From Candidatus Woesearchaeota archaeon (GTDB lineage Archaea > Nanobdellota > Nanobdellia > Woesearchaeales > UBA525): a stretch of 49,410 nt of DNA. Numbering within the stretch: the stretch's first letter is position 1; each line of letters begins with the position of its first letter. The notes beneath the pieces are model-generated. The model saw only the letters and a program-made list of their open reading frames with translations. It had not been told where the DNA came from and did no database searches. The position numbers and the translations under genes are program-made. Where the stretch lies: the NCBI GenBank assembly GCA_014874255.1, contig JACWAN010000015.1, positions 1 through 49,410 on the forward strand, written 5' to 3'. Positions 1-49,410 of the stretch are shown here, in pieces.

Positions 1-116
1 ACGAGCGGGTCAGGAGCGCGAGCGACCGAACGAAGTGACTGGGACTCGTGTTCGGAGAACGCGAGGGTCAGGAGCTCGGAGAGCGACTGAGAACAAATTC
101 TCCGCAGCACACCGAG
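1..116 (+). repeat. Family-B modular repeat, 3' part (truncated by window start)
   Basis: CGAGCGGGTCAGGAGCGCGAGCGACCGAACGAAGTGACTGGGA, then hairpin CTCGTGTTC-GGA-GAACGCGAG (45-65), then GGGTCAGGAGCTCGGAGAGCGACTGAGAA. Confidence 0.8.
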
Positions 117-146
117 AAGGATGTATCTTTCTAGAGTCGGCCCGCC

Positions 147-1076
147 CTATCGCCGCCTGACCCGCGACGAGCGCGTCACCATGCTCGGCAGCTTCGGCTG
201 CGGGGCAGGCTCCTCAGGTTCCTTCGGCAGCGGCTTCTCGAGGTGCGCGAGCGAGGACTCGTCATCGAAATCATCGTCGGGCTCCTCTTCCGGCTCGTCC
301 GCAGGCCCCTCTTCCGGCCCGGTCTTCTTCTCCGCCGTCTTCGCGGGCTTCCTGCGTTTCGGCTTCGGCCGGCGGACGATGAAGAACGCGCCGAGCACGA
401 GCACGAGGAGGATGACGAGGAGCACGATGAGGAAGATCAGGGTCGAGCTCAACGGGCTCGATTGCGTCGCTGGTGCGCCCGGCCCTGAAGACGTCGCCGG
501 TTCGGACGGAACGACCGGTTCCGTCGGCCGCGTCTCGTTCTGCGTCACCGTCGCGTTCACAGGCGCGGTGACGTTCTCTGCCGTCGTCGTGTTCTCCGCC
601 GGAACGGTAGTGTTCGCCGTCGTATTCTCCGCTGTCGCGTTCGTCGCTGCCGGCAGGGCGTTCGCGTTGTAGAACGTGAACGTGCCGCCCTTGAAACTCA
701 CGTTCGTGAACTCGAGGTAGAGATCGGTCTTGTTGTCGTTGTTCAGGTCGACCGGGACGCGCTGGCCAAGCGCGATCGAGAGGTATGACTGGCCGTGCAG
801 GACGTCATAGTTCCACGTGCTGCCGAGCTGCGACTTCATGAAATATTCGCGCATGATCGGCAGCCCTCCTGACGTCCGGCCGTAGATGACGCCGAGCACG
901 TCGTTCGGCCGCACGCCGGAGATGACTGTGGGCGCGGTGTCGTTCGGATTGTACGTGAACTCGTACTCGATGCTGCCGCGGGTGATCCCGCTGCCGGTCT
1001 CCGTCACCGTCGCCGCGGAGACGGTCGCAGCGAAGAGGACGAAGACGACGATGCCGACGATGAGGACGCGCTTCAT
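147..1076 (-). CDS. Secreted/membrane-anchored glycoprotein-like protein
   Basis: ORF 147..1190 trimmed to ATG 1076 (MKRVLIVGIVVFVLFAATVSA signal/anchor), with a TATA-like CTTAAAAAGT about 27 nt upstream. About eight N-x-S/T sequons fall within about 40 aa (NATAENTTANTTVPAENTTTAENVTAPVNATVTQNET). C-terminal TM (LIFLIVLLVILLVLVLGAFFIV) followed by a basic then acidic tail. Confidence 0.7.
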   Translation of the reverse strand: MKRVLIVGIVVFVLFAATVSAATVTETGSGITRGSIEYEFTYNPNDTAPTVISGVRPNDVLGVIYGRTSGGLPIMREYFMKSQLGSTWNYDVLHGQSYLSIALGQRVPVDLNNDNKTDLYLEFTNVSFKGGTFTFYNANALPAATNATAENTTANTTVPAENTTTAENVTAPVNATVTQNETRPTEPVVPSEPATSSGPGAPATQSSPLSSTLIFLIVLLVILLVLVLGAFFIVRRPKPKRRKPAKTAEKKTGPEEGPADEPEEEPDDDFDDESSLAHLEKPLPKEPEEPAPQPKLPSMVTRSSRVRRR

Positions 1077-1117
1077 GCCACTCCCCAACGCGTGCCGCCT
1101 TAAAAAGTTGACGGCGA

Positions 1118-1279
1118 CGCTCTTCGGCAAATTCCTGGTCGTTACCGGCTGCTCGGCGTATCGTAGATGTGTTCTACAGCAACGGGTCACCCCGGATGGG
1201 GCGTCCCCCGACCTTCTCCGCTTGTGTCTTCGCCACGCCTCGCCCTTTGGCCGGTAACGACCTCATTTGCTTAAGAGCT
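1118..1279 (-). mobile_element. Family-A MITE-like element, degenerate copy
   Basis: Degenerate TIRs CGCTCTTCGGCAAAT / ATTTGCTTAAGAGCT. Internal GTTACCGGCCAAAGGGCGAGGC ... GCCGAGCAGCCGGTAAC (read on the minus strand). No TSD. Confidence 0.7.
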
Positions 1280-1337
1280 CTTGCACGTCTTGTTAATTCA
1301 GTAACCTTTTTAAGCGGATTTCTGACTCTTGGCGAGG

Positions 1338-4172
1338 ATGGCAGCGACGAAGAAGGCGGCGGCGGAGACCGACGAGAAGGTCTCCGGGAAGGTCGAGAAG
1401 AAGACTTCCGGGAAGGCCGCGACGAAGGCGGCAGGAAAGACCGCGGTTGCCGATGCGCACGCCGAGTCCCGGCAGCGGGAGCGGCTCGACCTGAAAGCGG
1501 TCGCGCTGAAGTGGCAGGCGCGCTGGCAGAAGGATGCGATCTTCCGGACCGAGGACCCACTCACGTCGAAGAAGAAGACCTATTACTGCCTCGAGATGTT
1601 CCCGTATCCCTCAGGATACTTGCACATGGGTCACGTCAGGAACTACTCTTTGGGCGACGTCTACGCGCGGTTCAAGCGGATGAACGGGTTCAACGTCCTG
1701 TATCCGATGGGCTACGATTCCTTCGGCCTGCCCGCGGAGAACGCGGCGATCAAGCACAGGAAGGACCCGCACGAGTGGACCGAGCGCAACATCCACGGCA
1801 TCAAGACGCAGCAGCAGCTGATGGGGCTGAGCTATGACTGGAGCAGAAAGCTCGCGACGAGCCACCCTGACTATTACAAGTGGAACCAGTGGTTCTTCCT
1901 CAAGCTCCTCGAGAAGGGGCTCGCGTACAAGCGGAAGGGCGCGGTCAACTGGTGCCCGGACTGCAACACCGTGCTCGCGAACGAACAAGTGGTCGACGGC
2001 AAGTGCTGGCGCCACCCCGAGACCGAGGTCGAGTCCCGCGACCTCGAACAATGGTACTTCAAGATCACGCAGTACGCGGATGAATTGCTCGCGGACACCG
2101 AGAAGCTGACCGGCTGGCCGGAGCGCGTCCGGACGATGCAGCGGAACTGGATCGGCCGTTCAGAGGGGACAATCATCACGTTCAAGGTGAAATCCTCCGA
2201 TCTCACGCTCGAGACCTTCACGACGAGGCCGGACACCGCTTTCGGCATCACGTACACGGTCATCGCGGCCGAACACCCCGCCATCGAACGGTTGCTCGAA
2301 GGCCTGCCGAAACAGAAGCGGGAGGAAGTCAGGAAATTCATCAAGGAGACGAAGAAGCGGAGCGTCATCGACCGCACGGCGGAAGGCAAGGAGAAGAACG
2401 GCGTCTTCCTCGGACGATGGGCGATCAACCCGTTGACGGGCGAGGAGTTCCCGCTCTGGGTCGCGGACTACGCGCTCGCGGAGTACGGCACGGGTATGGT
2501 GATGGCCGTGCCCGCCCACGACCAACGCGACTTCGAGTTCGCGAAGAAGTACGGGCTGCCCATCAAGGTCGTCATCTCGCCCGACGCGTACACGCTCAAT
2601 CCTGAGAAGATGGCGCGCGCCTACGCCGAGGACGGCGTCCTCGTCAACAGCGGCGAGTTCGATGGCACGAAGAACCAGGAGGCGATGGACCTCATCACCG
2701 CGAAACTGGAGAAGATGGGCGCGGGCAGGAAAGCGGTCAACTACAAGCTGCGCGACTGGCTCGTCTCCAGACAAAGGTACTGGGGCACGCCCATCCCCGT
2801 CGTCTACTGCGGGAAATGCGGCACCGTCCCCGTCCCCGAGAAAGACCTCCCGGTCAAGCTGCCCGAGGGCGCGGACTTCCAGGCGGGCGGCAACCCGCTC
2901 ACCACCGTCAAGGGCTTCGTCGACGTGCAATGCCCGCGGTGCGGCAAGCCCGCGAGAAGGGAGACCGACACGATGGACACGTTCGTCGACAGTTCCTGGT
3001 ACTTCCTCCGCTACTGCGACCCGCACGACGCGAAGCAGCCGTTCGACAAGGAGGCGGCGGGGAAATTCATGCCCGTCGACCAGTACATCGGCGGCATCGA
3101 GCACGCTGTCCTCCACCTGCTCTACGCACGGTTCTTCACGAAAGCGTTGCGCGACCTCGGGCTCGTCGACGTGGACGAGCCGTTCACCCGTTTATTGACG
3201 CTCGGCATGGTGACGAAGGACGGCGCCAAGATGTCAAAATCCCTGGGCAACGTCGTGGATCCGGGCGCGATCATCGACAAGTACGGCCCGGACACCGCGC
3301 GCTTGTTCATCCTCTTCGCCGCCCTCCCCGAGAAAGAATTGGAGTGGAGCGACCAGGGCGTGGAAGCCAGTTATCGGTTCCTCTGCAAAGTGGCGGGCCT
3401 GCTCGACGATGTCGATGCCACGAGCGGGCAGACGAAGCACGACGCCTACGTCCGCTCGAAACTCCACACGGCGATCAAGCGCGCCACGGACGAGTTTGAT
3501 TCGTTCCGGTTCAGCGTCGCAATCCAGCACCTCATGGAGCTCGCGAACACGCTCGCCTCGTACAAGGAGCAGCGGCCGAACAGGGCGCTCTATTACGAGG
3601 CGGTCGACGCATTGCTGCTCCTGCTCTCTCCGGTGGCGCCGCACCTCTCGGAAGAGCTCTGGGAGCGGCGCGGCCACGAAGGATACGCGAGCGTCGCCGC
3701 GTGGCCGACGCACGACGACAAGCTGATCGACGAGAAGGCGGAAGCCGCGTACCAGGCGGTCGAGTCCCTCAAGGCGGACATCCGCACCGTGCTCGCGCTC
3801 GCGAAGATCGGGCAGCCGAAGAGGATTACGCTCTTCCTCGCCGACGGATGGAAGTACTCGTTCGCCGGCAGGATGAAGGAGCTGCTCGCGGAGACGAGCG
3901 ACGCGAAAGCGGTCATCGCAGCATTGATGGGTTCGCCGCTCAAGCAGCACGGCCAGGAACTCATGAAGCTCGTGCCCGCCATCATGAAGGACCGCTCCAA
4001 GCTGCCTGCGATCCTGCTCACGAAGCACGAGGAGCAGGCGCAATACGCCGCGTTCGCGGACGACCTCGCGAAAGAGTTCGGCTGTGCCGTCTCGATCGAG
4101 GACGCCGAGAAGAGCGCAGAGCAGAAGGCGAAGCAGTCCTTCCCCGGCAAGCCCGCGATCCTCGTCGCGTAG
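1338..4172 (+). CDS. leuS: Leucyl-tRNA synthetase, bacterial-type, with Lys/Ala-rich N-terminal extension
   Basis: HIGH motif ([16 protein letters not shown]) and KMSKS motif ([10 protein letters not shown]). Also [19 protein letters not shown]..CWRH and CGKC..CPRC. ATG 1338 lies about 27 nt from the TATA-like CCTTTTTAAG at 1305-1314. The ORF-track start at 1329 is TTG. Confidence 0.93.
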   Translation: [944 protein letters not shown]

Positions 4173-4175
4173 ACG

Positions 4176-4228
4176 CCCTTCCCTTCCCTCTCTCCTCTCT
4201 CTTTTCTCCCCCCTTCCCTTTCTCTCTC
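4176..4228 (+). terminator. 53-nt pure polypyrimidine tract 3' of leuS (candidate terminator)
   Basis: CCCTTCCCTTCCCTCTCTCCTCTCTCTTTTCTCCCCCCTTCCCTTTCTCTCTC begins 4 nt after the stop codon. Confidence 0.5.
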
Positions 4229-4245
4229 GACGCCTCTTCCACAAC

Positions 4246-4257
4246 CTTTTTAAAACA
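4246..4257 (+). promoter_or_regulatory. TATA-like box (leaderless gene 4278)
   Basis: CTTTTTAAAACA lies about 25 nt upstream of the ATG. Confidence 0.55.
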
Positions 4258-4277
4258 GGTTCCGTCGCTCTTTCCGC

Positions 4278-4763
4278 ATGGGTAGGGGGAAGTACCGCAA
4301 GCGCGCAGAAGCGGCGGCCAGCGGCACGGGCGGCGGCACGGCCGGCAACGCGGAGAAGACGGCCGCGACGGTCAACCCGGAGCGGCTCGCGGCGCAGCAG
4401 CGGCGCAGGCGCAAGGTCATCCTGACGTGGAGCATCATCGCCGCCGCGCTCGTCATGGCCGCGGTCATCGTGTGGAGCCTGCTCCCGAAGCCCTCGCCCT
4501 ACATCGGGTTCGCGAAGTGCCTCACCGCCGAGGGCGCGGTGATGTACGGCACGGACTGGTGCACCCACTGCCAGGCGCAGAAGCGCCTGTTCGGCGACGC
4601 GTTCGCGGATGTCGCGTTCGAGAACTGCGACTACGCGGCCGCGTGCCAGGAGAAGAACATCACCGGCTACCCGACGTGGATCCTGCCGGACGGCGAGCGC
4701 CTCGAGGGGATGCAGCCGCTCCAGCTCCTCGCGGACAAGACGGGGTGCAGCCTCCCCGGCTGA
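4278..4763 (+). CDS. Membrane-anchored thioredoxin-like protein (WCTHC), similar to the Trx domain fused to VKOR in some bacteria
   Basis: Basic N-terminus, one TM (ILTWSIIAAALVMAAVIVWSLL), then GAVMYGTDWCTHCQAQKRLFG..C..C..ITGYPTW. TATA-like CTTTTTAAAACA at 4246-4257, about 25 nt upstream of the ATG. Confidence 0.75.
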   Translation: MGRGKYRKRAEAAASGTGGGTAGNAEKTAATVNPERLAAQQRRRRKVILTWSIIAAALVMAAVIVWSLLPKPSPYIGFAKCLTAEGAVMYGTDWCTHCQAQKRLFGDAFADVAFENCDYAAACQEKNITGYPTWILPDGERLEGMQPLQLLADKTGCSLPG

Positions 4764-4835
4764 CGCCGCCGGTCATGGGCGCGTTCATCAGGCTTCCGTT
4801 CAATCGTTTCGACAATCGTTTCGGAGGAGAGAATC

Positions 4836-5690
4836 ATGGCACAGCTTTTCGGGAAGAAGACGCTCGTGGCGACGGCAATCGTCCTCGGCGTGGTCCTCAT
4901 CGTCAACATCGCGCTGCTCGTCGCGGCGAACGTCCGCCTCAACGCGGTCGCGTCCGCTCCTGCGGCCGCCGCCGCGCCCGCGGCGCAGGCGGCTCCCGCG
5001 GCGCCGGTCTCGCTCACAATCATCGACAAGCCCGACTGCCCTGAGTGCCAGAACGCCACGGTCTTCCGCGACGAGCTCGCGCAGATCGGCGTCAACTTCA
5101 GCCGGGTGCAGACCGTCTCGTACGGCTCCTCGCAGGCCTCCTCGCTGATCTCGCAGTACGGCATCACGAAGCTGCCCGCACTGGTCTTCAGCAAGGACCT
5201 CTCCTCGTACCCGAACATCGTCTCGGCGTGGAGCAACATCGGCACGGTCGCCTCCGACGGCTCGTACCTCCTCCAGGGCGCGCTGCCGCCGTACTACGAC
5301 CTGCAGACGAACGCCGTCCGGGGACTGGTCAACGTCACGTACCTGAACGCCTCCTCGTGCCCGAGCTGCTACGACGTGACGCTCCACCGCCAGATCCTCC
5401 AGCGGTTCGGCATGGCCCTCTCGGATGAGCGCGTCGTCGACATCTCCTCTCCCGAGGGGAAGGCGCTCGTCGCGAAGTACAACATCACCGGCGCGCCCAC
5501 GATCCTGCTGACCGGCGACGCCGGCCTCTACCCGAGCTTCTCGCAGGCGTGGCAGAGCGTCGGCACGATGGAGGCGGACGGCACGTACATCTTCCGCAAC
5601 CTGGACGTCCTCGGCTCGACCTACCTGAACCTCTCGTCGGGCAAGACGGTGACGCCCCCGCCGCCGGCAGCGCAGAACGCGACGCACTAG
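4836..5690 (+). CDS. Membrane-anchored protein with two tandem thioredoxin/glutaredoxin-like domains (CPEC and CPSC)
   Basis: N-terminal TM, Ala/Pro linker, then two similar halves (..DCPECQNAT.. and ..SCPSCYDVT..), each followed by YGIT/YNIT-x-P-x-L. GGAGG at 4823-4827 lies 8 nt upstream of the ATG. Confidence 0.7.
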   Translation: MAQLFGKKTLVATAIVLGVVLIVNIALLVAANVRLNAVASAPAAAAAPAAQAAPAAPVSLTIIDKPDCPECQNATVFRDELAQIGVNFSRVQTVSYGSSQASSLISQYGITKLPALVFSKDLSSYPNIVSAWSNIGTVASDGSYLLQGALPPYYDLQTNAVRGLVNVTYLNASSCPSCYDVTLHRQILQRFGMALSDERVVDISSPEGKALVAKYNITGAPTILLTGDAGLYPSFSQAWQSVGTMEADGTYIFRNLDVLGSTYLNLSSGKTVTPPPPAAQNATH

Positions 5691-5696
5691 GCGCGG

Positions 5697-5783
5697 CCCC
5701 TTTCCCTTCCTTTTTTTTCTTCCTTTCTCTCTTCTTTTTCTCTCTTCCTTTTCTCTCTCCCCTCTTCACCCCTCCTCTTCCCC
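5697..5783 (+). terminator. 87-nt polypyrimidine tract (one purine) 3' of gene 4836..5690
   Basis: Pure C/T from 5697 to 5767 including T8 and T5 runs, a single A at 5768, then C/T to 5783. Confidence 0.5.
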
Positions 5784-5924
5784 GCGCCTGAAGGCGATAT
5801 CTGAGATTCAGAAAACTTAAAAATACAAAACAATCCTTATTATACAATAACGTATTAAAAATAAAAAACGACGTTCTTTTTCATGAATCCGGTTTGGACG
5901 GTTGAGCATCGGAAGCGTGGGCGC

Positions 5925-6566
5925 ATGGAGAACAAGCACATCATCGTCGCCGCCGTCGGCGGGGAGGAGGACGCGATCTTCCTCAGCATCAAGGAGTTCC
6001 ACGCCGAGCAGGTCATCCTCATCAGCGAGAAGGAATACGCCAAGGAGGCCGAGCGGATCAAGCGCGACCTCGAGCGCTTCAAGATCGCGTGCAGGATCGA
6101 GATGATGAAAGGCCCGGTCTGGGAGGAGATCTTCCGCATCATCCGCGCCACGGTCGAGCAGGCGCCGGAGCACAGCGAGGTGATCATCAACGTCGCCTCG
6201 GGACGCGGCCTGATGAACTGCGCCTCGACGAGCGCGGCCTTCGTCAACGGCCTCAAGGCGTTCGGCATCAACGACAAGGGCGAGGTGATGCTCCTCCCCG
6301 TGCTCAAGTTCAACTACTACACGCTGCTCAGCGACCGGAAGATGAAGCTCCTCAAGATCCTCGCGGACCGGGACTGCTGCTCCTCCCTGGAAGAGCTCGC
6401 CGACCGCGCGAAGATGAGCCTCTCCCTCGTCAGCTACCACATCAACGGCAACCTGAAGAGCGACGGCCTCCTCCAGCTCGGCCTCGTCGAGACGAAGGAG
6501 CAGAACAGGCGGGTGCACGTCGAGCTCACCACGATGGGCAAGCTCCTCCTCAAAGGCTACGTCTGA
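5925..6566 (+). CDS. Transcriptional regulator: Rossmann-like (Csa3/CARF-like?) N-domain plus C-terminal winged HTH
   Basis: MENKHIIVAAVGGEEDAI..VIINVASGRGLM N-domain. C-terminal LSDRKMKLLKILADRDCCSSLEELADRAKMSLSLVSYHINGNLKSDGLL resembles an ArsR-type wHTH. Alternative ATG at 5883. A very AT-rich promoter region lies at 5820-5880. Confidence 0.65.
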   Translation: MENKHIIVAAVGGEEDAIFLSIKEFHAEQVILISEKEYAKEAERIKRDLERFKIACRIEMMKGPVWEEIFRIIRATVEQAPEHSEVIINVASGRGLMNCASTSAAFVNGLKAFGINDKGEVMLLPVLKFNYYTLLSDRKMKLLKILADRDCCSSLEELADRAKMSLSLVSYHINGNLKSDGLLQLGLVETKEQNRRVHVELTTMGKLLLKGYV

Positions 6567-6580
6567 GACAATGCTTCAAG

Positions 6581-6792
6581 CATCATCGCCGCCGGCCAAA
6601 GGGCGAGCGTTGCGAAGAGGAGAGCGAAGGCCGACGTGGAGGTTGGTTCCGAGGCTCCGAGGAACCTGGGAACGGAGTGACCTTGCCCCGTACGGGGACG
6701 AGTCCCCTCGACGAGAACAGCGATACGCGAGCATGTCTGAGCCATACGAGGACGGGCAGGAGCGTCAGCGACTGCAGCCCGCGGCGATGATG
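6581..6792 (+). repeat. Hybrid A/B-type structured repeat
   Basis: Perfect 12-bp closing helix CATCATCGCCGC / GCGGCGATGATG. A-like CGGCCAAAGGGCGAGCG, B-like GGTTCC..GGAACC hairpin, central GACCTTGCCCCGTACGGGGACGAG, B-like GGGCAGGAGCGTCAGCGACTG. Confidence 0.75.
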
Positions 6793-6819
6793 CCGCCGCG
6801 CCGGAAAGCGCCGCAACCG

Positions 6820-6829
6820 TTATAAAACA
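6820..6829 (+). promoter_or_regulatory. TATA-like box (leaderless gene 6849)
   Basis: TTATAAAACA lies about 25 nt upstream of the ATG. Confidence 0.55.
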
Positions 6830-6848
6830 CCTCTCTTCTTCCCGTGCC

Positions 6849-7601
6849 ATGCCGGACGACAAGAAGGCGAAGAAGGCGGAAACGAAGAAGGAAGCCGGGG
6901 CGGCAGCCTCCGCTGACAAGACGACGGAGCCCGAGAAGGGCGAGTGGCTCGAGAACGTCATCGCGTTCGCCGTCGTCGCGCTCCTCGTCCTCGGCGTCTG
7001 CGCGTACATCTTCCACTGGTTCCCGTTCAACCAGGCGGCGGCGCAGGTCTCCATCCCGGACCAGATATTCCCGGTGACGGACGGCGCGAACCCCGCCTTG
7101 GGGAACGACACCGCGAACGTGACGATGATCGAGTTCGCGGACTACCAATGCAGCGCCTGCGCCGCGTTCCAGCGCGACACGTTCCCGCAGATCAAACGCG
7201 ACTACATCGACACCGGCAAGATCCGGTACGTCTTCCGCGACTTCCCCCTCGAGCAGATCCACCCGTACGCGGACGAGGCGGCATTGGCGGCGGCGTGCGC
7301 CGAGGAGCAGGGCGAGTTCTGGCAGTTCCACGACGCGCTCTACAACATCTCGGACAAGCTGAGCGACCCCGCCATCAAGGCGCTCGCGCCGCAGCTCGGC
7401 CTCAACGACTCGCAGTTCGAGGAGTGCCTCTCCAGCGGCCGCTACCTCGACAAGGTGCGCGCGGACTACGTCGACGGCATCAACGACGGCGGCGTCACCG
7501 CGACCCCGACGTTCTTCATCGGCGGCAAGCGGATCATCGGCGGCCAGCCCTACGCGACCTTCCAGCAGGCGATCGACGCCGCGCTGGAAGCGAAAAAGTG
7601 A
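6849..7601 (+). CDS. DsbA-like thiol:disulfide oxidoreductase, membrane anchored
   Basis: Lys-rich N-terminus, TM (VIAFAVVALLVLGVCAYIF), then VTMIEFADYQCSACAAF..IRYVFRDFPL..TPTFFIGG, typical of the DsbA/BdbD family. TATA-like TTATAAAACA at 6820-6829. Confidence 0.8.
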   Translation: MPDDKKAKKAETKKEAGAAASADKTTEPEKGEWLENVIAFAVVALLVLGVCAYIFHWFPFNQAAAQVSIPDQIFPVTDGANPALGNDTANVTMIEFADYQCSACAAFQRDTFPQIKRDYIDTGKIRYVFRDFPLEQIHPYADEAALAAACAEEQGEFWQFHDALYNISDKLSDPAIKALAPQLGLNDSQFEECLSSGRYLDKVRADYVDGINDGGVTATPTFFIGGKRIIGGQPYATFQQAIDAALEAKK

Positions 7602-7628
7602 AAAAGGCGTTCCGCGGCTGAAGCCCTC

Positions 7629-8297
7629 ATGCGCGCACCCCGTCCCCGTTCTTGGCATCTCTCCTTCGCGCTCCTCGTCGTCGCGCTCGTCTCGCTCTCC
7701 TTCCTCGCCGCGTGCAGCCGGCAGCAGCCCGTGCAGGAGCAGCAGCCGGACGTCCAGACCGCATCCTTCATCAGGGACCTCGTCGACCAGAACACGCAGC
7801 TCCGCGACGAGAACGACCAGCTCCGGGGCACGCTCCTCCAGTACTCGTCGGTCATCACCGAGCAGAACGCGACGCTCGCGAGCTACTTCGACCAGCTCCG
7901 CCAGGAAGCCAACCGGTCGCGCGACCTGCCGCACCCGTACGCGCGCATCCCCCTCCAGGACGTCCACGTCTACAATTCCCGGGTGGTGATTGACGTGCCC
8001 GGCGCGATCCCGGTGCTGCTCGCGGACACGCACAGCATGGACCCCCTCGCGGACAACGACTCGAAGGTGATCGCCGTCGCCCCCCAGGACGAGCGGGACA
8101 TCTACGTCGGCGACATCGTCGGCTACCATTGCTCGTCATGCAACGCCACCGAGGTGATCATGCACCGCGTCGTCGCCATCGGCACCGACTCCGAGGGCAC
8201 GTACTACACGCTGAAGGGCGACAACAACGTCGTCCCCGACCCGGACAAGGTGCGCTTCAGCCAGATCCGCACGGTCGTCGTCGGGATCATCTACTGA
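7629..8297 (+). CDS. Type I signal peptidase (S26, archaeal/ER Ser-His type) with N-terminal anchor and coiled coil
   Basis: THSMDP (SxxP Ser box), IMHRVV (His box), GDNNVVPD box. N-terminal hydrophobic segment ends in LAAC. Starts 27 nt after the DsbA-like gene. Confidence 0.7.
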   Translation: MRAPRPRSWHLSFALLVVALVSLSFLAACSRQQPVQEQQPDVQTASFIRDLVDQNTQLRDENDQLRGTLLQYSSVITEQNATLASYFDQLRQEANRSRDLPHPYARIPLQDVHVYNSRVVIDVPGAIPVLLADTHSMDPLADNDSKVIAVAPQDERDIYVGDIVGYHCSSCNATEVIMHRVVAIGTDSEGTYYTLKGDNNVVPDPDKVRFSQIRTVVVGIIY

Positions 8298-8330
8298 GCG
8301 CGCCCTCCCCTCTTCATTCTTCTTCCCAGT

Positions 8331-8449
8331 ATCATGGCCGTCGCCTTGGAGCGAGACCCGGACGCGAGGATGGCCTGGAGGCCATGATCCTGAGCGCCCG
8401 ATAAAGTCTCGGACCGGAGGGAGAATAAGGTCTCCGCCGCGGCCATGAT
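8331..8449 (+). repeat. Family-B repeat, L module only
   Basis: Closing helix ATCATGGCCG / CGGCCATGAT. CCTTGGAGC..GAGCGCCCGATAAAGTCTCGGACCGGAGGGAG. Confidence 0.8.
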
Positions 8450-8488
8450 GCAAGATGACCTTTATCCTTCTCTGATCCCTCTTCCTAG

Positions 8489-8653
8489 GGCTCTTAGGCA
8501 AATGGTGTGTCGCCGGCCAGAGGGCGAGGCATGAGGAGAACACAGCAGAAGAGGTCGGGGGGTCGCCCCATACGGGGGTGACCGGAACGGCGGGGAACGA
8601 AGCGGTTGCCGAGCAGCCGGCGACACCGTCGGAGGCGAATTTGCCTAAGAGCC
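8489..8653 (+). mobile_element. Family-A MITE (165 bp)
   Basis: TIR GGCTCTTAGGCAAAT (8489-8503) and its inverse ATTTGCCTAAGAGCC (8639-8653). 9-bp TSD TCTTCCTAG at 8480-8488 and 8654-8662. Confidence 0.88.
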
Positions 8654-8698
8654 TCTTCCTAGGCAAACTTTAAAAACCCTGGAGTGGTGAAGGGTTGC

Positions 8699-8947
8699 AT
8701 GGAACGGAAGGCGATCATCATCCTCGTCGTGGCGGCGGTCGCGGTGCTCGCGCTCCTCGGCGCCTACACCGGCTGGGTCACCTACCATCAGACGGCGAGC
8801 GGCATCGTCGTCGGGGACAGCATCTCCATCCCGCAGTCGCAGGTCAAGGCGTGCTGCACGTTCACCGACCAGAACGGCAAGGAACGGACGTGCGGCGTCC
8901 TCGCGCAGTACAGCTGCGACTACTGCACGGAATTCTGCAAGAGCTGA
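8699..8947 (+). CDS. Small membrane-anchored/secreted Cys-rich protein (82 aa, 7 Cys in the last 35 aa)
   Basis: TM (AIIILVVAAVAVLALLGAY), then ..KACCTFTDQNGKERTCGVLAQYSCDYCTEFCKS. ATG 8699 lies about 25 nt from the TATA-like CTTTAAAAACC at 8668-8678. The ORF-track start is GTG 8684. Confidence 0.6.
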   Translation: MERKAIIILVVAAVAVLALLGAYTGWVTYHQTASGIVVGDSISIPQSQVKACCTFTDQNGKERTCGVLAQYSCDYCTEFCKS

Positions 8948-8984
8948 AGACCCCGCTGAAAGGCCCCGTCGTCGAGATAGTCCT

Positions 8985-9296
8985 TCATCCTTCGAGGATG
9001 CGCTGCGTCGCCTGCTCCTCGAGCTCCTTGATGCGATGGCGCACCTTCTGGACGAACCAGTACTTCGACTCCTCGCGGCGCACCAGCGCGAAGAGCTCCT
9101 CGTCGCCCAGCACGTCGAGGATCCACGCGGCGAAATCGTTCTTCTCGCCGTGGTCATGGTACTCGAAGATGTCGTCCGAGGTGTGCTCGATCCCGTCGAC
9201 GAGCTGGTAGAGGTTCATCGCGCGCGTCCCGTTGCAGAACCAGAACCCCTTGTCCGACGGGACGTCGTTCAGCGTCTTGGAGTACAAGCAGCCCAC
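8985..9296 (-). CDS. Conserved-looking hypothetical cytoplasmic protein
   Basis: 103-aa ORF with a GTG start. Motif FWFCNG..L..LVDGI....IFEYH....KNDFAAWI..VLGDEELF recalls an uncharacterised archaeal family, though I cannot name it with confidence. Confidence 0.5.
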   Translation of the reverse strand: MGCLYSKTLNDVPSDKGFWFCNGTRAMNLYQLVDGIEHTSDDIFEYHDHGEKNDFAAWILDVLGDEELFALVRREESKYWFVQKVRHRIKELEEQATQRILEG

Positions 9297-9403
9297 CTCT
9301 TTCCCAGCATCCGGTCGAACCGGCTATAAAAATGTATGCTCCACATTGTCACCATGCATCGTCATCATGCTCCGCCGCAGAGGAATTCTCGTCTTTTTCT
9401 CCT

Positions 9404-9542
9404 TCTCCGTCGCCGCCGCCACGGCCTAACAAATCTCCCTCCGGTCCGAGACTTTATCGGGCGCTCGGGATCATGGCCTCGCGAAAAACGCTCGTCCATC
9501 CTCGCGCCCGGGTCTTGTGCCAAGGTGGCTGCGGCGACGGAG
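9404..9542 (-). repeat. Family-B repeat, L module only
   Basis: Closing helix CTCCGTCGCCGC / GCGGCGACGGAG. The plus strand reads CTCCCTCCGGTCCGAGACTTTATCGGGCGCTC..GTGCCAAGG. Confidence 0.8.
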
Positions 9543-9592
9543 GGTTTGCCTTCGTCGGACGACCCTGCTGAGAAGCTCTCTCCGCAACCAGC

Positions 9593-9757
9593 GGCTCTTA
9601 GGCAAATGGAGTCGTCACCGGCCAGAGGGCGAGGCAAGCGAGGAAGGAGGGCAGAGCGCGACGGGGGGGCTGCCCCCTACGGGGAGGAGCGCTTTCGAGA
9701 GGAGAAGCGATTGCCGAGCAGCCGGTGACGACCACGAACGTGATTTGCCTAAGAGCC
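9593..9757 (+). mobile_element. Family-A MITE (165 bp)
   Basis: Same TIRs. 9-bp TSD GCAACCAGC at 9584-9592 and 9758-9766. Confidence 0.88.
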
Positions 9758-9771
9758 GCAACCAGCAGAAA

Positions 9772-9781
9772 CTATATAAAC
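9772..9781 (+). promoter_or_regulatory. TATA-like box (leaderless gene 9803)
   Basis: CTATATAAAC lies about 27 nt upstream of the ATG and 15 nt after the end of a family-A element. Confidence 0.55.
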
Positions 9782-9802
9782 TTCCCGTGGGTCGGCTGGC
9801 GC

Positions 9803-11641
9803 ATGGTGGTGGGCCTCGGCAGCGTGTTCCTCAACCCGGCAGGGCTAGCCACGGCGCTCGTCCTCATCCCGTTCCTGCTCCTCTACCTCATCAAGCCGAA
9901 GCCGCGCCACGAGACCGTGCCGAGCCTCCTCTTCGTCATGAAGGACCTCGGCAAGAGCAACATCAGCAGCTTCTTCCGCAGCTTCCTTCGCGACCTCCTC
10001 CTGCTCCTCCAGCTCCTCATCCTCCTGCTCCTCATCGGCGCGGCGGCCAAGCCGTTCATCAACGTGCCGCAGCGGTACCTGGCGGAGCAGACGGTGCTCG
10101 TCGTGGACGTCTCGGCGTCGATGCACGCGGACAACGACGGCCGGTTCAAGCAGGCGATCAGCCTCGCCAAGGAGAACATCGGCAAGGAGAACACGATCAT
10201 CCTCATCGACTCCTCGCCCTCGGTCCTGGCAGAACGCGTCTCCGGCAGCGCGGCGAAGAACGCCCTGGATGCGCTCCGGCCGACGGACACGACGACGGAC
10301 ATCTCGGACGCGCTCCAGCTCGCCAGGAGTTATGCGACGACCGGGAGCAGGGTCGTCGTCATCAGCGACTTCCTCCCCACGGCCGGCGACAAGGACTACA
10401 AGACCGTGGCGGACGCGCTCGAATCGACGGGAGCGATCGTGGACTACCTGCCCGTGACGGGCGGCTCCTCCAACGTCGGCATCATCGACCTCGCCGTCGG
10501 TCCCGTCACCTCGAGCGTCTGGCTCAAGAACACGAACGCCCGGCCCGCCCAGGTCACGCTGAAGATCAGCGACGCGGCGCAGCAGGTCCTCCTGGGGCCG
10601 GGCGAGACGAAGGAGATCACGTTCAACACGCCCCCTGGCGTCGCCAAGATCCAGATCGTGGAAGGCGACGACCTCCTCGCGGACAACACGGCATGGACGA
10701 GCGCCCCTGACAAGAACACGGTGAAGGCCCTCGTCATCACGAACAGCCAGGACGCGGTGCAGCGATCCAACCTGCTCCTCGCGCTCAACGTGATCAGCAA
10801 GAACTTCCCCATGACGTTCGACATCACATACGCGCAGCCGCCGAAGATCCCCTCCCTGGACGGGTACGACGTCTACATCGTCGACCAGGCGAACCTCGAC
10901 CTCATGCTGCCGGGCTACGTCCGCGACATCAAGGACAAGGTCTCCTCAGGAGCGGCGCTCATCGTCTTCGCGCAGCCCGCGCTCTTCTCCATGGACTGGC
11001 AGGGGCTCCTCCCCGTCACGCCGCAGCAGGACCTCGCCGGGAGCCGCTCCTCCGTGCTGCCCGCGACGGTCAGCTCGCTCACCCAGGACGTCGACTTCGG
11101 CCAGGTGAGCGCGTACACCCGCGTCCAGTCCGTCGCCGGCGCGACCGTCGTGGCGAAGACGGCCCAGGACCCGATCGTCGTCCTCGGCGCAATCGGCAAG
11201 GGCCACGTCCTCTACTACGGCATCGACGACACGCAGGGGAGCTTCAGCAGGGACCCGAGCTACCCGGTCTTCTGGCGCAGGGCCTTCGACCTCCTCACGA
11301 ACCGGCCGAGCCTCGAGAACCTGAACCTGCACACCGGCATGGTCCTCACCCTGCCGAGCGCCATCCCCGTCAAGACGCCCATCGGCACGGTCACCGCAGA
11401 CATCATCCCCCTCGACTACGCGGGGCTCTACACCCTGCCGGACCGGACGATCGCGGTCAACCTCCTCTCCGACGGCGAATCCCAGATAGCCTCGTCGGGG
11501 AACGTCACCGCGGCCGCGTCGAGCATGGACAGCAGCACCGCCTCGGAAGGGCCCCTCGACCTCTCGGACTACGTCCTCTGGCTCGCAATCGCGTTCCTCC
11601 TCATCGAGATCCTCTACCTCAAGTACCGGGGTGACCTATGA
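9803..11641 (+). CDS. BatA-like protein: N-terminal double-TM Bat domain plus vWA domain, C-terminal TM
   Basis: FLNPAGLATALVLIPFLLLYLIKPKPR (BatA_N-like). vWA MIDAS motif VLVVDVSASM. C-terminal TM. ATG 9803 chosen because the ORF-track start 9725 lies inside a repeat, and the TATA-like CTATATAAAC at 9772-9781 is about 27 nt upstream of 9803. Confidence 0.8.
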   Translation: MVVGLGSVFLNPAGLATALVLIPFLLLYLIKPKPRHETVPSLLFVMKDLGKSNISSFFRSFLRDLLLLLQLLILLLLIGAAAKPFINVPQRYLAEQTVLVVDVSASMHADNDGRFKQAISLAKENIGKENTIILIDSSPSVLAERVSGSAAKNALDALRPTDTTTDISDALQLARSYATTGSRVVVISDFLPTAGDKDYKTVADALESTGAIVDYLPVTGGSSNVGIIDLAVGPVTSSVWLKNTNARPAQVTLKISDAAQQVLLGPGETKEITFNTPPGVAKIQIVEGDDLLADNTAWTSAPDKNTVKALVITNSQDAVQRSNLLLALNVISKNFPMTFDITYAQPPKIPSLDGYDVYIVDQANLDLMLPGYVRDIKDKVSSGAALIVFAQPALFSMDWQGLLPVTPQQDLAGSRSSVLPATVSSLTQDVDFGQVSAYTRVQSVAGATVVAKTAQDPIVVLGAIGKGHVLYYGIDDTQGSFSRDPSYPVFWRRAFDLLTNRPSLENLNLHTGMVLTLPSAIPVKTPIGTVTADIIPLDYAGLYTLPDRTIAVNLLSDGESQIASSGNVTAAASSMDSSTASEGPLDLSDYVLWLAIAFLLIEILYLKYRGDL

Positions 11642-14166
11642 ACATCCCTCTCGTCGGCGACGTCCAGCTCCTCCATCCCACGGTGCTCTGGGGGATCGCC
11701 GTCGCGGCCGTCATCCTCTTCTTCCTCCTCACCCGCCAGTTCGTCCGGCTGCCGCTGCTGCCCGAAGAACGGCGGCGCGCCCGCAAGATGCGGGTCTGGC
11801 TCTTCGTCTCGCGGCTCCTCGTCATCGCCCTCGTCCTCCTCGCTTTGGCGCACCCGTACGTGGCGAAAGCGACCGAGACGTCCGGGAATCCGCGCGTCAC
11901 GCTCCTCGTCGACTCGAGCGCGAGCATGCAGGACCTCGACACGTCGTTTGCGGACGGCCTCGCCCAGACGCTCCAGAGCAGGGTGACGACGACGGTGCGC
12001 ACCATCTGCACGAACTCGACGAGCGACGTCGGGAGCGCGATCCTGCGCAACCTCGACCCGGGCGGCAACGTCCTCCTCGTCAGCGACGGCAACGTCAACT
12101 CGGGCGCGCAGCTCGGCGACGTGGCGTTCTACGCGACGACGATCAACGCCACGGTGAGCGCGATCAACCTCTCCGCCGCGAAGGAGGACGCCGCGATCGT
12201 CGTCACCGGCCCGTCGAAGGTCGTCGCGGACAGCGACTCGTCGTACGCGATCGTGGTCACCTCCACCGAGCCCGGCGCGACGGTGCACGTCCAGGTGGAC
12301 GTGGACGGCGTGCGCGCCCTGGACAAGGACGTGCTCCCCGGCACCTATCCCTTCACCGAGCGCTTCGCCCAGGGCGGCCACCGGATCGACGCGCGCATCA
12401 CGACGCCGGACGCGGTGCCGGCGAACGACGAGTTCTACAAGGAGGTCACTGTCCTGCCGAAGCCGAAGATCCTCCTCCTCACGCAGAAGAGCGACCCGCT
12501 CGAGCTGCTGCTGCGGCAGCTCTACGACGTGGACAAGCGCTCTGCGATGCCGACGGACCTCTCGCCCTACTACGCGATCGTCGCCGACGACGTGCCGGTC
12601 GAGACGTTCGGCAACGCGCAGGCGCTGAACGACTACCTCATCGACGCGGACGGCGGCTACTACGGCAACGGCCTCGTCCTCTTCGGCGGCCTCGACAGCT
12701 TCAACTACGGCGGCTACGCGGGCAGCCCGCTCGAGCCGTTCCTCCCGGTGCGGGTCGGCCAGGGGCAGCGGAACAAGGGCGCAGCCAACCTCGTCTTCGT
12801 CATCGACATCAGCGGCTCCTCCGCCGGCGGCACGAAGTACCAGGTGGTCAACGGCCAGCAGATAGCGTACAACGACACGCAGCCGACGCTGGACGTGATC
12901 AAGGCGCAGGTCGTCAACGCCATCCAGCAGCTCAAGATCGACAACCGCGTGGGCATCGTCGTCTTCGGCGCGCAACCCCGGGCCGGGCTGGACTCCGCGG
13001 AGGCGACGATCGAGGACTCGGTCAAGATCGTCGAGCCGCTCGATTTCCTCTACAACAACCGGAAGGACATCCTCGACAAGGTGCCCCGGCTCACCGGCGG
13101 CGGCCCCTCCGCGGCGGACGTCGCCCTCCAGGCGGCGATCAAGATGCTCCAGAACGCGCCGGGCGACAAGAACATCGTCTTCATGACGGACGGGCGGTTC
13201 TGCGCGGGCATCGGGGCGGAATGCGCGCCGTCCAAGCAATTGCTAGCGCTCGCCGCGAACGCGCACAAGCTCTACGGCATCAATTTCATGACGGTGGGCA
13301 TCGGCACCACGGACGACGCGCTCTTCCCGAAGAAGGTGGACGAGACCTTCCTCAAGTCGTTCGCCGCCGCGGGGGACGGCACGTACGACCGCGCCACGAA
13401 GCTCAACACGCTCCTCATCAAGTGGGGCGACCCGCAGGCGAAGCAGTTCGGCCAGGAGTTCACCCTGGTGCCGCTCAGCCTCACCCACTTCATCACCCAG
13501 GGCATCGAGCCGACCGCGGTGCTGAACGGCTACAACCAAGTCGTGCCGAAGGACACCGCCGACCTCCTCATCGCGGCGGACAGCGGGGACCCCGCGCTCA
13601 CCGTCTGGCAGTACGGCAACGGCCGCGTCGCCACGTGGACGGTCTTCGCCGGCGACAGCCTCGGCCAGCTCCTCAACGACCAGAATTCCCTCCTCATCTC
13701 GCGCACCATCAACTGGGCGATCGGCGACCCGCAACGGAAAGAGCCGTACTACGTCGATATCCCCGACACGCGGACCGACCAGCCGGGCACGATCACGGTG
13801 CAGAGCAAGACGCCGGTGAGCGGCGAAGGCCTCTCCTTCTCCAAGGACGGCGACACGTACACCGCGACGTTCCAGCCCGCCGCGCCCGGCTTCGCCACAA
13901 TCCTCGGCCAGGAGTACGCGGTGAACCGGCCGAGCGAGCTCGACACGGTCGGGATGAACCCCCTCCTCGACAGCGCGGTCGAGGCGACGGGCGGAAAAAT
14001 ATTTAAACCGTCGGACAGCGATGCGATCGTCGAGTTCATCAAGCAGGCGTCCCGCAAGGTGACGGTGGAACGCAAGGACGTCTCTGCCTACTTCCTCGTC
14101 GCCGCGATGCTCCTCCTGCTCATCGAGATTGCCGTCCGCCGCATCACGGAGCGGCGGCGCAGGTAG
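11638..14166 (+). CDS. BatB-like protein with two vWA domains, N- and C-terminal TMs
   Basis: ATGA start/stop overlap with the upstream gene. N-terminal Bat-like TMs, VTLLVDSSASM and LVFVIDISGSS MIDAS-like motifs, C-terminal TM (YFLVAAMLLLLIEIAV). Confidence 0.8.
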   Translation: MNIPLVGDVQLLHPTVLWGIAVAAVILFFLLTRQFVRLPLLPEERRRARKMRVWLFVSRLLVIALVLLALAHPYVAKATETSGNPRVTLLVDSSASMQDLDTSFADGLAQTLQSRVTTTVRTICTNSTSDVGSAILRNLDPGGNVLLVSDGNVNSGAQLGDVAFYATTINATVSAINLSAAKEDAAIVVTGPSKVVADSDSSYAIVVTSTEPGATVHVQVDVDGVRALDKDVLPGTYPFTERFAQGGHRIDARITTPDAVPANDEFYKEVTVLPKPKILLLTQKSDPLELLLRQLYDVDKRSAMPTDLSPYYAIVADDVPVETFGNAQALNDYLIDADGGYYGNGLVLFGGLDSFNYGGYAGSPLEPFLPVRVGQGQRNKGAANLVFVIDISGSSAGGTKYQVVNGQQIAYNDTQPTLDVIKAQVVNAIQQLKIDNRVGIVVFGAQPRAGLDSAEATIEDSVKIVEPLDFLYNNRKDILDKVPRLTGGGPSAADVALQAAIKMLQNAPGDKNIVFMTDGRFCAGIGAECAPSKQLLALAANAHKLYGINFMTVGIGTTDDALFPKKVDETFLKSFAAAGDGTYDRATKLNTLLIKWGDPQAKQFGQEFTLVPLSLTHFITQGIEPTAVLNGYNQVVPKDTADLLIAADSGDPALTVWQYGNGRVATWTVFAGDSLGQLLNDQNSLLISRTINWAIGDPQRKEPYYVDIPDTRTDQPGTITVQSKTPVSGEGLSFSKDGDTYTATFQPAAPGFATILGQEYAVNRPSELDTVGMNPLLDSAVEATGGKIFKPSDSDAIVEFIKQASRKVTVERKDVSAYFLVAAMLLLLIEIAVRRITERRRR

Positions 14167-14239
14167 ATGCGGGCCGCATGAGGCGCGGATGCGCCAGGCA
14201 CAGGCACGCAATGCGCAGGACGCGCACAATGGTGGAACA

Positions 14240-14728
14240 ATGGGCTTCCTCGGAAAGAACATCAACATCGCGCTCGTCGTACTGGTGCTCCTCGTCGTGC
14301 TGGCTGTGGTCGGCGTGACAGTCTTCTACCAGCGCGGCCTCACCCAGCGGACGACGCAGTACGAGACGACGAGCGGCAACCTCTCCCAGTGCCAGACCGA
14401 GCTCCAGAACTACAAGGACACCCTCGTGCAGACGAACACGCAGCTCAACGAGACGAGCCAGGACATCCAGAAGTACGACACGCTCTACGGCCAGAAGGTC
14501 TCCGAGCTGAACCAGACGAACGCGCAGCTCCAGACCACGCAGCAGCAGCTCACCGCGATGACGCTCCAGAAGGAGCAGTACAAGACGCTCTACGGCCAAG
14601 CCCTCGTCAACATCTCCAACCAGCAGGCGACGATCGCCTCGCAGCAGAGCACGATCACCGCGCAGAACAGCCAGATATCGGACCTCCAGTCCGAGCTCTA
14701 CTCCTGCCAGCACCAGCCGTCCTCATAG
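14240..14728 (+). CDS. Membrane-anchored Gln/Thr/Asn-rich coiled-coil protein
   Basis: Start chosen at MGFLGKNINIALVVLVLLVVLAVVGVTVF (TM), followed by a heptad-like Q/T/N-rich sequence. Lies in the Bat/MoxR cluster. Confidence 0.6.
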   Translation: MGFLGKNINIALVVLVLLVVLAVVGVTVFYQRGLTQRTTQYETTSGNLSQCQTELQNYKDTLVQTNTQLNETSQDIQKYDTLYGQKVSELNQTNAQLQTTQQQLTAMTLQKEQYKTLYGQALVNISNQQATIASQQSTITAQNSQISDLQSELYSCQHQPSS

Positions 14729-14802
14729 GCCCGTCAAGCACACCGAGATCCGCCGAGCACGCCGCCGAGCACACGGCCCTCGCCCACCCATAGGAATCCC
14801 AC

Positions 14803-15591
14803 ATGGCAGCCATCAACGCGCTCCTGAACGAACTCCGCTTCGAGACGCTCAAGGTAGCCGTGCTCAGCGCGTTCCTCGACGCCACCGTCCTCTTCCTGGG
14901 ACTGCTGCTCGTGCTGAGCATCTTCTCCATGGGGATCGTCATCCCCCTCATCGCGGCGATCGCCTTCTTCGCCCTCGACGTCTGGCGGCAGATGCGCAAG
15001 GTGTCGTTCCGCTACATCGAGGACCGGAACCCCAACGTCCGGGAGATGCTCCGCACCGCGGCGGACAACCGCGACGCGGACAGCCTCATGGCGCACGCCC
15101 TCTTCGCCGAGCTGGTCGGGAAGATGCGCGAGGTGAGCGGCGGCACGCTCCTCGACTTCCGGAAGATGCTGCTCCGCCTCGGCGCGATCTTCGTGCTCAG
15201 CCTCGTCCTCGTCTCGCTCGCGTTCTTCAACGTGAACATCCAGAAGTTCGAGAACCCCCTGGCAGGCGTCGGGGACAAGCTGTCCTCGTACTGGAACGGC
15301 CTCATCGGCAACCCGAACGCGACCGACTCGAACGTCACGCTCGCGGACAGCTCGCTCTACGGCGACCCGTCCATGGCGCAGCTCGGCAGCCAGGCCCTCG
15401 ACATCAAGCTCCAGCAGAACCTCAACCAGATCGATTTCAACACGGTCAGCGCGGCCGACCAGCAGTCCGGCTCGCTCGACAGCTACCCCGTCAACGTCTC
15501 CGCGCAGGCGAGCGCGGCCTACACGGGCGGCCTCTCCGACGTGAACGACCGGAAGACCGCCTCCGAGTACTCCCAGCAGATCAAGCAATGA
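14803..15591 (+). CDS. Polytopic membrane protein of the Bat/MoxR cluster
   Basis: Three or four hydrophobic segments. Same strand and context as the vWA/MoxR genes. No family recognised. Confidence 0.6.
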   Translation: MAAINALLNELRFETLKVAVLSAFLDATVLFLGLLLVLSIFSMGIVIPLIAAIAFFALDVWRQMRKVSFRYIEDRNPNVREMLRTAADNRDADSLMAHALFAELVGKMREVSGGTLLDFRKMLLRLGAIFVLSLVLVSLAFFNVNIQKFENPLAGVGDKLSSYWNGLIGNPNATDSNVTLADSSLYGDPSMAQLGSQALDIKLQQNLNQIDFNTVSAADQQSGSLDSYPVNVSAQASAAYTGGLSDVNDRKTASEYSQQIKQ

Positions 15592-15693
15592 GCAGGAAGG
15601 AACACCGTCACAATCATCCTCACAGGCATCATTCCCGTCATCAACGCATCCATCGTTTAAGCGTCCGGTCAACGTTCATCATTCCGACCATCC

Positions 15694-15833
15694 GTCGTCA
15701 TCGCCGCCGACCGGTTCTCGGACCGGAGGGAGGTTCCGGCTCTGTAGCGGCGGAACCCAGGAACCATGAGTCATACGAGCGGGTCAGGAGCTCGGAGAGC
15801 GACTGAGAGCGATTTCGCCGCAGCGATGACGAC
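15694..15833 (+). repeat. Family-B repeat, truncated L plus one R module
   Basis: Closing helix GTCGTCATCGC / GCGATGACGAC. CTCGGACCGGAGGGAGGTTCCGGCTCTGTAGCGGCGGAACCCAGGAACC..CGAGCGGGTCAGGAGCTCGGAGAGCGACTGAG. Confidence 0.8.
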
Positions 15834-15928
15834 TGCACGGAGAAAAGGACAAACTTTGAAAAGGGCGCCCGAGAACCGGGAAGGAAGCAACGAACGCGTT
15901 CCAGAAACGCTCATGAGGTGATCATCCG

Positions 15929-16879
15929 ATGGCTGATGCGGTGAAGAACATCGACAAGCTGAAGGCGACCTTCAGCAATGTGACCAGCGAGATCGCGAAG
16001 AAGATCGTCGGGCAGGACGAGGTGATGGAGCAGATGCTCGTCGCCATCCTCTGCGACGCGAACGCGCTCCTCGAATCCTACCCCGGCCTGGGGAAGACGA
16101 GCATGGTGAAGGCCGTCGCGGAAGTCTTGGGGCTCAAGTTCGCCCGCATCCAAGGGACTCCGGACCTCATGCCGAGCGACATCATCGGTACGTACGTCAT
16201 CGAGGAGAAGGACGGGAAGAAGATCTTCAAGTTCCAGAAGGGCCCGATCTTCGCGAACATCGTCCTGATGGACGAGATCAACCGCGCCACGCCGAAGACG
16301 CAGGCCGCCCTCCTGGAGAGCATGCAGGAGAAGCAGGTCACCGTGGGCAACCAGACCTTCCCGCTCGATCTCCCGTTCTTCGTCCTGGCGACGCAGAACC
16401 CAATCGATCAGGAGGGCACGTACCCCCTGCCTGAGGCGCAGACCGACCGTTTCCTCCTGAAGATCCTGGTGCGCTACCCCACGATGGAGGAGGAGCTCGA
16501 GATCGTCGACCGCTATACGCGGCCGCTCGAGGAGAACGAGGCGCTCAAGACGCTCCTCTCCGGCGAGAGCCTCAAGCTGCTCCAGCGGCTCACGCGCCAG
16601 GTGCCGATCGCGAACGACATCAAGAAGAGGGCGGTCGAGATCGTGGCGAAGACGAGGAATATGCCCGACCTGATCGAGTTCGGCGCCTCCCCGCGTGCCA
16701 GCCTCGGCATCATCCTCGCCGCCAAGGCGAAGGCGCTGATCGACGGCCGGAAGTACGTCTCGCTCAAGGACATCGAGGAGATGGCCTTCCCCGTGCTGCG
16801 GCACAGGATCGTCCTCAGCTTCAAGGCGGAGCGCGAGGGCAAGACCCCCGACGACGTGGTCCGCGACCTGCTGAAGTAG
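15929..16879 (+). CDS. moxR: MoxR-family AAA+ ATPase
   Basis: IVGQDEVMEQMLVAILCDANALLESYPGLGKTSMV (Walker A), VLMDEINRA (Walker B), ATQNP. GAGGTGA lies 7 nt upstream of the ATG. Confidence 0.92.
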   Translation: MADAVKNIDKLKATFSNVTSEIAKKIVGQDEVMEQMLVAILCDANALLESYPGLGKTSMVKAVAEVLGLKFARIQGTPDLMPSDIIGTYVIEEKDGKKIFKFQKGPIFANIVLMDEINRATPKTQAALLESMQEKQVTVGNQTFPLDLPFFVLATQNPIDQEGTYPLPEAQTDRFLLKILVRYPTMEEELEIVDRYTRPLEENEALKTLLSGESLKLLQRLTRQVPIANDIKKRAVEIVAKTRNMPDLIEFGASPRASLGIILAAKAKALIDGRKYVSLKDIEEMAFPVLRHRIVLSFKAEREGKTPDDVVRDLLK

Positions 16880-16906
16880 GGCCTGTCCGTTGACACGGGC
16901 ATTTTT

Positions 16907-16955
16907 CGTTTCCCGTCCAACTCGTTTCCCGTCCAACGTTTATTCCCGTTCAACC
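16907..16955. repeat. 16-bp tandem repeat x3 downstream of moxR
   Basis: CGTTTCCCGTCCAACT, CGTTTCCCGTCCAACG, TTTATTCCCGTTCAACC. Preceded by hairpin GCCTGT..ACGGGC plus ATTTTT. Confidence 0.7.
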
Positions 16956-17089
16956 TTTACTCGTTCGTAGCTGCACGGGCCTGGGCGCGTCTCGCGACGC
17001 GACAATCCCCCCGCGCACAGCGCGGCCCTATCCCGCGCAGAAGAAACTAATGAGACGTCAAGTCAAGAAACACCCGGCGTGCAAGGCAT

Positions 17090-17941
17090 ATGGCGATTGA
17101 CACCAGCTTCCTGAAGAGCCTCGACCGGCTGCAGCTCATCCTCAAGCGGAAGGTCCACGCCGACCTGCAGGGCCAGCACCAGGCGAGCGCGTTCGGCCAG
17201 GGACTCGTCTTCCAGGACTACAAGGCGTACGTCCCCGGCGACGACTTCCGGCACATCGACTGGAACATCTTCGCCCGCACGGACAAGTTCTTCATCAGGC
17301 GGTTCGAGGAAGAACGCAACCTGGTCGTCCACATCCTCGTCGACAGCTCCGGGTCGATGGACTACGGGAAGCAGACGACGAAGTTCGAGTACGCGGCGAT
17401 GATCGGGCTCGGCTTCTCCTACATGGCGATGCGCCGCAACGAGAGGTTCACCTTCGCCACGTTCACCGACACCGTCGAACGGCTCCCGCCGCGGAAGGGC
17501 GCGAACCAGCTCGTCAACATCCTCGAGTTCGCCCGTCGCCATAAGGTGAAGGGTCAGAGCAACTTCAAGGGGGCGATGGACGGCTACACGGACAGCATCC
17601 GCGGCCGCTCCCTCATCGTCCTGATCAGCGACTTTCTCTACGATCTGGAGGAGGTGCGCGACGTGCTGCACCGCTACCGGAAGAGCGAGGTCTTCGTCAT
17701 CCAGGTCCTCGACCCGGTGGAACGCGAACTGGCGCTGACGGGCGACGTCGTCCTCGAGGACTCGGAGACGAGCCAGAAGATGCGCACCTTCGTCTCGCGC
17801 CGCCTCAAGTCGGTGTACCAGGACAAGCTCACCGAACACATCTACAAGCTCAAGGACCTGTGCGAGGAGAACGACGCCGCGTTCGTCTCGGTCACGTCGG
17901 ACACCCCCATCTTCGAGACGTTCTACCACGTGCTGCGGTGA
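17090..17941 (+). CDS. DUF58 family protein (vWA-like MoxR partner)
   Basis: FQDYKAYVPGDDFRHIDWNIFARTDKFFIRRFEEE..ILVDSSGSM is the DUF58 signature. Confidence 0.88.
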   Translation: MAIDTSFLKSLDRLQLILKRKVHADLQGQHQASAFGQGLVFQDYKAYVPGDDFRHIDWNIFARTDKFFIRRFEEERNLVVHILVDSSGSMDYGKQTTKFEYAAMIGLGFSYMAMRRNERFTFATFTDTVERLPPRKGANQLVNILEFARRHKVKGQSNFKGAMDGYTDSIRGRSLIVLISDFLYDLEEVRDVLHRYRKSEVFVIQVLDPVERELALTGDVVLEDSETSQKMRTFVSRRLKSVYQDKLTEHIYKLKDLCEENDAAFVSVTSDTPIFETFYHVLR

Positions 17942-18327
17942 GCGAGGTCCCTGAATCGTCCGGTGGTCGCTTCGTTGAAGAAAACAATCGTTCCCATCCT
18001 CTCGAGCGGCACCCACTCGAGCACATACTCGTTCTCGGGACAATTCTGTTCCGCTTCTTCGCCGCCGAGCTTCACTATCCCTGAGAATTCCTTCACCGCG
18101 AAATAATGCGTGCGTTGCCGCTCGTCGTCGATGACGAACAGCCTCTCGCCCAATCCGACATCGAACGACGCCTCCTCCTTCGTTTCGCGCAGCGCGGTCT
18201 GCTCGGGCGTCTCACCCGCTTCCATGGTGCCGCCTGGCGCGACCCAGAACTCGCGGCCGCCCTTGAAGCGGTGGATCAGGAGCATCCTGCCGTCGCGGAC
18301 GATGATGATGCGGCTGCACTCGCGCAT
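17923..18327 (-). CDS. NUDIX hydrolase
   Basis: Near-canonical Nudix box GGTMEAGETPEQTALRETKEEASF. Its 3' end overlaps the DUF58 gene by 19 nt (convergent). Confidence 0.85.
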   Translation of the reverse strand: MRECSRIIIVRDGRMLLIHRFKGGREFWVAPGGTMEAGETPEQTALRETKEEASFDVGLGERLFVIDDERQRTHYFAVKEFSGIVKLGGEEAEQNCPENEYVLEWVPLERMGTIVFFNEATTGRFRDLAHRSTW

Positions 18328-18330
18328 CGT

Positions 18331-18801
18331 TCATCGTACTCGTCTGCGCCACCAACCGTCAAGATCGTGCGGAAGCATGACCTTGAACAGGGGCTTCTCG
18401 GTCTGCCATGGCAGCAGCCCTTCCTTCTCGAGCAGTCTCATGAGCCGCTGGTCGTCGCCTCCGAGTCGGTCGACGAGCTCTTCCTCCTCCACCCACTCCT
18501 TGTCGGCGTATCCGTCCCTCCTCGCTTTGTCCGTATGGACGAGATACAGGAAGTTGTTGTTGCCCGTCGCGATCTCGTTCTCATCCTTCTCGAAGAAGAT
18601 GCCCCTCGTCTTCAGTTCCGGGTGCCTGGTTCCAGTGAGGATCTCGACCGCCCGCTCGGCGCAGGGAAGGAGCGCCTCGTAATGCCGGAAGACGCAGCCG
18701 GGAAGACGGAGATGCGGGCCGTCCTCCGCGATGCGTCCCATCTCCGGCAGCGCGAGCACCGTCCCCTCGTATTCGATGAGGCAGATCGCAGCGTAGACCA
18801 T
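18331..18801 (-). CDS. Nudix-fold-like protein with degenerate Nudix box
   Basis: LPGCVFRHYEALLPCAERAVEILTG aligns to PGGx5Ex7REUxEExGU, but REUxEE reads RAVEIL (catalytic Glu residues lost). Abuts the herA stop with 0 nt gap, and lies 3 nt from the next Nudix gene. Confidence 0.55.
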   Translation of the reverse strand: MVYAAICLIEYEGTVLALPEMGRIAEDGPHLRLPGCVFRHYEALLPCAERAVEILTGTRHPELKTRGIFFEKDENEIATGNNNFLYLVHTDKARRDGYADKEWVEEEELVDRLGGDDQRLMRLLEKEGLLPWQTEKPLFKVMLPHDLDGWWRRRVR

Positions 18802-20334
18802 CTATCCCAGCCCTGGATAGGCGCGCTTGATCGGTTTCGCGTCTTTCTTCTCTTCCTTGACCAAATCCTCGAACAACGGCACCTTCACAGGGAGGGCGAA
18901 CGGGGCGAACGTGCTCGTCACGACGGCTTCGCCCTTGTCGAGGGAGGCGATGGCGCGGTCGTCCTGCGACAGGTCTTGCGCCGCGCTCTCGATGATGGCC
19001 TGCCGCTCCGGTTTCATCTCCAGCCCCAGGATGATCTTCGTGTTCATGTTCGCGAGCACTTGCCGCGGGATCAGCGACGGCAGCTGCGTGATGGCGATGA
19101 GGCCGACCTTGAACTTCCTCCCTTCACGGGCGATCGTGGAGAAGATGTTCCTCCCCGCTTCGAGGACCTCGTTCCCCAGCACCCTGGGCGCTTCCTCGAG
19201 GACGATGGACGCGACCGGCAACGATTTGAGCGTGTCGTCGAGCTTCGCCCGTTTGTACGTCCGGAACAGCTCCGTGGCGATCATGCTGCCGACGAGGATC
19301 TCTTCGCGGCCGTCGAAACCGGAGGTGTCGACGACGACGATCTTCCCCTTCGTGATGGCGTTGCAGATGTCCGTGATGGTGGTCGCGCCCGCGTTCAGCT
19401 TGAAGACGCCCTCGCAGCTGAGCCGTTCGCCGTCCCACGAAAGCGAGAGGAGGTCCATGACCCTGCGGCGGACGACGCCGAGCGTGCCTTCGTGGTACTT
19501 GTTCTCGAGCGGCTTCTCCAGCACGACCGCTTCCACCCACTCGTTCCCGTACTTCTTCCAGTACGCGTTGAGCGCCTCCTGCTGCGGCGGGCTCCACGCG
19601 ACCGCGCCGTCGAAGTGGCCGGGCCGGACGTCGTTGAGGCTGAACGCCAGGGTGTTGGTGCCGGGCAACGGCTCCGTGCTGTAGTAGAGGATCTTCTCCT
19701 TCGCCCGAGGGTGATCCTTCAGCCCGGGCTCCGCGTTGTAGTACTCGTCGTGCGGGTCCAGGACGAGCATGCCGGCGTACTCCTCGCTGGCGAGCTTCCA
19801 CAGCAGGCACTTGAGCAGGTTCGACTTGCCCCTTCCGGTGGTCGCGGGGATGAGGAGATGGTGGCTGAGCGCGTCCGCGCCGTCGAGGAACAACGGCACA
19901 GGGAGGACCTTCGAGCCGGAGCGGAGATTCCCCAAGAAGAGCGGGTTCTTCGGCTTCGTCAGGAAGGAGAGGTCGTCCGGCGTCACTTCGCGCAGCTCGC
20001 TGAAGAAGCCGGGCAACGTCTTGGATGATCTCGGTCTTTGTTTTGTACCGGGTAATGTGATGAGGCTCTGGAGTCTTGCTAAGGTATAATTCCTGAGCGC
20101 CGGATCCATGAACTCCAGGGAGGAGCCCTCTTCCAGCCGCATCCCGCTGACGAACTCGAGGTTCTGCTCGCTCACCTGGCTGCCGTAGAAGAGGTCGTAC
20201 ACCTGCATCAAGGTCTTCGATTCAGAAGATTCGGCGACGAGGAGCTCGCCGATCTCCAGCTCTTCGGTCGTCTTCTGCCGCGCGACGAGCTCGCCGAACC
20301 CGCCGCTGATGACCAGCCCCTTGACCCCCACCAT
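18802..20334 (-). CDS. herA: HerA-like (DUF87/FtsK-HerA superfamily) ATPase
   Basis: Walker [21 protein letters not shown], Walker [35 protein letters not shown]-like box at 20356-20366, about 27 nt upstream. Confidence 0.85.
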
Positions 20335-20355
20335 CCCGGCACGGAGCGAACGGAC

Positions 20356-20366
20356 ATTTTTAAAGG
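20356..20366 (-). promoter_or_regulatory. TATA-like box of the herA operon
   Basis: The minus strand reads CCTTTAAAAAT, about 27 nt upstream of ATG 20334. Confidence 0.5.
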
Positions 20367-20384
20367 TTCACCTCGACGACACTG

Positions 20385-20550
20385 CCGACGCCGCCTTGGA
20401 ACGAGACCTGGGCGCGAGGATGGCGAACAGCAGCGAGCCATGATCCTGAGCGCCCGGCAAAGTCTCGGACCGGATGGGAGGCTCGGCTTCGAAGAAGCAG
20501 AGGATCAGAAGCTCGAAGAGCGACTGAGAACCGAATCTCCGCGGCGTCGG
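20385..20550 (+). repeat. Family-B repeat, L plus one diverged R module
   Basis: Closing helix CCGACGCCGC / GCGGCGTCGG. CCTTGGAAC..GAGCGCCCGGCAAAGTCTCGGACCGGATGGGAGG..GAGCGACTGAGAA. Confidence 0.8.
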
Positions 20551-20713
20551 CGGACGTAACGTTTTGTGTCTTATCCTTCTTGCTTCCCCTGCCTTCCCGG
20601 CAGCCAGGATGCCCGGGGTGGGCCTCCCCGACGCCTGCCTTTTAAAGGAACAAGGCTTAAATACTCAGTTTCCCATCATCGTTCGGCGCCCGCAAGGCGG
20701 ACAAGGTGAGACC

Positions 20714-21067
20714 ATGGTACGAGAGAACGCCGACATCATCATGCGGTGCGGCAGGTGCAGCCAGCAGGTCCCGATGAGCCAGATGAAGTACGGCAAGGAC
20801 GGCAAGATGCTCCTCTGCCCGGCATGCAGGGGCGAATCGCCGCAGCAGCAGGCACGGCAGCAGCCGAAGCCGGCAGTGTCGCCGACCGTGTCGCGCGAGC
20901 TGCACGAGGCGACCGGCCCCGTGACCCGGTACAAGTGCACGAGCTGCGGCTACAACTTCACGCGCAGGAACATCAAGCCGGAGAAGTGCCCGTACTGCGG
21001 CAAAGCATCCGTCACCGAGCTCTCCAAGATCTCGAGCGGCAAGCTCCTCGACGACGACGTGGATTGA
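20714..21067 (+). CDS. Double zinc-ribbon protein
   Basis: CGRC..x17..CPAC and CTSC..x14..CPYC. GGTGA lies 5 nt upstream of ATG 20714. The ORF-track start 20564 was rejected. Confidence 0.65.
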   Translation: MVRENADIIMRCGRCSQQVPMSQMKYGKDGKMLLCPACRGESPQQQARQQPKPAVSPTVSRELHEATGPVTRYKCTSCGYNFTRRNIKPEKCPYCGKASVTELSKISSGKLLDDDVD

Positions 21068-21074
21068 GCAAGAA

Positions 21075-21150
21075 CCTTTTTTTTCTAATCCTTTTCCCTC
21101 TTCTTCCTTCTCGTCCCTTCCTCCTTCTTCTCCCTTCCGTCTTTTCCTAT
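21075..21150 (+). terminator. Pyrimidine-rich tract 3' of the zinc-ribbon gene
   Basis: CCTTTTTTTTCTAATCCTTTTCCCTCTTCTTCCTTCTCGTCCCTTCCTCCTTCTTCTCCCTTCCGTCTTTTCCT. T8 run 10 nt after the stop codon. Confidence 0.5.
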
Positions 21151-21162
21151 CATCTAATCCTG

Positions 21163-21496
21163 AGGGAATGCCTCTTTGGAGCAGGACCAGAAATCGTGCC
21201 GATTCGCACGGAAGCAGAGCTTCCCCAGGAGCTTCGCTCCGGGAACCCGAACGCCTCGCGTTCTATAGGGTTCCGGCGTCCCGACGTTGCCGTCGTGGGC
21301 ATGCAGGCACGATTTCGCAATGTCCCGGATCGGAGGGAGGTTCCGGCTCTGTAGAGGCGGAACCCGGGAACCACGAGCCAGACGAGCGGGTCAGGAGTGC
21401 GAGCGACTGAACGAAGTGACTGAGACTCTGGTTCAAAGAACCGGAGGGTCAGGAGCTCAGAGAGTGACTGAGGGCGATTTCTCCGCGGCATTCCTC
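21163..21496 (+). repeat. Family-B repeat, long form (extended L plus two R modules)
   Basis: Closing helix GAGGGAATGCC / GGCATTCCTC. The extended L is shared with the copy at 49239. Two GGGTCAGGAG..GAGCGACTGA modules. Confidence 0.85.
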
Positions 21497-21546
21497 GGAT
21501 TTTAGATAGAATCCCACTCTTTAGCTTGAGAGTTTTTTCTTGACGC

Positions 21547-22200
21547 TCAGAGGTGCTTCAGGATCTCCCATAAGTCCTTCTTCCGGACGACGACGTCCGC
21601 GGCTGCGGCGACCTTCTCGCTCTTCGGGCAGAACGCGATGCCGAGGCCCGCCTCCTTGAGGATGTCGATGTCGTTCTCGCCGTCGCCGACGAAGACCGCC
21701 TCGCTCAGCGGGATCCTCTCGCGTTCGCAGATCGCGTGCAGCGCCTTGTGCTTCGTCCCTGCGTCGAAGACCGTCGCCTTCCAGTCCTTGATCCTTCCTT
21801 CCTTGTCGAACGAGATCTCGTTCACGAAGACGTCGTCGAACGGATGGTCGGGGAACAGGGTGTCGATGAGGATGCCGAGCGAGCCGCTGATGACCGCCAG
21901 CTTGTAGCCGCGCGTATGCAGCTCAAGGGCTGTCTTGCGCGCACCGGGCAGCAGCTCGTGCGTCCGTGCGACGCGCTCCAGGTCCGCCTTCGTGAAGCCG
22001 CAGTCCTTGAAACCGCCGACGTCGAGATCGACCCACCTCTCGTGGCTCAGCTTCCCCTCCTGGAAGAGCCGGGTTCTCTCTTTCTGGACGGTCTTTCCCC
22101 GTTCCCCTTCCAGGGCCGCGTGGAGCCGCTCCCAGTACTTCCCGCCCTCGTCCGAGATGAGGGTGCCGTCCACGTCGAAGCAGACCAGCTTGTATTTCAT
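21547..22200 (-). CDS. HAD-superfamily hydrolase, phosphoserine-phosphatase-like (subfamily IB)
   Basis: Motif I CFDVDGTL, motif IV VGDGENDI. Start chosen at MKYKLVCFDVDG, with a TATA-like box about 25 nt upstream. Confidence 0.82.
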   Translation of the reverse strand: MKYKLVCFDVDGTLISDEGGKYWERLHAALEGERGKTVQKERTRLFQEGKLSHERWVDLDVGGFKDCGFTKADLERVARTHELLPGARKTALELHTRGYKLAVISGSLGILIDTLFPDHPFDDVFVNEISFDKEGRIKDWKATVFDAGTKHKALHAICERERIPLSEAVFVGDGENDIDILKEAGLGIAFCPKSEKVAAAADVVVRKKDLWEILKHL

Positions 22201-22245
22201 GCACGTCGAGAGCGCGGGGCGCTTTAAGAAGGTTGCCCTACTCCT

Positions 22246-22409
22246 GGCTCTTAGGCAAATTCGCCTCCGGCGGTGTCGCCGGCTGCTCAGCAATCGCTGT
22301 TCTCTTCGAGAGGCCTCGTCCCCGTAGGGGGCATCCCCCTCCTCGGCCTCTACTCGTTTCTTCTCATGCCTCGCCCTTTGGCCGGCGACACGCCATTTTC
22401 CTAAGAGCC
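22246..22409 (-). mobile_element. Family-A MITE (164 bp)
   Basis: TIRs GGCTCTTAGGCAAAT / ATTTTCCTAAGAGCC. 8/9 TSD: CCTACTCCT (22237-22245) versus CCTACTCTT (22410-22418). Confidence 0.85.
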
Positions 22410-22410
22410 C

Positions 22411-23466
22411 CTACTCTTCTTCGAGCGCGTCGAGGATGTGGCCGTACGCCCGGTGCAGGGCACCATGGACGCGTTGGCGGGATATGCCGTGCTTCTTGCC
22501 TATGTTTTCGAGAGAGGCGTACGCCTTCCCGTGCCGCTCCTTGAACATCGTGCGCTGGACCTCGCTCTTGAGCCTCTCGGCCGTCTTGAAGATGAGGGGC
22601 AGATACTGCTCGTTCAGGTATTTCTCCGGAAACGGCAACGGCACCGGTTCTCGCGGCTTCGGCGGATCCCGTCGTCCGGGATGCCGCAGCCCGTCCCGCG
22701 TCTTCCAATGGCTGTGCGGTTCCTCTCCGTTCTCGTCTACCGCCGCCCAGAGATTCGCGTTCGACTCCAGCCTGCGCGCCATGATCCGTTCGAGGAACGA
22801 GCGGTAGCTTTCGCGTCCTGGCTCATAGAGGTCGAATGCGTGCTCGATCTTCTTCTTGGCGGACTCCTTGAGGATTAGTCGCCGACGGGCCCGCTCGTCC
22901 CCGGTCCCTTCAGGGAATGCCTGTGCCTCCGCTTTTCCGACGAGGAAGTCGAGATAGTCTTCCATGAGTTCAAGCGTCCGTCCGCGGGCGTGCAGGTACT
23001 CCTTCAGGACGTCGCCGTAGGGCGTCCTCGCGAACGGTCCGCGGTGGATCGTTCCTCTCCCCAACAGGGGCGTCCCGGCGAGCATCGTCTCCATCCCCGC
23101 TCCGGATGGGTCGATGAGCGAGAAGCATTCTTCGAGATTTGTCTCCTGCTTGAAGAGGAGGTCGCGGATCGTGTTCCGGGATGGCGTGTCCTTCGGGTCG
23201 AACTCCTCGTACGTCTCCCAGAGCGCGTCGAACGCCGTCTTCGCGAGCGTCTTCTCGACGCGATACCCTTTCCCGTCGCGGGCCGGGACGAAGAGCGGCT
23301 GGTACTGGAATGCCTTGTTGACCTCGCGGAAGAGCGGCGCTGCCGCCTCGGGCTGCTGGATGAGGAGCTGCGCCGCGTACGCCCGCGCGTTAATCGCGGT
23401 GCGAGCGAGCGAGACGATCTCGTCCTTGATCCGGTAGTAGCATACCCCGTCGAATCGTTCGTTCAT
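22411..23466 (-). CDS. Hypothetical protein with C-terminal sigma-70 region-4-like HTH
   Basis: C-terminus ASLENIGKKHGISRQRVHGALHRAYGHI resembles the sigma70_r4 pattern (..IA..lGvSreRVrqi..rAl). The roughly 290-aa N-terminal region is not recognised. Confidence 0.55.
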   Translation of the reverse strand: MNERFDGVCYYRIKDEIVSLARTAINARAYAAQLLIQQPEAAAPLFREVNKAFQYQPLFVPARDGKGYRVEKTLAKTAFDALWETYEEFDPKDTPSRNTIRDLLFKQETNLEECFSLIDPSGAGMETMLAGTPLLGRGTIHRGPFARTPYGDVLKEYLHARGRTLELMEDYLDFLVGKAEAQAFPEGTGDERARRRLILKESAKKKIEHAFDLYEPGRESYRSFLERIMARRLESNANLWAAVDENGEEPHSHWKTRDGLRHPGRRDPPKPREPVPLPFPEKYLNEQYLPLIFKTAERLKSEVQRTMFKERHGKAYASLENIGKKHGISRQRVHGALHRAYGHILDALEEE

Positions 23467-23567
23467 CACTATTGAGTAGTCTTTACGTATTCAAAAAGGT
23501 TGTGTTCAAGGGGTGAGAGTAGCATACTGCCCGTTACGTTTGCTGTCATAAACATCCGACGGAGGGG

Positions 23568-23630
23568 GTGGTTTCAATAGAAACCACATGGTTTCCAAAA
23601 AGTTCATTCGGTTCTCGCCGAAACCGGTTT
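23568..23630. promoter_or_regulatory. GGTTTC/GAAACC half-site array (candidate operator)
   Basis: GTGGTTTC-AATA-GAAACCAC perfect hairpin (23568-23587), GGTTTC at 23590-23595, and the palindrome AAACCGGTTT at 23621-23630. Lies in the divergent promoter region between the HTH protein and 2PGK-like genes. Confidence 0.5.
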
Positions 23631-23808
23631 GTATGGTGAAGAAGCGACGTCCTCCTAAGAGCGGACGCGCTCTCCATCGCCGAGGCCTGCTTCGAGCCGC
23701 TCTCCGACAGGGTGATGGACGAGCAGGGCGCTTAAGATTAATCTGACACGCTTAAAAATTACTACTTGAAAGTTAAAATTTATAAATCTCTTTTCTTCCC
23801 AAGTTAGT

Positions 23809-24459
23809 GTGGAACAGCCAATCATCCTCGTCGGAGGCGGAACGGGGGTCGGCACTTCGCGTCTTTCGTTCGAGTTAGCATCCTATCTCGGAATCAACTC
23901 AGTCACGAGTACCGACGCCATACGGGAAGTCGTGCGTACCGTCATCCACCACGCCATCAATCCTGCGCTCCAAGGCTCGACATATCTCGCCGGCAAGACC
24001 GAGCACTACGCCGAGAAAACGGCCGGCGTCCAACGCGCGGAGATACTGCGCGGTTACAAGAACCAATGTTCTGCCGTCTGGGTCGGTATCGAAGGTCTTC
24101 TCGAACGCGGCTTTAAGGAGAGCATCCCTCTCGTCATCGAAGGCATCCATCTGCGTTCTGGTTTTGTGAGCGAGACACGACATTACCAGTCCTTCAAGGA
24201 CCGTCTCCTCGAATACGCGATCTTCATCAGCGACGAGGAGGTCCATCGGCAACGTTTTCTCGCAAGACAAGAGGAGGCTCCCGGCCGTCCGATGGAGAAA
24301 TATACCTCGAACTTCCGTGAGATACGGTGGATCCACGACTATCTCGTCGACCGCGCAAAAAGGTTTCCGAGCATCGTCCTAATCGACAATGTCGGTTCGG
24401 TGGAGGAGACAAAGAGGAAGGTCGTACGCGCATACTACGAACGATTCCCTCATTCCTGA
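23809..24459 (+). CDS. 2-phosphoglycerate kinase-like P-loop kinase
   Basis: ILVGGGTGVGTSRLSFELASYLGINSVTSTDAIREVVR matches my memory of the 2PGK N-terminus. GTG start lies 26 nt from the TATA-like AATTTATAAATC at 23777-23788. Confidence 0.6.
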   Translation: MEQPIILVGGGTGVGTSRLSFELASYLGINSVTSTDAIREVVRTVIHHAINPALQGSTYLAGKTEHYAEKTAGVQRAEILRGYKNQCSAVWVGIEGLLERGFKESIPLVIEGIHLRSGFVSETRHYQSFKDRLLEYAIFISDEEVHRQRFLARQEEAPGRPMEKYTSNFREIRWIHDYLVDRAKRFPSIVLIDNVGSVEETKRKVVRAYYERFPHS

Positions 24460-25025
24460 ACAAACTCTGCGCCTTTCGGCCGGCCTTCCGTCAGTTCCCC
24501 TTCGGCAATCGCCGTATGACTGATGCGCATGTTCAGATTGTCGCGAAGCGCTTCTCGCCGTAAGAACGAGACCAGGGCGCGGATGCAACCTGCGTGAGTG
24601 ATGATAAGCACGTGTTTGTGCTTCTTCTCGAGCCTCTTGACGAATGACACCGCTCTCTGTGCGAGTTCGTCGAAACTCTCCCCTCCCGGGTTCTTGAAGG
24701 AAACGTCTTGATGATAACGCGGATATTGTCCCTTCATGTCGTCCTTTTTCCGTCCAGCAAGCTCTCCGTAGTCTATCTCGCGGAGCTCCTTATGGAACGC
24801 CAGCGGCGGCGCATGTCGCAGGCAGCCGCGTATGATTTCCGCAGTCTCTTTTGCCCGTGGGAGGTCGCTCGAGACTATCGCGTCGAAACGTTCCTCGGTC
24901 AGCCTCTTTCCGACAGCGGCCGCTTCCCTCCGTCCTTTTGCAGAGAGCGGAGTCCCGAGATGGCCGATGATGACGCTTTCCTCGTTCATCGCCGTCGAGC
25001 CGTGCCTGACGAGGGTCACCTTCAT
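24450..25025 (-). CDS. Histidine phosphatase (phosphoglycerate mutase-like) family protein
   Basis: MKVTLVRHGSTAMNE (RHG motif), ..ITHAG. Its 3' end overlaps the 2PGK-like gene by 10 nt. Confidence 0.85.
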   Translation of the reverse strand: MKVTLVRHGSTAMNEESVIIGHLGTPLSAKGRREAAAVGKRLTEERFDAIVSSDLPRAKETAEIIRGCLRHAPPLAFHKELREIDYGELAGRKKDDMKGQYPRYHQDVSFKNPGGESFDELAQRAVSFVKRLEKKHKHVLIITHAGCIRALVSFLRREALRDNLNMRISHTAIAEGELTEGRPKGAEFVQE

Positions 25026-25089
25026 GCTCGCAAAAAAGAGAAGGGCCTATTTATGTTGTTCGGCAGGCGGGGTCTCTCTGACCATCGGC

Positions 25090-25905
25090 TCAGAGCAGAG
25101 GGTTCTGGCCGCCGTACAATGCCTGGAACTGGCCGTTCCGGAATTCCAGGGAGAAGATGTCGTTGTTGCACGCGGTGGCGCGCATCTTGACCACGCTGAT
25201 CTCCCTGACGACCTGCCGCCTGAACGGAGTGAGCCGGATCATGATGATGCCGTCCGCCAAGAAATCCTCGATCTCGTACTCAGAGTACTTCGAGCCGTCC
25301 AACGGCATCTCGCTGATGAGGAAGCTCGTGATCTGCAGGTCCCGCAAGAACTCGAAGATGTAGAAGAGCTCGATGCGCGGGTTCTCGAACCGCGACAGGA
25401 CGTACAACGCCGAGAGGGAGTCGAGGACGAAGAGCGAGCAGCCCGCCTCCGCGTGGACCTTCCGGATCACGTTCTTGATGACGTTGAGCCAGCTCTTGTT
25501 GTTGTCCGTGTTGACGTCATGGATCTCCTTCCGGATCGTGCCGATATCGACCACGATGAGGCTGCCGAGGCTCTTGTCCTGGAGCTCCGCGACCCGCGTC
25601 TTCAGCTCGGAGAGGTCCTTGACCATGATGAGGTTGATCCGCCGCATGTCATAGTCCATGTTGATCATGTGGTTGACCAGCGACTCGGCGGACTGCTCGA
25701 GGGAGATGTAGACGCCGTTCTTGCCGGCGACCGCTTCATGGTAGAGCGCGTTGAAGCAGACGCTACTCTTCATCGTGCCCGCCGCTCCTGAGACGAGGGT
25801 GACATGGCCTTCCGGGATGCCGCCCTGGATGTTCTCGTCGAGCCCCTGGATGTGGAGCTTGATGCGGCGCATCGCGTGCTTGTCGGAGATGACCTTCTCT
25901 GCCAT
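25090..25905 (-). CDS. KaiC/RecA-like single-domain ATPase
   Basis: GLDENIQGGIPEGHVTLVSGAAGTMKSSV (Walker A with Met where Gly is expected), LFVLDSLSAL (Walker B). Confidence 0.75.
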   Translation of the reverse strand: MAEKVISDKHAMRRIKLHIQGLDENIQGGIPEGHVTLVSGAAGTMKSSVCFNALYHEAVAGKNGVYISLEQSAESLVNHMINMDYDMRRINLIMVKDLSELKTRVAELQDKSLGSLIVVDIGTIRKEIHDVNTDNNKSWLNVIKNVIRKVHAEAGCSLFVLDSLSALYVLSRFENPRIELFYIFEFLRDLQITSFLISEMPLDGSKYSEYEIEDFLADGIIMIRLTPFRRQVVREISVVKMRATACNNDIFSLEFRNGQFQALYGGQNPLL

Positions 25906-26040
25906 GCCTCAACCCTCTTTTTGCGTCCACCATAACCGCAGTGGTTTATAAATATTGCTTCGGGAGGACGTGACTCGTCGTCTTGCTTGCCGTCTTCACA
26001 TCGTCCGTAAGCTTCATCATGGTCATGGTTCACTACTGTT

Positions 26041-26152
26041 CGTCGCCACGGCCTAACTATCCTCCCATCCGGTCCGGGATTCTGTCGGGCGCTCAGGATT
26101 ATGCGGCCGCGGCCGCATCCTCGCACCCGTCAATCGTGCCAAGGTGGCGACG
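26041..26152 (-). repeat. Family-B repeat, L module only
   Basis: Closing helix CGTCGCCAC / GTGGCGACG. CCTCCCATCCGGTCCGGG..TCGGGCGCTCAGG..GTGCCAAGG. Confidence 0.8.
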
Positions 26153-26184
26153 TTTGTTCCTGTGCGTGAATGTCGGTCTTTCTT

Positions 26185-27426
26185 TCACTTCGTGTGGCCC
26201 AAATCCTCGACGAAGCCGCTCTTCACGTTGACGATGATGTTGTCGTTCTCCAATTCCTCGCAGCCGACGATCATGCCCTGCGTCTTGATCTGCCAGAGCC
26301 GCTTGCCGACGTGGTCGCCCGGCTCCTGGGTGAGGATATCCGTGTAATGGCCTGCCTGGTTCGCCACACCGGAAAGGCCGGGCATGTAGTCCAGGCTGTA
26401 CGCGCCCTCGCCGTCGAGGATGTAGAGGTTGTGGTCGAAGCTGCCGACGACGACCTCGAGCCGGCCATCCCCGTCGATGTCCGTGATGATCGGGCTGGAG
26501 ACGATCCAGAAGTCCGTCTCGTAGCTCCAGAGCTTCTCGCCGCGCGCGGAGAGGCAGTAGACCTTGTTGTCGCAGCTCCCCGCGACGACCTCGAGCTCGC
26601 GGTCGTCGTTCAGGTCCGCCAGGGTGGCGCGGCCGTAGATCGCGCCCTCGGTGACGAACCGCCACTCCTCGTTCCCCTCCAGGTCGAGGCAGTAGAGGAT
26701 GCCGGCGGTGTCGCCCACGACGAGGTTCTCCGCCGCCGTCAATTTGCCGAAGGCCGGCTTCGCTTTTATCGCGCCCTTCGCCTTGAAGACCCAGAGCCGC
26801 TTGCCGAGCGGGTCGTAGCTGTGCAACTCTCCGGCCTCGGTGCCGAAGATGACCTGCGTGATCCTGCCGTGATGGACCGCGGGCTCGCTCTCGATGCCGC
26901 CCTCGATCTCGAGGGAGGAACGTTCTTTCCCCTTGTGGTCGAGGATGACGAACCGGCCGGCGGTGGTGCCGAACAACACTTCCTTGCTGCCGTCGTTGTC
27001 CAGGTCGTCCACGATGATCCGTCCGCGGACCGCGCCCTTGGTCCGGTACTCCCAGAGGAGCTTCCCCCTGCCGTCGAGGCAGTAGACGATGCCGAGCTCG
27101 GTGCCGAAGACGATCTCCGGCTTCCCGTCGCCGTCCACATCCTGGATCGTGGGGGTGGCGTGCACGGACTCGATCCGGTCCGAGTCGTAGAAGTAGGACT
27201 CGACCTCGTCCACCTTCTCCTGGATGTCGTACTCCCACTTCTTCGCGGCGTGCTCGTCGATGCAGAAGACCCGTCCGTCTTTCGTGCCGAAGATGATCTC
27301 CTTCTTGCCGTCGCCGTCGATGTCCACCGCCGCGGCCGAGGAGAGGAGGGGGCTCCGCACGTCGAACGTCCACTTCTCGATGATGCGGCCGCCGTGGTTG
27401 TGCGTGGATTTGCTCAGCGAGAACAT
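26185..27426 (-). CDS. FG-GAP/PQQ-like beta-propeller repeat protein (no signal peptide seen)
   Basis: Repeated D[IVL]DGDGK.E[IV][IVL]FGT..G.[IV].C[IL]D units, at least 6 times. Confidence 0.75.
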   Translation of the reverse strand: MFSLSKSTHNHGGRIIEKWTFDVRSPLLSSAAAVDIDGDGKKEIIFGTKDGRVFCIDEHAAKKWEYDIQEKVDEVESYFYDSDRIESVHATPTIQDVDGDGKPEIVFGTELGIVYCLDGRGKLLWEYRTKGAVRGRIIVDDLDNDGSKEVLFGTTAGRFVILDHKGKERSSLEIEGGIESEPAVHHGRITQVIFGTEAGELHSYDPLGKRLWVFKAKGAIKAKPAFGKLTAAENLVVGDTAGILYCLDLEGNEEWRFVTEGAIYGRATLADLNDDRELEVVAGSCDNKVYCLSARGEKLWSYETDFWIVSSPIITDIDGDGRLEVVVGSFDHNLYILDGEGAYSLDYMPGLSGVANQAGHYTDILTQEPGDHVGKRLWQIKTQGMIVGCEELENDNIIVNVKSGFVEDLGHTK

Positions 27427-27486
27427 CAGCTTCCCTCTTCTTGCCCTGCCTTCGGCAACGCCCTATTTAAAGTTTATGACGGTTTG

Positions 27487-27653
27487 GGCTCTTAGGCAAA
27501 TGATGTGTTGCCGGCCAAAGGGCGACCCGTAGCAGAGAATGAAGCGAAGGAGGAGAGGGGGTTGCCCCCTACGGGGAGCTCCGCTGACGCGAAGAACGCA
27601 GCGACACGGGTCGCAGCCGGCAACACCGCCGAAGGCGAATTTGCCTAAGAGCC
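27487..27653 (+). mobile_element. Family-A MITE (167 bp), no TSD, abutting the AT-rich origin repeats
   Basis: TIRs are intact. The flanks GACGGTTTG and CTATAAATA do not match each other. Confidence 0.8.
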
Positions 27654-27722
27654 CTATAAATAATAAATAATATTACCTATAAATAATAAATAATATTACC
27701 TATATAGAAATATAATAATACA
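27654..27722. repeat. AT-rich 23-bp tandem repeat (CTATAAATAATAAATAATATTAC x2 plus a partial third); candidate DNA unwinding element
   Basis: Units at 27654-27676 and 27677-27699, then CTATATAGAAATATAATAATAC. This is the most AT-rich stretch of the window and lies about 185 nt upstream of the cdc6 start. Confidence 0.8.
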
Positions 27723-27798
27723 GAGTTTTTTCAAGCAGAGAAAAGAGCAGAAGACCGGACCAGACACCCGAAAACGAGCCGCCCAGGCCGTTAAACAA

Positions 27799-27820
27799 GG
27801 TTCCAAAGGAAATGAAGGGG
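27799..27820 (+). promoter_or_regulatory. ORB-like origin recognition box with G-string
   Basis: GGTTCCAAAGGAAATGAAGGGG resembles the archaeal ORB core (T)TCCAnnGGAAA followed by a G-run (recalled from Sulfolobus, Pyrococcus and haloarchaeal origins). Confidence 0.5.
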
Positions 27821-27861
27821 TGTCGCCCATTCTCCAAAAGAGAGGTTTCCTTCTCTATGTC

Positions 27862-27873
27862 TTTCCACAGGAA
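27862..27873 (-). promoter_or_regulatory. Mini-ORB-like box
   Basis: The minus strand reads TTCCTGTGGAAA. Abuts the cdc6 TATA-like box. Confidence 0.5.
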
Positions 27874-27874
27874 T

Positions 27875-27886
27875 CTTTAAATAACC
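27875..27886 (+). promoter_or_regulatory. TATA-like box of cdc6
   Basis: CTTTAAATAACC lies about 27 nt upstream of ATG 27907. Confidence 0.55.
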
Positions 27887-27890
27887 ACCA

Positions 27891-27902
27891 TTTCCACTGG
27901 AA
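27891..27902 (-). promoter_or_regulatory. Mini-ORB-like box
   Basis: The minus strand reads TTCCAGTGGAAA, matching the remembered mini-ORB core. Ends 5 nt before the cdc6 ATG. Confidence 0.55.
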
Positions 27903-27906
27903 TTCC

Positions 27907-29112
27907 ATGGTGGAAAAGATCACCACATTCTTCCAGAACTTCCTCGACAAGGGGAGCCTCTTCGCGAACAAGAAGGTGCTCCAGAGCACCTACATCCCCG
28001 ACGAGATCCAGCACCGCGACCAGCAGATCGAAGCGGTGGCGAACATCCTCGCCCCCGCCCTCAGGTCCGAGCGGCCGAGCAACCTCTTCCTCTACGGGAA
28101 GACCGGCACCGGGAAGACGCTCACGACGAAGTACACCGCGGAGAAGATGATGGAGGTCGCCCAGGAAAGGAACATCCCCCTCCACATCTATTACGTGAAC
28201 TGCAAGCTGAAACGGATCGCGGACACGGAATACCGTCTGATAGCCGAGCTGGCACGCTACCTCGGCAAGGCCATCCCGCCGACCGGCTTGCCGACGGACG
28301 AGGTCTACAACATCTTCTTCCAGGCGCTCGATGCGAAGAAGCAGGTCGTCATCTTCATCCTCGACGAGATAGACCAGCTTGTCAAGCGCACGGGCGACGA
28401 GATCATCTACAACCTCACCAGGGTCAACGCGGAGCTGAAGAACGCGCAGGTCTCCCTCATCGGGATCAGCAACGACCTGACGTTCAGCAACAACCTCGAC
28501 CCGCGGGTGAAGAGCAGCCTCTCCGAGGAGGAATTGGTCTTTCCCCCGTACAACGCGCTCCAGATCCAATCCATCCTCAAGCGGAGGTGCGGCCTCGCCT
28601 TCAACGAAGGCGTGCTGGACGAGGGCGTCATCGCGAAATGCGCGGCCTTCGCCGCGCGCGAGCACGGCGACGCGCGGCGCGCGCTCGAGCTCATCCGGGT
28701 GGCGGGCGAGCTCGCCGAGCGCGACGGCGAAGAAAGGGTGCTGATTAAGCATATCGACGTCGCCGAGGAGAAGATCGAGCGCGACCGGTTCCTCGACGTG
28801 GTGCAGCACCAGCCGAAGCAGTTCCAGGCCACCCTGTACTCGGTGATCGCGGTGGACGACGCCTCGAAGGGCGCGTTCTTCACCGGCGAGATCTATGATT
28901 ACTACAAGGACCTCTGCGTCAAGGTGGGGCTGCGTCCGCTGACGCAGCGGCGCGTGAGTGATATCATCGCCGAGCTGGACATGCTCGGCCTCATCAACGC
29001 GAAGGTGATCAGCAAGGGGCGTTTCGGCCGGACGCGCGAGATCACCATCGGCCTGCCGAAGGCGCTGCTGCCGAAGGTGACCAGCATCCTTAAGGAGGAG
29101 ATGAGCCTGTGA
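27907..29112 (+). CDS. cdc6: Orc1/Cdc6 replication initiator
   Basis: LFLYGKTGTGKTLT (Walker A), VIFILDEID (Walker B), C-terminal winged helix. ATG 27907 lies about 27 nt from the TATA-like CTTTAAATAACC. Adjacent to an AT-rich repeat region. Confidence 0.93.
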   Translation: MVEKITTFFQNFLDKGSLFANKKVLQSTYIPDEIQHRDQQIEAVANILAPALRSERPSNLFLYGKTGTGKTLTTKYTAEKMMEVAQERNIPLHIYYVNCKLKRIADTEYRLIAELARYLGKAIPPTGLPTDEVYNIFFQALDAKKQVVIFILDEIDQLVKRTGDEIIYNLTRVNAELKNAQVSLIGISNDLTFSNNLDPRVKSSLSEEELVFPPYNALQIQSILKRRCGLAFNEGVLDEGVIAKCAAFAAREHGDARRALELIRVAGELAERDGEERVLIKHIDVAEEKIERDRFLDVVQHQPKQFQATLYSVIAVDDASKGAFFTGEIYDYYKDLCVKVGLRPLTQRRVSDIIAELDMLGLINAKVISKGRFGRTREITIGLPKALLPKVTSILKEEMSL

Positions 29113-29230
29113 GCACAGGACGCGCGGCCGCAAGATATAACAATAAAGCACGAATGAAATAAAGCGCGAATGATGAACTAATCAAAAAATAAGAAAAAGA
29201 AAAAATATTCATGAAGAAAAATGTTTATCG

Positions 29231-29335
29231 GGTTGTGTCGCGGAGGTTTTGTCCTCCCTCCGGTCCGGGACGTTACGAAAAATGCCCTGCATGAATCGGG
29301 CATTTTTCTGGCATCGTTCCAAGGCGGCACAACCG
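29231..29335 (-). repeat. Family-B repeat, diverged L module
   Basis: CCTCCCTCCGGTCCGGGACG..hairpin ATGCCCTGCATGAATCGGGCAT..GTTCCAAGGCGGCACAACC. Imperfect closing helix. Confidence 0.65.
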
Positions 29336-29499
29336 CCGAACGGGGCGACGGTCACGAAATAACGAACGTAAGACGGAATTACGGACGAACGAAAAATCAT
29401 TAACGGACCGTAAATCACGGACGGAAGACCATACCTAAACCGTTTTCCGGCTCGACGGCCAACTGCGCTGCTTCAGCGACGGGCCGCGACGGGTGCACG

Positions 29500-31149
29500 A
29501 TGAAGTTTGACGAACGGGAGAAGAAGATACTCGAGTTCTTGGAGAGAGGCATCCTGCTCTCCCCCGACGTGGCGGACGAGCTCGACACCCTCGACGCCCC
29601 GGAGCAGAGCGACGCCCTCCTCATCGACCGCCAGAACAGGGGGTTCCTCGACGAGGCGGTGGACTGGGGTCGGCTCGACGACGCCAAGGTCAAGGCGGAG
29701 AAGCACAACGACCCGGGCCAGTATGACCGGTTCGTCGAACTCGCCAACGAGCACGAGCTCTCGCGGGAGAGGCGCGGCATCCGGATCCAGCGCAACTACA
29801 TGAAGAAGAGCAGGAAATACACGTACGACGACTTCGTCAGCCACTTCAACCAGCGCTTCAAGGCGCTCAGCGCGATTCTGCGGCAGCGGCAAGAGCTGCA
29901 AGGGGCGACGGCCATCACCCGCGCCAAGCGCGCAGCCCCGAAGGAACGGCTGGCCCTCATCGGCATGGTGAAGGAGAAGAACACCACGAAGAACGGCAAC
30001 ATCCTTCTCGTCATCGAGGACCAGACGGGCGAGATCAACGTCCTCGCCAGCGCGAAGCGGCCCGAGACTCTGGCGCTCGCCAAGGACGTCGTGCTGGACG
30101 AGGTGCTCGGCGTCACGGGGAGCGCGGGCGACGGCATCGTCTTCGCGGACGAGCTCTACTTCCCCGACATCCCCGTGTCGCACGAGCTGAAGAAAGGGCC
30201 TGAGGACGAGTACGTGGCGGTCATCGGCGATCCACAGGTGGGCGGCAAGGAATTCCTCGGGAAGGACTTTGCCAAGATGCTCGCGTGGCTCAACGGGAAG
30301 CTGGGCAGCGAAGAGCAACGGGCGATCGCGGCCAGAGTGAAGTATGTCATCGTCATCGGCGACCTCGTCGAGGGCGTGGGCGTCTACCCGGGCCAGGAGA
30401 AGGACCTCAGGATCAAGGACATCAAGGAGCAGTACGCGGAGTTCGCCCGCCTCATGCGTCAGGTCCCGTCGTGGATGGAGATCATCTGCATCCCGGGCAA
30501 CCACGACGCAGGCCGCATCTCCGAGCCGCAGCCGCCCATCTACCGGGACTTCGCCCCCGAGCTCTACGCGATGGAGAACGTGACGATGCTCAGCAGCCCC
30601 TCCCTCGTCACCCTCGGCGCGAGACCCGACTTCCCCGGCTTCGACGTGCTCCTCTACCACGGGTACAGCCTCATCTACTACAGCGACAACGTCCCCTCAA
30701 TCCGGGAGCGCGGCGGGCAGAAGCGCGCCGAGCTCATCATGAAGTTCCTCCTCCAGCGGCGGCACCTCGCGCCGACGCACGCCTCCAACCTCTACGTGCC
30801 GGACCCGGAGCAGGACCCGCTCGTCATCGACAAGATACCCGACCTCTTCATCACCGGGCACGTCCACCGGGTGGCGAGCGCCACCTACCGCGGCGTCACC
30901 ATCCTGAACGCGAGCGCGTGGTGCGACATCACCGACGACCAGGAGAAGCGCGGGCTGGAGCCGCAGCCCGGCCGCATGCCCGTCATCAGCCTCCTGACGC
31001 GCGACGTCAAGGTGATCAACTTCTACAGCGGCAAGGGCCTCGGCAAGGACGACCCTGCCGAGACGCCGCCCGGGAAGGCCGCGGCCAAGGACAGCGCGAA
31101 AGCGGCCGCGAACGACGGCCTGGAGGCTGCGGGGGGCGGGGCGGCATGA
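29500..31149 (+). CDS. DNA polymerase II (PolD) small subunit DP1
   Basis: OB-fold region, then calcineurin/Mre11-like motifs GDLVEG, GNHD, YHG, GHVH. Motif I reads GDPQVGG. Confidence 0.92.
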   Translation: MKFDEREKKILEFLERGILLSPDVADELDTLDAPEQSDALLIDRQNRGFLDEAVDWGRLDDAKVKAEKHNDPGQYDRFVELANEHELSRERRGIRIQRNYMKKSRKYTYDDFVSHFNQRFKALSAILRQRQELQGATAITRAKRAAPKERLALIGMVKEKNTTKNGNILLVIEDQTGEINVLASAKRPETLALAKDVVLDEVLGVTGSAGDGIVFADELYFPDIPVSHELKKGPEDEYVAVIGDPQVGGKEFLGKDFAKMLAWLNGKLGSEEQRAIAARVKYVIVIGDLVEGVGVYPGQEKDLRIKDIKEQYAEFARLMRQVPSWMEIICIPGNHDAGRISEPQPPIYRDFAPELYAMENVTMLSSPSLVTLGARPDFPGFDVLLYHGYSLIYYSDNVPSIRERGGQKRAELIMKFLLQRRHLAPTHASNLYVPDPEQDPLVIDKIPDLFITGHVHRVASATYRGVTILNASAWCDITDDQEKRGLEPQPGRMPVISLLTRDVKVINFYSGKGLGKDDPAETPPGKAAAKDSAKAAANDGLEAAGGGAA

Positions 31150-34100
31150 GCGACTTCGCCAGCGAGGGGATGGATGCGTACTTCGCCAGCCTCAAGAACG
31201 GCGTCGACGAAGCGTTCAGCATCGCCGCCGCCGCCCGAGCCCGGGGCTACGACCCGGACGGCCAGGTCGAAGTGGTGCTCGCCTCCAACCTCGCGGAGCG
31301 CGTCATCGGCCTCATCAGCGTCATCGCGCCGCAGGTCAGGGGGGTCGGCATCGAGAAGCGGATCATCGAGCTCGAGGAGCAGTACGGCAAGCTCGACTGG
31401 CGCGTCGCCCTGGTGATCGCGCTCGAGGTGGCGCAGCAGAAGTACTGCGCGTTCAAGGACCCGCTCGAGGCGATTGAGACCGGCATCAGGGTGGGGTTCG
31501 CGTACGTGACGGTGGGCGTCGTCAGCTCCCCTCTCGAGGGGTTCACGAAGCTCGAGCTCAAGAAGCGAAACGACGGCAAGGGCGAGTACTTCAGCCTCTT
31601 CTACAGCGGCCCAATCAGGAACGCGGGCGGCACCGCGGCCGCGGTGAGCGTCCTCATCGCCGATTACGTGCGGAAGCACCTGGGCTACGCCGAATACGAC
31701 CCGACCGAGAAGGAGGTCAAGCGCTGCCACGCCGAGATCGAGGACTACCACAACTTCATCACCAACCTCCAATACTTCCCTTCGGCCGAGGAGAGCGCCT
31801 TCCTCATGGAGCGGCTCCCCGTCGAGATCGACGGCGACGAGTCCGAGAAGTACGAGGTGAGCAATGTCAACCTCAAGGATCTTCCCAGGGTCAAGGCGAA
31901 CAAGCTCCGCAACGGGTACAGTCTCATCCATAGCAGCTGCATCCCCCTGAAGGCGCCGAAGCTCTGGGCGAAGCTTGAGAAATGGGGTGGCGACATGGGG
32001 CTGGAGCATTGGGGCTTCCTCAAGGAGTTCGTCGCCCTCCAGAAGAAGATGAAGGCGAAGGGCAAGGTGGAGGAGAGCGCGAGGATCAAGCCGGACTACA
32101 CGTACATCGCCGACCTCGTCGCGGGCAGGCCGGTCTTCAGCCATCCCCTGCGGCCGGGCGGCTGGCGCCTCCGCTACGGCCGGAGCCGCGCGTCCGGCTA
32201 CTCAGGCCAGGCAATCAACCCCGCATCCATGGCGGTGCTCCTCGATTTCCTCGCCACCGGGACGCAGCTCAAGGTCGAGCGTCCGGGGAAGGCGGCGGCG
32301 TTCACGCCGTGCGACACGGTCGACGGCCCCGTCGTCCTGCTCAAGGACGGCGCGGTGAAGCGGCTCCGCACCGAGGAGGAGGCGCGCAGGGTCAGGCAGG
32401 ACATCAAGGAGATCCTCTACCTGGGAGACGTCCTCGTCAATTATGGCGACTTCTTCGACCGCGCGCATCCCCTCGTGCCGGCCGGCTACTGCCAGGAGTG
32501 GTGGTTGGCCGAGCTGGAGAAGGCGGCGATGGCGCTCCACGCGATGCTCGACCTCGAGAAGCTGGAGGCGCTGACGGACGTGCCGAAGGAGCGGCTCGAT
32601 ATGCTCTTCAAGCAGCCGCTCGCCATGACGCCGACGTTCAGCGAGGCGCTCCGGATCGCGCGCGCGACGGGGACGCCACTGCATCCGTGGCACACACTCT
32701 TCTGGAAGCTCCCTCCGAAGGGGGAGTTCGACGCGCTCCTCGCCGCAATCGCCGCAGGCCGGAAGGAGGAGGGGAAGCTCGTCCTCCCCTACGAGGAGGC
32801 CGACGCGCGTTCGGCGCTCGCGAAGCGGTGCCTCGAGACGCTGGCCGTGGAGCACCTCCTCGTCGAGAACGAGTTCCTCGTCCTCGGCCGCGAGGAGGCG
32901 CAGCAGCTCCTCCTGCCGCTCGGCCTCGCCGAGCGCGACAGCGAGGAGAGCCTCGCCGACGCGGTCGCGCTGCTGCGCGAGAAACTCGGGGCGTTCGACG
33001 GCGACGTCCTCGCGTTCGTCAATACGCTCTCCCCCGTCGCGATACGCGACAAGGCGGGCACGTTCATCGGCTCGCGCATGGGCCGGCCGGAGAAGGCGAA
33101 GATGCGCAAGATGACGGGCAGCCCGCACTGCCTCTTCCCTGTCGGGGACGAGGGCGGCCGCCTCCGCAGCGTCCAGTCCGCGCTCGAGGCGGGCAGGGTG
33201 ACGGGCGCGTTCCCCGTCTGCTACTGCCCTGCGTGCAAGAAGCAGACGCCGTTCTTCCGATGCGAGACGTGCGACGCGAAGACGGTCAGGCTGAAGCACT
33301 GCCCGACGTGCGGCGACGTCGAGGACTGCCCGCACACGCCCGCGCCGAGCAGCGTCCGCGCCATCGACATCCGGCGGATCTTCGACGACCTGCTCAAGCG
33401 CCTCGGCACGAGCATCTACCCCGACCTGATCAAGGGCGTCCGCGGGACGAGCAACGACGAGCACATCCCCGAGCACCTGCTCAAGGGCATCCTGCGCGCG
33501 AAGCATGACATCTACGTCAACAAGGACGGCACGCTCCGGTACGACGCGAGCGAGGTCACCCTGACGCACTTCAAGCCGCGCGAGATCGGCGTCCCGGCCG
33601 CGCGGCTCCGTGAGCTCGGCTACACGCGCGACATCCACGGCGAGGAGCTCTCGAACGAGGAGCAGGTCCTCGAGCTCAAGCCCCAGGACGTCGTGCTTCC
33701 GTGCTCGCCCGAGAACCCGGAGGAGCCGGCGGACGAGGTCTTCTTCCGCACGGCCGCGTTCGTGGACGAGCTCCTCGTGAAGCTCTACGGGGGGCGGCCG
33801 TTCTTCAACCTCGCCGCGAAGGAGGATCTGGTGGGGCATCTCATCATCGGCCTCGCGCCGCACACGAGCGCGGGCATCCTCGGCCGCATCATCGGGTTCT
33901 CGCAGACGCAGGGCTTCCTCGCGCACCCGTACTTCCACGCCGCGATGCGTCGCGACTGCGACGGCGACGAAGGATGTTTCCTCCTGCTCATGGACGCGTT
34001 CCTCAATTTCTCGCGGAAGTACCTGCCGGAGAGCCGGGGGAGCACGATGGACGCTCCCCTCGTGCTGACGTCGCTGCTCAACCCGGCCGAGGTGGACGAC

Positions 34101-34706
34101 ATGGTCTTCCACGTCGACATCGCGTGGCGCTACCCCTTGGAGCTGTACGAGGCGGCGCTCGAGTACAGGAAGCCGTGGGAGGTCTCGGTGCCGCAGATCA
34201 AGGAGCTCTTGGGGACGCCGGCGCAGTTCGAGGGGATGGGGTACACGCACGAGACCGCCGACCTGAACGCGGGCGTCCACTGCAGCGCGTACAAGACGCT
34301 GCCGTCCATGGAGGAGAAGATGCAGGGCCAGATGGAGCTCGCGGTCAAGATACGGGCGGTGGACGCGTCCGACGTCGCGCGGCTGGTCATCGAGAAGCAC
34401 TTCATCAGGGACACGAAAGGCAACCTCCGCAAGTTCTCGCAGCAGCAGTACCGCTGCGTCAACTGCAACGAGAAGTTCAGACGGCCGCCGCTGCGCGGCA
34501 GCTGCACCGCGTGCGGAGGCAAGGTGATCTTCACCATCAGCGAGGGCAGCGTCGTCAAGTACCTGGAGCCGAGCATCTCGCTCGCGAACAAGTTCGACGT
34601 GCCGACCTACCTGAAACAGGACCTCGAACTGACGAAGCGCCGGATTGAGTCCGTCTTCGGCAGGGACGCGGAGATCCAGGAAGGCCTCGGGAAGTGGTTC
34701 GGGTGA
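31146..34706 (+). CDS. DNA polymerase II (PolD) large subunit DP2
   Basis: ATGA overlap with the DP1 stop. 1186 aa with no intein-sized insertion. C-terminal CVNCNEKFRRPPLRGSCTACGGKV..KYL Zn motif. The first 861 nt of the ORF-track ORF 30285.. overlap DP1 in another frame and are excluded. Confidence 0.93.
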   Translation: MSDFASEGMDAYFASLKNGVDEAFSIAAAARARGYDPDGQVEVVLASNLAERVIGLISVIAPQVRGVGIEKRIIELEEQYGKLDWRVALVIALEVAQQKYCAFKDPLEAIETGIRVGFAYVTVGVVSSPLEGFTKLELKKRNDGKGEYFSLFYSGPIRNAGGTAAAVSVLIADYVRKHLGYAEYDPTEKEVKRCHAEIEDYHNFITNLQYFPSAEESAFLMERLPVEIDGDESEKYEVSNVNLKDLPRVKANKLRNGYSLIHSSCIPLKAPKLWAKLEKWGGDMGLEHWGFLKEFVALQKKMKAKGKVEESARIKPDYTYIADLVAGRPVFSHPLRPGGWRLRYGRSRASGYSGQAINPASMAVLLDFLATGTQLKVERPGKAAAFTPCDTVDGPVVLLKDGAVKRLRTEEEARRVRQDIKEILYLGDVLVNYGDFFDRAHPLVPAGYCQEWWLAELEKAAMALHAMLDLEKLEALTDVPKERLDMLFKQPLAMTPTFSEALRIARATGTPLHPWHTLFWKLPPKGEFDALLAAIAAGRKEEGKLVLPYEEADARSALAKRCLETLAVEHLLVENEFLVLGREEAQQLLLPLGLAERDSEESLADAVALLREKLGAFDGDVLAFVNTLSPVAIRDKAGTFIGSRMGRPEKAKMRKMTGSPHCLFPVGDEGGRLRSVQSALEAGRVTGAFPVCYCPACKKQTPFFRCETCDAKTVRLKHCPTCGDVEDCPHTPAPSSVRAIDIRRIFDDLLKRLGTSIYPDLIKGVRGTSNDEHIPEHLLKGILRAKHDIYVNKDGTLRYDASEVTLTHFKPREIGVPAARLRELGYTRDIHGEELSNEEQVLELKPQDVVLPCSPENPEEPADEVFFRTAAFVDELLVKLYGGRPFFNLAAKEDLVGHLIIGLAPHTSAGILGRIIGFSQTQGFLAHPYFHAAMRRDCDGDEGCFLLLMDAFLNFSRKYLPESRGSTMDAPLVLTSLLNPAEVDDMVFHVDIAWRYPLELYEAALEYRKPWEVSVPQIKELLGTPAQFEGMGYTHETADLNAGVHCSAYKTLPSMEEKMQGQMELAVKIRAVDASDVARLVIEKHFIRDTKGNLRKFSQQQYRCVNCNEKFRRPPLRGSCTACGGKVIFTISEGSVVKYLEPSISLANKFDVPTYLKQDLELTKRRIESVFGRDAEIQEGLGKWFG

Positions 34707-34730
34707 TATTCCATATCGCTCTTCTTCCGT

Positions 34731-34778
34731 CTCAACTTCCATCTCAACTTCCATCTCAACTTCTGTCCCAACTTCCGC
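34731..34778. repeat. 12-bp tandem repeat x4
   Basis: CTCAACTTCCAT, CTCAACTTCCAT, CTCAACTTCTGT, CCCAACTTCCGC. Lies between the DP2 stop and the next TATA-like box. Confidence 0.8.
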
Positions 34779-34824
34779 CTCGAACGAAAGAGTTATAAAA
34801 ATCCGGATCCCTTGGCGCACCACG

Positions 34825-35217
34825 ATGAGGTTTTTGTCCCCTTCCCGATTCTTCGATGACGCCGCCTCTCCGGACGGCGTTTCCGCGCGGGAGCACGCGT
34901 CCTCATACTCCTCGTCGCGGCGGGCGCTCGCCGTCGTCGCGCTCGGGTCCGCCCTCGCGGCGACCGCGTACTTCGTAGACCGGCAGTACCACGACCTGAA
35001 CGCGAGGATGTACTCCGCCGTGCGCGGCGGTCTCGACGACGGCCTCACGCTGACGCAGATGAGGGGGATGGTCGAGCAGGACGGCGAGCGCAGCCTCCTG
35101 CGGCGGCTGCAGTGGGACCTCGCCTCAGACGGTTTCTATCGGGCGGGCAAGGACGGCCCGCACAGGGATCGCGTGCATCGCGCCGGCAGCCGTCCTGGAC
35201 CGCTGAACCGCCGCTAG
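34825..35217 (+). CDS. Hypothetical small protein with one TM
   Basis: ATG lies about 25 nt from the TATA-like GTTATAAAAAT at 34792-34802. One hydrophobic segment (ALAVVALGSALAATAYF). No homology recognised. Confidence 0.4.
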   Translation: MRFLSPSRFFDDAASPDGVSAREHASSYSSSRRALAVVALGSALAATAYFVDRQYHDLNARMYSAVRGGLDDGLTLTQMRGMVEQDGERSLLRRLQWDLASDGFYRAGKDGPHRDRVHRAGSRPGPLNRR

Positions 35218-35624
35218 ATCCGGCTCTTGACCGTGTTCCGGGCGCCGCAGGCCTGGCACGTCATGATGATCGCGCCCGCCTCCTTGCTCAGCCTGGTCTC
35301 GGGCTTGCCGCAGCTCTTGCAGAAAACGAACTCGTCCGCGTACTGGACGATCTTCTCGTTGATCTTCGCCGCGTTCAGCTTCGAGCCGAAGACCGCGGAC
35401 TGCTTGATCAGCTCTCCCGGCGTCGCGAGCTCGCGCTGCACGTACTTGAGGAGGTGTTCCGGCTTCCGGTCCAGCATCTTCGCGATCTCCGCCCAGTTGT
35501 TGATCACGGTCTGGACGCCCTGGACGTGACCGCGCACCTTCGGGACGGTGAAGCGCTCGCCGCCGCCTTCGCTCTCTTCCGGCAGCTGCGCCTTCGCCCG
35601 TTCGAGAAGCTTCTCGTAATCCAT
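35214..35624 (-). CDS. eif2b: Translation initiation factor aIF2 beta subunit
   Basis: Start chosen at MDYEKLLERAKAQLP. Zn ribbon CKSCGKPET..CQACGA. TATA-like TTTTTAAAGG lies about 26 nt upstream. Confidence 0.9.
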   Translation of the reverse strand: MDYEKLLERAKAQLPEESEGGGERFTVPKVRGHVQGVQTVINNWAEIAKMLDRKPEHLLKYVQRELATPGELIKQSAVFGSKLNAAKINEKIVQYADEFVFCKSCGKPETRLSKEAGAIIMTCQACGARNTVKSRI

Positions 35625-35684
35625 ACGGATGAGGACCGGCCCGTCGTTTTTAAAGGTTTGGGGGAAGCAACGGGCAAGAGTCGT

Positions 35685-35830
35685 TTTGCGTGGAGTGCCG
35701 TCCCCGTCCTTAAGGGTGAGGCGTAGCGGGAAGATGCGTGGAGAGTTGCGGGGGTCGCCCCCTGCGGGGCCGCAACGGCGGGAGCGGCCGAATAGCGGCA
35801 CGCCGAACAGGACGGGACGGCACGACGCAA
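35685..35830 (+). repeat. A-core structured repeat without the family-A TIRs
   Basis: Closing helix TTGCGTGGAGTGCCGTCCCCGTCC / GGACGGGACGGCACGACGCAA. TTAAGGGTGAGGCG, central GCGGGGGTCGCCCCCTGCGGGGCCGC, GCCGAATAGCGGCAC. Confidence 0.7.
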
Positions 35831-35886
35831 GACAAAGATGATTGCCGGCAACAACACTTAAAACCCTGCAGCCGTTCCGGCAGCGG

Positions 35887-36537
35887 ATGGAGTGGTACCG
35901 CATCGTCGGCACGTCGCACGTCGCGCAGCAGGCCGTCAAGGAGGTGGAGCGCGCCTACGCCGAGTTCTCGCCCGACGTCGTCGCGGTGGAGCTCGACCCC
36001 GACCGCTTGCACGCGCTCCTTGTGCAAGAGAAGGAGCGCCCCTCTTTTTTCTATCTCCTGAAGACCGTCGGCCTCACCGGCGCGCTCTTCGCCACGCTCG
36101 GCGGCGCCGCCCAGCGGAAGCTCGGTCGCATGGTCGGCATGGACCCGGGCGCGGAGATGCTCGCTGCCTTCCGCCTCGCGCAGCGCGACGGGAAGCGCGT
36201 GCTGCTCGTCGACCGCGATCTCCGCGTCACGTTACGGCGGCTCAAGTTCGGCTGGCGCGAGTTCCGCCAATTGCTCAAGGACCTGTGGCGCGGCCTCCTC
36301 GGGAAGGACCGGCTCTCGTTCGACCTGGACAAGGTGCCGTCCGAGGCGGTCGTCGGGAAGCTGCTCGCCGAGTTCCGGGCGCGCTATCCGCGGCCGTACG
36401 CGGCGCTCGTCGAGGAACGGAACAAGCACATGGTCCGCTCGCTCCTCTCATATCATGAGACGCACATCACCGAACGGGTATTGGTCGTCGTCGGCGCCGG
36501 CCACGTGGCCGGGATGCGCGGTCTGCTGGAAGCGTAG
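35887..36537 (+). CDS. TraB/PrgY-like family protein
   Basis: IVGTSHVAQQAVKEV..PDVVAVELD..GAEM..EERNKHM..VVVGAGHVAGM. ATG lies about 27 nt from CACTTAAAACC. Confidence 0.8.
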   Translation: MEWYRIVGTSHVAQQAVKEVERAYAEFSPDVVAVELDPDRLHALLVQEKERPSFFYLLKTVGLTGALFATLGGAAQRKLGRMVGMDPGAEMLAAFRLAQRDGKRVLLVDRDLRVTLRRLKFGWREFRQLLKDLWRGLLGKDRLSFDLDKVPSEAVVGKLLAEFRARYPRPYAALVEERNKHMVRSLLSYHETHITERVLVVVGAGHVAGMRGLLEA

Positions 36538-36540
36538 TCG

Positions 36541-36558
36541 TTTTTTTTTTCATTTTTC
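36541..36558 (+). terminator. T10 plus T5 run 3' of traB-like gene
   Basis: TTTTTTTTTTCATTTTTC begins 4 nt after the stop codon. Confidence 0.55.
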
Positions 36559-36559
36559 T

Positions 36560-36689
36560 CGACGCCATCGTCGCGGCGAACTCTTTCTCCCATCCGGTCC
36601 GAGAACAAGACTGCTGCTCACGATGATGGCCTCGCTGCCGCGCGGCCATGCTCGCCGCCGTCAATCGCGCCAAGGCGACGACGGCGTCG
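36560..36689 (-). repeat. Family-B repeat, L module only
   Basis: Closing helix CGACGCCATCGTCGC / GCGACGACGGCGTCG (one G-U-type mismatch). CTCCCATCCGGTCCGAG..GCGCCAAGG. Confidence 0.8.
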
Positions 36690-36756
36690 TCGACAGTGCA
36701 GACATCTTCCCCCTCGATGGGGCTGCCCGTGTTTTTCTGTCGTAGTGGACAACAAC

Positions 36757-36767
36757 CTATTTAAACG
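36757..36767 (+). promoter_or_regulatory. TATA-like box (gene 36788)
   Basis: CTATTTAAACG lies about 26 nt upstream of the ATG. Confidence 0.5.
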
Positions 36768-36787
36768 CCGTTTCTCGGGGAAGGTCG

Positions 36788-37588
36788 ATGGCGGGTTTCA
36801 CGTATCATGTCAAGCGGTACTTCAGCTTCTCGCGCGACGAGTGGACTGCGCTCTTCATCACCGCGGTCGTGATGGGGTTCGTGCTCAGCTTCAACAAGTG
36901 GGGCGCGACCACCTTCGACCTCTCCGTCGGGGTGAAGAACCTGCTCCTCGCGCTCAGCGCGTCCGTCGCGCTGCTGATCGTCCATGTCGGCGCGCAGAAG
37001 CTCGCGGGCATCTACTACGGCGTCAAGGTCGCCTATGGCAAATATACCATCGGCCTCCTCGTCGGCGTCCTCGTGACGCTGCTCAGCTTCGGCTACCTGC
37101 CGCTCTTCTTCCCAGGTCACCTCACGTACGAGACGATCCCGAACCTGCGCGTCGGGAAATTCCGGGCGGCGATGGTGAAGAAATGGGAGATCGCGCTCAT
37201 CGCGTTCGCGGGGCCCCTCGCCTCGCTCCTCCTGACGATCCCTTTCAACCTGCTCCAGGCAGCGACGGGGCTCGCCGTCTTCCACACGCTGATCGTGGTG
37301 AGCGTCCTCCTCGCCGTCTTCGCGATGATCCCCCTGCCGATCATCCAGACGCCGAACCCGTACACCGTCTACATGAGCCGCATGGAATCCTTCGAGGGAA
37401 GCACGCCCGGCTTCGACATCTTCTTCAGCTCGCCGTCCTGGTATTTCTTCCTCGCGGGCCTCGTCGTCTGCTTCGCGCTGCTCGCCCTCCTCTTCGGCCC
37501 GAGCATCCTCGCCGGCGTGCTCGCGCTGATTCTCGGGTTCGGCACCATGTACGGCTACGTCCACCTCCGCAACGAGGAGTTCCGGTAA
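36788..37588 (+). CDS. Polytopic membrane protein, M50/site-2-protease-like with degenerate HExxH
   Basis: About 6 TMs. AGPLASLL and LLAVFAMIPLP..GFDIF resemble M50 motifs, but the HExxH position reads HVGAQ. Confidence 0.55.
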   Translation: MAGFTYHVKRYFSFSRDEWTALFITAVVMGFVLSFNKWGATTFDLSVGVKNLLLALSASVALLIVHVGAQKLAGIYYGVKVAYGKYTIGLLVGVLVTLLSFGYLPLFFPGHLTYETIPNLRVGKFRAAMVKKWEIALIAFAGPLASLLLTIPFNLLQAATGLAVFHTLIVVSVLLAVFAMIPLPIIQTPNPYTVYMSRMESFEGSTPGFDIFFSSPSWYFFLAGLVVCFALLALLFGPSILAGVLALILGFGTMYGYVHLRNEEFR

Positions 37589-37594
37589 GCGTTA

Positions 37595-37832
37595 GCGTTG
37601 AAAGTGCACGTTGCCGCCCCCGGGCCGAACCGTTGCGAAGAAGGCGGTGAAGGCCGAGCAGGGGTCGGTTTCGAGTTATACGAGGAACCCGGGACCGCGA
37701 GCCAGACGCGCGGGTCAGGAGCGCGAGCGACCGAACGAAGGGACCTTGTCCCTTACGGGGACGAGGCCGTTCGAACAAAACAACGGCGCGGTTCGAAGGC
37801 GGCAACGCGAGCGAAAGCGAGGCTTTCAACGC
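37595..37832 (+). repeat. Hybrid A/B-type structured repeat
   Basis: Closing helices GCGTTGAAAG / CTTTCAACGC and CGTTGCCGCC / GGCGGCAACG. B-type R block CGCGGGTCAGGAGCGCGAGCGACCGAACGAAG followed by the central GGACCTTGTCCCTTACGGGGACGAGG. Confidence 0.75.
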
Positions 37833-37839
37833 GTGTTCT

Positions 37840-38112
37840 TCACACGAACGAGTAGAGGCCCTTGATGCTGAGATAGAGGCCGAACAGGATGTTCAGCAGC
37901 GGCGCGCCCGTGAACGTCGTCGCTGCCAGGTAGAGTGCGAGTAGGATGTCGAACGCGCTCACGACGCCGCCCCAGAAGACGATCGCCTTGAGGCAGAGGG
38001 CCGCCGCGATCGTCAGCGTCCACCGGATCGGGATGATTCCTGTGCTGGCGAGGACGAGCGTCGCCGCGGCCAGCACGTCGACCAGTCCGAGGAGTTTGAG
38101 GAAGAGGCCCAT
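37840..38112 (-). CDS. Small 3-TM membrane protein
   Basis: 90 aa, entirely hydrophobic helices. TATA-like ACATAAAAAGC lies about 26 nt upstream of the ATG. Confidence 0.55.
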   Translation of the reverse strand: MGLFLKLLGLVDVLAAATLVLASTGIIPIRWTLTIAAALCLKAIVFWGGVVSAFDILLALYLAATTFTGAPLLNILFGLYLSIKGLYSFV

Positions 38113-38284
38113 CCGTTCCGGCTGCCTTCTCCGCTTTTTATGTCCTTTTGTTCCCCCAATTTATTTTCCATATGGTCTTTTTTTATCTCCCGTCGTGCAC
38201 CGCACGGTTGTCGTCGAAAGATTTATAATCCTCCGTCGTCAGGGAAGGGCTGTGCGTGAGGAGCACCTCGCGCGCGAGGTGGAA

Positions 38285-38512
38285 ATGATGGCGCAGAAGG
38301 TTGCGAAGGTCGGAGTCAAGAAAGGGAAAGGGTTCCTGTACTTCGTCGACAAGCAGGGCGACGTCAGCCGCGCGCCCATGGTCCGCGGCGGCCAGAAGAA
38401 GGGCAAGCCGGAGAAGGTCGCGAAGGCCGGCGTGAAGAAGGAGGGCGGCTACCTCTACTTCATCGACAAGGACGGCGACATCTCCCGCGCCAAGATGGCC
38501 CGCGGCAGGTAA
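38285..38512 (+). CDS. Small basic protein made of two about 33-aa repeats
   Basis: KVAKVGVKKGKGFLYFVDKQGDVSRAPMVRG and KVAKAGVKKEGGYLYFIDKDGDISRAKMARG. GAGGTGG lies upstream of the ATG, with a TATA-like GATTTATAATCC at about 38220. Confidence 0.6.
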   Translation: MMAQKVAKVGVKKGKGFLYFVDKQGDVSRAPMVRGGQKKGKPEKVAKAGVKKEGGYLYFIDKDGDISRAKMARGR

Positions 38513-38691
38513 GGCCGTTTCCGTCTTCCTAAATCATTTTTCATTCTCCTTTTTCTCAGATTTCTCTTGGCATGAGTCATTAAATCCATGGATACGCTAG
38601 CGGGCTTCCGGTCTGCGCGTACAGGGATTCTTCGAATCCCTTGTACCCCGGCCTTTAGGTCGGGGAGGTTCATTCATCTCACTTTTGTTTT

Positions 38692-38859
38692 GCGTCATCG
38701 TCGCGGCTTTGTTGTTCTCAGTCGCTCTCCGAGCTCCTGATCCTCTGGTTCTTCGAACCAGAGTCTCCCTCCGGTCCGAGAGATTGTCGGCGGCTCGCGA
38801 TGAGGGCCTCAAAAAGGCCATGCTCGCCGCCGTCAATCGTGCCAAGGCGACGATGACGC
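38692..38859 (-). repeat. Family-B repeat, one R plus L module
   Basis: Perfect 13-bp closing helix GCGTCATCGTCGC / GCGACGATGACGC. CTCAGTCGCTCTCCGAGCTCCTGATCC, then hairpin CTCTGGTTC-TTC-GAACCAGAG, then CTCCCTCCGGTCCGAG..GTGCCAAGG. Confidence 0.85.
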
Positions 38860-38926
38860 CAGTCGATTAGACGATGATCGCCGACGAGGACGCTCTTCTC
38901 CCTCCACTGGCCACGCCCGGCGAACC

Positions 38927-38936
38927 CTTATAAACC
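38927..38936 (+). promoter_or_regulatory. TATA-like box of hef
   Basis: CTTATAAACC lies about 27 nt upstream of ATG 38958. Confidence 0.5.
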
Positions 38937-38957
38937 GGATTTCCCTTTCCCCCCTCC

Positions 38958-41264
38958 ATGATTAAGGCGCACGTCGCTCCTCGGCTCTACCAGGAGACCA
39001 TCTTCGCCACGGCGAGCCAGCGGAACACGCTCGCGGTCCTGCCGACGGGGATGGGGAAGACGCTGATCGCGGAGCTCCTCGCGGTCCATCGCCTGCAGAA
39101 CTATCCGGGCAGCAAGATACTCCTCCTCGCGCCGACCCGGCCGTTGGTGCAGCAGCACCTCGACACCTTCAAGAGGGATCTCGACCTCGAGGAGGGGGAC
39201 GCGGTCGTCTTCACCGGGAACGTCGCCCCAGCGAAGCGCGCGAAGCTCTGGAAAGAAGCGAAAATCATCTTCAGCACGCCGCAAGGCCTGGAGAACGATA
39301 TCATGGGAGGCAAGACCCCGTTGACGGACGTCTCCCTCCTGATCGTCGACGAGGCGCATCGCGCGGTGAAGGACTACAGCTACGTCTTCATCGCCGACCG
39401 CTACCGCAAGGCGGCGGAGCACGAACGGATCCTCGCGTTGACGGCGAGCCCGGGCAGCGACAAGGAGACGATCGAGGAAGTGTGCAGGAACCTCTTCATC
39501 GAGGAGGTCGAGGTCCGCTCCGCCGAGAGTGCGGACGTGCAGCCGTACATCCAGGACGTCGAGATCGAGCACATCAAGGTGCAGATGCCGCCCGAGTTCA
39601 AGACCGTGCACGTCGCCCTGACGCGCGCGTACGAGCAACGCGTGGACGACCTGCAGCAGCTCGGCGTCGTCAACCGGAACGCGCTCTCCAGCAAGACCGG
39701 GATGCTCAAGGCGCAGGCCGCCCTTCACGCGGAAGCGGCGCGCGGCCGTCGTTCGTTCGAGTCGCTCAAGTCCATGTCGCTCCTCGCCGAAGCCCTGAAG
39801 ATCCAGCACGGCCTCGAGCTGATCGAGACGCAGGGCGTCACCGCGCTCTCGAAATACTTCAAGAAGCTCGAGACGGAAGCCGCGAGGGGCCAGTCGAAAG
39901 CCGTGCAGAACGCGGTGCGCGACGTCAACGTGAAAGCCGCCATGATCCACACCGACCGGCTGATGGAGCAGGAGATCGAGCACCCGAAGCTGCGCGCGGT
40001 GAAGAAGGCTGTGCTGAAGGAGCTCTACGTGGACAAGGACGCGAAGATCATCATCTTCAACCAATACAGGGATCAGGCGGTCAGGATCAAGGAGGCGATT
40101 GACAGCATCGGCGTCTCCTCGAAGATCTTCGTCGGCCAGATGAAGAAGGGCGAGACCGGGATGAGCCAGAAGACGCAGCAGGCGATCCTCGAAGAGTTCC
40201 GGAACGGCGGGTTCAGCTGCCTCATCGCGACCTCGGTGGCGGAGGAGGGCCTGGACATCCCGAAAGTGGACGTCGTCCTCTTCTACGAGCCGATCCCGAG
40301 CGCGATCCGCACCGTGCAGCGGCGGGGACGGACCGGCCGCTTGGAGAAAGGCAAGGTGATTATGCTCGTCACCGAGGGGACGCGGGACGTCGCGTACAAG
40401 TACGCGGCGAAGAACAAGGAGAAGCGGATGTACCGCGTCCTCGACGAGGTGAAGCGCGGCTTCCGGCAACGCGATGGCGAGGCGATCGCGAAGGAGACGC
40501 TCGCGCCGTTCGCAGGAAATACCGACACTAAAAACAATAACGAGAACGAAAATAACAGGAACGCTACGTACGGGGTTGATGGCAATCAGAAGGATACGGG
40601 CGATGCTGTCTCACACGCGAGGCCGCGCATCCTCGCCGACCACCGCGAGAAGACGAGCGGCGTCCTGAAGGCGCTGCTCGACCACGACGTCACCATCGAG
40701 CTCCGCCAATTGGGCGTCGGGGATTATCAATTGAGCGACCGCGTCGTCGTCGAGTACAAGACGGTGGCTGACTTCGTCGACAGCATCGTGGACGGCCGGC
40801 TGCTCAGCCAGCTCCGCGGCCTCCGCAGTTATCCGCGACCGCTCATCATCATCGAGGGCGAGGAGGACATCTACAGCATCAGGAGGATGCACCCGAACGC
40901 GATCCTCGGCATGCTCGCGGCCATCACGGTGAGCTACAACATCCCCGTGCTCTTCACCAGGAACAGCAAAGAGACGGCTGCGCTGCTCGCCCTCGTCGCG
41001 AAGAAGGAGGTGGAGAAGGGCGGCCAGGAGTTCCAGCTCCACACGCAGAAGCCGTTGTCGGAGACCGAGTACCAGGAGTTCATCGTGAGCAGCCTGCCCG
41101 GCGTCGGCACGGGCCTCGCGAAAAATCTCCTGACGCGCTTCGCGACGATCCAGGCGATCGCGAACGCGACAGAGGAAGAGCTCGCTAGCGTCGAGAAGAT
41201 CGGCCCGAAGAAGGCGAAGGCGATCCACGGCATCTTCCGAAAGCTTTACGAGCCCGGAAAATAG
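38958..41264 (+). CDS. hef: Hef (helicase-associated endonuclease, FANCM/XPF-like)
   Basis: Helicase motifs PTGMGKT, IVDEAHRA, TASP, VAEEGLDIP, QRRGRTGR. C-terminal ERCC4 nuclease (VGDYQL..VVEYKT..DF..S..DGRL) plus HhH. Confidence 0.9.
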   Translation: MIKAHVAPRLYQETIFATASQRNTLAVLPTGMGKTLIAELLAVHRLQNYPGSKILLLAPTRPLVQQHLDTFKRDLDLEEGDAVVFTGNVAPAKRAKLWKEAKIIFSTPQGLENDIMGGKTPLTDVSLLIVDEAHRAVKDYSYVFIADRYRKAAEHERILALTASPGSDKETIEEVCRNLFIEEVEVRSAESADVQPYIQDVEIEHIKVQMPPEFKTVHVALTRAYEQRVDDLQQLGVVNRNALSSKTGMLKAQAALHAEAARGRRSFESLKSMSLLAEALKIQHGLELIETQGVTALSKYFKKLETEAARGQSKAVQNAVRDVNVKAAMIHTDRLMEQEIEHPKLRAVKKAVLKELYVDKDAKIIIFNQYRDQAVRIKEAIDSIGVSSKIFVGQMKKGETGMSQKTQQAILEEFRNGGFSCLIATSVAEEGLDIPKVDVVLFYEPIPSAIRTVQRRGRTGRLEKGKVIMLVTEGTRDVAYKYAAKNKEKRMYRVLDEVKRGFRQRDGEAIAKETLAPFAGNTDTKNNNENENNRNATYGVDGNQKDTGDAVSHARPRILADHREKTSGVLKALLDHDVTIELRQLGVGDYQLSDRVVVEYKTVADFVDSIVDGRLLSQLRGLRSYPRPLIIIEGEEDIYSIRRMHPNAILGMLAAITVSYNIPVLFTRNSKETAALLALVAKKEVEKGGQEFQLHTQKPLSETEYQEFIVSSLPGVGTGLAKNLLTRFATIQAIANATEEELASVEKIGPKKAKAIHGIFRKLYEPGK

Positions 41265-41294
41265 GCGTTCTTCACAGTCCCGCGTTTAATGGGG

Positions 41295-41430
41295 GTTACC
41301 GGCGCACGAAGACCGGTTTCCCTGCAAGGTCTTCGTTGCCACGGTGAGCTTCTGCTCGTCCCGGGGATCGCCCCCCCCCCGGAAGGGGCGCTTTCGGAAA
41401 AGAGAAGCGATCGCCGGGGCAGCCGGTAAT
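41295..41430 (+). repeat. A-core-like structured repeat, diverged
   Basis: Closing helix GTTACCGGC / GCCGGTAA. Central GC-rich hairpin CGGGGATCGCCCCCCCCCGGAAGGGGCG. GCGATCGCCGGGGCAGCCGG resembles the family-A right arm. Confidence 0.55.
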
Positions 41431-41516
41431 CCGAATGAATGCGGGACGTTCAACCGGTTTTCCCCGTCATCTTTTTATAACGTCCTGCTTCTAGAGGAGG
41501 AAAAAGAGGCGGAGAC

Positions 41517-43646
41517 ATGCGTGGGCAGGCAGCGGCAGCGTTCTTCTTCATCCTTCTCCTCGCGCTACCGTTCGTGTCCGCGGCGGCGTGCACCGCCGCC
41601 GACACCCCGCTCGCCGACCTGAACCCCGCGGCCGCGCGCGTCGCTCTCGGCACGACGCTCGACGGCACGTTCACCGTCGGGAACAACGTCTCCGCGCAGC
41701 TCGGTTTCACCCCCCTGACGCCGGAACGGAACATCACCTTCGACGCGTCGTCGGGAGCGTTCTCCTTCACGCCCTCGGGCGCGGAGAACGCGACGCGCAT
41801 CCTCTTCTATGCGGTATCGCCGGACGGCTGCGTCGCGACGCGGCTCGCCACGTACGCGGTCCTCAAGCCTCCGGCCATCACGGCGACGCCGATTGGCACG
41901 CGGATCACCATCCCCGAAGCGCGCGCGACGCTCTTCTCCGCGACCGCTTCCGGCGCAGCATCGACGGAATGGCTGCTCGACGGCGCGCCCGTGAACGGCT
42001 CGAACGAGAGCTTCCTCTACGTGCCCGACTACAACGCGGCGGGCAGCCACAACGTCACGTTCGAGGCGACGAGCACGGACGGCATCACCGCGAGCGAGGC
42101 GTGGAACGTCACCGTGACGAACGTCAACCGGCCGCCCGTCCAGGTCGCGACGATCATGCCCGTGCTGCTGCCGGTCGGCGGCGACTACCTCCTCAACCTG
42201 AGCGCGTACTTCATGGACCCGGACAAGGGGCCGCTCGCCTTCACGGCCATGATCGACGAGCCGCCGGCGCAGTACGTCGCCCCGGCGAACGTCACGGTCA
42301 TCATCGACGGCAGCGATGCGGTCGTCACCGGCAACGCGCCCGGCAAGTCGTTCGTCCGTTTCGCCGCGACCGACAACGGCAACGCCTCGGTCGAGAGCCC
42401 GCCGGTCATGTACATCGTCTCCGACACGCGGGCAGGCATCCCCTCCGTGCCGTACTGCGGCGACAAGATGTGCCTCGCCCCCGAGAACTGCTCGACGTGC
42501 AGCAAGGACTGCGGCGGCTGCGAGGCCACGACGTGCACGCCGCAATGGAACTGCACGGACTGGGGCGACTGCCTTCCCGGCGGCTACCAGTACCGGAACT
42601 GCACGGTCGTCAACGGTTGCGAGAACGCGACCGTGAAGCCACCCATGGCGCAGACGTGCGACTACGCGCCGACCTGCTTCGACGGGATCAGGAACGGGAA
42701 CGAGTCCGGCGTCGATTGCGGCGGCCCGTGCGGCGCGTGCCCCTCCTGCTCTGATGCGGTGCGGAACCAGGGCGAGTCCGGTATTGATTGCGGCGGCCCG
42801 TGCGGCCCGTGCCCTTCCTGCTCCGACGGCATCAGGAACCAAGGGGAATCGGACGTCGATTGCGGCGGCCCGTGCGGCCCGTGCGCCGCCGGCGAGCGTT
42901 GCATGAAGCCGACGGACTGCGGTTCCTTGTCATGCGTCGACAGGGTCTGCGCGCAGCCGAACTGCTCCGATGGGGTGCGGAACCAGGGCGAGTCCGGTAT
43001 TGATTGCGGCGGTCCTTGTGCTGCGTGCCCGACGTGTTCCGATGGGGTGCGGAACCAGGGCGAGATCCTCCCGGACTGCGGAGGGCCGTGCCGCGCCTGC
43101 GCGCTGCACGACTACGCGCCCATCATCATCCGCTGGACCCTGCTCGCGGCGATGGCGCTCCTCCTCCTCGGCATCCTCTACTTCCTCCGCGCAATCCTCA
43201 CGTCGCGCCTCCTCTTCCTCCTCCAGAACCGGAAGACGATCCACTTCTTCTACGAGGACGCGCCCACGTACGCGCTCGTCCGCTCATGGAATTCGTTCGC
43301 GCGCCACTTCCGTTTCGACCGCCACAAGGCCTTCGGCTCGCTCGTCGACCAGACCTACAACGAGGTCGTCGGGCTCCGGCGGCTGCCCCCCGAAGCGCTC
43401 CGGCCGGCCTTGATTGGCCGGCTCCGCGGCCTCTACGCGGCGCTGCTCGACCTCTCGCCCGGCTTCGAGTACGACCTGCTCCTCTACTCCCTGAAGCGAG
43501 CGCGGCTGCCCTTCGCGGTGAAGGTCATCCTGCTCCGCAACACGAAGACGCTCTCCCTCATAGAATTGACGCAGCTCTACAGCGACCCTGGCTTCGCCCT
43601 CGAGGACGTGCTCCGCGGACTGGGCGAGCTGAAGAAGGCGTTCTGA
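41517..43646 (+). CDS. Large surface protein: signal peptide, Ig-like region, Cys-rich repeat array, TM, cytoplasmic tail
   Basis: Signal peptide AAFFFILLLALPFVSAAA. Many N-x-S/T sequons. Five 24-aa CS/FDG[IV]RNQGESG[IV]DCGGPCxxC repeats. TM (IIIRWTLLAAMALLLLGILYFL). About 190-aa tail. Confidence 0.8.
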   Translation: MRGQAAAAFFFILLLALPFVSAAACTAADTPLADLNPAAARVALGTTLDGTFTVGNNVSAQLGFTPLTPERNITFDASSGAFSFTPSGAENATRILFYAVSPDGCVATRLATYAVLKPPAITATPIGTRITIPEARATLFSATASGAASTEWLLDGAPVNGSNESFLYVPDYNAAGSHNVTFEATSTDGITASEAWNVTVTNVNRPPVQVATIMPVLLPVGGDYLLNLSAYFMDPDKGPLAFTAMIDEPPAQYVAPANVTVIIDGSDAVVTGNAPGKSFVRFAATDNGNASVESPPVMYIVSDTRAGIPSVPYCGDKMCLAPENCSTCSKDCGGCEATTCTPQWNCTDWGDCLPGGYQYRNCTVVNGCENATVKPPMAQTCDYAPTCFDGIRNGNESGVDCGGPCGACPSCSDAVRNQGESGIDCGGPCGPCPSCSDGIRNQGESDVDCGGPCGPCAAGERCMKPTDCGSLSCVDRVCAQPNCSDGVRNQGESGIDCGGPCAACPTCSDGVRNQGEILPDCGGPCRACALHDYAPIIIRWTLLAAMALLLLGILYFLRAILTSRLLFLLQNRKTIHFFYEDAPTYALVRSWNSFARHFRFDRHKAFGSLVDQTYNEVVGLRRLPPEALRPALIGRLRGLYAALLDLSPGFEYDLLLYSLKRARLPFAVKVILLRNTKTLSLIELTQLYSDPGFALEDVLRGLGELKKAF

Positions 43647-43648
43647 GA

Positions 43649-44521
43649 TCAGTTGGCGCGGCTCAGATGCGTGTGCGTTTCCGGCGGGAAGGCGAGGAAT
43701 GCGCTGTTGTCCAACGTGAGGCCGTCCTCGCCGCAGAGAATCCCTTCACGGAGATTTCCGAGCCTGAGTTGCCGGTATTGGACGACGCCCGGTGTCGGTT
43801 CCTTATACGCGACCGCCAACGCATACTTGGCGCGATAGAATTTCCTGCTCGCGTAAGTGAGCAGTTCCTGTGCGCCCTTGGGCGAGAACCAGGCGCTTAA
43901 CGTCGAGTCCTGTCGGAGGCGATTGAGCGGCTGTTCCCATGCGCGCGTCTCTTGCGCGAGGGCCAACGGCCGTATCACCGCGTGCGGCTTCGCCTGGAGC
44001 TCGTGGCCACGCACCAAACTCGTCTCTACGACATATTCATCGTATGAGAAGAGGAGCAGTTGCTTCCCGCGCAGGTCCTTGCCGCGCAGCACCTGGTTGA
44101 GTACCTGCGGATCGACGCCGTACAATCCTTCCTTGGCGCGTTCCTCGAGCCGTCGCCGGATCCGTTCTCCCCGGAAGAGATTGGTGCCTGTGGGGTGGAT
44201 CGTCACGACGACCGGCTCGCCTGCCTTCACCTGGTGGCTGTCTCTCTGCGCGAATCCTCGGAGCTCCACGCTGCTCGTCACATACGTGGGCTGCATCGTC
44301 CTGTTCTCGTGGCGGAGAACGAGCCCGAGGGCCAGCGGCAGGGTCGTGATCGCGTGCTCTTTCTCCCCTTCGCCCCATGCGTAGTCCCACGCCGCCCGCT
44401 CGCCGTTCCACACGTACTGCTTGCCCCAGTACTGCTGCAGATGGTTGCCGAAAAGGCCGCGCGGGATGCTGGGCACGTACTCCTCGAAGCAGACATCGCT
44501 GATATCAACGCCGGTCGTCAT
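43649..44521 (-). CDS. Hypothetical protein
   Basis: 290-aa ORF with non-shadow-like composition. AT-rich TATA-like AAAGTATTTATTCC lies upstream. No family recognised. Confidence 0.5.
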   Translation of the reverse strand: MTTGVDISDVCFEEYVPSIPRGLFGNHLQQYWGKQYVWNGERAAWDYAWGEGEKEHAITTLPLALGLVLRHENRTMQPTYVTSSVELRGFAQRDSHQVKAGEPVVVTIHPTGTNLFRGERIRRRLEERAKEGLYGVDPQVLNQVLRGKDLRGKQLLLFSYDEYVVETSLVRGHELQAKPHAVIRPLALAQETRAWEQPLNRLRQDSTLSAWFSPKGAQELLTYASRKFYRAKYALAVAYKEPTPGVVQYRQLRLGNLREGILCGEDGLTLDNSAFLAFPPETHTHLSRAN

Positions 44522-44587
44522 CGTTGGCGCAGCCGTTGGCGGCTACAGGAATAAATACTTTTCGCGTCTCCACTCCGCAGTAATCGT

Positions 44588-44905
44588 CTATTCGAACACG
44601 CACGGCGGCGGCCGGGCGGAGACGAGGGTCTCTTCGAAGAGGCTCAGTTCGAGCACACGGTTTTCCGGGAAGAGGTTCTCGATGCCTTGCAGCAGGCCGC
44701 GTAACCGATACGGGTCCTCGACGACGAGGCCGAACTCGAGGAACGGGTCGCCGACGTATTCCGCGACGAACGAGACGTTCGGATGCGCCGCGAGATGACG
44801 GATGATTTGGCCGCTCAGCGCGCACATCATCACATTCTCCAGAACGAGGATTATGGTGATTTCTTGCGATTCAACAACTATGAACTGCACCCCTCCAACT
44901 TTCAT
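44588..44905 (-). CDS. Hypothetical small protein
   Basis: 105-aa ORF in a lower-GC patch. No promoter or SD signal seen. Weak call. Confidence 0.3.
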   Translation of the reverse strand: MKVGGVQFIVVESQEITIILVLENVMMCALSGQIIRHLAAHPNVSFVAEYVGDPFLEFGLVVEDPYRLRGLLQGIENLFPENRVLELSLFEETLVSARPPPCVFE

Positions 44906-45016
44906 CCCGATCTCTACAAGTGGTTCTACCGAGAAGGGTCTCCGGTCCAGTATGACGAACTAATTGCGGCAGAGCACCAATGCGATCTCCTGGGAATGAG
45001 GACGAAGAAATTTTTT

Positions 45017-45367
45017 TCAGATCACTTCCAGCCGCTCGAGGTAGTTCGCGAGCCCTTCGATCTGCCGCACCTCGGTGAACGTCAAGAGTTGCCGTACCCG
45101 GTTGTTCACCCGTATCCCGCGCCGTCCGCATTCGTGGAAGAAGTAGTGGTAGAGCTCCTTCCCGTGGCGGTCCAGGTCGGTGAGGATGATTACCTCCTCC
45201 TCGTCGATCTCCTCCACCACCTTGTAGAGCGGCTTGTTCAGCGTCCGGATGTTCTGGAAGCCGAGCCGCTCCAACGCGCGCTTGTCGTTCTTCCCTTCGA
45301 CGATCGTCAGCCGCTCGCGGTTCTCCTCAAGAGCTGACATCAGCTGTTCCTGCATGGCCTGGTTCAT
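45017..45367 (-). CDS. Small Toprim-domain protein
   Basis: IVEGKNDKRALERLG and ILTDLDRHGKEL (Toprim E..DxD). 4-nt overlap with the upstream peptidase gene. Confidence 0.8.
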   Translation of the reverse strand: MNQAMQEQLMSALEENRERLTIVEGKNDKRALERLGFQNIRTLNKPLYKVVEEIDEEEVIILTDLDRHGKELYHYFFHECGRRGIRVNNRVRQLLTFTEVRQIEGLANYLERLEVI

Positions 45368-46578
45368 AGCCGCAACACCCTTCCCATCCGCGTCAAGTCC
45401 TTGTAGCCTGTCGTTGTGACGAGAATCGTGTTCTCGAGCCGGACCCCTCCGGTCGCGCGGTAGTAGAGCCCGGGCTCGACCGTGATGATCATCCCTGCCT
45501 GCAGCACCTCCGTCCCTTGTTCGTGGAGCGACGGCGCCTCGTGGATCTCCAAACCAAGGCCGTGCCCGGTCGAATGGATATAGCCCTCTTCCGTCGTCGT
45601 CTCGTATCCGCGTCTCGCGAAGACGCCGACGACCGCCTTATGGATCGCGCCGGTCTTGACGCCCGCCTTCACCTTCTTCAGGCCGGCGTCCTGCGCTTCC
45701 CTGACCGCATCCCACTGCTTCCGCAGCGCGTCTCCGGGTTTTCCTTTGCAGACGGTGCGCGTCATGTCGAACCAGTACCCCGTCGCCATGCTCCGCGGGA
45801 AGAAATCCATCACTATCGGTTCGCCCGCCCTGATCGCACCCGTCCCTTCCTCGTGCGGGTACGCGGACTGGACGCCGTGGCTGATGATCATCTCCGCGGA
45901 TTCGCACCCCTCCTCGATGAGGAGTTTTCTCGCTTCCGCGCGGAGGTATTCCGAGGTCACTTTTTTCCCCTTGTACAGGAGTTCTTTCCTCGCGTTCACC
46001 CCGCTTCCCTTGATGATTGCGGTGCAGCGCGCCATCGCCTTGACCGTCGCGTTCCTCACCTTCAGGATTTCCTCGAGTTCATCTTTCCGTTTGACGGCGC
46101 GATCGTACAACGGTTTCGTCGCGAGCGCGACCCCGACACCCGTTTTCCGGAGCTGCTCGACGTGGACCGCCAACGCGCTCCTCGGCATCGTCACGTTCTT
46201 GATGCGACGCTCTTTCAGGTAGGCGGCGGCGATGAGCGCGAGGACCGAGCCTTTCCGGACTTTTGTCCCTTTCCGCTGCCGCAGCTTCTTGATTTGTTCA
46301 TAGTACTTGTCGAAGAGGACGACGCGGAAGCCCTTCCTGCCGCGCAGCGCGCGCTTCGCGCGGCCGTACTCCAGCGAGGAGACGAGGACGTACCGTTTCG
46401 TGCCGGTGTCGAGAAGGATGAACGGGTCGGTGATCGCCAGCCCCGTGGCGTACCGCATCTCCGCGTCCGTCGATGCTGCGATGAGTAGCTTGGCGGCCAA
46501 CAATCCCCACGCTCCAAGCCGTTCCCCTGATTCCCTCCTATTTATTGTTTGTGTTCGACGGAAAATATGGACAGGCAT
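45364..46578 (-). CDS. M24-family Xaa-Pro peptidase
   Basis: VMDFFPR..YWFDMTRT, HSTGHGLGLEIHE, ITVEPGLY, VRLENTILVT metal-ligand motifs. Start uncertain (ATG 46578, or in-frame TTG near 46505, or ATG 46458). Confidence 0.85.
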   Translation of the reverse strand: MPVHIFRRTQTINRRESGERLGAWGLLAAKLLIAASTDAEMRYATGLAITDPFILLDTGTKRYVLVSSLEYGRAKRALRGRKGFRVVLFDKYYEQIKKLRQRKGTKVRKGSVLALIAAAYLKERRIKNVTMPRSALAVHVEQLRKTGVGVALATKPLYDRAVKRKDELEEILKVRNATVKAMARCTAIIKGSGVNARKELLYKGKKVTSEYLRAEARKLLIEEGCESAEMIISHGVQSAYPHEEGTGAIRAGEPIVMDFFPRSMATGYWFDMTRTVCKGKPGDALRKQWDAVREAQDAGLKKVKAGVKTGAIHKAVVGVFARRGYETTTEEGYIHSTGHGLGLEIHEAPSLHEQGTEVLQAGMIITVEPGLYYRATGGVRLENTILVTTTGYKDLTRMGRVLRL

Positions 46579-46603
46579 TTTTTGTTCTTCGATCCCGATT
46601 CTT

Positions 46604-46855
46604 CGAGGGACGCCGCGGAGAGTCCCTTCTCAGTCGCTCTCTGAGCTCCTGATCCTCGCGTTCTCCGAACACGAGTCTCAGTCACTTCGTTCAGTCGCTC
46701 GCGCTCCTGACCCCCTCGTCTGGCTCGTGGTTCCTGGGTTCCGCCGCTACAGAGCCGGAACCTCCCTCCGGTCCGAGGCTTTGTCGGGCGCTCGCGATTA
46801 TGGCGCTGCGGCGCCATGTTCGCGCCCAGGTCCTGTGCCAAGGCGGCGCCCCTCG
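46604..46855 (-). repeat. Family-B repeat, two R plus L modules
   Basis: Closing helix CGAGGGACGCCGC / GCGGCGCCCCTCG. Over the shared blocks its reverse complement is nearly identical to 21330-21480. Confidence 0.85.
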
Positions 46856-46917
46856 ATGAGTGTTTGCCTTCTGCGCCGATGGCGCTTTTCCCGACACCTT
46901 TCCCCGATGACGAGCAA

Positions 46918-46930
46918 CACTTAAAAAGGG
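46918..46930 (+). promoter_or_regulatory. TATA-like box of ubiB
   Basis: CACTTAAAAAGGG lies about 26 nt upstream of ATG 46950. Confidence 0.5.
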
Positions 46931-46949
46931 CCGTTCCTCAGGCGGAAGC

Positions 46950-48629
46950 ATGGCTTCGTTCCGGCGCGATATCAAGGATTTCGAGCGGCTGCGCGAGATC
47001 GCCACGATCCTCGTCAAGCAGGGGTTCCACAGCCTGTTGCTCGAGGCGAAGCTCGCCAAGCACGCCCGGATCAGCGCGCGGATCGTCCACGGCGCCAAGC
47101 GAGCGGAGGGCACGCCCGCACGTGTCCGCGAGACGCTCGAGCAGCTCGGCCCCACCTTCGTCAAGCTCGGCCAGGTGCTCTCCCTCCGGCCGGACCTCGT
47201 CCCACCCGAATACTGCGAGGAGTTCAAGAAGCTCCAGGACCGCGTGGAGCCGCTCCCCTTCCCCATCATCAAGGCGGCCATCGAGACCGAGCTGAAGCAG
47301 CCGCTCATGAAGCTCTTCAAGACGTTCGACCACAACCCGTTGGCCGCTGCATCCGTCAGCCAGGTCCACGCGGCCATGCTCAAGGACGGCACGGCCGTCG
47401 TGGTGAAGGTCCAGCGGCCAGGCATCCGCGACCGGATGGAGCGCGACATCGACATCATGGAGTACCTCGCGGCGAAGCTCGACCGCCACATCAAGAGCGT
47501 CAGCGCCGTCGCGATCGTCGACGAGTTCAAGCAGTACACGGAGAAGGAGCTGGATTTCACGTTCGAGCTGCGCAACGTGAAACGCTTCCGGGACTACTTC
47601 GCCGAGAAGAAGAACGTCGTCATCCCCGAGCCGTTCGCGGAGCTCTCGACGGGCAAGGTGATGACGCTCCAGCGGATCAGGGGCGTGCGCGTCAGCGACA
47701 AGGCGCGCCTGAAGAAGGACGGGTACTCGCTCCCCAACCTGGCGCGGATTGGCTTGCGTGCGGTCGTCGACCAGGTCTTCGAACTCGGCGTCTTCCACGC
47801 GGACCCGCACCCCGGCAACCTCATCGCGCTCCACCACGGGGGAGAGGAGGCGCTCGCCTTCATCGACTTCGGCATCGTCGGCTTCGTCGACGACGAGCTG
47901 CGGTGGCGGTTCCTCGAGTTGCTCCGCGCGATGGTCGACCGTGATGCGCGGGACGTGACGCGGACAGTCTTCAGGATTGCGGAGACCGGTCCCCGGTGCG
48001 ACCGGCGCGCCTTCGAGAAGGACGTCGCCGCGGCGCTCGACGAATGGCACGGCGCCACGCTCCGCGAGGAGCGAATGAGCCTCTTCCTCTACAAGATTCT
48101 CGACGCGGCGATGCGCAACGACGTCCACTTCCCCGCGAACATCGTCCTGGTGGCGAAGGCGTTCCTCACCATCGAGGGCGCAGGCTCGTGGCTCGACCCC
48201 GACCTCAACATCACCGTGGAGGTGAAGCCGCTCATCGACCAGCTGCTCCGCAAGCGCTTCGGGCCGCGCCAGGTCGCGAAGGACCTCGCGGGCACGGCGC
48301 GCGACCTCCACGACGTGCTCCAGGACGTGCCCCTCGCCGCGGAGGCGCTCATCGACCGCGTCAAGGACGGCAAGGTCGAGCTCACCTTCGACCGGAGCGA
48401 GTTCCGCCGCATCGAGCACGACTACGACCTCGAGATGTCCAAGCGGAACCTCGCCATCGTCACCGTCGCGTTCCTCTTCAGCGGGGTGCTCCTCGCCGGG
48501 TTGGCGCGCGACCTCCTCTTCTTCGGCGTGGCGCTCTATATCTGGGCATTCGTCCTGTTCCTCATCTCGTTCTCGTTCTTCTTTCTCGTCTCCATCAAAA
48601 TTCATAAATACCTCCAGCAACGGCTCTGA
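46950..48629 (+). CDS. ubiB: UbiB/ABC1 atypical kinase family protein
   Basis: LGPTFVKLGQVLSLRPDLVPPEY, AAASVSQVHAA, VVVKVQRPGI, HADPHPGN. Two C-terminal TMs. Confidence 0.9.
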   Translation: MASFRRDIKDFERLREIATILVKQGFHSLLLEAKLAKHARISARIVHGAKRAEGTPARVRETLEQLGPTFVKLGQVLSLRPDLVPPEYCEEFKKLQDRVEPLPFPIIKAAIETELKQPLMKLFKTFDHNPLAAASVSQVHAAMLKDGTAVVVKVQRPGIRDRMERDIDIMEYLAAKLDRHIKSVSAVAIVDEFKQYTEKELDFTFELRNVKRFRDYFAEKKNVVIPEPFAELSTGKVMTLQRIRGVRVSDKARLKKDGYSLPNLARIGLRAVVDQVFELGVFHADPHPGNLIALHHGGEEALAFIDFGIVGFVDDELRWRFLELLRAMVDRDARDVTRTVFRIAETGPRCDRRAFEKDVAAALDEWHGATLREERMSLFLYKILDAAMRNDVHFPANIVLVAKAFLTIEGAGSWLDPDLNITVEVKPLIDQLLRKRFGPRQVAKDLAGTARDLHDVLQDVPLAAEALIDRVKDGKVELTFDRSEFRRIEHDYDLEMSKRNLAIVTVAFLFSGVLLAGLARDLLFFGVALYIWAFVLFLISFSFFFLVSIKIHKYLQQRL

Positions 48630-48670
48630 GAGGAGCAACCGCTTCGGAACGATCGAACAAAGGTGATACC

Positions 48671-49177
48671 ATGAAAGACGTGCTGATGGACATGTTCAAG
48701 CTGGGAGTGGGCGCCGCTGATTTGACCCGCGAGCAGGCGGAGGCGCTCGTCGCCAGGCTCCAGGAGCGGTACAAGGACGAGATCACGGACGGACGGGCGA
48801 TGGTGGACGACCTGCTCAAGCAGGCCGAAGAGAACTCGCAGAAGTTCCGCGCCCGCGTCAAGAGCGAGGTCGACAAGGCGATCCAGGAGCAGAAGCTCGT
48901 CGACGAGCAGGACCTGAAAGAGCTCGCGGCGAACGTCGAAGAGCTGGCGAGGACGACGCAGAAGGTCGCCGTCCAGGCGGCGAAGAACGCGGCGAAAGCG
49001 GCGAAACAGGCGGCCAAGGAAGCGATGAAGCAGGCGAAGGCCGCGGCGAAGAAGCCCGCGAAGCCGAAGAGAGCGAAGAAGCCCGCGAAGAAGGTCAAGA
49101 ACGCCGCGAAGAAAGCCGCCAAGAAGAAAGCGAAGAAGCCCGCGAAGAAGGCGGGGCGCGCGAAGAAACGGAGATAA
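48671..49177 (+). CDS. Phasin-like N-domain protein with Lys/Ala-rich histone H1-like tail
   Basis: The N-terminus MKDVLMDMFKLGVGAADLTREQAEALV.. resembles the phasin/COG3937 pattern. The C-terminus carries AAKKPAKPKRAKKPAKKVKNAAKKAAKKKAKKPAKK. AGGTGA lies 4 nt upstream of the ATG. Confidence 0.7.
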   Translation: MKDVLMDMFKLGVGAADLTREQAEALVARLQERYKDEITDGRAMVDDLLKQAEENSQKFRARVKSEVDKAIQEQKLVDEQDLKELAANVEELARTTQKVAVQAAKNAAKAAKQAAKEAMKQAKAAAKKPAKPKRAKKPAKKVKNAAKKAAKKKAKKPAKKAGRAKKRR

Positions 49178-49238
49178 ACTAATTTTCTCCAAGATTTTCA
49201 TCCTCCCCCGCGTTTCTTTTTTTCCTAACGTTCTTCTT

Positions 49239-49410
49239 GAGGAATGCCGCCTTGGAGTAAAACCAGAAAATGCACCGATTCGCACGGAAGCTACATGCTT
49301 CCGGCGCGCCGGTACCCTAGAACGCATCGCGTTCGGGTTCCCGGAGCGGAGCTCAAGGGTACTTCGTACCGTGCGCACGCAGGCGAATTTTCGCACTACG
49401 ATGCGAGGGG
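49239..49410 (+). repeat. Family-B repeat, long-L form (truncated by window end)
   Basis: GAGGAATGCCGCCTTGGAGTAAAACCAGAAAATGCACCGATTCGCACGGAAGC parallels 21163-21215. Confidence 0.75.

Follow-up and report, generated by a model that had tools for sequence, protein, structure and literature searches.

The ERIC, BOX and Correia elements are imperfect spacer palindromes of 100-300 bp that occur in both orientations and carry compensating substitutions between their halves. Their size classes result from internal insertions or from a varying number of modules, and their ends are the conserved part; Correia elements are associated with TA duplications. Palindromic selfish repeats of organelles include the fungal mitochondrial GC clusters and double-hairpin elements. 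The mitochondrial and plastid palindromes of Volvox are described as selfish hairpin repeats of organelle genomes (PMC2670323). REP and REPIN sequences, according to their published accounts, are short, GC-rich, imperfect intergenic palindromes present in many copies per genome without target duplication, and their mobilising gene, if any, lies elsewhere at low copy number; they keep the hairpin shape despite sequence drift, and the families are lineage-specific and largely inherited vertically (PMC3733652; PMC3116915, 10.1101/2021.07.10.451892). A REP bears a conserved unpaired tetranucleotide, GTAG or CGTC, at one end, and all the families surveyed come from bacterial phyla (PMC3733652).

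The repeat analysed here, family B, looks like a new archaeal counterpart of these bacterial REP/REPIN/ERIC-type selfish palindromes. It was studied in a stretch of 49,410 nucleotides from a Woesearchaeota archaeon, referred to below as the window. Reading and self-BLAST place twelve intergenic loci with the same blocks in the same order in this stretch, all of them already proposed in a sequence-only reading, whose count of "at least 12" missed only a thirteenth fragment at 37684-37744. The recurrence exceeds chance: with at most one mismatch, CGGACCGGAGGGAG has 7 matches in the window against 0.11 expected, a number reached by none of 100 shuffles, and a 26-nt R block has 6 matches against 0 expected. 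The family consists of small, non-coding, multicopy intergenic units of 57-335 nt. In the window they cover 1954 of 6245 intergenic bases (31%), occupy 12 of the 25 spacers of at least 40 nt and do not overlap ORFs having third-position GC (GC3) support. The genes next to them have housekeeping roles and lie on both strands (LeuRS, PolD, Cdc6, Hef). Every spacer type contains copies, in both orientations; by the authors' tally of flanking-gene strands, 7 copies between same-direction genes are sense and 4 antisense, in line with the mixed orientation noted earlier.

The copies of the window are only 75-91% identical to each other by BLAST and consequently give no sign of very recent activity; some are truncated, chimeric or decayed. 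The window is an entire contig with both ends inside family-B copies, and the contig of a related sequence, L030, also ends within one; family-B elements break assemblies of the MAGs concerned. A separate MITE-like family with the conserved terminal repeat GGCTCTTAGGCAAAT was observed in the window at 9591-9759 and 27473-27667.

Table 1. Family-B copies of the window and parts of the focal copy
Feature	Position	Strand	Details
Partial copy	1..116	+	cut by contig end; keeps R modules and 3' arm GCAGCACACCGAG (104-116)
Copy without R modules	8331..8449	+	frame, GC-rich hairpin P2a, core; P1 ATCATGGCCGTCGC / GCCGCGGCCATGAT; 110 bits
Copy without R modules	9405..9542	-	P1 of 18 bp, CTCCGTCGCCGCAGCCAC / GTGGCGGCGGCGACGGAG; 112 bits
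Copy without 5' CCTTGG block and P2	15694..15833	+	core, GGTTCCGG hairpin, one R module; P1 GTCGTCATCGC / GCGATGACGAC; weak, 17.9 bits
L part and one R module	20385..20550	+	P1 CCGACGCCGC / GCGGCGTCGG
Focal copy	21162..21496	+	longest; frame, AU-rich P2b with nested module, core, GGTTCCGG hairpin, two R modules
Focal: P1 5' arm GAGGGAATGCC	21162..21172	+	pairs with GGCATTCCTC at 21487-21496, one bulged G
Focal: bulge and P1b 5' strand	21173..21182	+	bulge TCTTT here (CTT elsewhere), then GGAGC
Focal: P2b hairpin GAAATCGTGCC / GGCACGATTTC	21190..21316	+	conserved loop GATTC...ATGCA interrupted by nested module 21206-21300
Focal: conserved core CGGATCGGAGGGAG	21326..21339	+	core motif, 7 matches vs 0.11 expected in window
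Focal: R region	21339..21480	+	two hairpins, R1 and R2 units, tail
Focal: GGTTCCGG..CGGAACC hairpin of R region	21339-21364	+	
Focal: R1 unit	21388-21412	+	
Focal: R hairpin CTCTGGTTC-AAA-GAACCGGAG	21426-21446	+	
Focal: R2 unit, then tail	21447-21472	+	
Copy without R modules	26041..26152	-	P1 CGTCGCCAC / GTGGCGACG; 98 bits
P2b-type copy	29231..29334	-	between cdc6 and PolD small-subunit gene; P1 GGTTGTGCCGC / GCGACACAACC
Copy without R modules	36560..36689	-	P1 of 15 bp, CGACGCCGTCGTCGC / GCGACGATGGCGTCG; 109 bits
R1-type module	37684..37744	+	88-90% identical to 21360-21420
L part and one R module	38692..38859	-	P1 GCGTCATCGTCGC / GCGACGATGACGC
L part, GGTTCCGG hairpin and two R modules	46604..46855	-	P1 CGAGGGGCGCCGC / GCGGCGTCCCTCG
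Partial copy	49239..49410	+	cut by contig end; subtype and P1 arm GAGGAATGCC as in 21162-21496

Every complete family-B copy has the same layout, in which a closing helix is followed by a bulge, a short helix and inner hairpin modules. The closing helix, P1, measures 7-18 bp, varies in sequence and ends in GC. Inside it lies a 3-nt CTT bulge on one strand, and inside the bulge the helix P1b, with 3-5 bp of the form GGNNN/NNNCC. The order of the shared blocks is as first described, with the difference that the first block is CCTTGG(A/C)(A/G)C, in which CTT is bulged and GGNNN forms base pairs with a 3'-terminal NNNCC, and that the core exists in two length variants, CGGACCGGAGGGAG and CGGACCGGATGGGAG, under the family consensus CGGACCGGA(G/TG)GGAG. 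At its smallest, in the related sequence L034 (6030-6086), the element is a bulged hairpin of 57 nt, a complete minimal frame with the CTT bulge and a GGCGC/GCGCC helix, and this bulged stem is retained in every larger copy. The apical loop of the larger frames holds one to several inner modules (P2a or P2b, the GGACCGGAGGGAG core, R modules), which vary by copy, nest in each other's loops and are swapped among copies. The helical expansions are located at loops. P2a contains a conserved GA...GA internal loop, and uninterrupted P2b copies have the loop GATTCATGCA; certain loops and the CTT bulge stay constant while helix sequences drift. The outer 7-18 bp differ among most copies, which share only the inner GC and the subterminal CTTGGNNC / NNNCCGC.

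The focal copy shows how this interior can be extended. Folded as single-stranded DNA, it reaches -78.6 kcal/mol (z = -4.7), and its P1b is formed by GGAGC and CTCC at 21481-21484. Its BLAST partners in the window are 1-109, 15716-15824, 20478-20545, 37684-37744, 38717-38767, 46605-46783 and 49241-49354. Size classes set by the number of R modules had been proposed for the family, and these modules do vary between copies; however, part of the extra length of the focal copy comes from the module nested in its inner hairpin loop, and the copy at 15694 lacks CCTTGG and the first hairpin. The nested insertion in the P2b loop is common to the copies at 21163 and 49239 and to a copy in L028. The frame of 46604..46855 is chimeric, with a 5' side of the GGCAC type and a 3' side of the CTCC type, while the fragment at 37684..37744 sits inside a differently framed element at 37597-37830 (GTTGAAAG / CTTTCAAC).

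Structure is conserved over sequence in this family, as the sequence-only reading held, with pairing of about 90% against 25-54% when partners are slid and 16-21 pairs changed on both sides. P2b-type copies from five genomes are 92.5% paired (36-46% slid), and both sides are changed in 21 of 32 pairs, which none of 500 shuffles reaches; the P2b helix alone is 98.7% paired, with 9 of 11 pairs changed on both sides. For P2a-type copies the corresponding values are 89.6%, 25-54% and 16 of 35 pairs. P1b also covaries among copies, as GGAG/CUCC, GGCG/CGCC, GGCGC/GCGCC and GUAG/CUAC. Compensatory changes in the R hairpin are present at 45-65, 20482-20502, 21426-21446 and 38743-38763, the focal instance having previously been placed about 10 nt too high, at 21436-21456.

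These compensatory changes do not discriminate between RNA and DNA, since palindromic DNA covaries in the same way. The pairing in family B is equally good on both strands. Mismatches in about 435 pairs comprise 7 G·T and 6 A·C, the helices being about 96% Watson-Crick, and the two strands fold about equally well as single-stranded DNA. The raw folding energy favours the forward strand in 18 of 23 copies (Wilcoxon p = 0.002). However, G exceeds C in composition, so this advantage mostly vanishes under composition control (forward z = -4.9 versus reverse -4.3, p = 0.05).

The closing helix is part of the repeated unit, at unrelated loci and in several species. Within each copy it is complementary, as first described, over 9-18 bp with 97-99% of positions paired. 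The description of these helices as copy-specific applies to most of them, but the helix GAGGAATGCC opens the copies at both 21163 and 49239, and several helices recur in other genomes. The helix GAGGA(A/G)(T/C)GCC is common to these two copies and the metagenomic locus L019, where the focal P1 has a compensated variant, GAGGAGCGCC/GGCGCTCCTC. A GGGGTGTTGC helix closes two copies in L029 with different interiors and is also found in L031. The helix GCGTCATCG(T/C)CGC is shared by 38692 and L029, whose copy at 1195-1315 has the compensated variant GCGTCATCGCCGC / GCGGCGATGACGC of the P1 of 38692. In all recurring closing helices, every difference between versions is compensated. The flanks of 24 copies contain no direct target duplications and no conserved sequence. 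Apart from the minimal frame, no empty GC-rich palindrome (at least 9 bp, short loop) was found in the spacers of about 230 kb of related sequence; a candidate from a hairpin script, L034 1425-1505, was rejected as a chance match.

Family B was seen only in one clade of Woesearchaeota. Among relatives with Cdc6 78-84% identical, some have no copy at all and the densest carry about one per 4 kb; copy number ranges from none to hundreds per Mb across close relatives. Close relatives with no or almost no copies are L014 (no copy in 21 kb), L034 (a single minimal frame in 21 kb), L035 and L037; the UBA153 Hef gene with its flanks (L042) also contained none. The scan of a genome collection used a pattern fitted to the GGATGGGAG variant only and therefore undercounts; it returned two true Woesearchaeota matches and nine by chance. 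A metagenome scan yielded one true locus, L019, among 12 matches. No family-B copy was found by scanning viral contigs or by BLAST against a plasmid collection.

The spacer between cdc6 and polD is 16-123 nt long in five copy-less relatives versus 229-387 nt in three genomes with a copy. Among the relatives, L029 carries a copy there, and in the close relative L012 the spacer holds a decayed copy that has lost its 3' half and closing helix. The SpoIIM|CCG spacer has different occupants by genome: L034 has a minimal frame there, L029 a family-B copy, L013 a family-C copy and L014 an unrelated MITE. Equally oriented copies fill the same spacer in two or more species at cdc6|polD, at beta-propeller|KaiC and next to the HAD gene, on its 3' side. 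The genome of L008, with 39% GC, keeps a copy with intact motifs, and the non-palindromic GGACCGGAGGGAG core and GATTCATGCA loop stay conserved between species that differ widely in GC content. The 1.7 kb segment holding 26041..26152 has no match in L012. The only near-identical contigs, those with an identical Cdc6, match the window at 100% identity, and no strain-level insertion or excision polymorphism was observed among them. No relative above 90% identity was found for HerA or Hef; the comparison of orthologous copies covers one pair from a close relative.

The search for a partner enzyme gave negative results. The absence of a transposase from the window, stated earlier, holds for the 40 ORFs scanned with Pfam, and neither a mobilising enzyme, an autonomous copy nor a Y1/HUH (RAYT) gene, which in REP/REPIN systems is single-copy and flanked by the repeats, was found in about 270 kb of sequence. 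The window (Pfam), L019 and the stretches between frame pairs spanning up to 6 kb likewise yielded no autonomous element sharing the ends of family B, and the search for a gene flanked by frames within 6 kb gave only chance pairs or pairs of neighbouring copies. Rfam gave no match for the whole window at the gathering score, and only chance-level matches at E up to 10 for three sub-regions around five copies; ARAGORN detected no tRNA or tmRNA in the window. No described family matches family B, as had been stated, and literature searches returned no description of DPANN archaeal repeats.

Known structural motifs were also considered as candidates and rejected. The archaeal BHB motif has two opposite-strand 3-nt bulges with a 4-bp helix between them, whereas only the 5' CTT bulge is conserved in family B and the helix next to it has 3-5 bp; other copies show no second 3-nt bulge, which is present only in a single fold predicted for the minimal frame of L034. 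Recognition of a relaxed bulge-helix-loop type may still apply. The GA...GA loop of P2a departs from a canonical K-turn, since additional bases lie on its non-bulged strand and its loop has 1 nt or 6 nt instead of 3 nt. Integron attC sites, which stand in cassette arrays beside an integrase gene and have R''/R' core sites (GTTRRRY), were rejected as well: no integrase was found in the window, the neighbours are housekeeping genes, and by reading the ends carry no GTTRRRY.

The preferred reading, with a probability of roughly 0.55, is that family B is a structure-defined palindrome, mobile or selfish at the DNA level and akin to REP/REPIN/ERIC/MITE elements, and not an RNA gene family. A hairpin-recognised, REP-like mobile element had been among the initial proposals and best fits a repeat that is multicopy, lineage-specific, variable in density, present in both orientations and in every spacer type, and free of target duplications, with truncated, chimeric or decayed copies, contig breaks inside copies and a folded shape that outlasts the helix sequence. 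The nearly pure Watson-Crick pairing with equal G·T and A·C and the lack of an Rfam match also favour it. Family B would have multiplied as non-coding DNA in the intergenic spacers of one Woesearchaeota clade. The copying machinery may recognise the folded shape, that is, the bulged stem and conserved loops, and not the end sequence, with single-stranded DNA or an extruded cruciform as the likely substrate. The arms could stay complementary by either of two routes: only lineages with still-pairing arms would keep multiplying, or arm mismatches would be repaired in the folded intermediate. Copies would decay after insertion, and the enzyme is probably encoded outside the window. Counting against mobility are the failure to find a mobilising enzyme or autonomous copy in about 270 kb, the absence of observed strain-level polymorphism and of signs of very recent activity, the slight forward-strand advantage left after composition control, and the same-orientation occupancy of several spacers in more than a single species. 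Such occupancy could reflect ancient copies kept because they are useful, as opposed to recurrent insertion. The conserved bulge, the conserved unpaired loops and the L008 copy are also compatible with a functional RNA or with a host-protein binding site.

The second initial proposal, a structured RNA family, is unlikely to be correct. On this reading, the copies would be structured non-coding RNAs or cis-acting UTR elements, with the frame as a terminal or processing stem and loops that contact protein or RNA. The covariation behind this proposal is real, spans several helices and is accompanied by conserved loops and a conserved bulge; the loop-sited helical expansions resemble those of large RNAs, the forward strand is the stabler one in raw energy, an intact-motif copy persists in the AT-rich L008, and the GA...GA internal loop of P2a is conserved. 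However, G·U-type mismatches equal A·C-type ones in almost fully Watson-Crick helices, and the strand difference is mostly compositional, with z-scores only marginally apart. Orientation relative to genes is mixed, the 5' flanks of the copies share no promoter-like sequence, and Rfam offers no match even at E up to 10. The variation in copy number between close relatives and the truncated, chimeric and decayed copies also argue against RNA genes. A further reading is that of DNA sites that spread as repeats and were then domesticated, the bulged hairpin or cruciform and the conserved blocks serving to bind a host protein in chromosome organisation or at replication or transcription boundaries. 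The symmetric pairing at the DNA level, the conservation of the GGACCGGAGGGAG core and GATTCATGCA loop across GC-divergent species and the spacers occupied in several species are all compatible with such sites. This reading is nevertheless improbable in view of the four close relatives with no or almost no copies, the decay of copies, the highly variable interior and the different repeat families found in the same spacer. The third initial proposal, insertion into the loop of a pre-existing palindrome, would make the closing helix flanking DNA. Helices do differ between many copies, and nested loop insertion does occur within the element, in the P2b loop. However, the recurrence of one helix at loci whose positions and flanks are unrelated, and in further species, together with the lack of empty palindromes in about 230 kb, make this explanation very hard to sustain. 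The short hairpin of L034, moreover, already bears the CTT bulge and GGCGC/GCGCC helix of the family, and element-free spacers in relatives are as short as 16-95 nt.

As a mobile element, family B resembles REP and REPIN sequences in being a short, GC-rich, imperfect palindrome without target duplication that keeps its shape as the sequence drifts, and in having a short imperfect palindromic hairpin, the 57-nt L034 frame, as its basic unit. In contrast to REPs, no GTAG or CGTC tag is present at the foot of the hairpin, and no bases flanking the helix are conserved. While a REPIN consists of two inverted REPs placed head-to-head, family B is a single bulged frame with modules nested in its apical loop, and its host is an archaeon, unlike those of the surveyed bacterial families. 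Modular size classes, both orientations and compensation between halves are shared with ERIC, BOX and Correia elements. However, the terminal helix of family B is far more variable than its interior, no sequence similarity was detected (no match in the plasmid collection or Rfam), and the TA duplications of Correia elements are absent. Classical MITEs, including archaeal ones, are likewise small, non-coding, multicopy and intergenic with inverted ends. Family B differs from the DDE-type members in that its outer 7-18 bp are not conserved between copies, direct target duplications are missing and the search for a parent insertion sequence with matching ends found none. PATE-like MITEs derived from IS200/IS605 have separate subterminal hairpins and insert 3' of a fixed target of 4-5 nt, whereas the ends of family B pair with each other and its 5' flanks share no motif. 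With the organelle palindromes it has in common hairpin repeats that inflate spacers, conservation of structure over sequence and the lack of a known dedicated enzyme; the host and sequences are different, and the organelle repeats are simpler, without a conserved bulged frame or exchangeable inner modules.

A more speculative idea, for which the chances are slim, is that the frame (any helix, the CTT bulge and a GG.../...CC helix of 3-5 bp) is the handle of an undescribed structure-specific DPANN system, either REPIN-RAYT-like or an RNA-processing cassette. In the former version, a single-copy, vertically inherited enzyme would copy bulged single-stranded DNA hairpins carrying arbitrary cargo in their loop. 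In the latter, the frame would be a relaxed bulge-helix-loop, at which the splicing endonuclease could excise the interior of the element out of any transcript, yielding a stable or circular RNA.

The genomes of DPANN archaea are small and compact. In the lineage studied here, about one third of the spacer DNA is taken up by structured repeats, in contrast to relatives with Cdc6 about 80% identical that have no or almost no copies. Because DNA palindromes yield the same signal, family B could pass for RNA genes in covariation-based screens. It is a clear case of a shape-defined repeat, with a bulged stem, conserved loops and a modular, nestable interior. If an enzyme partner is found, REPIN-like structure-recognised mobilisation would extend to archaea.

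The twelve loci listed in the sequence-only reading are real and related: a self-BLAST using the three longest copies retrieves all of them, together with one further fragment of this repeat, here termed family B. Its conserved blocks are far above chance level. The 14-nt core occurs seven times in the window with at most one mismatch (0.11 expected), and the 26-nt R block six times (0 expected). On a gene map derived from third-position GC, all copies fall within spacers. Of the 25 spacers measuring 40 nt or more, 12 hold a copy, and the repeat makes up 31% of the intergenic sequence (1954 of 6245 bases). The window is an entire contig, and its start and end both lie inside family-B copies. 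The coordinates of the features are collected in the table.

Coordinates of family-B landmarks, other repeat families and associated features
Feature	Sequence	Coordinates	Remarks
Family B, focal copy (21163)	window (+)	21162-21496	
Family B, additional fragment	window	37684-37744	
Family B, minimal frame	L034	6030-6086	57 nt
Family A	window	9591-9759, 27473-27667, remnant 8640-8667	~170-195 nt; Logan contig L040 begins within 27473-27667
Family A	UBA153, L029	~19250-19400	
Family A	UBA153, L042	3619-3797, 7912-8124	
Family C	window	6580-6793, 37597-37830	
Family C	L013	1075-1245	
MITE-like element, unrelated	L014	~5770-5960	SpoIIM–CCG spacer; terminal inverted repeat GTAGAACATTC, flanking 16-nt direct repeat ACAGACCTTGCAGAAC
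Segment upstream of cdc6	window	26041-27667	~1.7 kb
Beta-propeller gene	window	26185-27462	
AT-rich direct repeats	window	27655-27720	TAAATAATAAATAATATTACCTATA (x2), ~190 nt upstream of cdc6
cdc6	window	27907-29112	
Tandem 72-nt (24-codon) repeats, at least 5	window	42645-43135	within 709-aa ORF 41517-43646 (no Pfam match)
12-nt periodic repeat	window	48982-49151	Lys/Ala-rich (GCGAAGAAG...), 3' end of ORF 48671-49177
Long CT-rich polypyrimidine tracts in spacers	window	4186-4250, 5706-5781, 21087-21158	last tract directly upstream of focal copy

Copies are described in the orientation starting with CCTTGG. The closing helix, P1 (7-18 bp), is variable in sequence and terminates in GC, or in AC in three copies. 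Besides P1, every complete copy contains a 3-nt CTT bulge on the 5' strand and a second helix, P1b, in which GGNNN pairs with NNNCC immediately before the 3' arm of P1. The interior enclosed by this frame is modular. Its first hairpin is either P2a, which is GC-rich with a conserved GA...GA internal loop, or P2b, an 11-bp AU-rich stem with the almost invariant loop GATTCATGCA. This is followed by the conserved core C(C/T)CGGACCGGA(G/TG)GGAGG or by a hairpin of variable sequence, and in the window genome a GGTTCCGG hairpin and one or two R modules may be added. The focal copy has the most complex build of all. A nested module of ~95 nt interrupts its P2b loop, as in copy 49239 (copies being named by their start in the window) and in the related contig L028; after P2b come the core, the GGTTCCGG hairpin and two R modules. 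A covariance-model search also found a minimal frame in the relative L034, GGAGCTGGCACTGC-CTT-GGCGC-16 nt-GCGCC-GCAGTGCCAGCCTCC, so a copy may consist of nothing but the bulged frame, whose apical loop is where inner modules sit.

The covariance model, trained on eight copies, missed none of the known ones. Seven P2b-type copies, drawn from five genomes, have 92.5% of their cells paired; sliding the 3' partners lowers this to 36-46%. Changes on both sides affect 21 of 32 pairs, a value reached by none of the shuffles. For eight P2a-type copies the corresponding figures are 89.6% paired against 25-54%, with both-side changes in 16 of 35 pairs. Pairing amounts to 97-99% in P1 and 98.7% in P2b, and P1b covaries as GGAG/CUCC, GGCG/CGCC, GGCGC/GCGCC and GUAG/CUAC. 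The compensatory R hairpin reported earlier was upheld, with slightly corrected coordinates.

One possibility raised earlier was that the variable closing helices are palindromes that existed before insertion. However, the same helices recur in other species and at loci with no relation to one another. One (GAGGAATGCC) is shared by 21163 and 49239, whose flanks differ, and has a GAGGAGCGCC version in L019; another (GGGGTGTTGC) encloses different interiors in two L029 copies and is also present in L031; a further one (GCGTCATCGTCGC, in 38692) has a GCGTCATCGCCGC version in L029. In each case, the differences between versions are compensated on the opposite arm. No empty palindromes of this kind were found in ~230 kb, and copy-free spacers in relatives can measure as little as 16-95 nt. 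These three lines speak against target DNA as the source of the closing helix; insertion into existing palindromes is considered highly improbable. The unit includes its own closing helix, and its shape is kept on both strands while the helix sequences drift.

Covariation is also produced by DNA palindromes and consequently cannot alone settle whether the unit acts as RNA or as DNA. Functional RNAs tolerate G·U but not A·C; family B has few non-Watson-Crick cells, and these are symmetric (7 G·T-type and 6 A·C-type, ~435 pairs). The forward strand is the more stable on folding in 18 of 23 copies, but it is G-rich, and shuffled forward strands fold better too. Composition-controlled z-scores are -4.9 for this strand and -4.3 for the other (p = 0.05), and the two are alike when folded as single-stranded DNA. 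A tally of flanking-gene strands gave a mixed orientation, with seven sense and four antisense copies between same-direction genes. Together, mismatch symmetry, strand folding and orientation lean towards DNA. No promoter-like sequence is common to the 5' flanks, and an Rfam search gave no match. The main support for a functional reading is that the same spacer is occupied in the same orientation across species (cdc6–polD, beta-propeller–KaiC and the 3' side of a HAD gene). Such sharing can nevertheless be coincidence, since a quarter to half of spacers are occupied and long spacers are more permissive. A structured RNA family is considered unlikely, and domesticated protein-binding DNA sites slightly less likely still.

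Family B was seen only in Woesearchaeota, in public-collection scans and look-ups around orthologous genes covering ~270 kb of the clade, although the whole-genome collection scan used too narrow a pattern, which limits its counts. UBA153 (GCA_002503705.1; L003, L029, L036) carries seven copies in ~44 kb and L019 three or four in 8.8 kb. One copy each was found in L028, L031, L039 and L008 (a 39% GC genome), one minimal frame only in L034, and none in the searched contigs L014, L035, L037 and the further UBA153 sequence L042. Genomes with Cdc6 78-84% identical range in density from copy-free to roughly one copy every 4 kb. The window encodes PolD DP2, Cdc6/Orc1, Hef, HerA and a MoxR/VWA cluster, and the best homologues of its Cdc6, HerA and Hef come from Candidatus Woesearchaeota. 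GC content varies widely among these related Woesearchaeota, at ~63% in the window, 48% in L014 and 39% in L008; L014 Cdc6 is 84% identical to that of the window. The L014 MCM and PolD DP2 orthologues contain inteins, which are missing from the window DP2. As noted previously for transposases, no transposase, integrase, HUH or TnpB protein was detected among the 40 ORFs scanned in the window.

Family-B units are gained, lost, truncated and recombined. The cdc6–polD spacer is occupied in the window, L012 and L029, and copy-free in five other relatives. In the single orthologous pair from a close relative (window and L012, flanking genes 92% identical in nucleotides), the 5' arm of the L012 copy is alignable, P2a stands in place of the window's P2b, and the 3' half and closing helix are missing. 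The gene upstream of cdc6 is KaiC-like in the window and TrmB-like in L012. The segment upstream of the window's cdc6, comprising a family-B copy, the beta-propeller gene and a family-A copy, has no BLAST match in L012 (2970-3252). The AT-rich repeats nearby are probably a replication origin, and an AT-rich repeat block also lies upstream of cdc6 in L012. In the divergent SpoIIM–CCG spacer, inserts are located between the two TATA boxes, and four species carry four different elements (a minimal frame, a B copy, a family-C copy and an unrelated MITE), which fits repeated insertion at a permissive site. Within the window, the frame of 46604 is chimeric, the 5' part of 15694 is missing, and the family-C copy at 37597-37830 contains an R module. 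Family C is also framed; it lacks the CTTGG block and is closed by helices of its own (GCATCATCGCCGCCGGC / GCCCGCGGCGATGATGC and GTTGAAAG / CTTTCAAC); R-like and GGTTCCG-hairpin modules are common to both families, indicating inter-family module exchange. Family A, common to the window and UBA153, has the look of a conventional MITE; its terminal inverted repeat of 15-17 nt (GGCTCTTAGGCAAAT) is conserved.

Family B works most like REP/REPIN and resembles the modular ERIC and BOX elements, without belonging to any of these families. The sequence-only reading had likewise called it reminiscent of BOX- or REPIN-type repeats. REPINs are defined by a GTAG or CGTC tag and a doublet architecture (PMC3733652), both missing here. 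Unlike MITEs, family B lacks conserved ends, and no target duplications or conserved flanks surround its copies. Features typical of IS200/IS605 derivatives (separate end hairpins, fixed target), attC sites (core sites, cassette context) and BHB motifs (second bulge) are missing as well. No sequence match was found in the plasmid collection or viral contigs either, and a literature search found no such elements described for DPANN archaea.

Family B is best explained, with a probability of about 0.55, as a unit copied by an agent that reads its folded shape. Shape reading has been proposed for RAYT on REP/REPIN elements and for TnpA on IS200/IS605 ends. The agent would recognize the bulged stem and conserved loops, most plausibly in single-stranded DNA or an extruded cruciform. 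Arm complementarity may persist because multiplication continues only in lineages with paired arms, or because repair in the folded intermediate removes mismatches; both routes predict the symmetric G·T and A·C counts.
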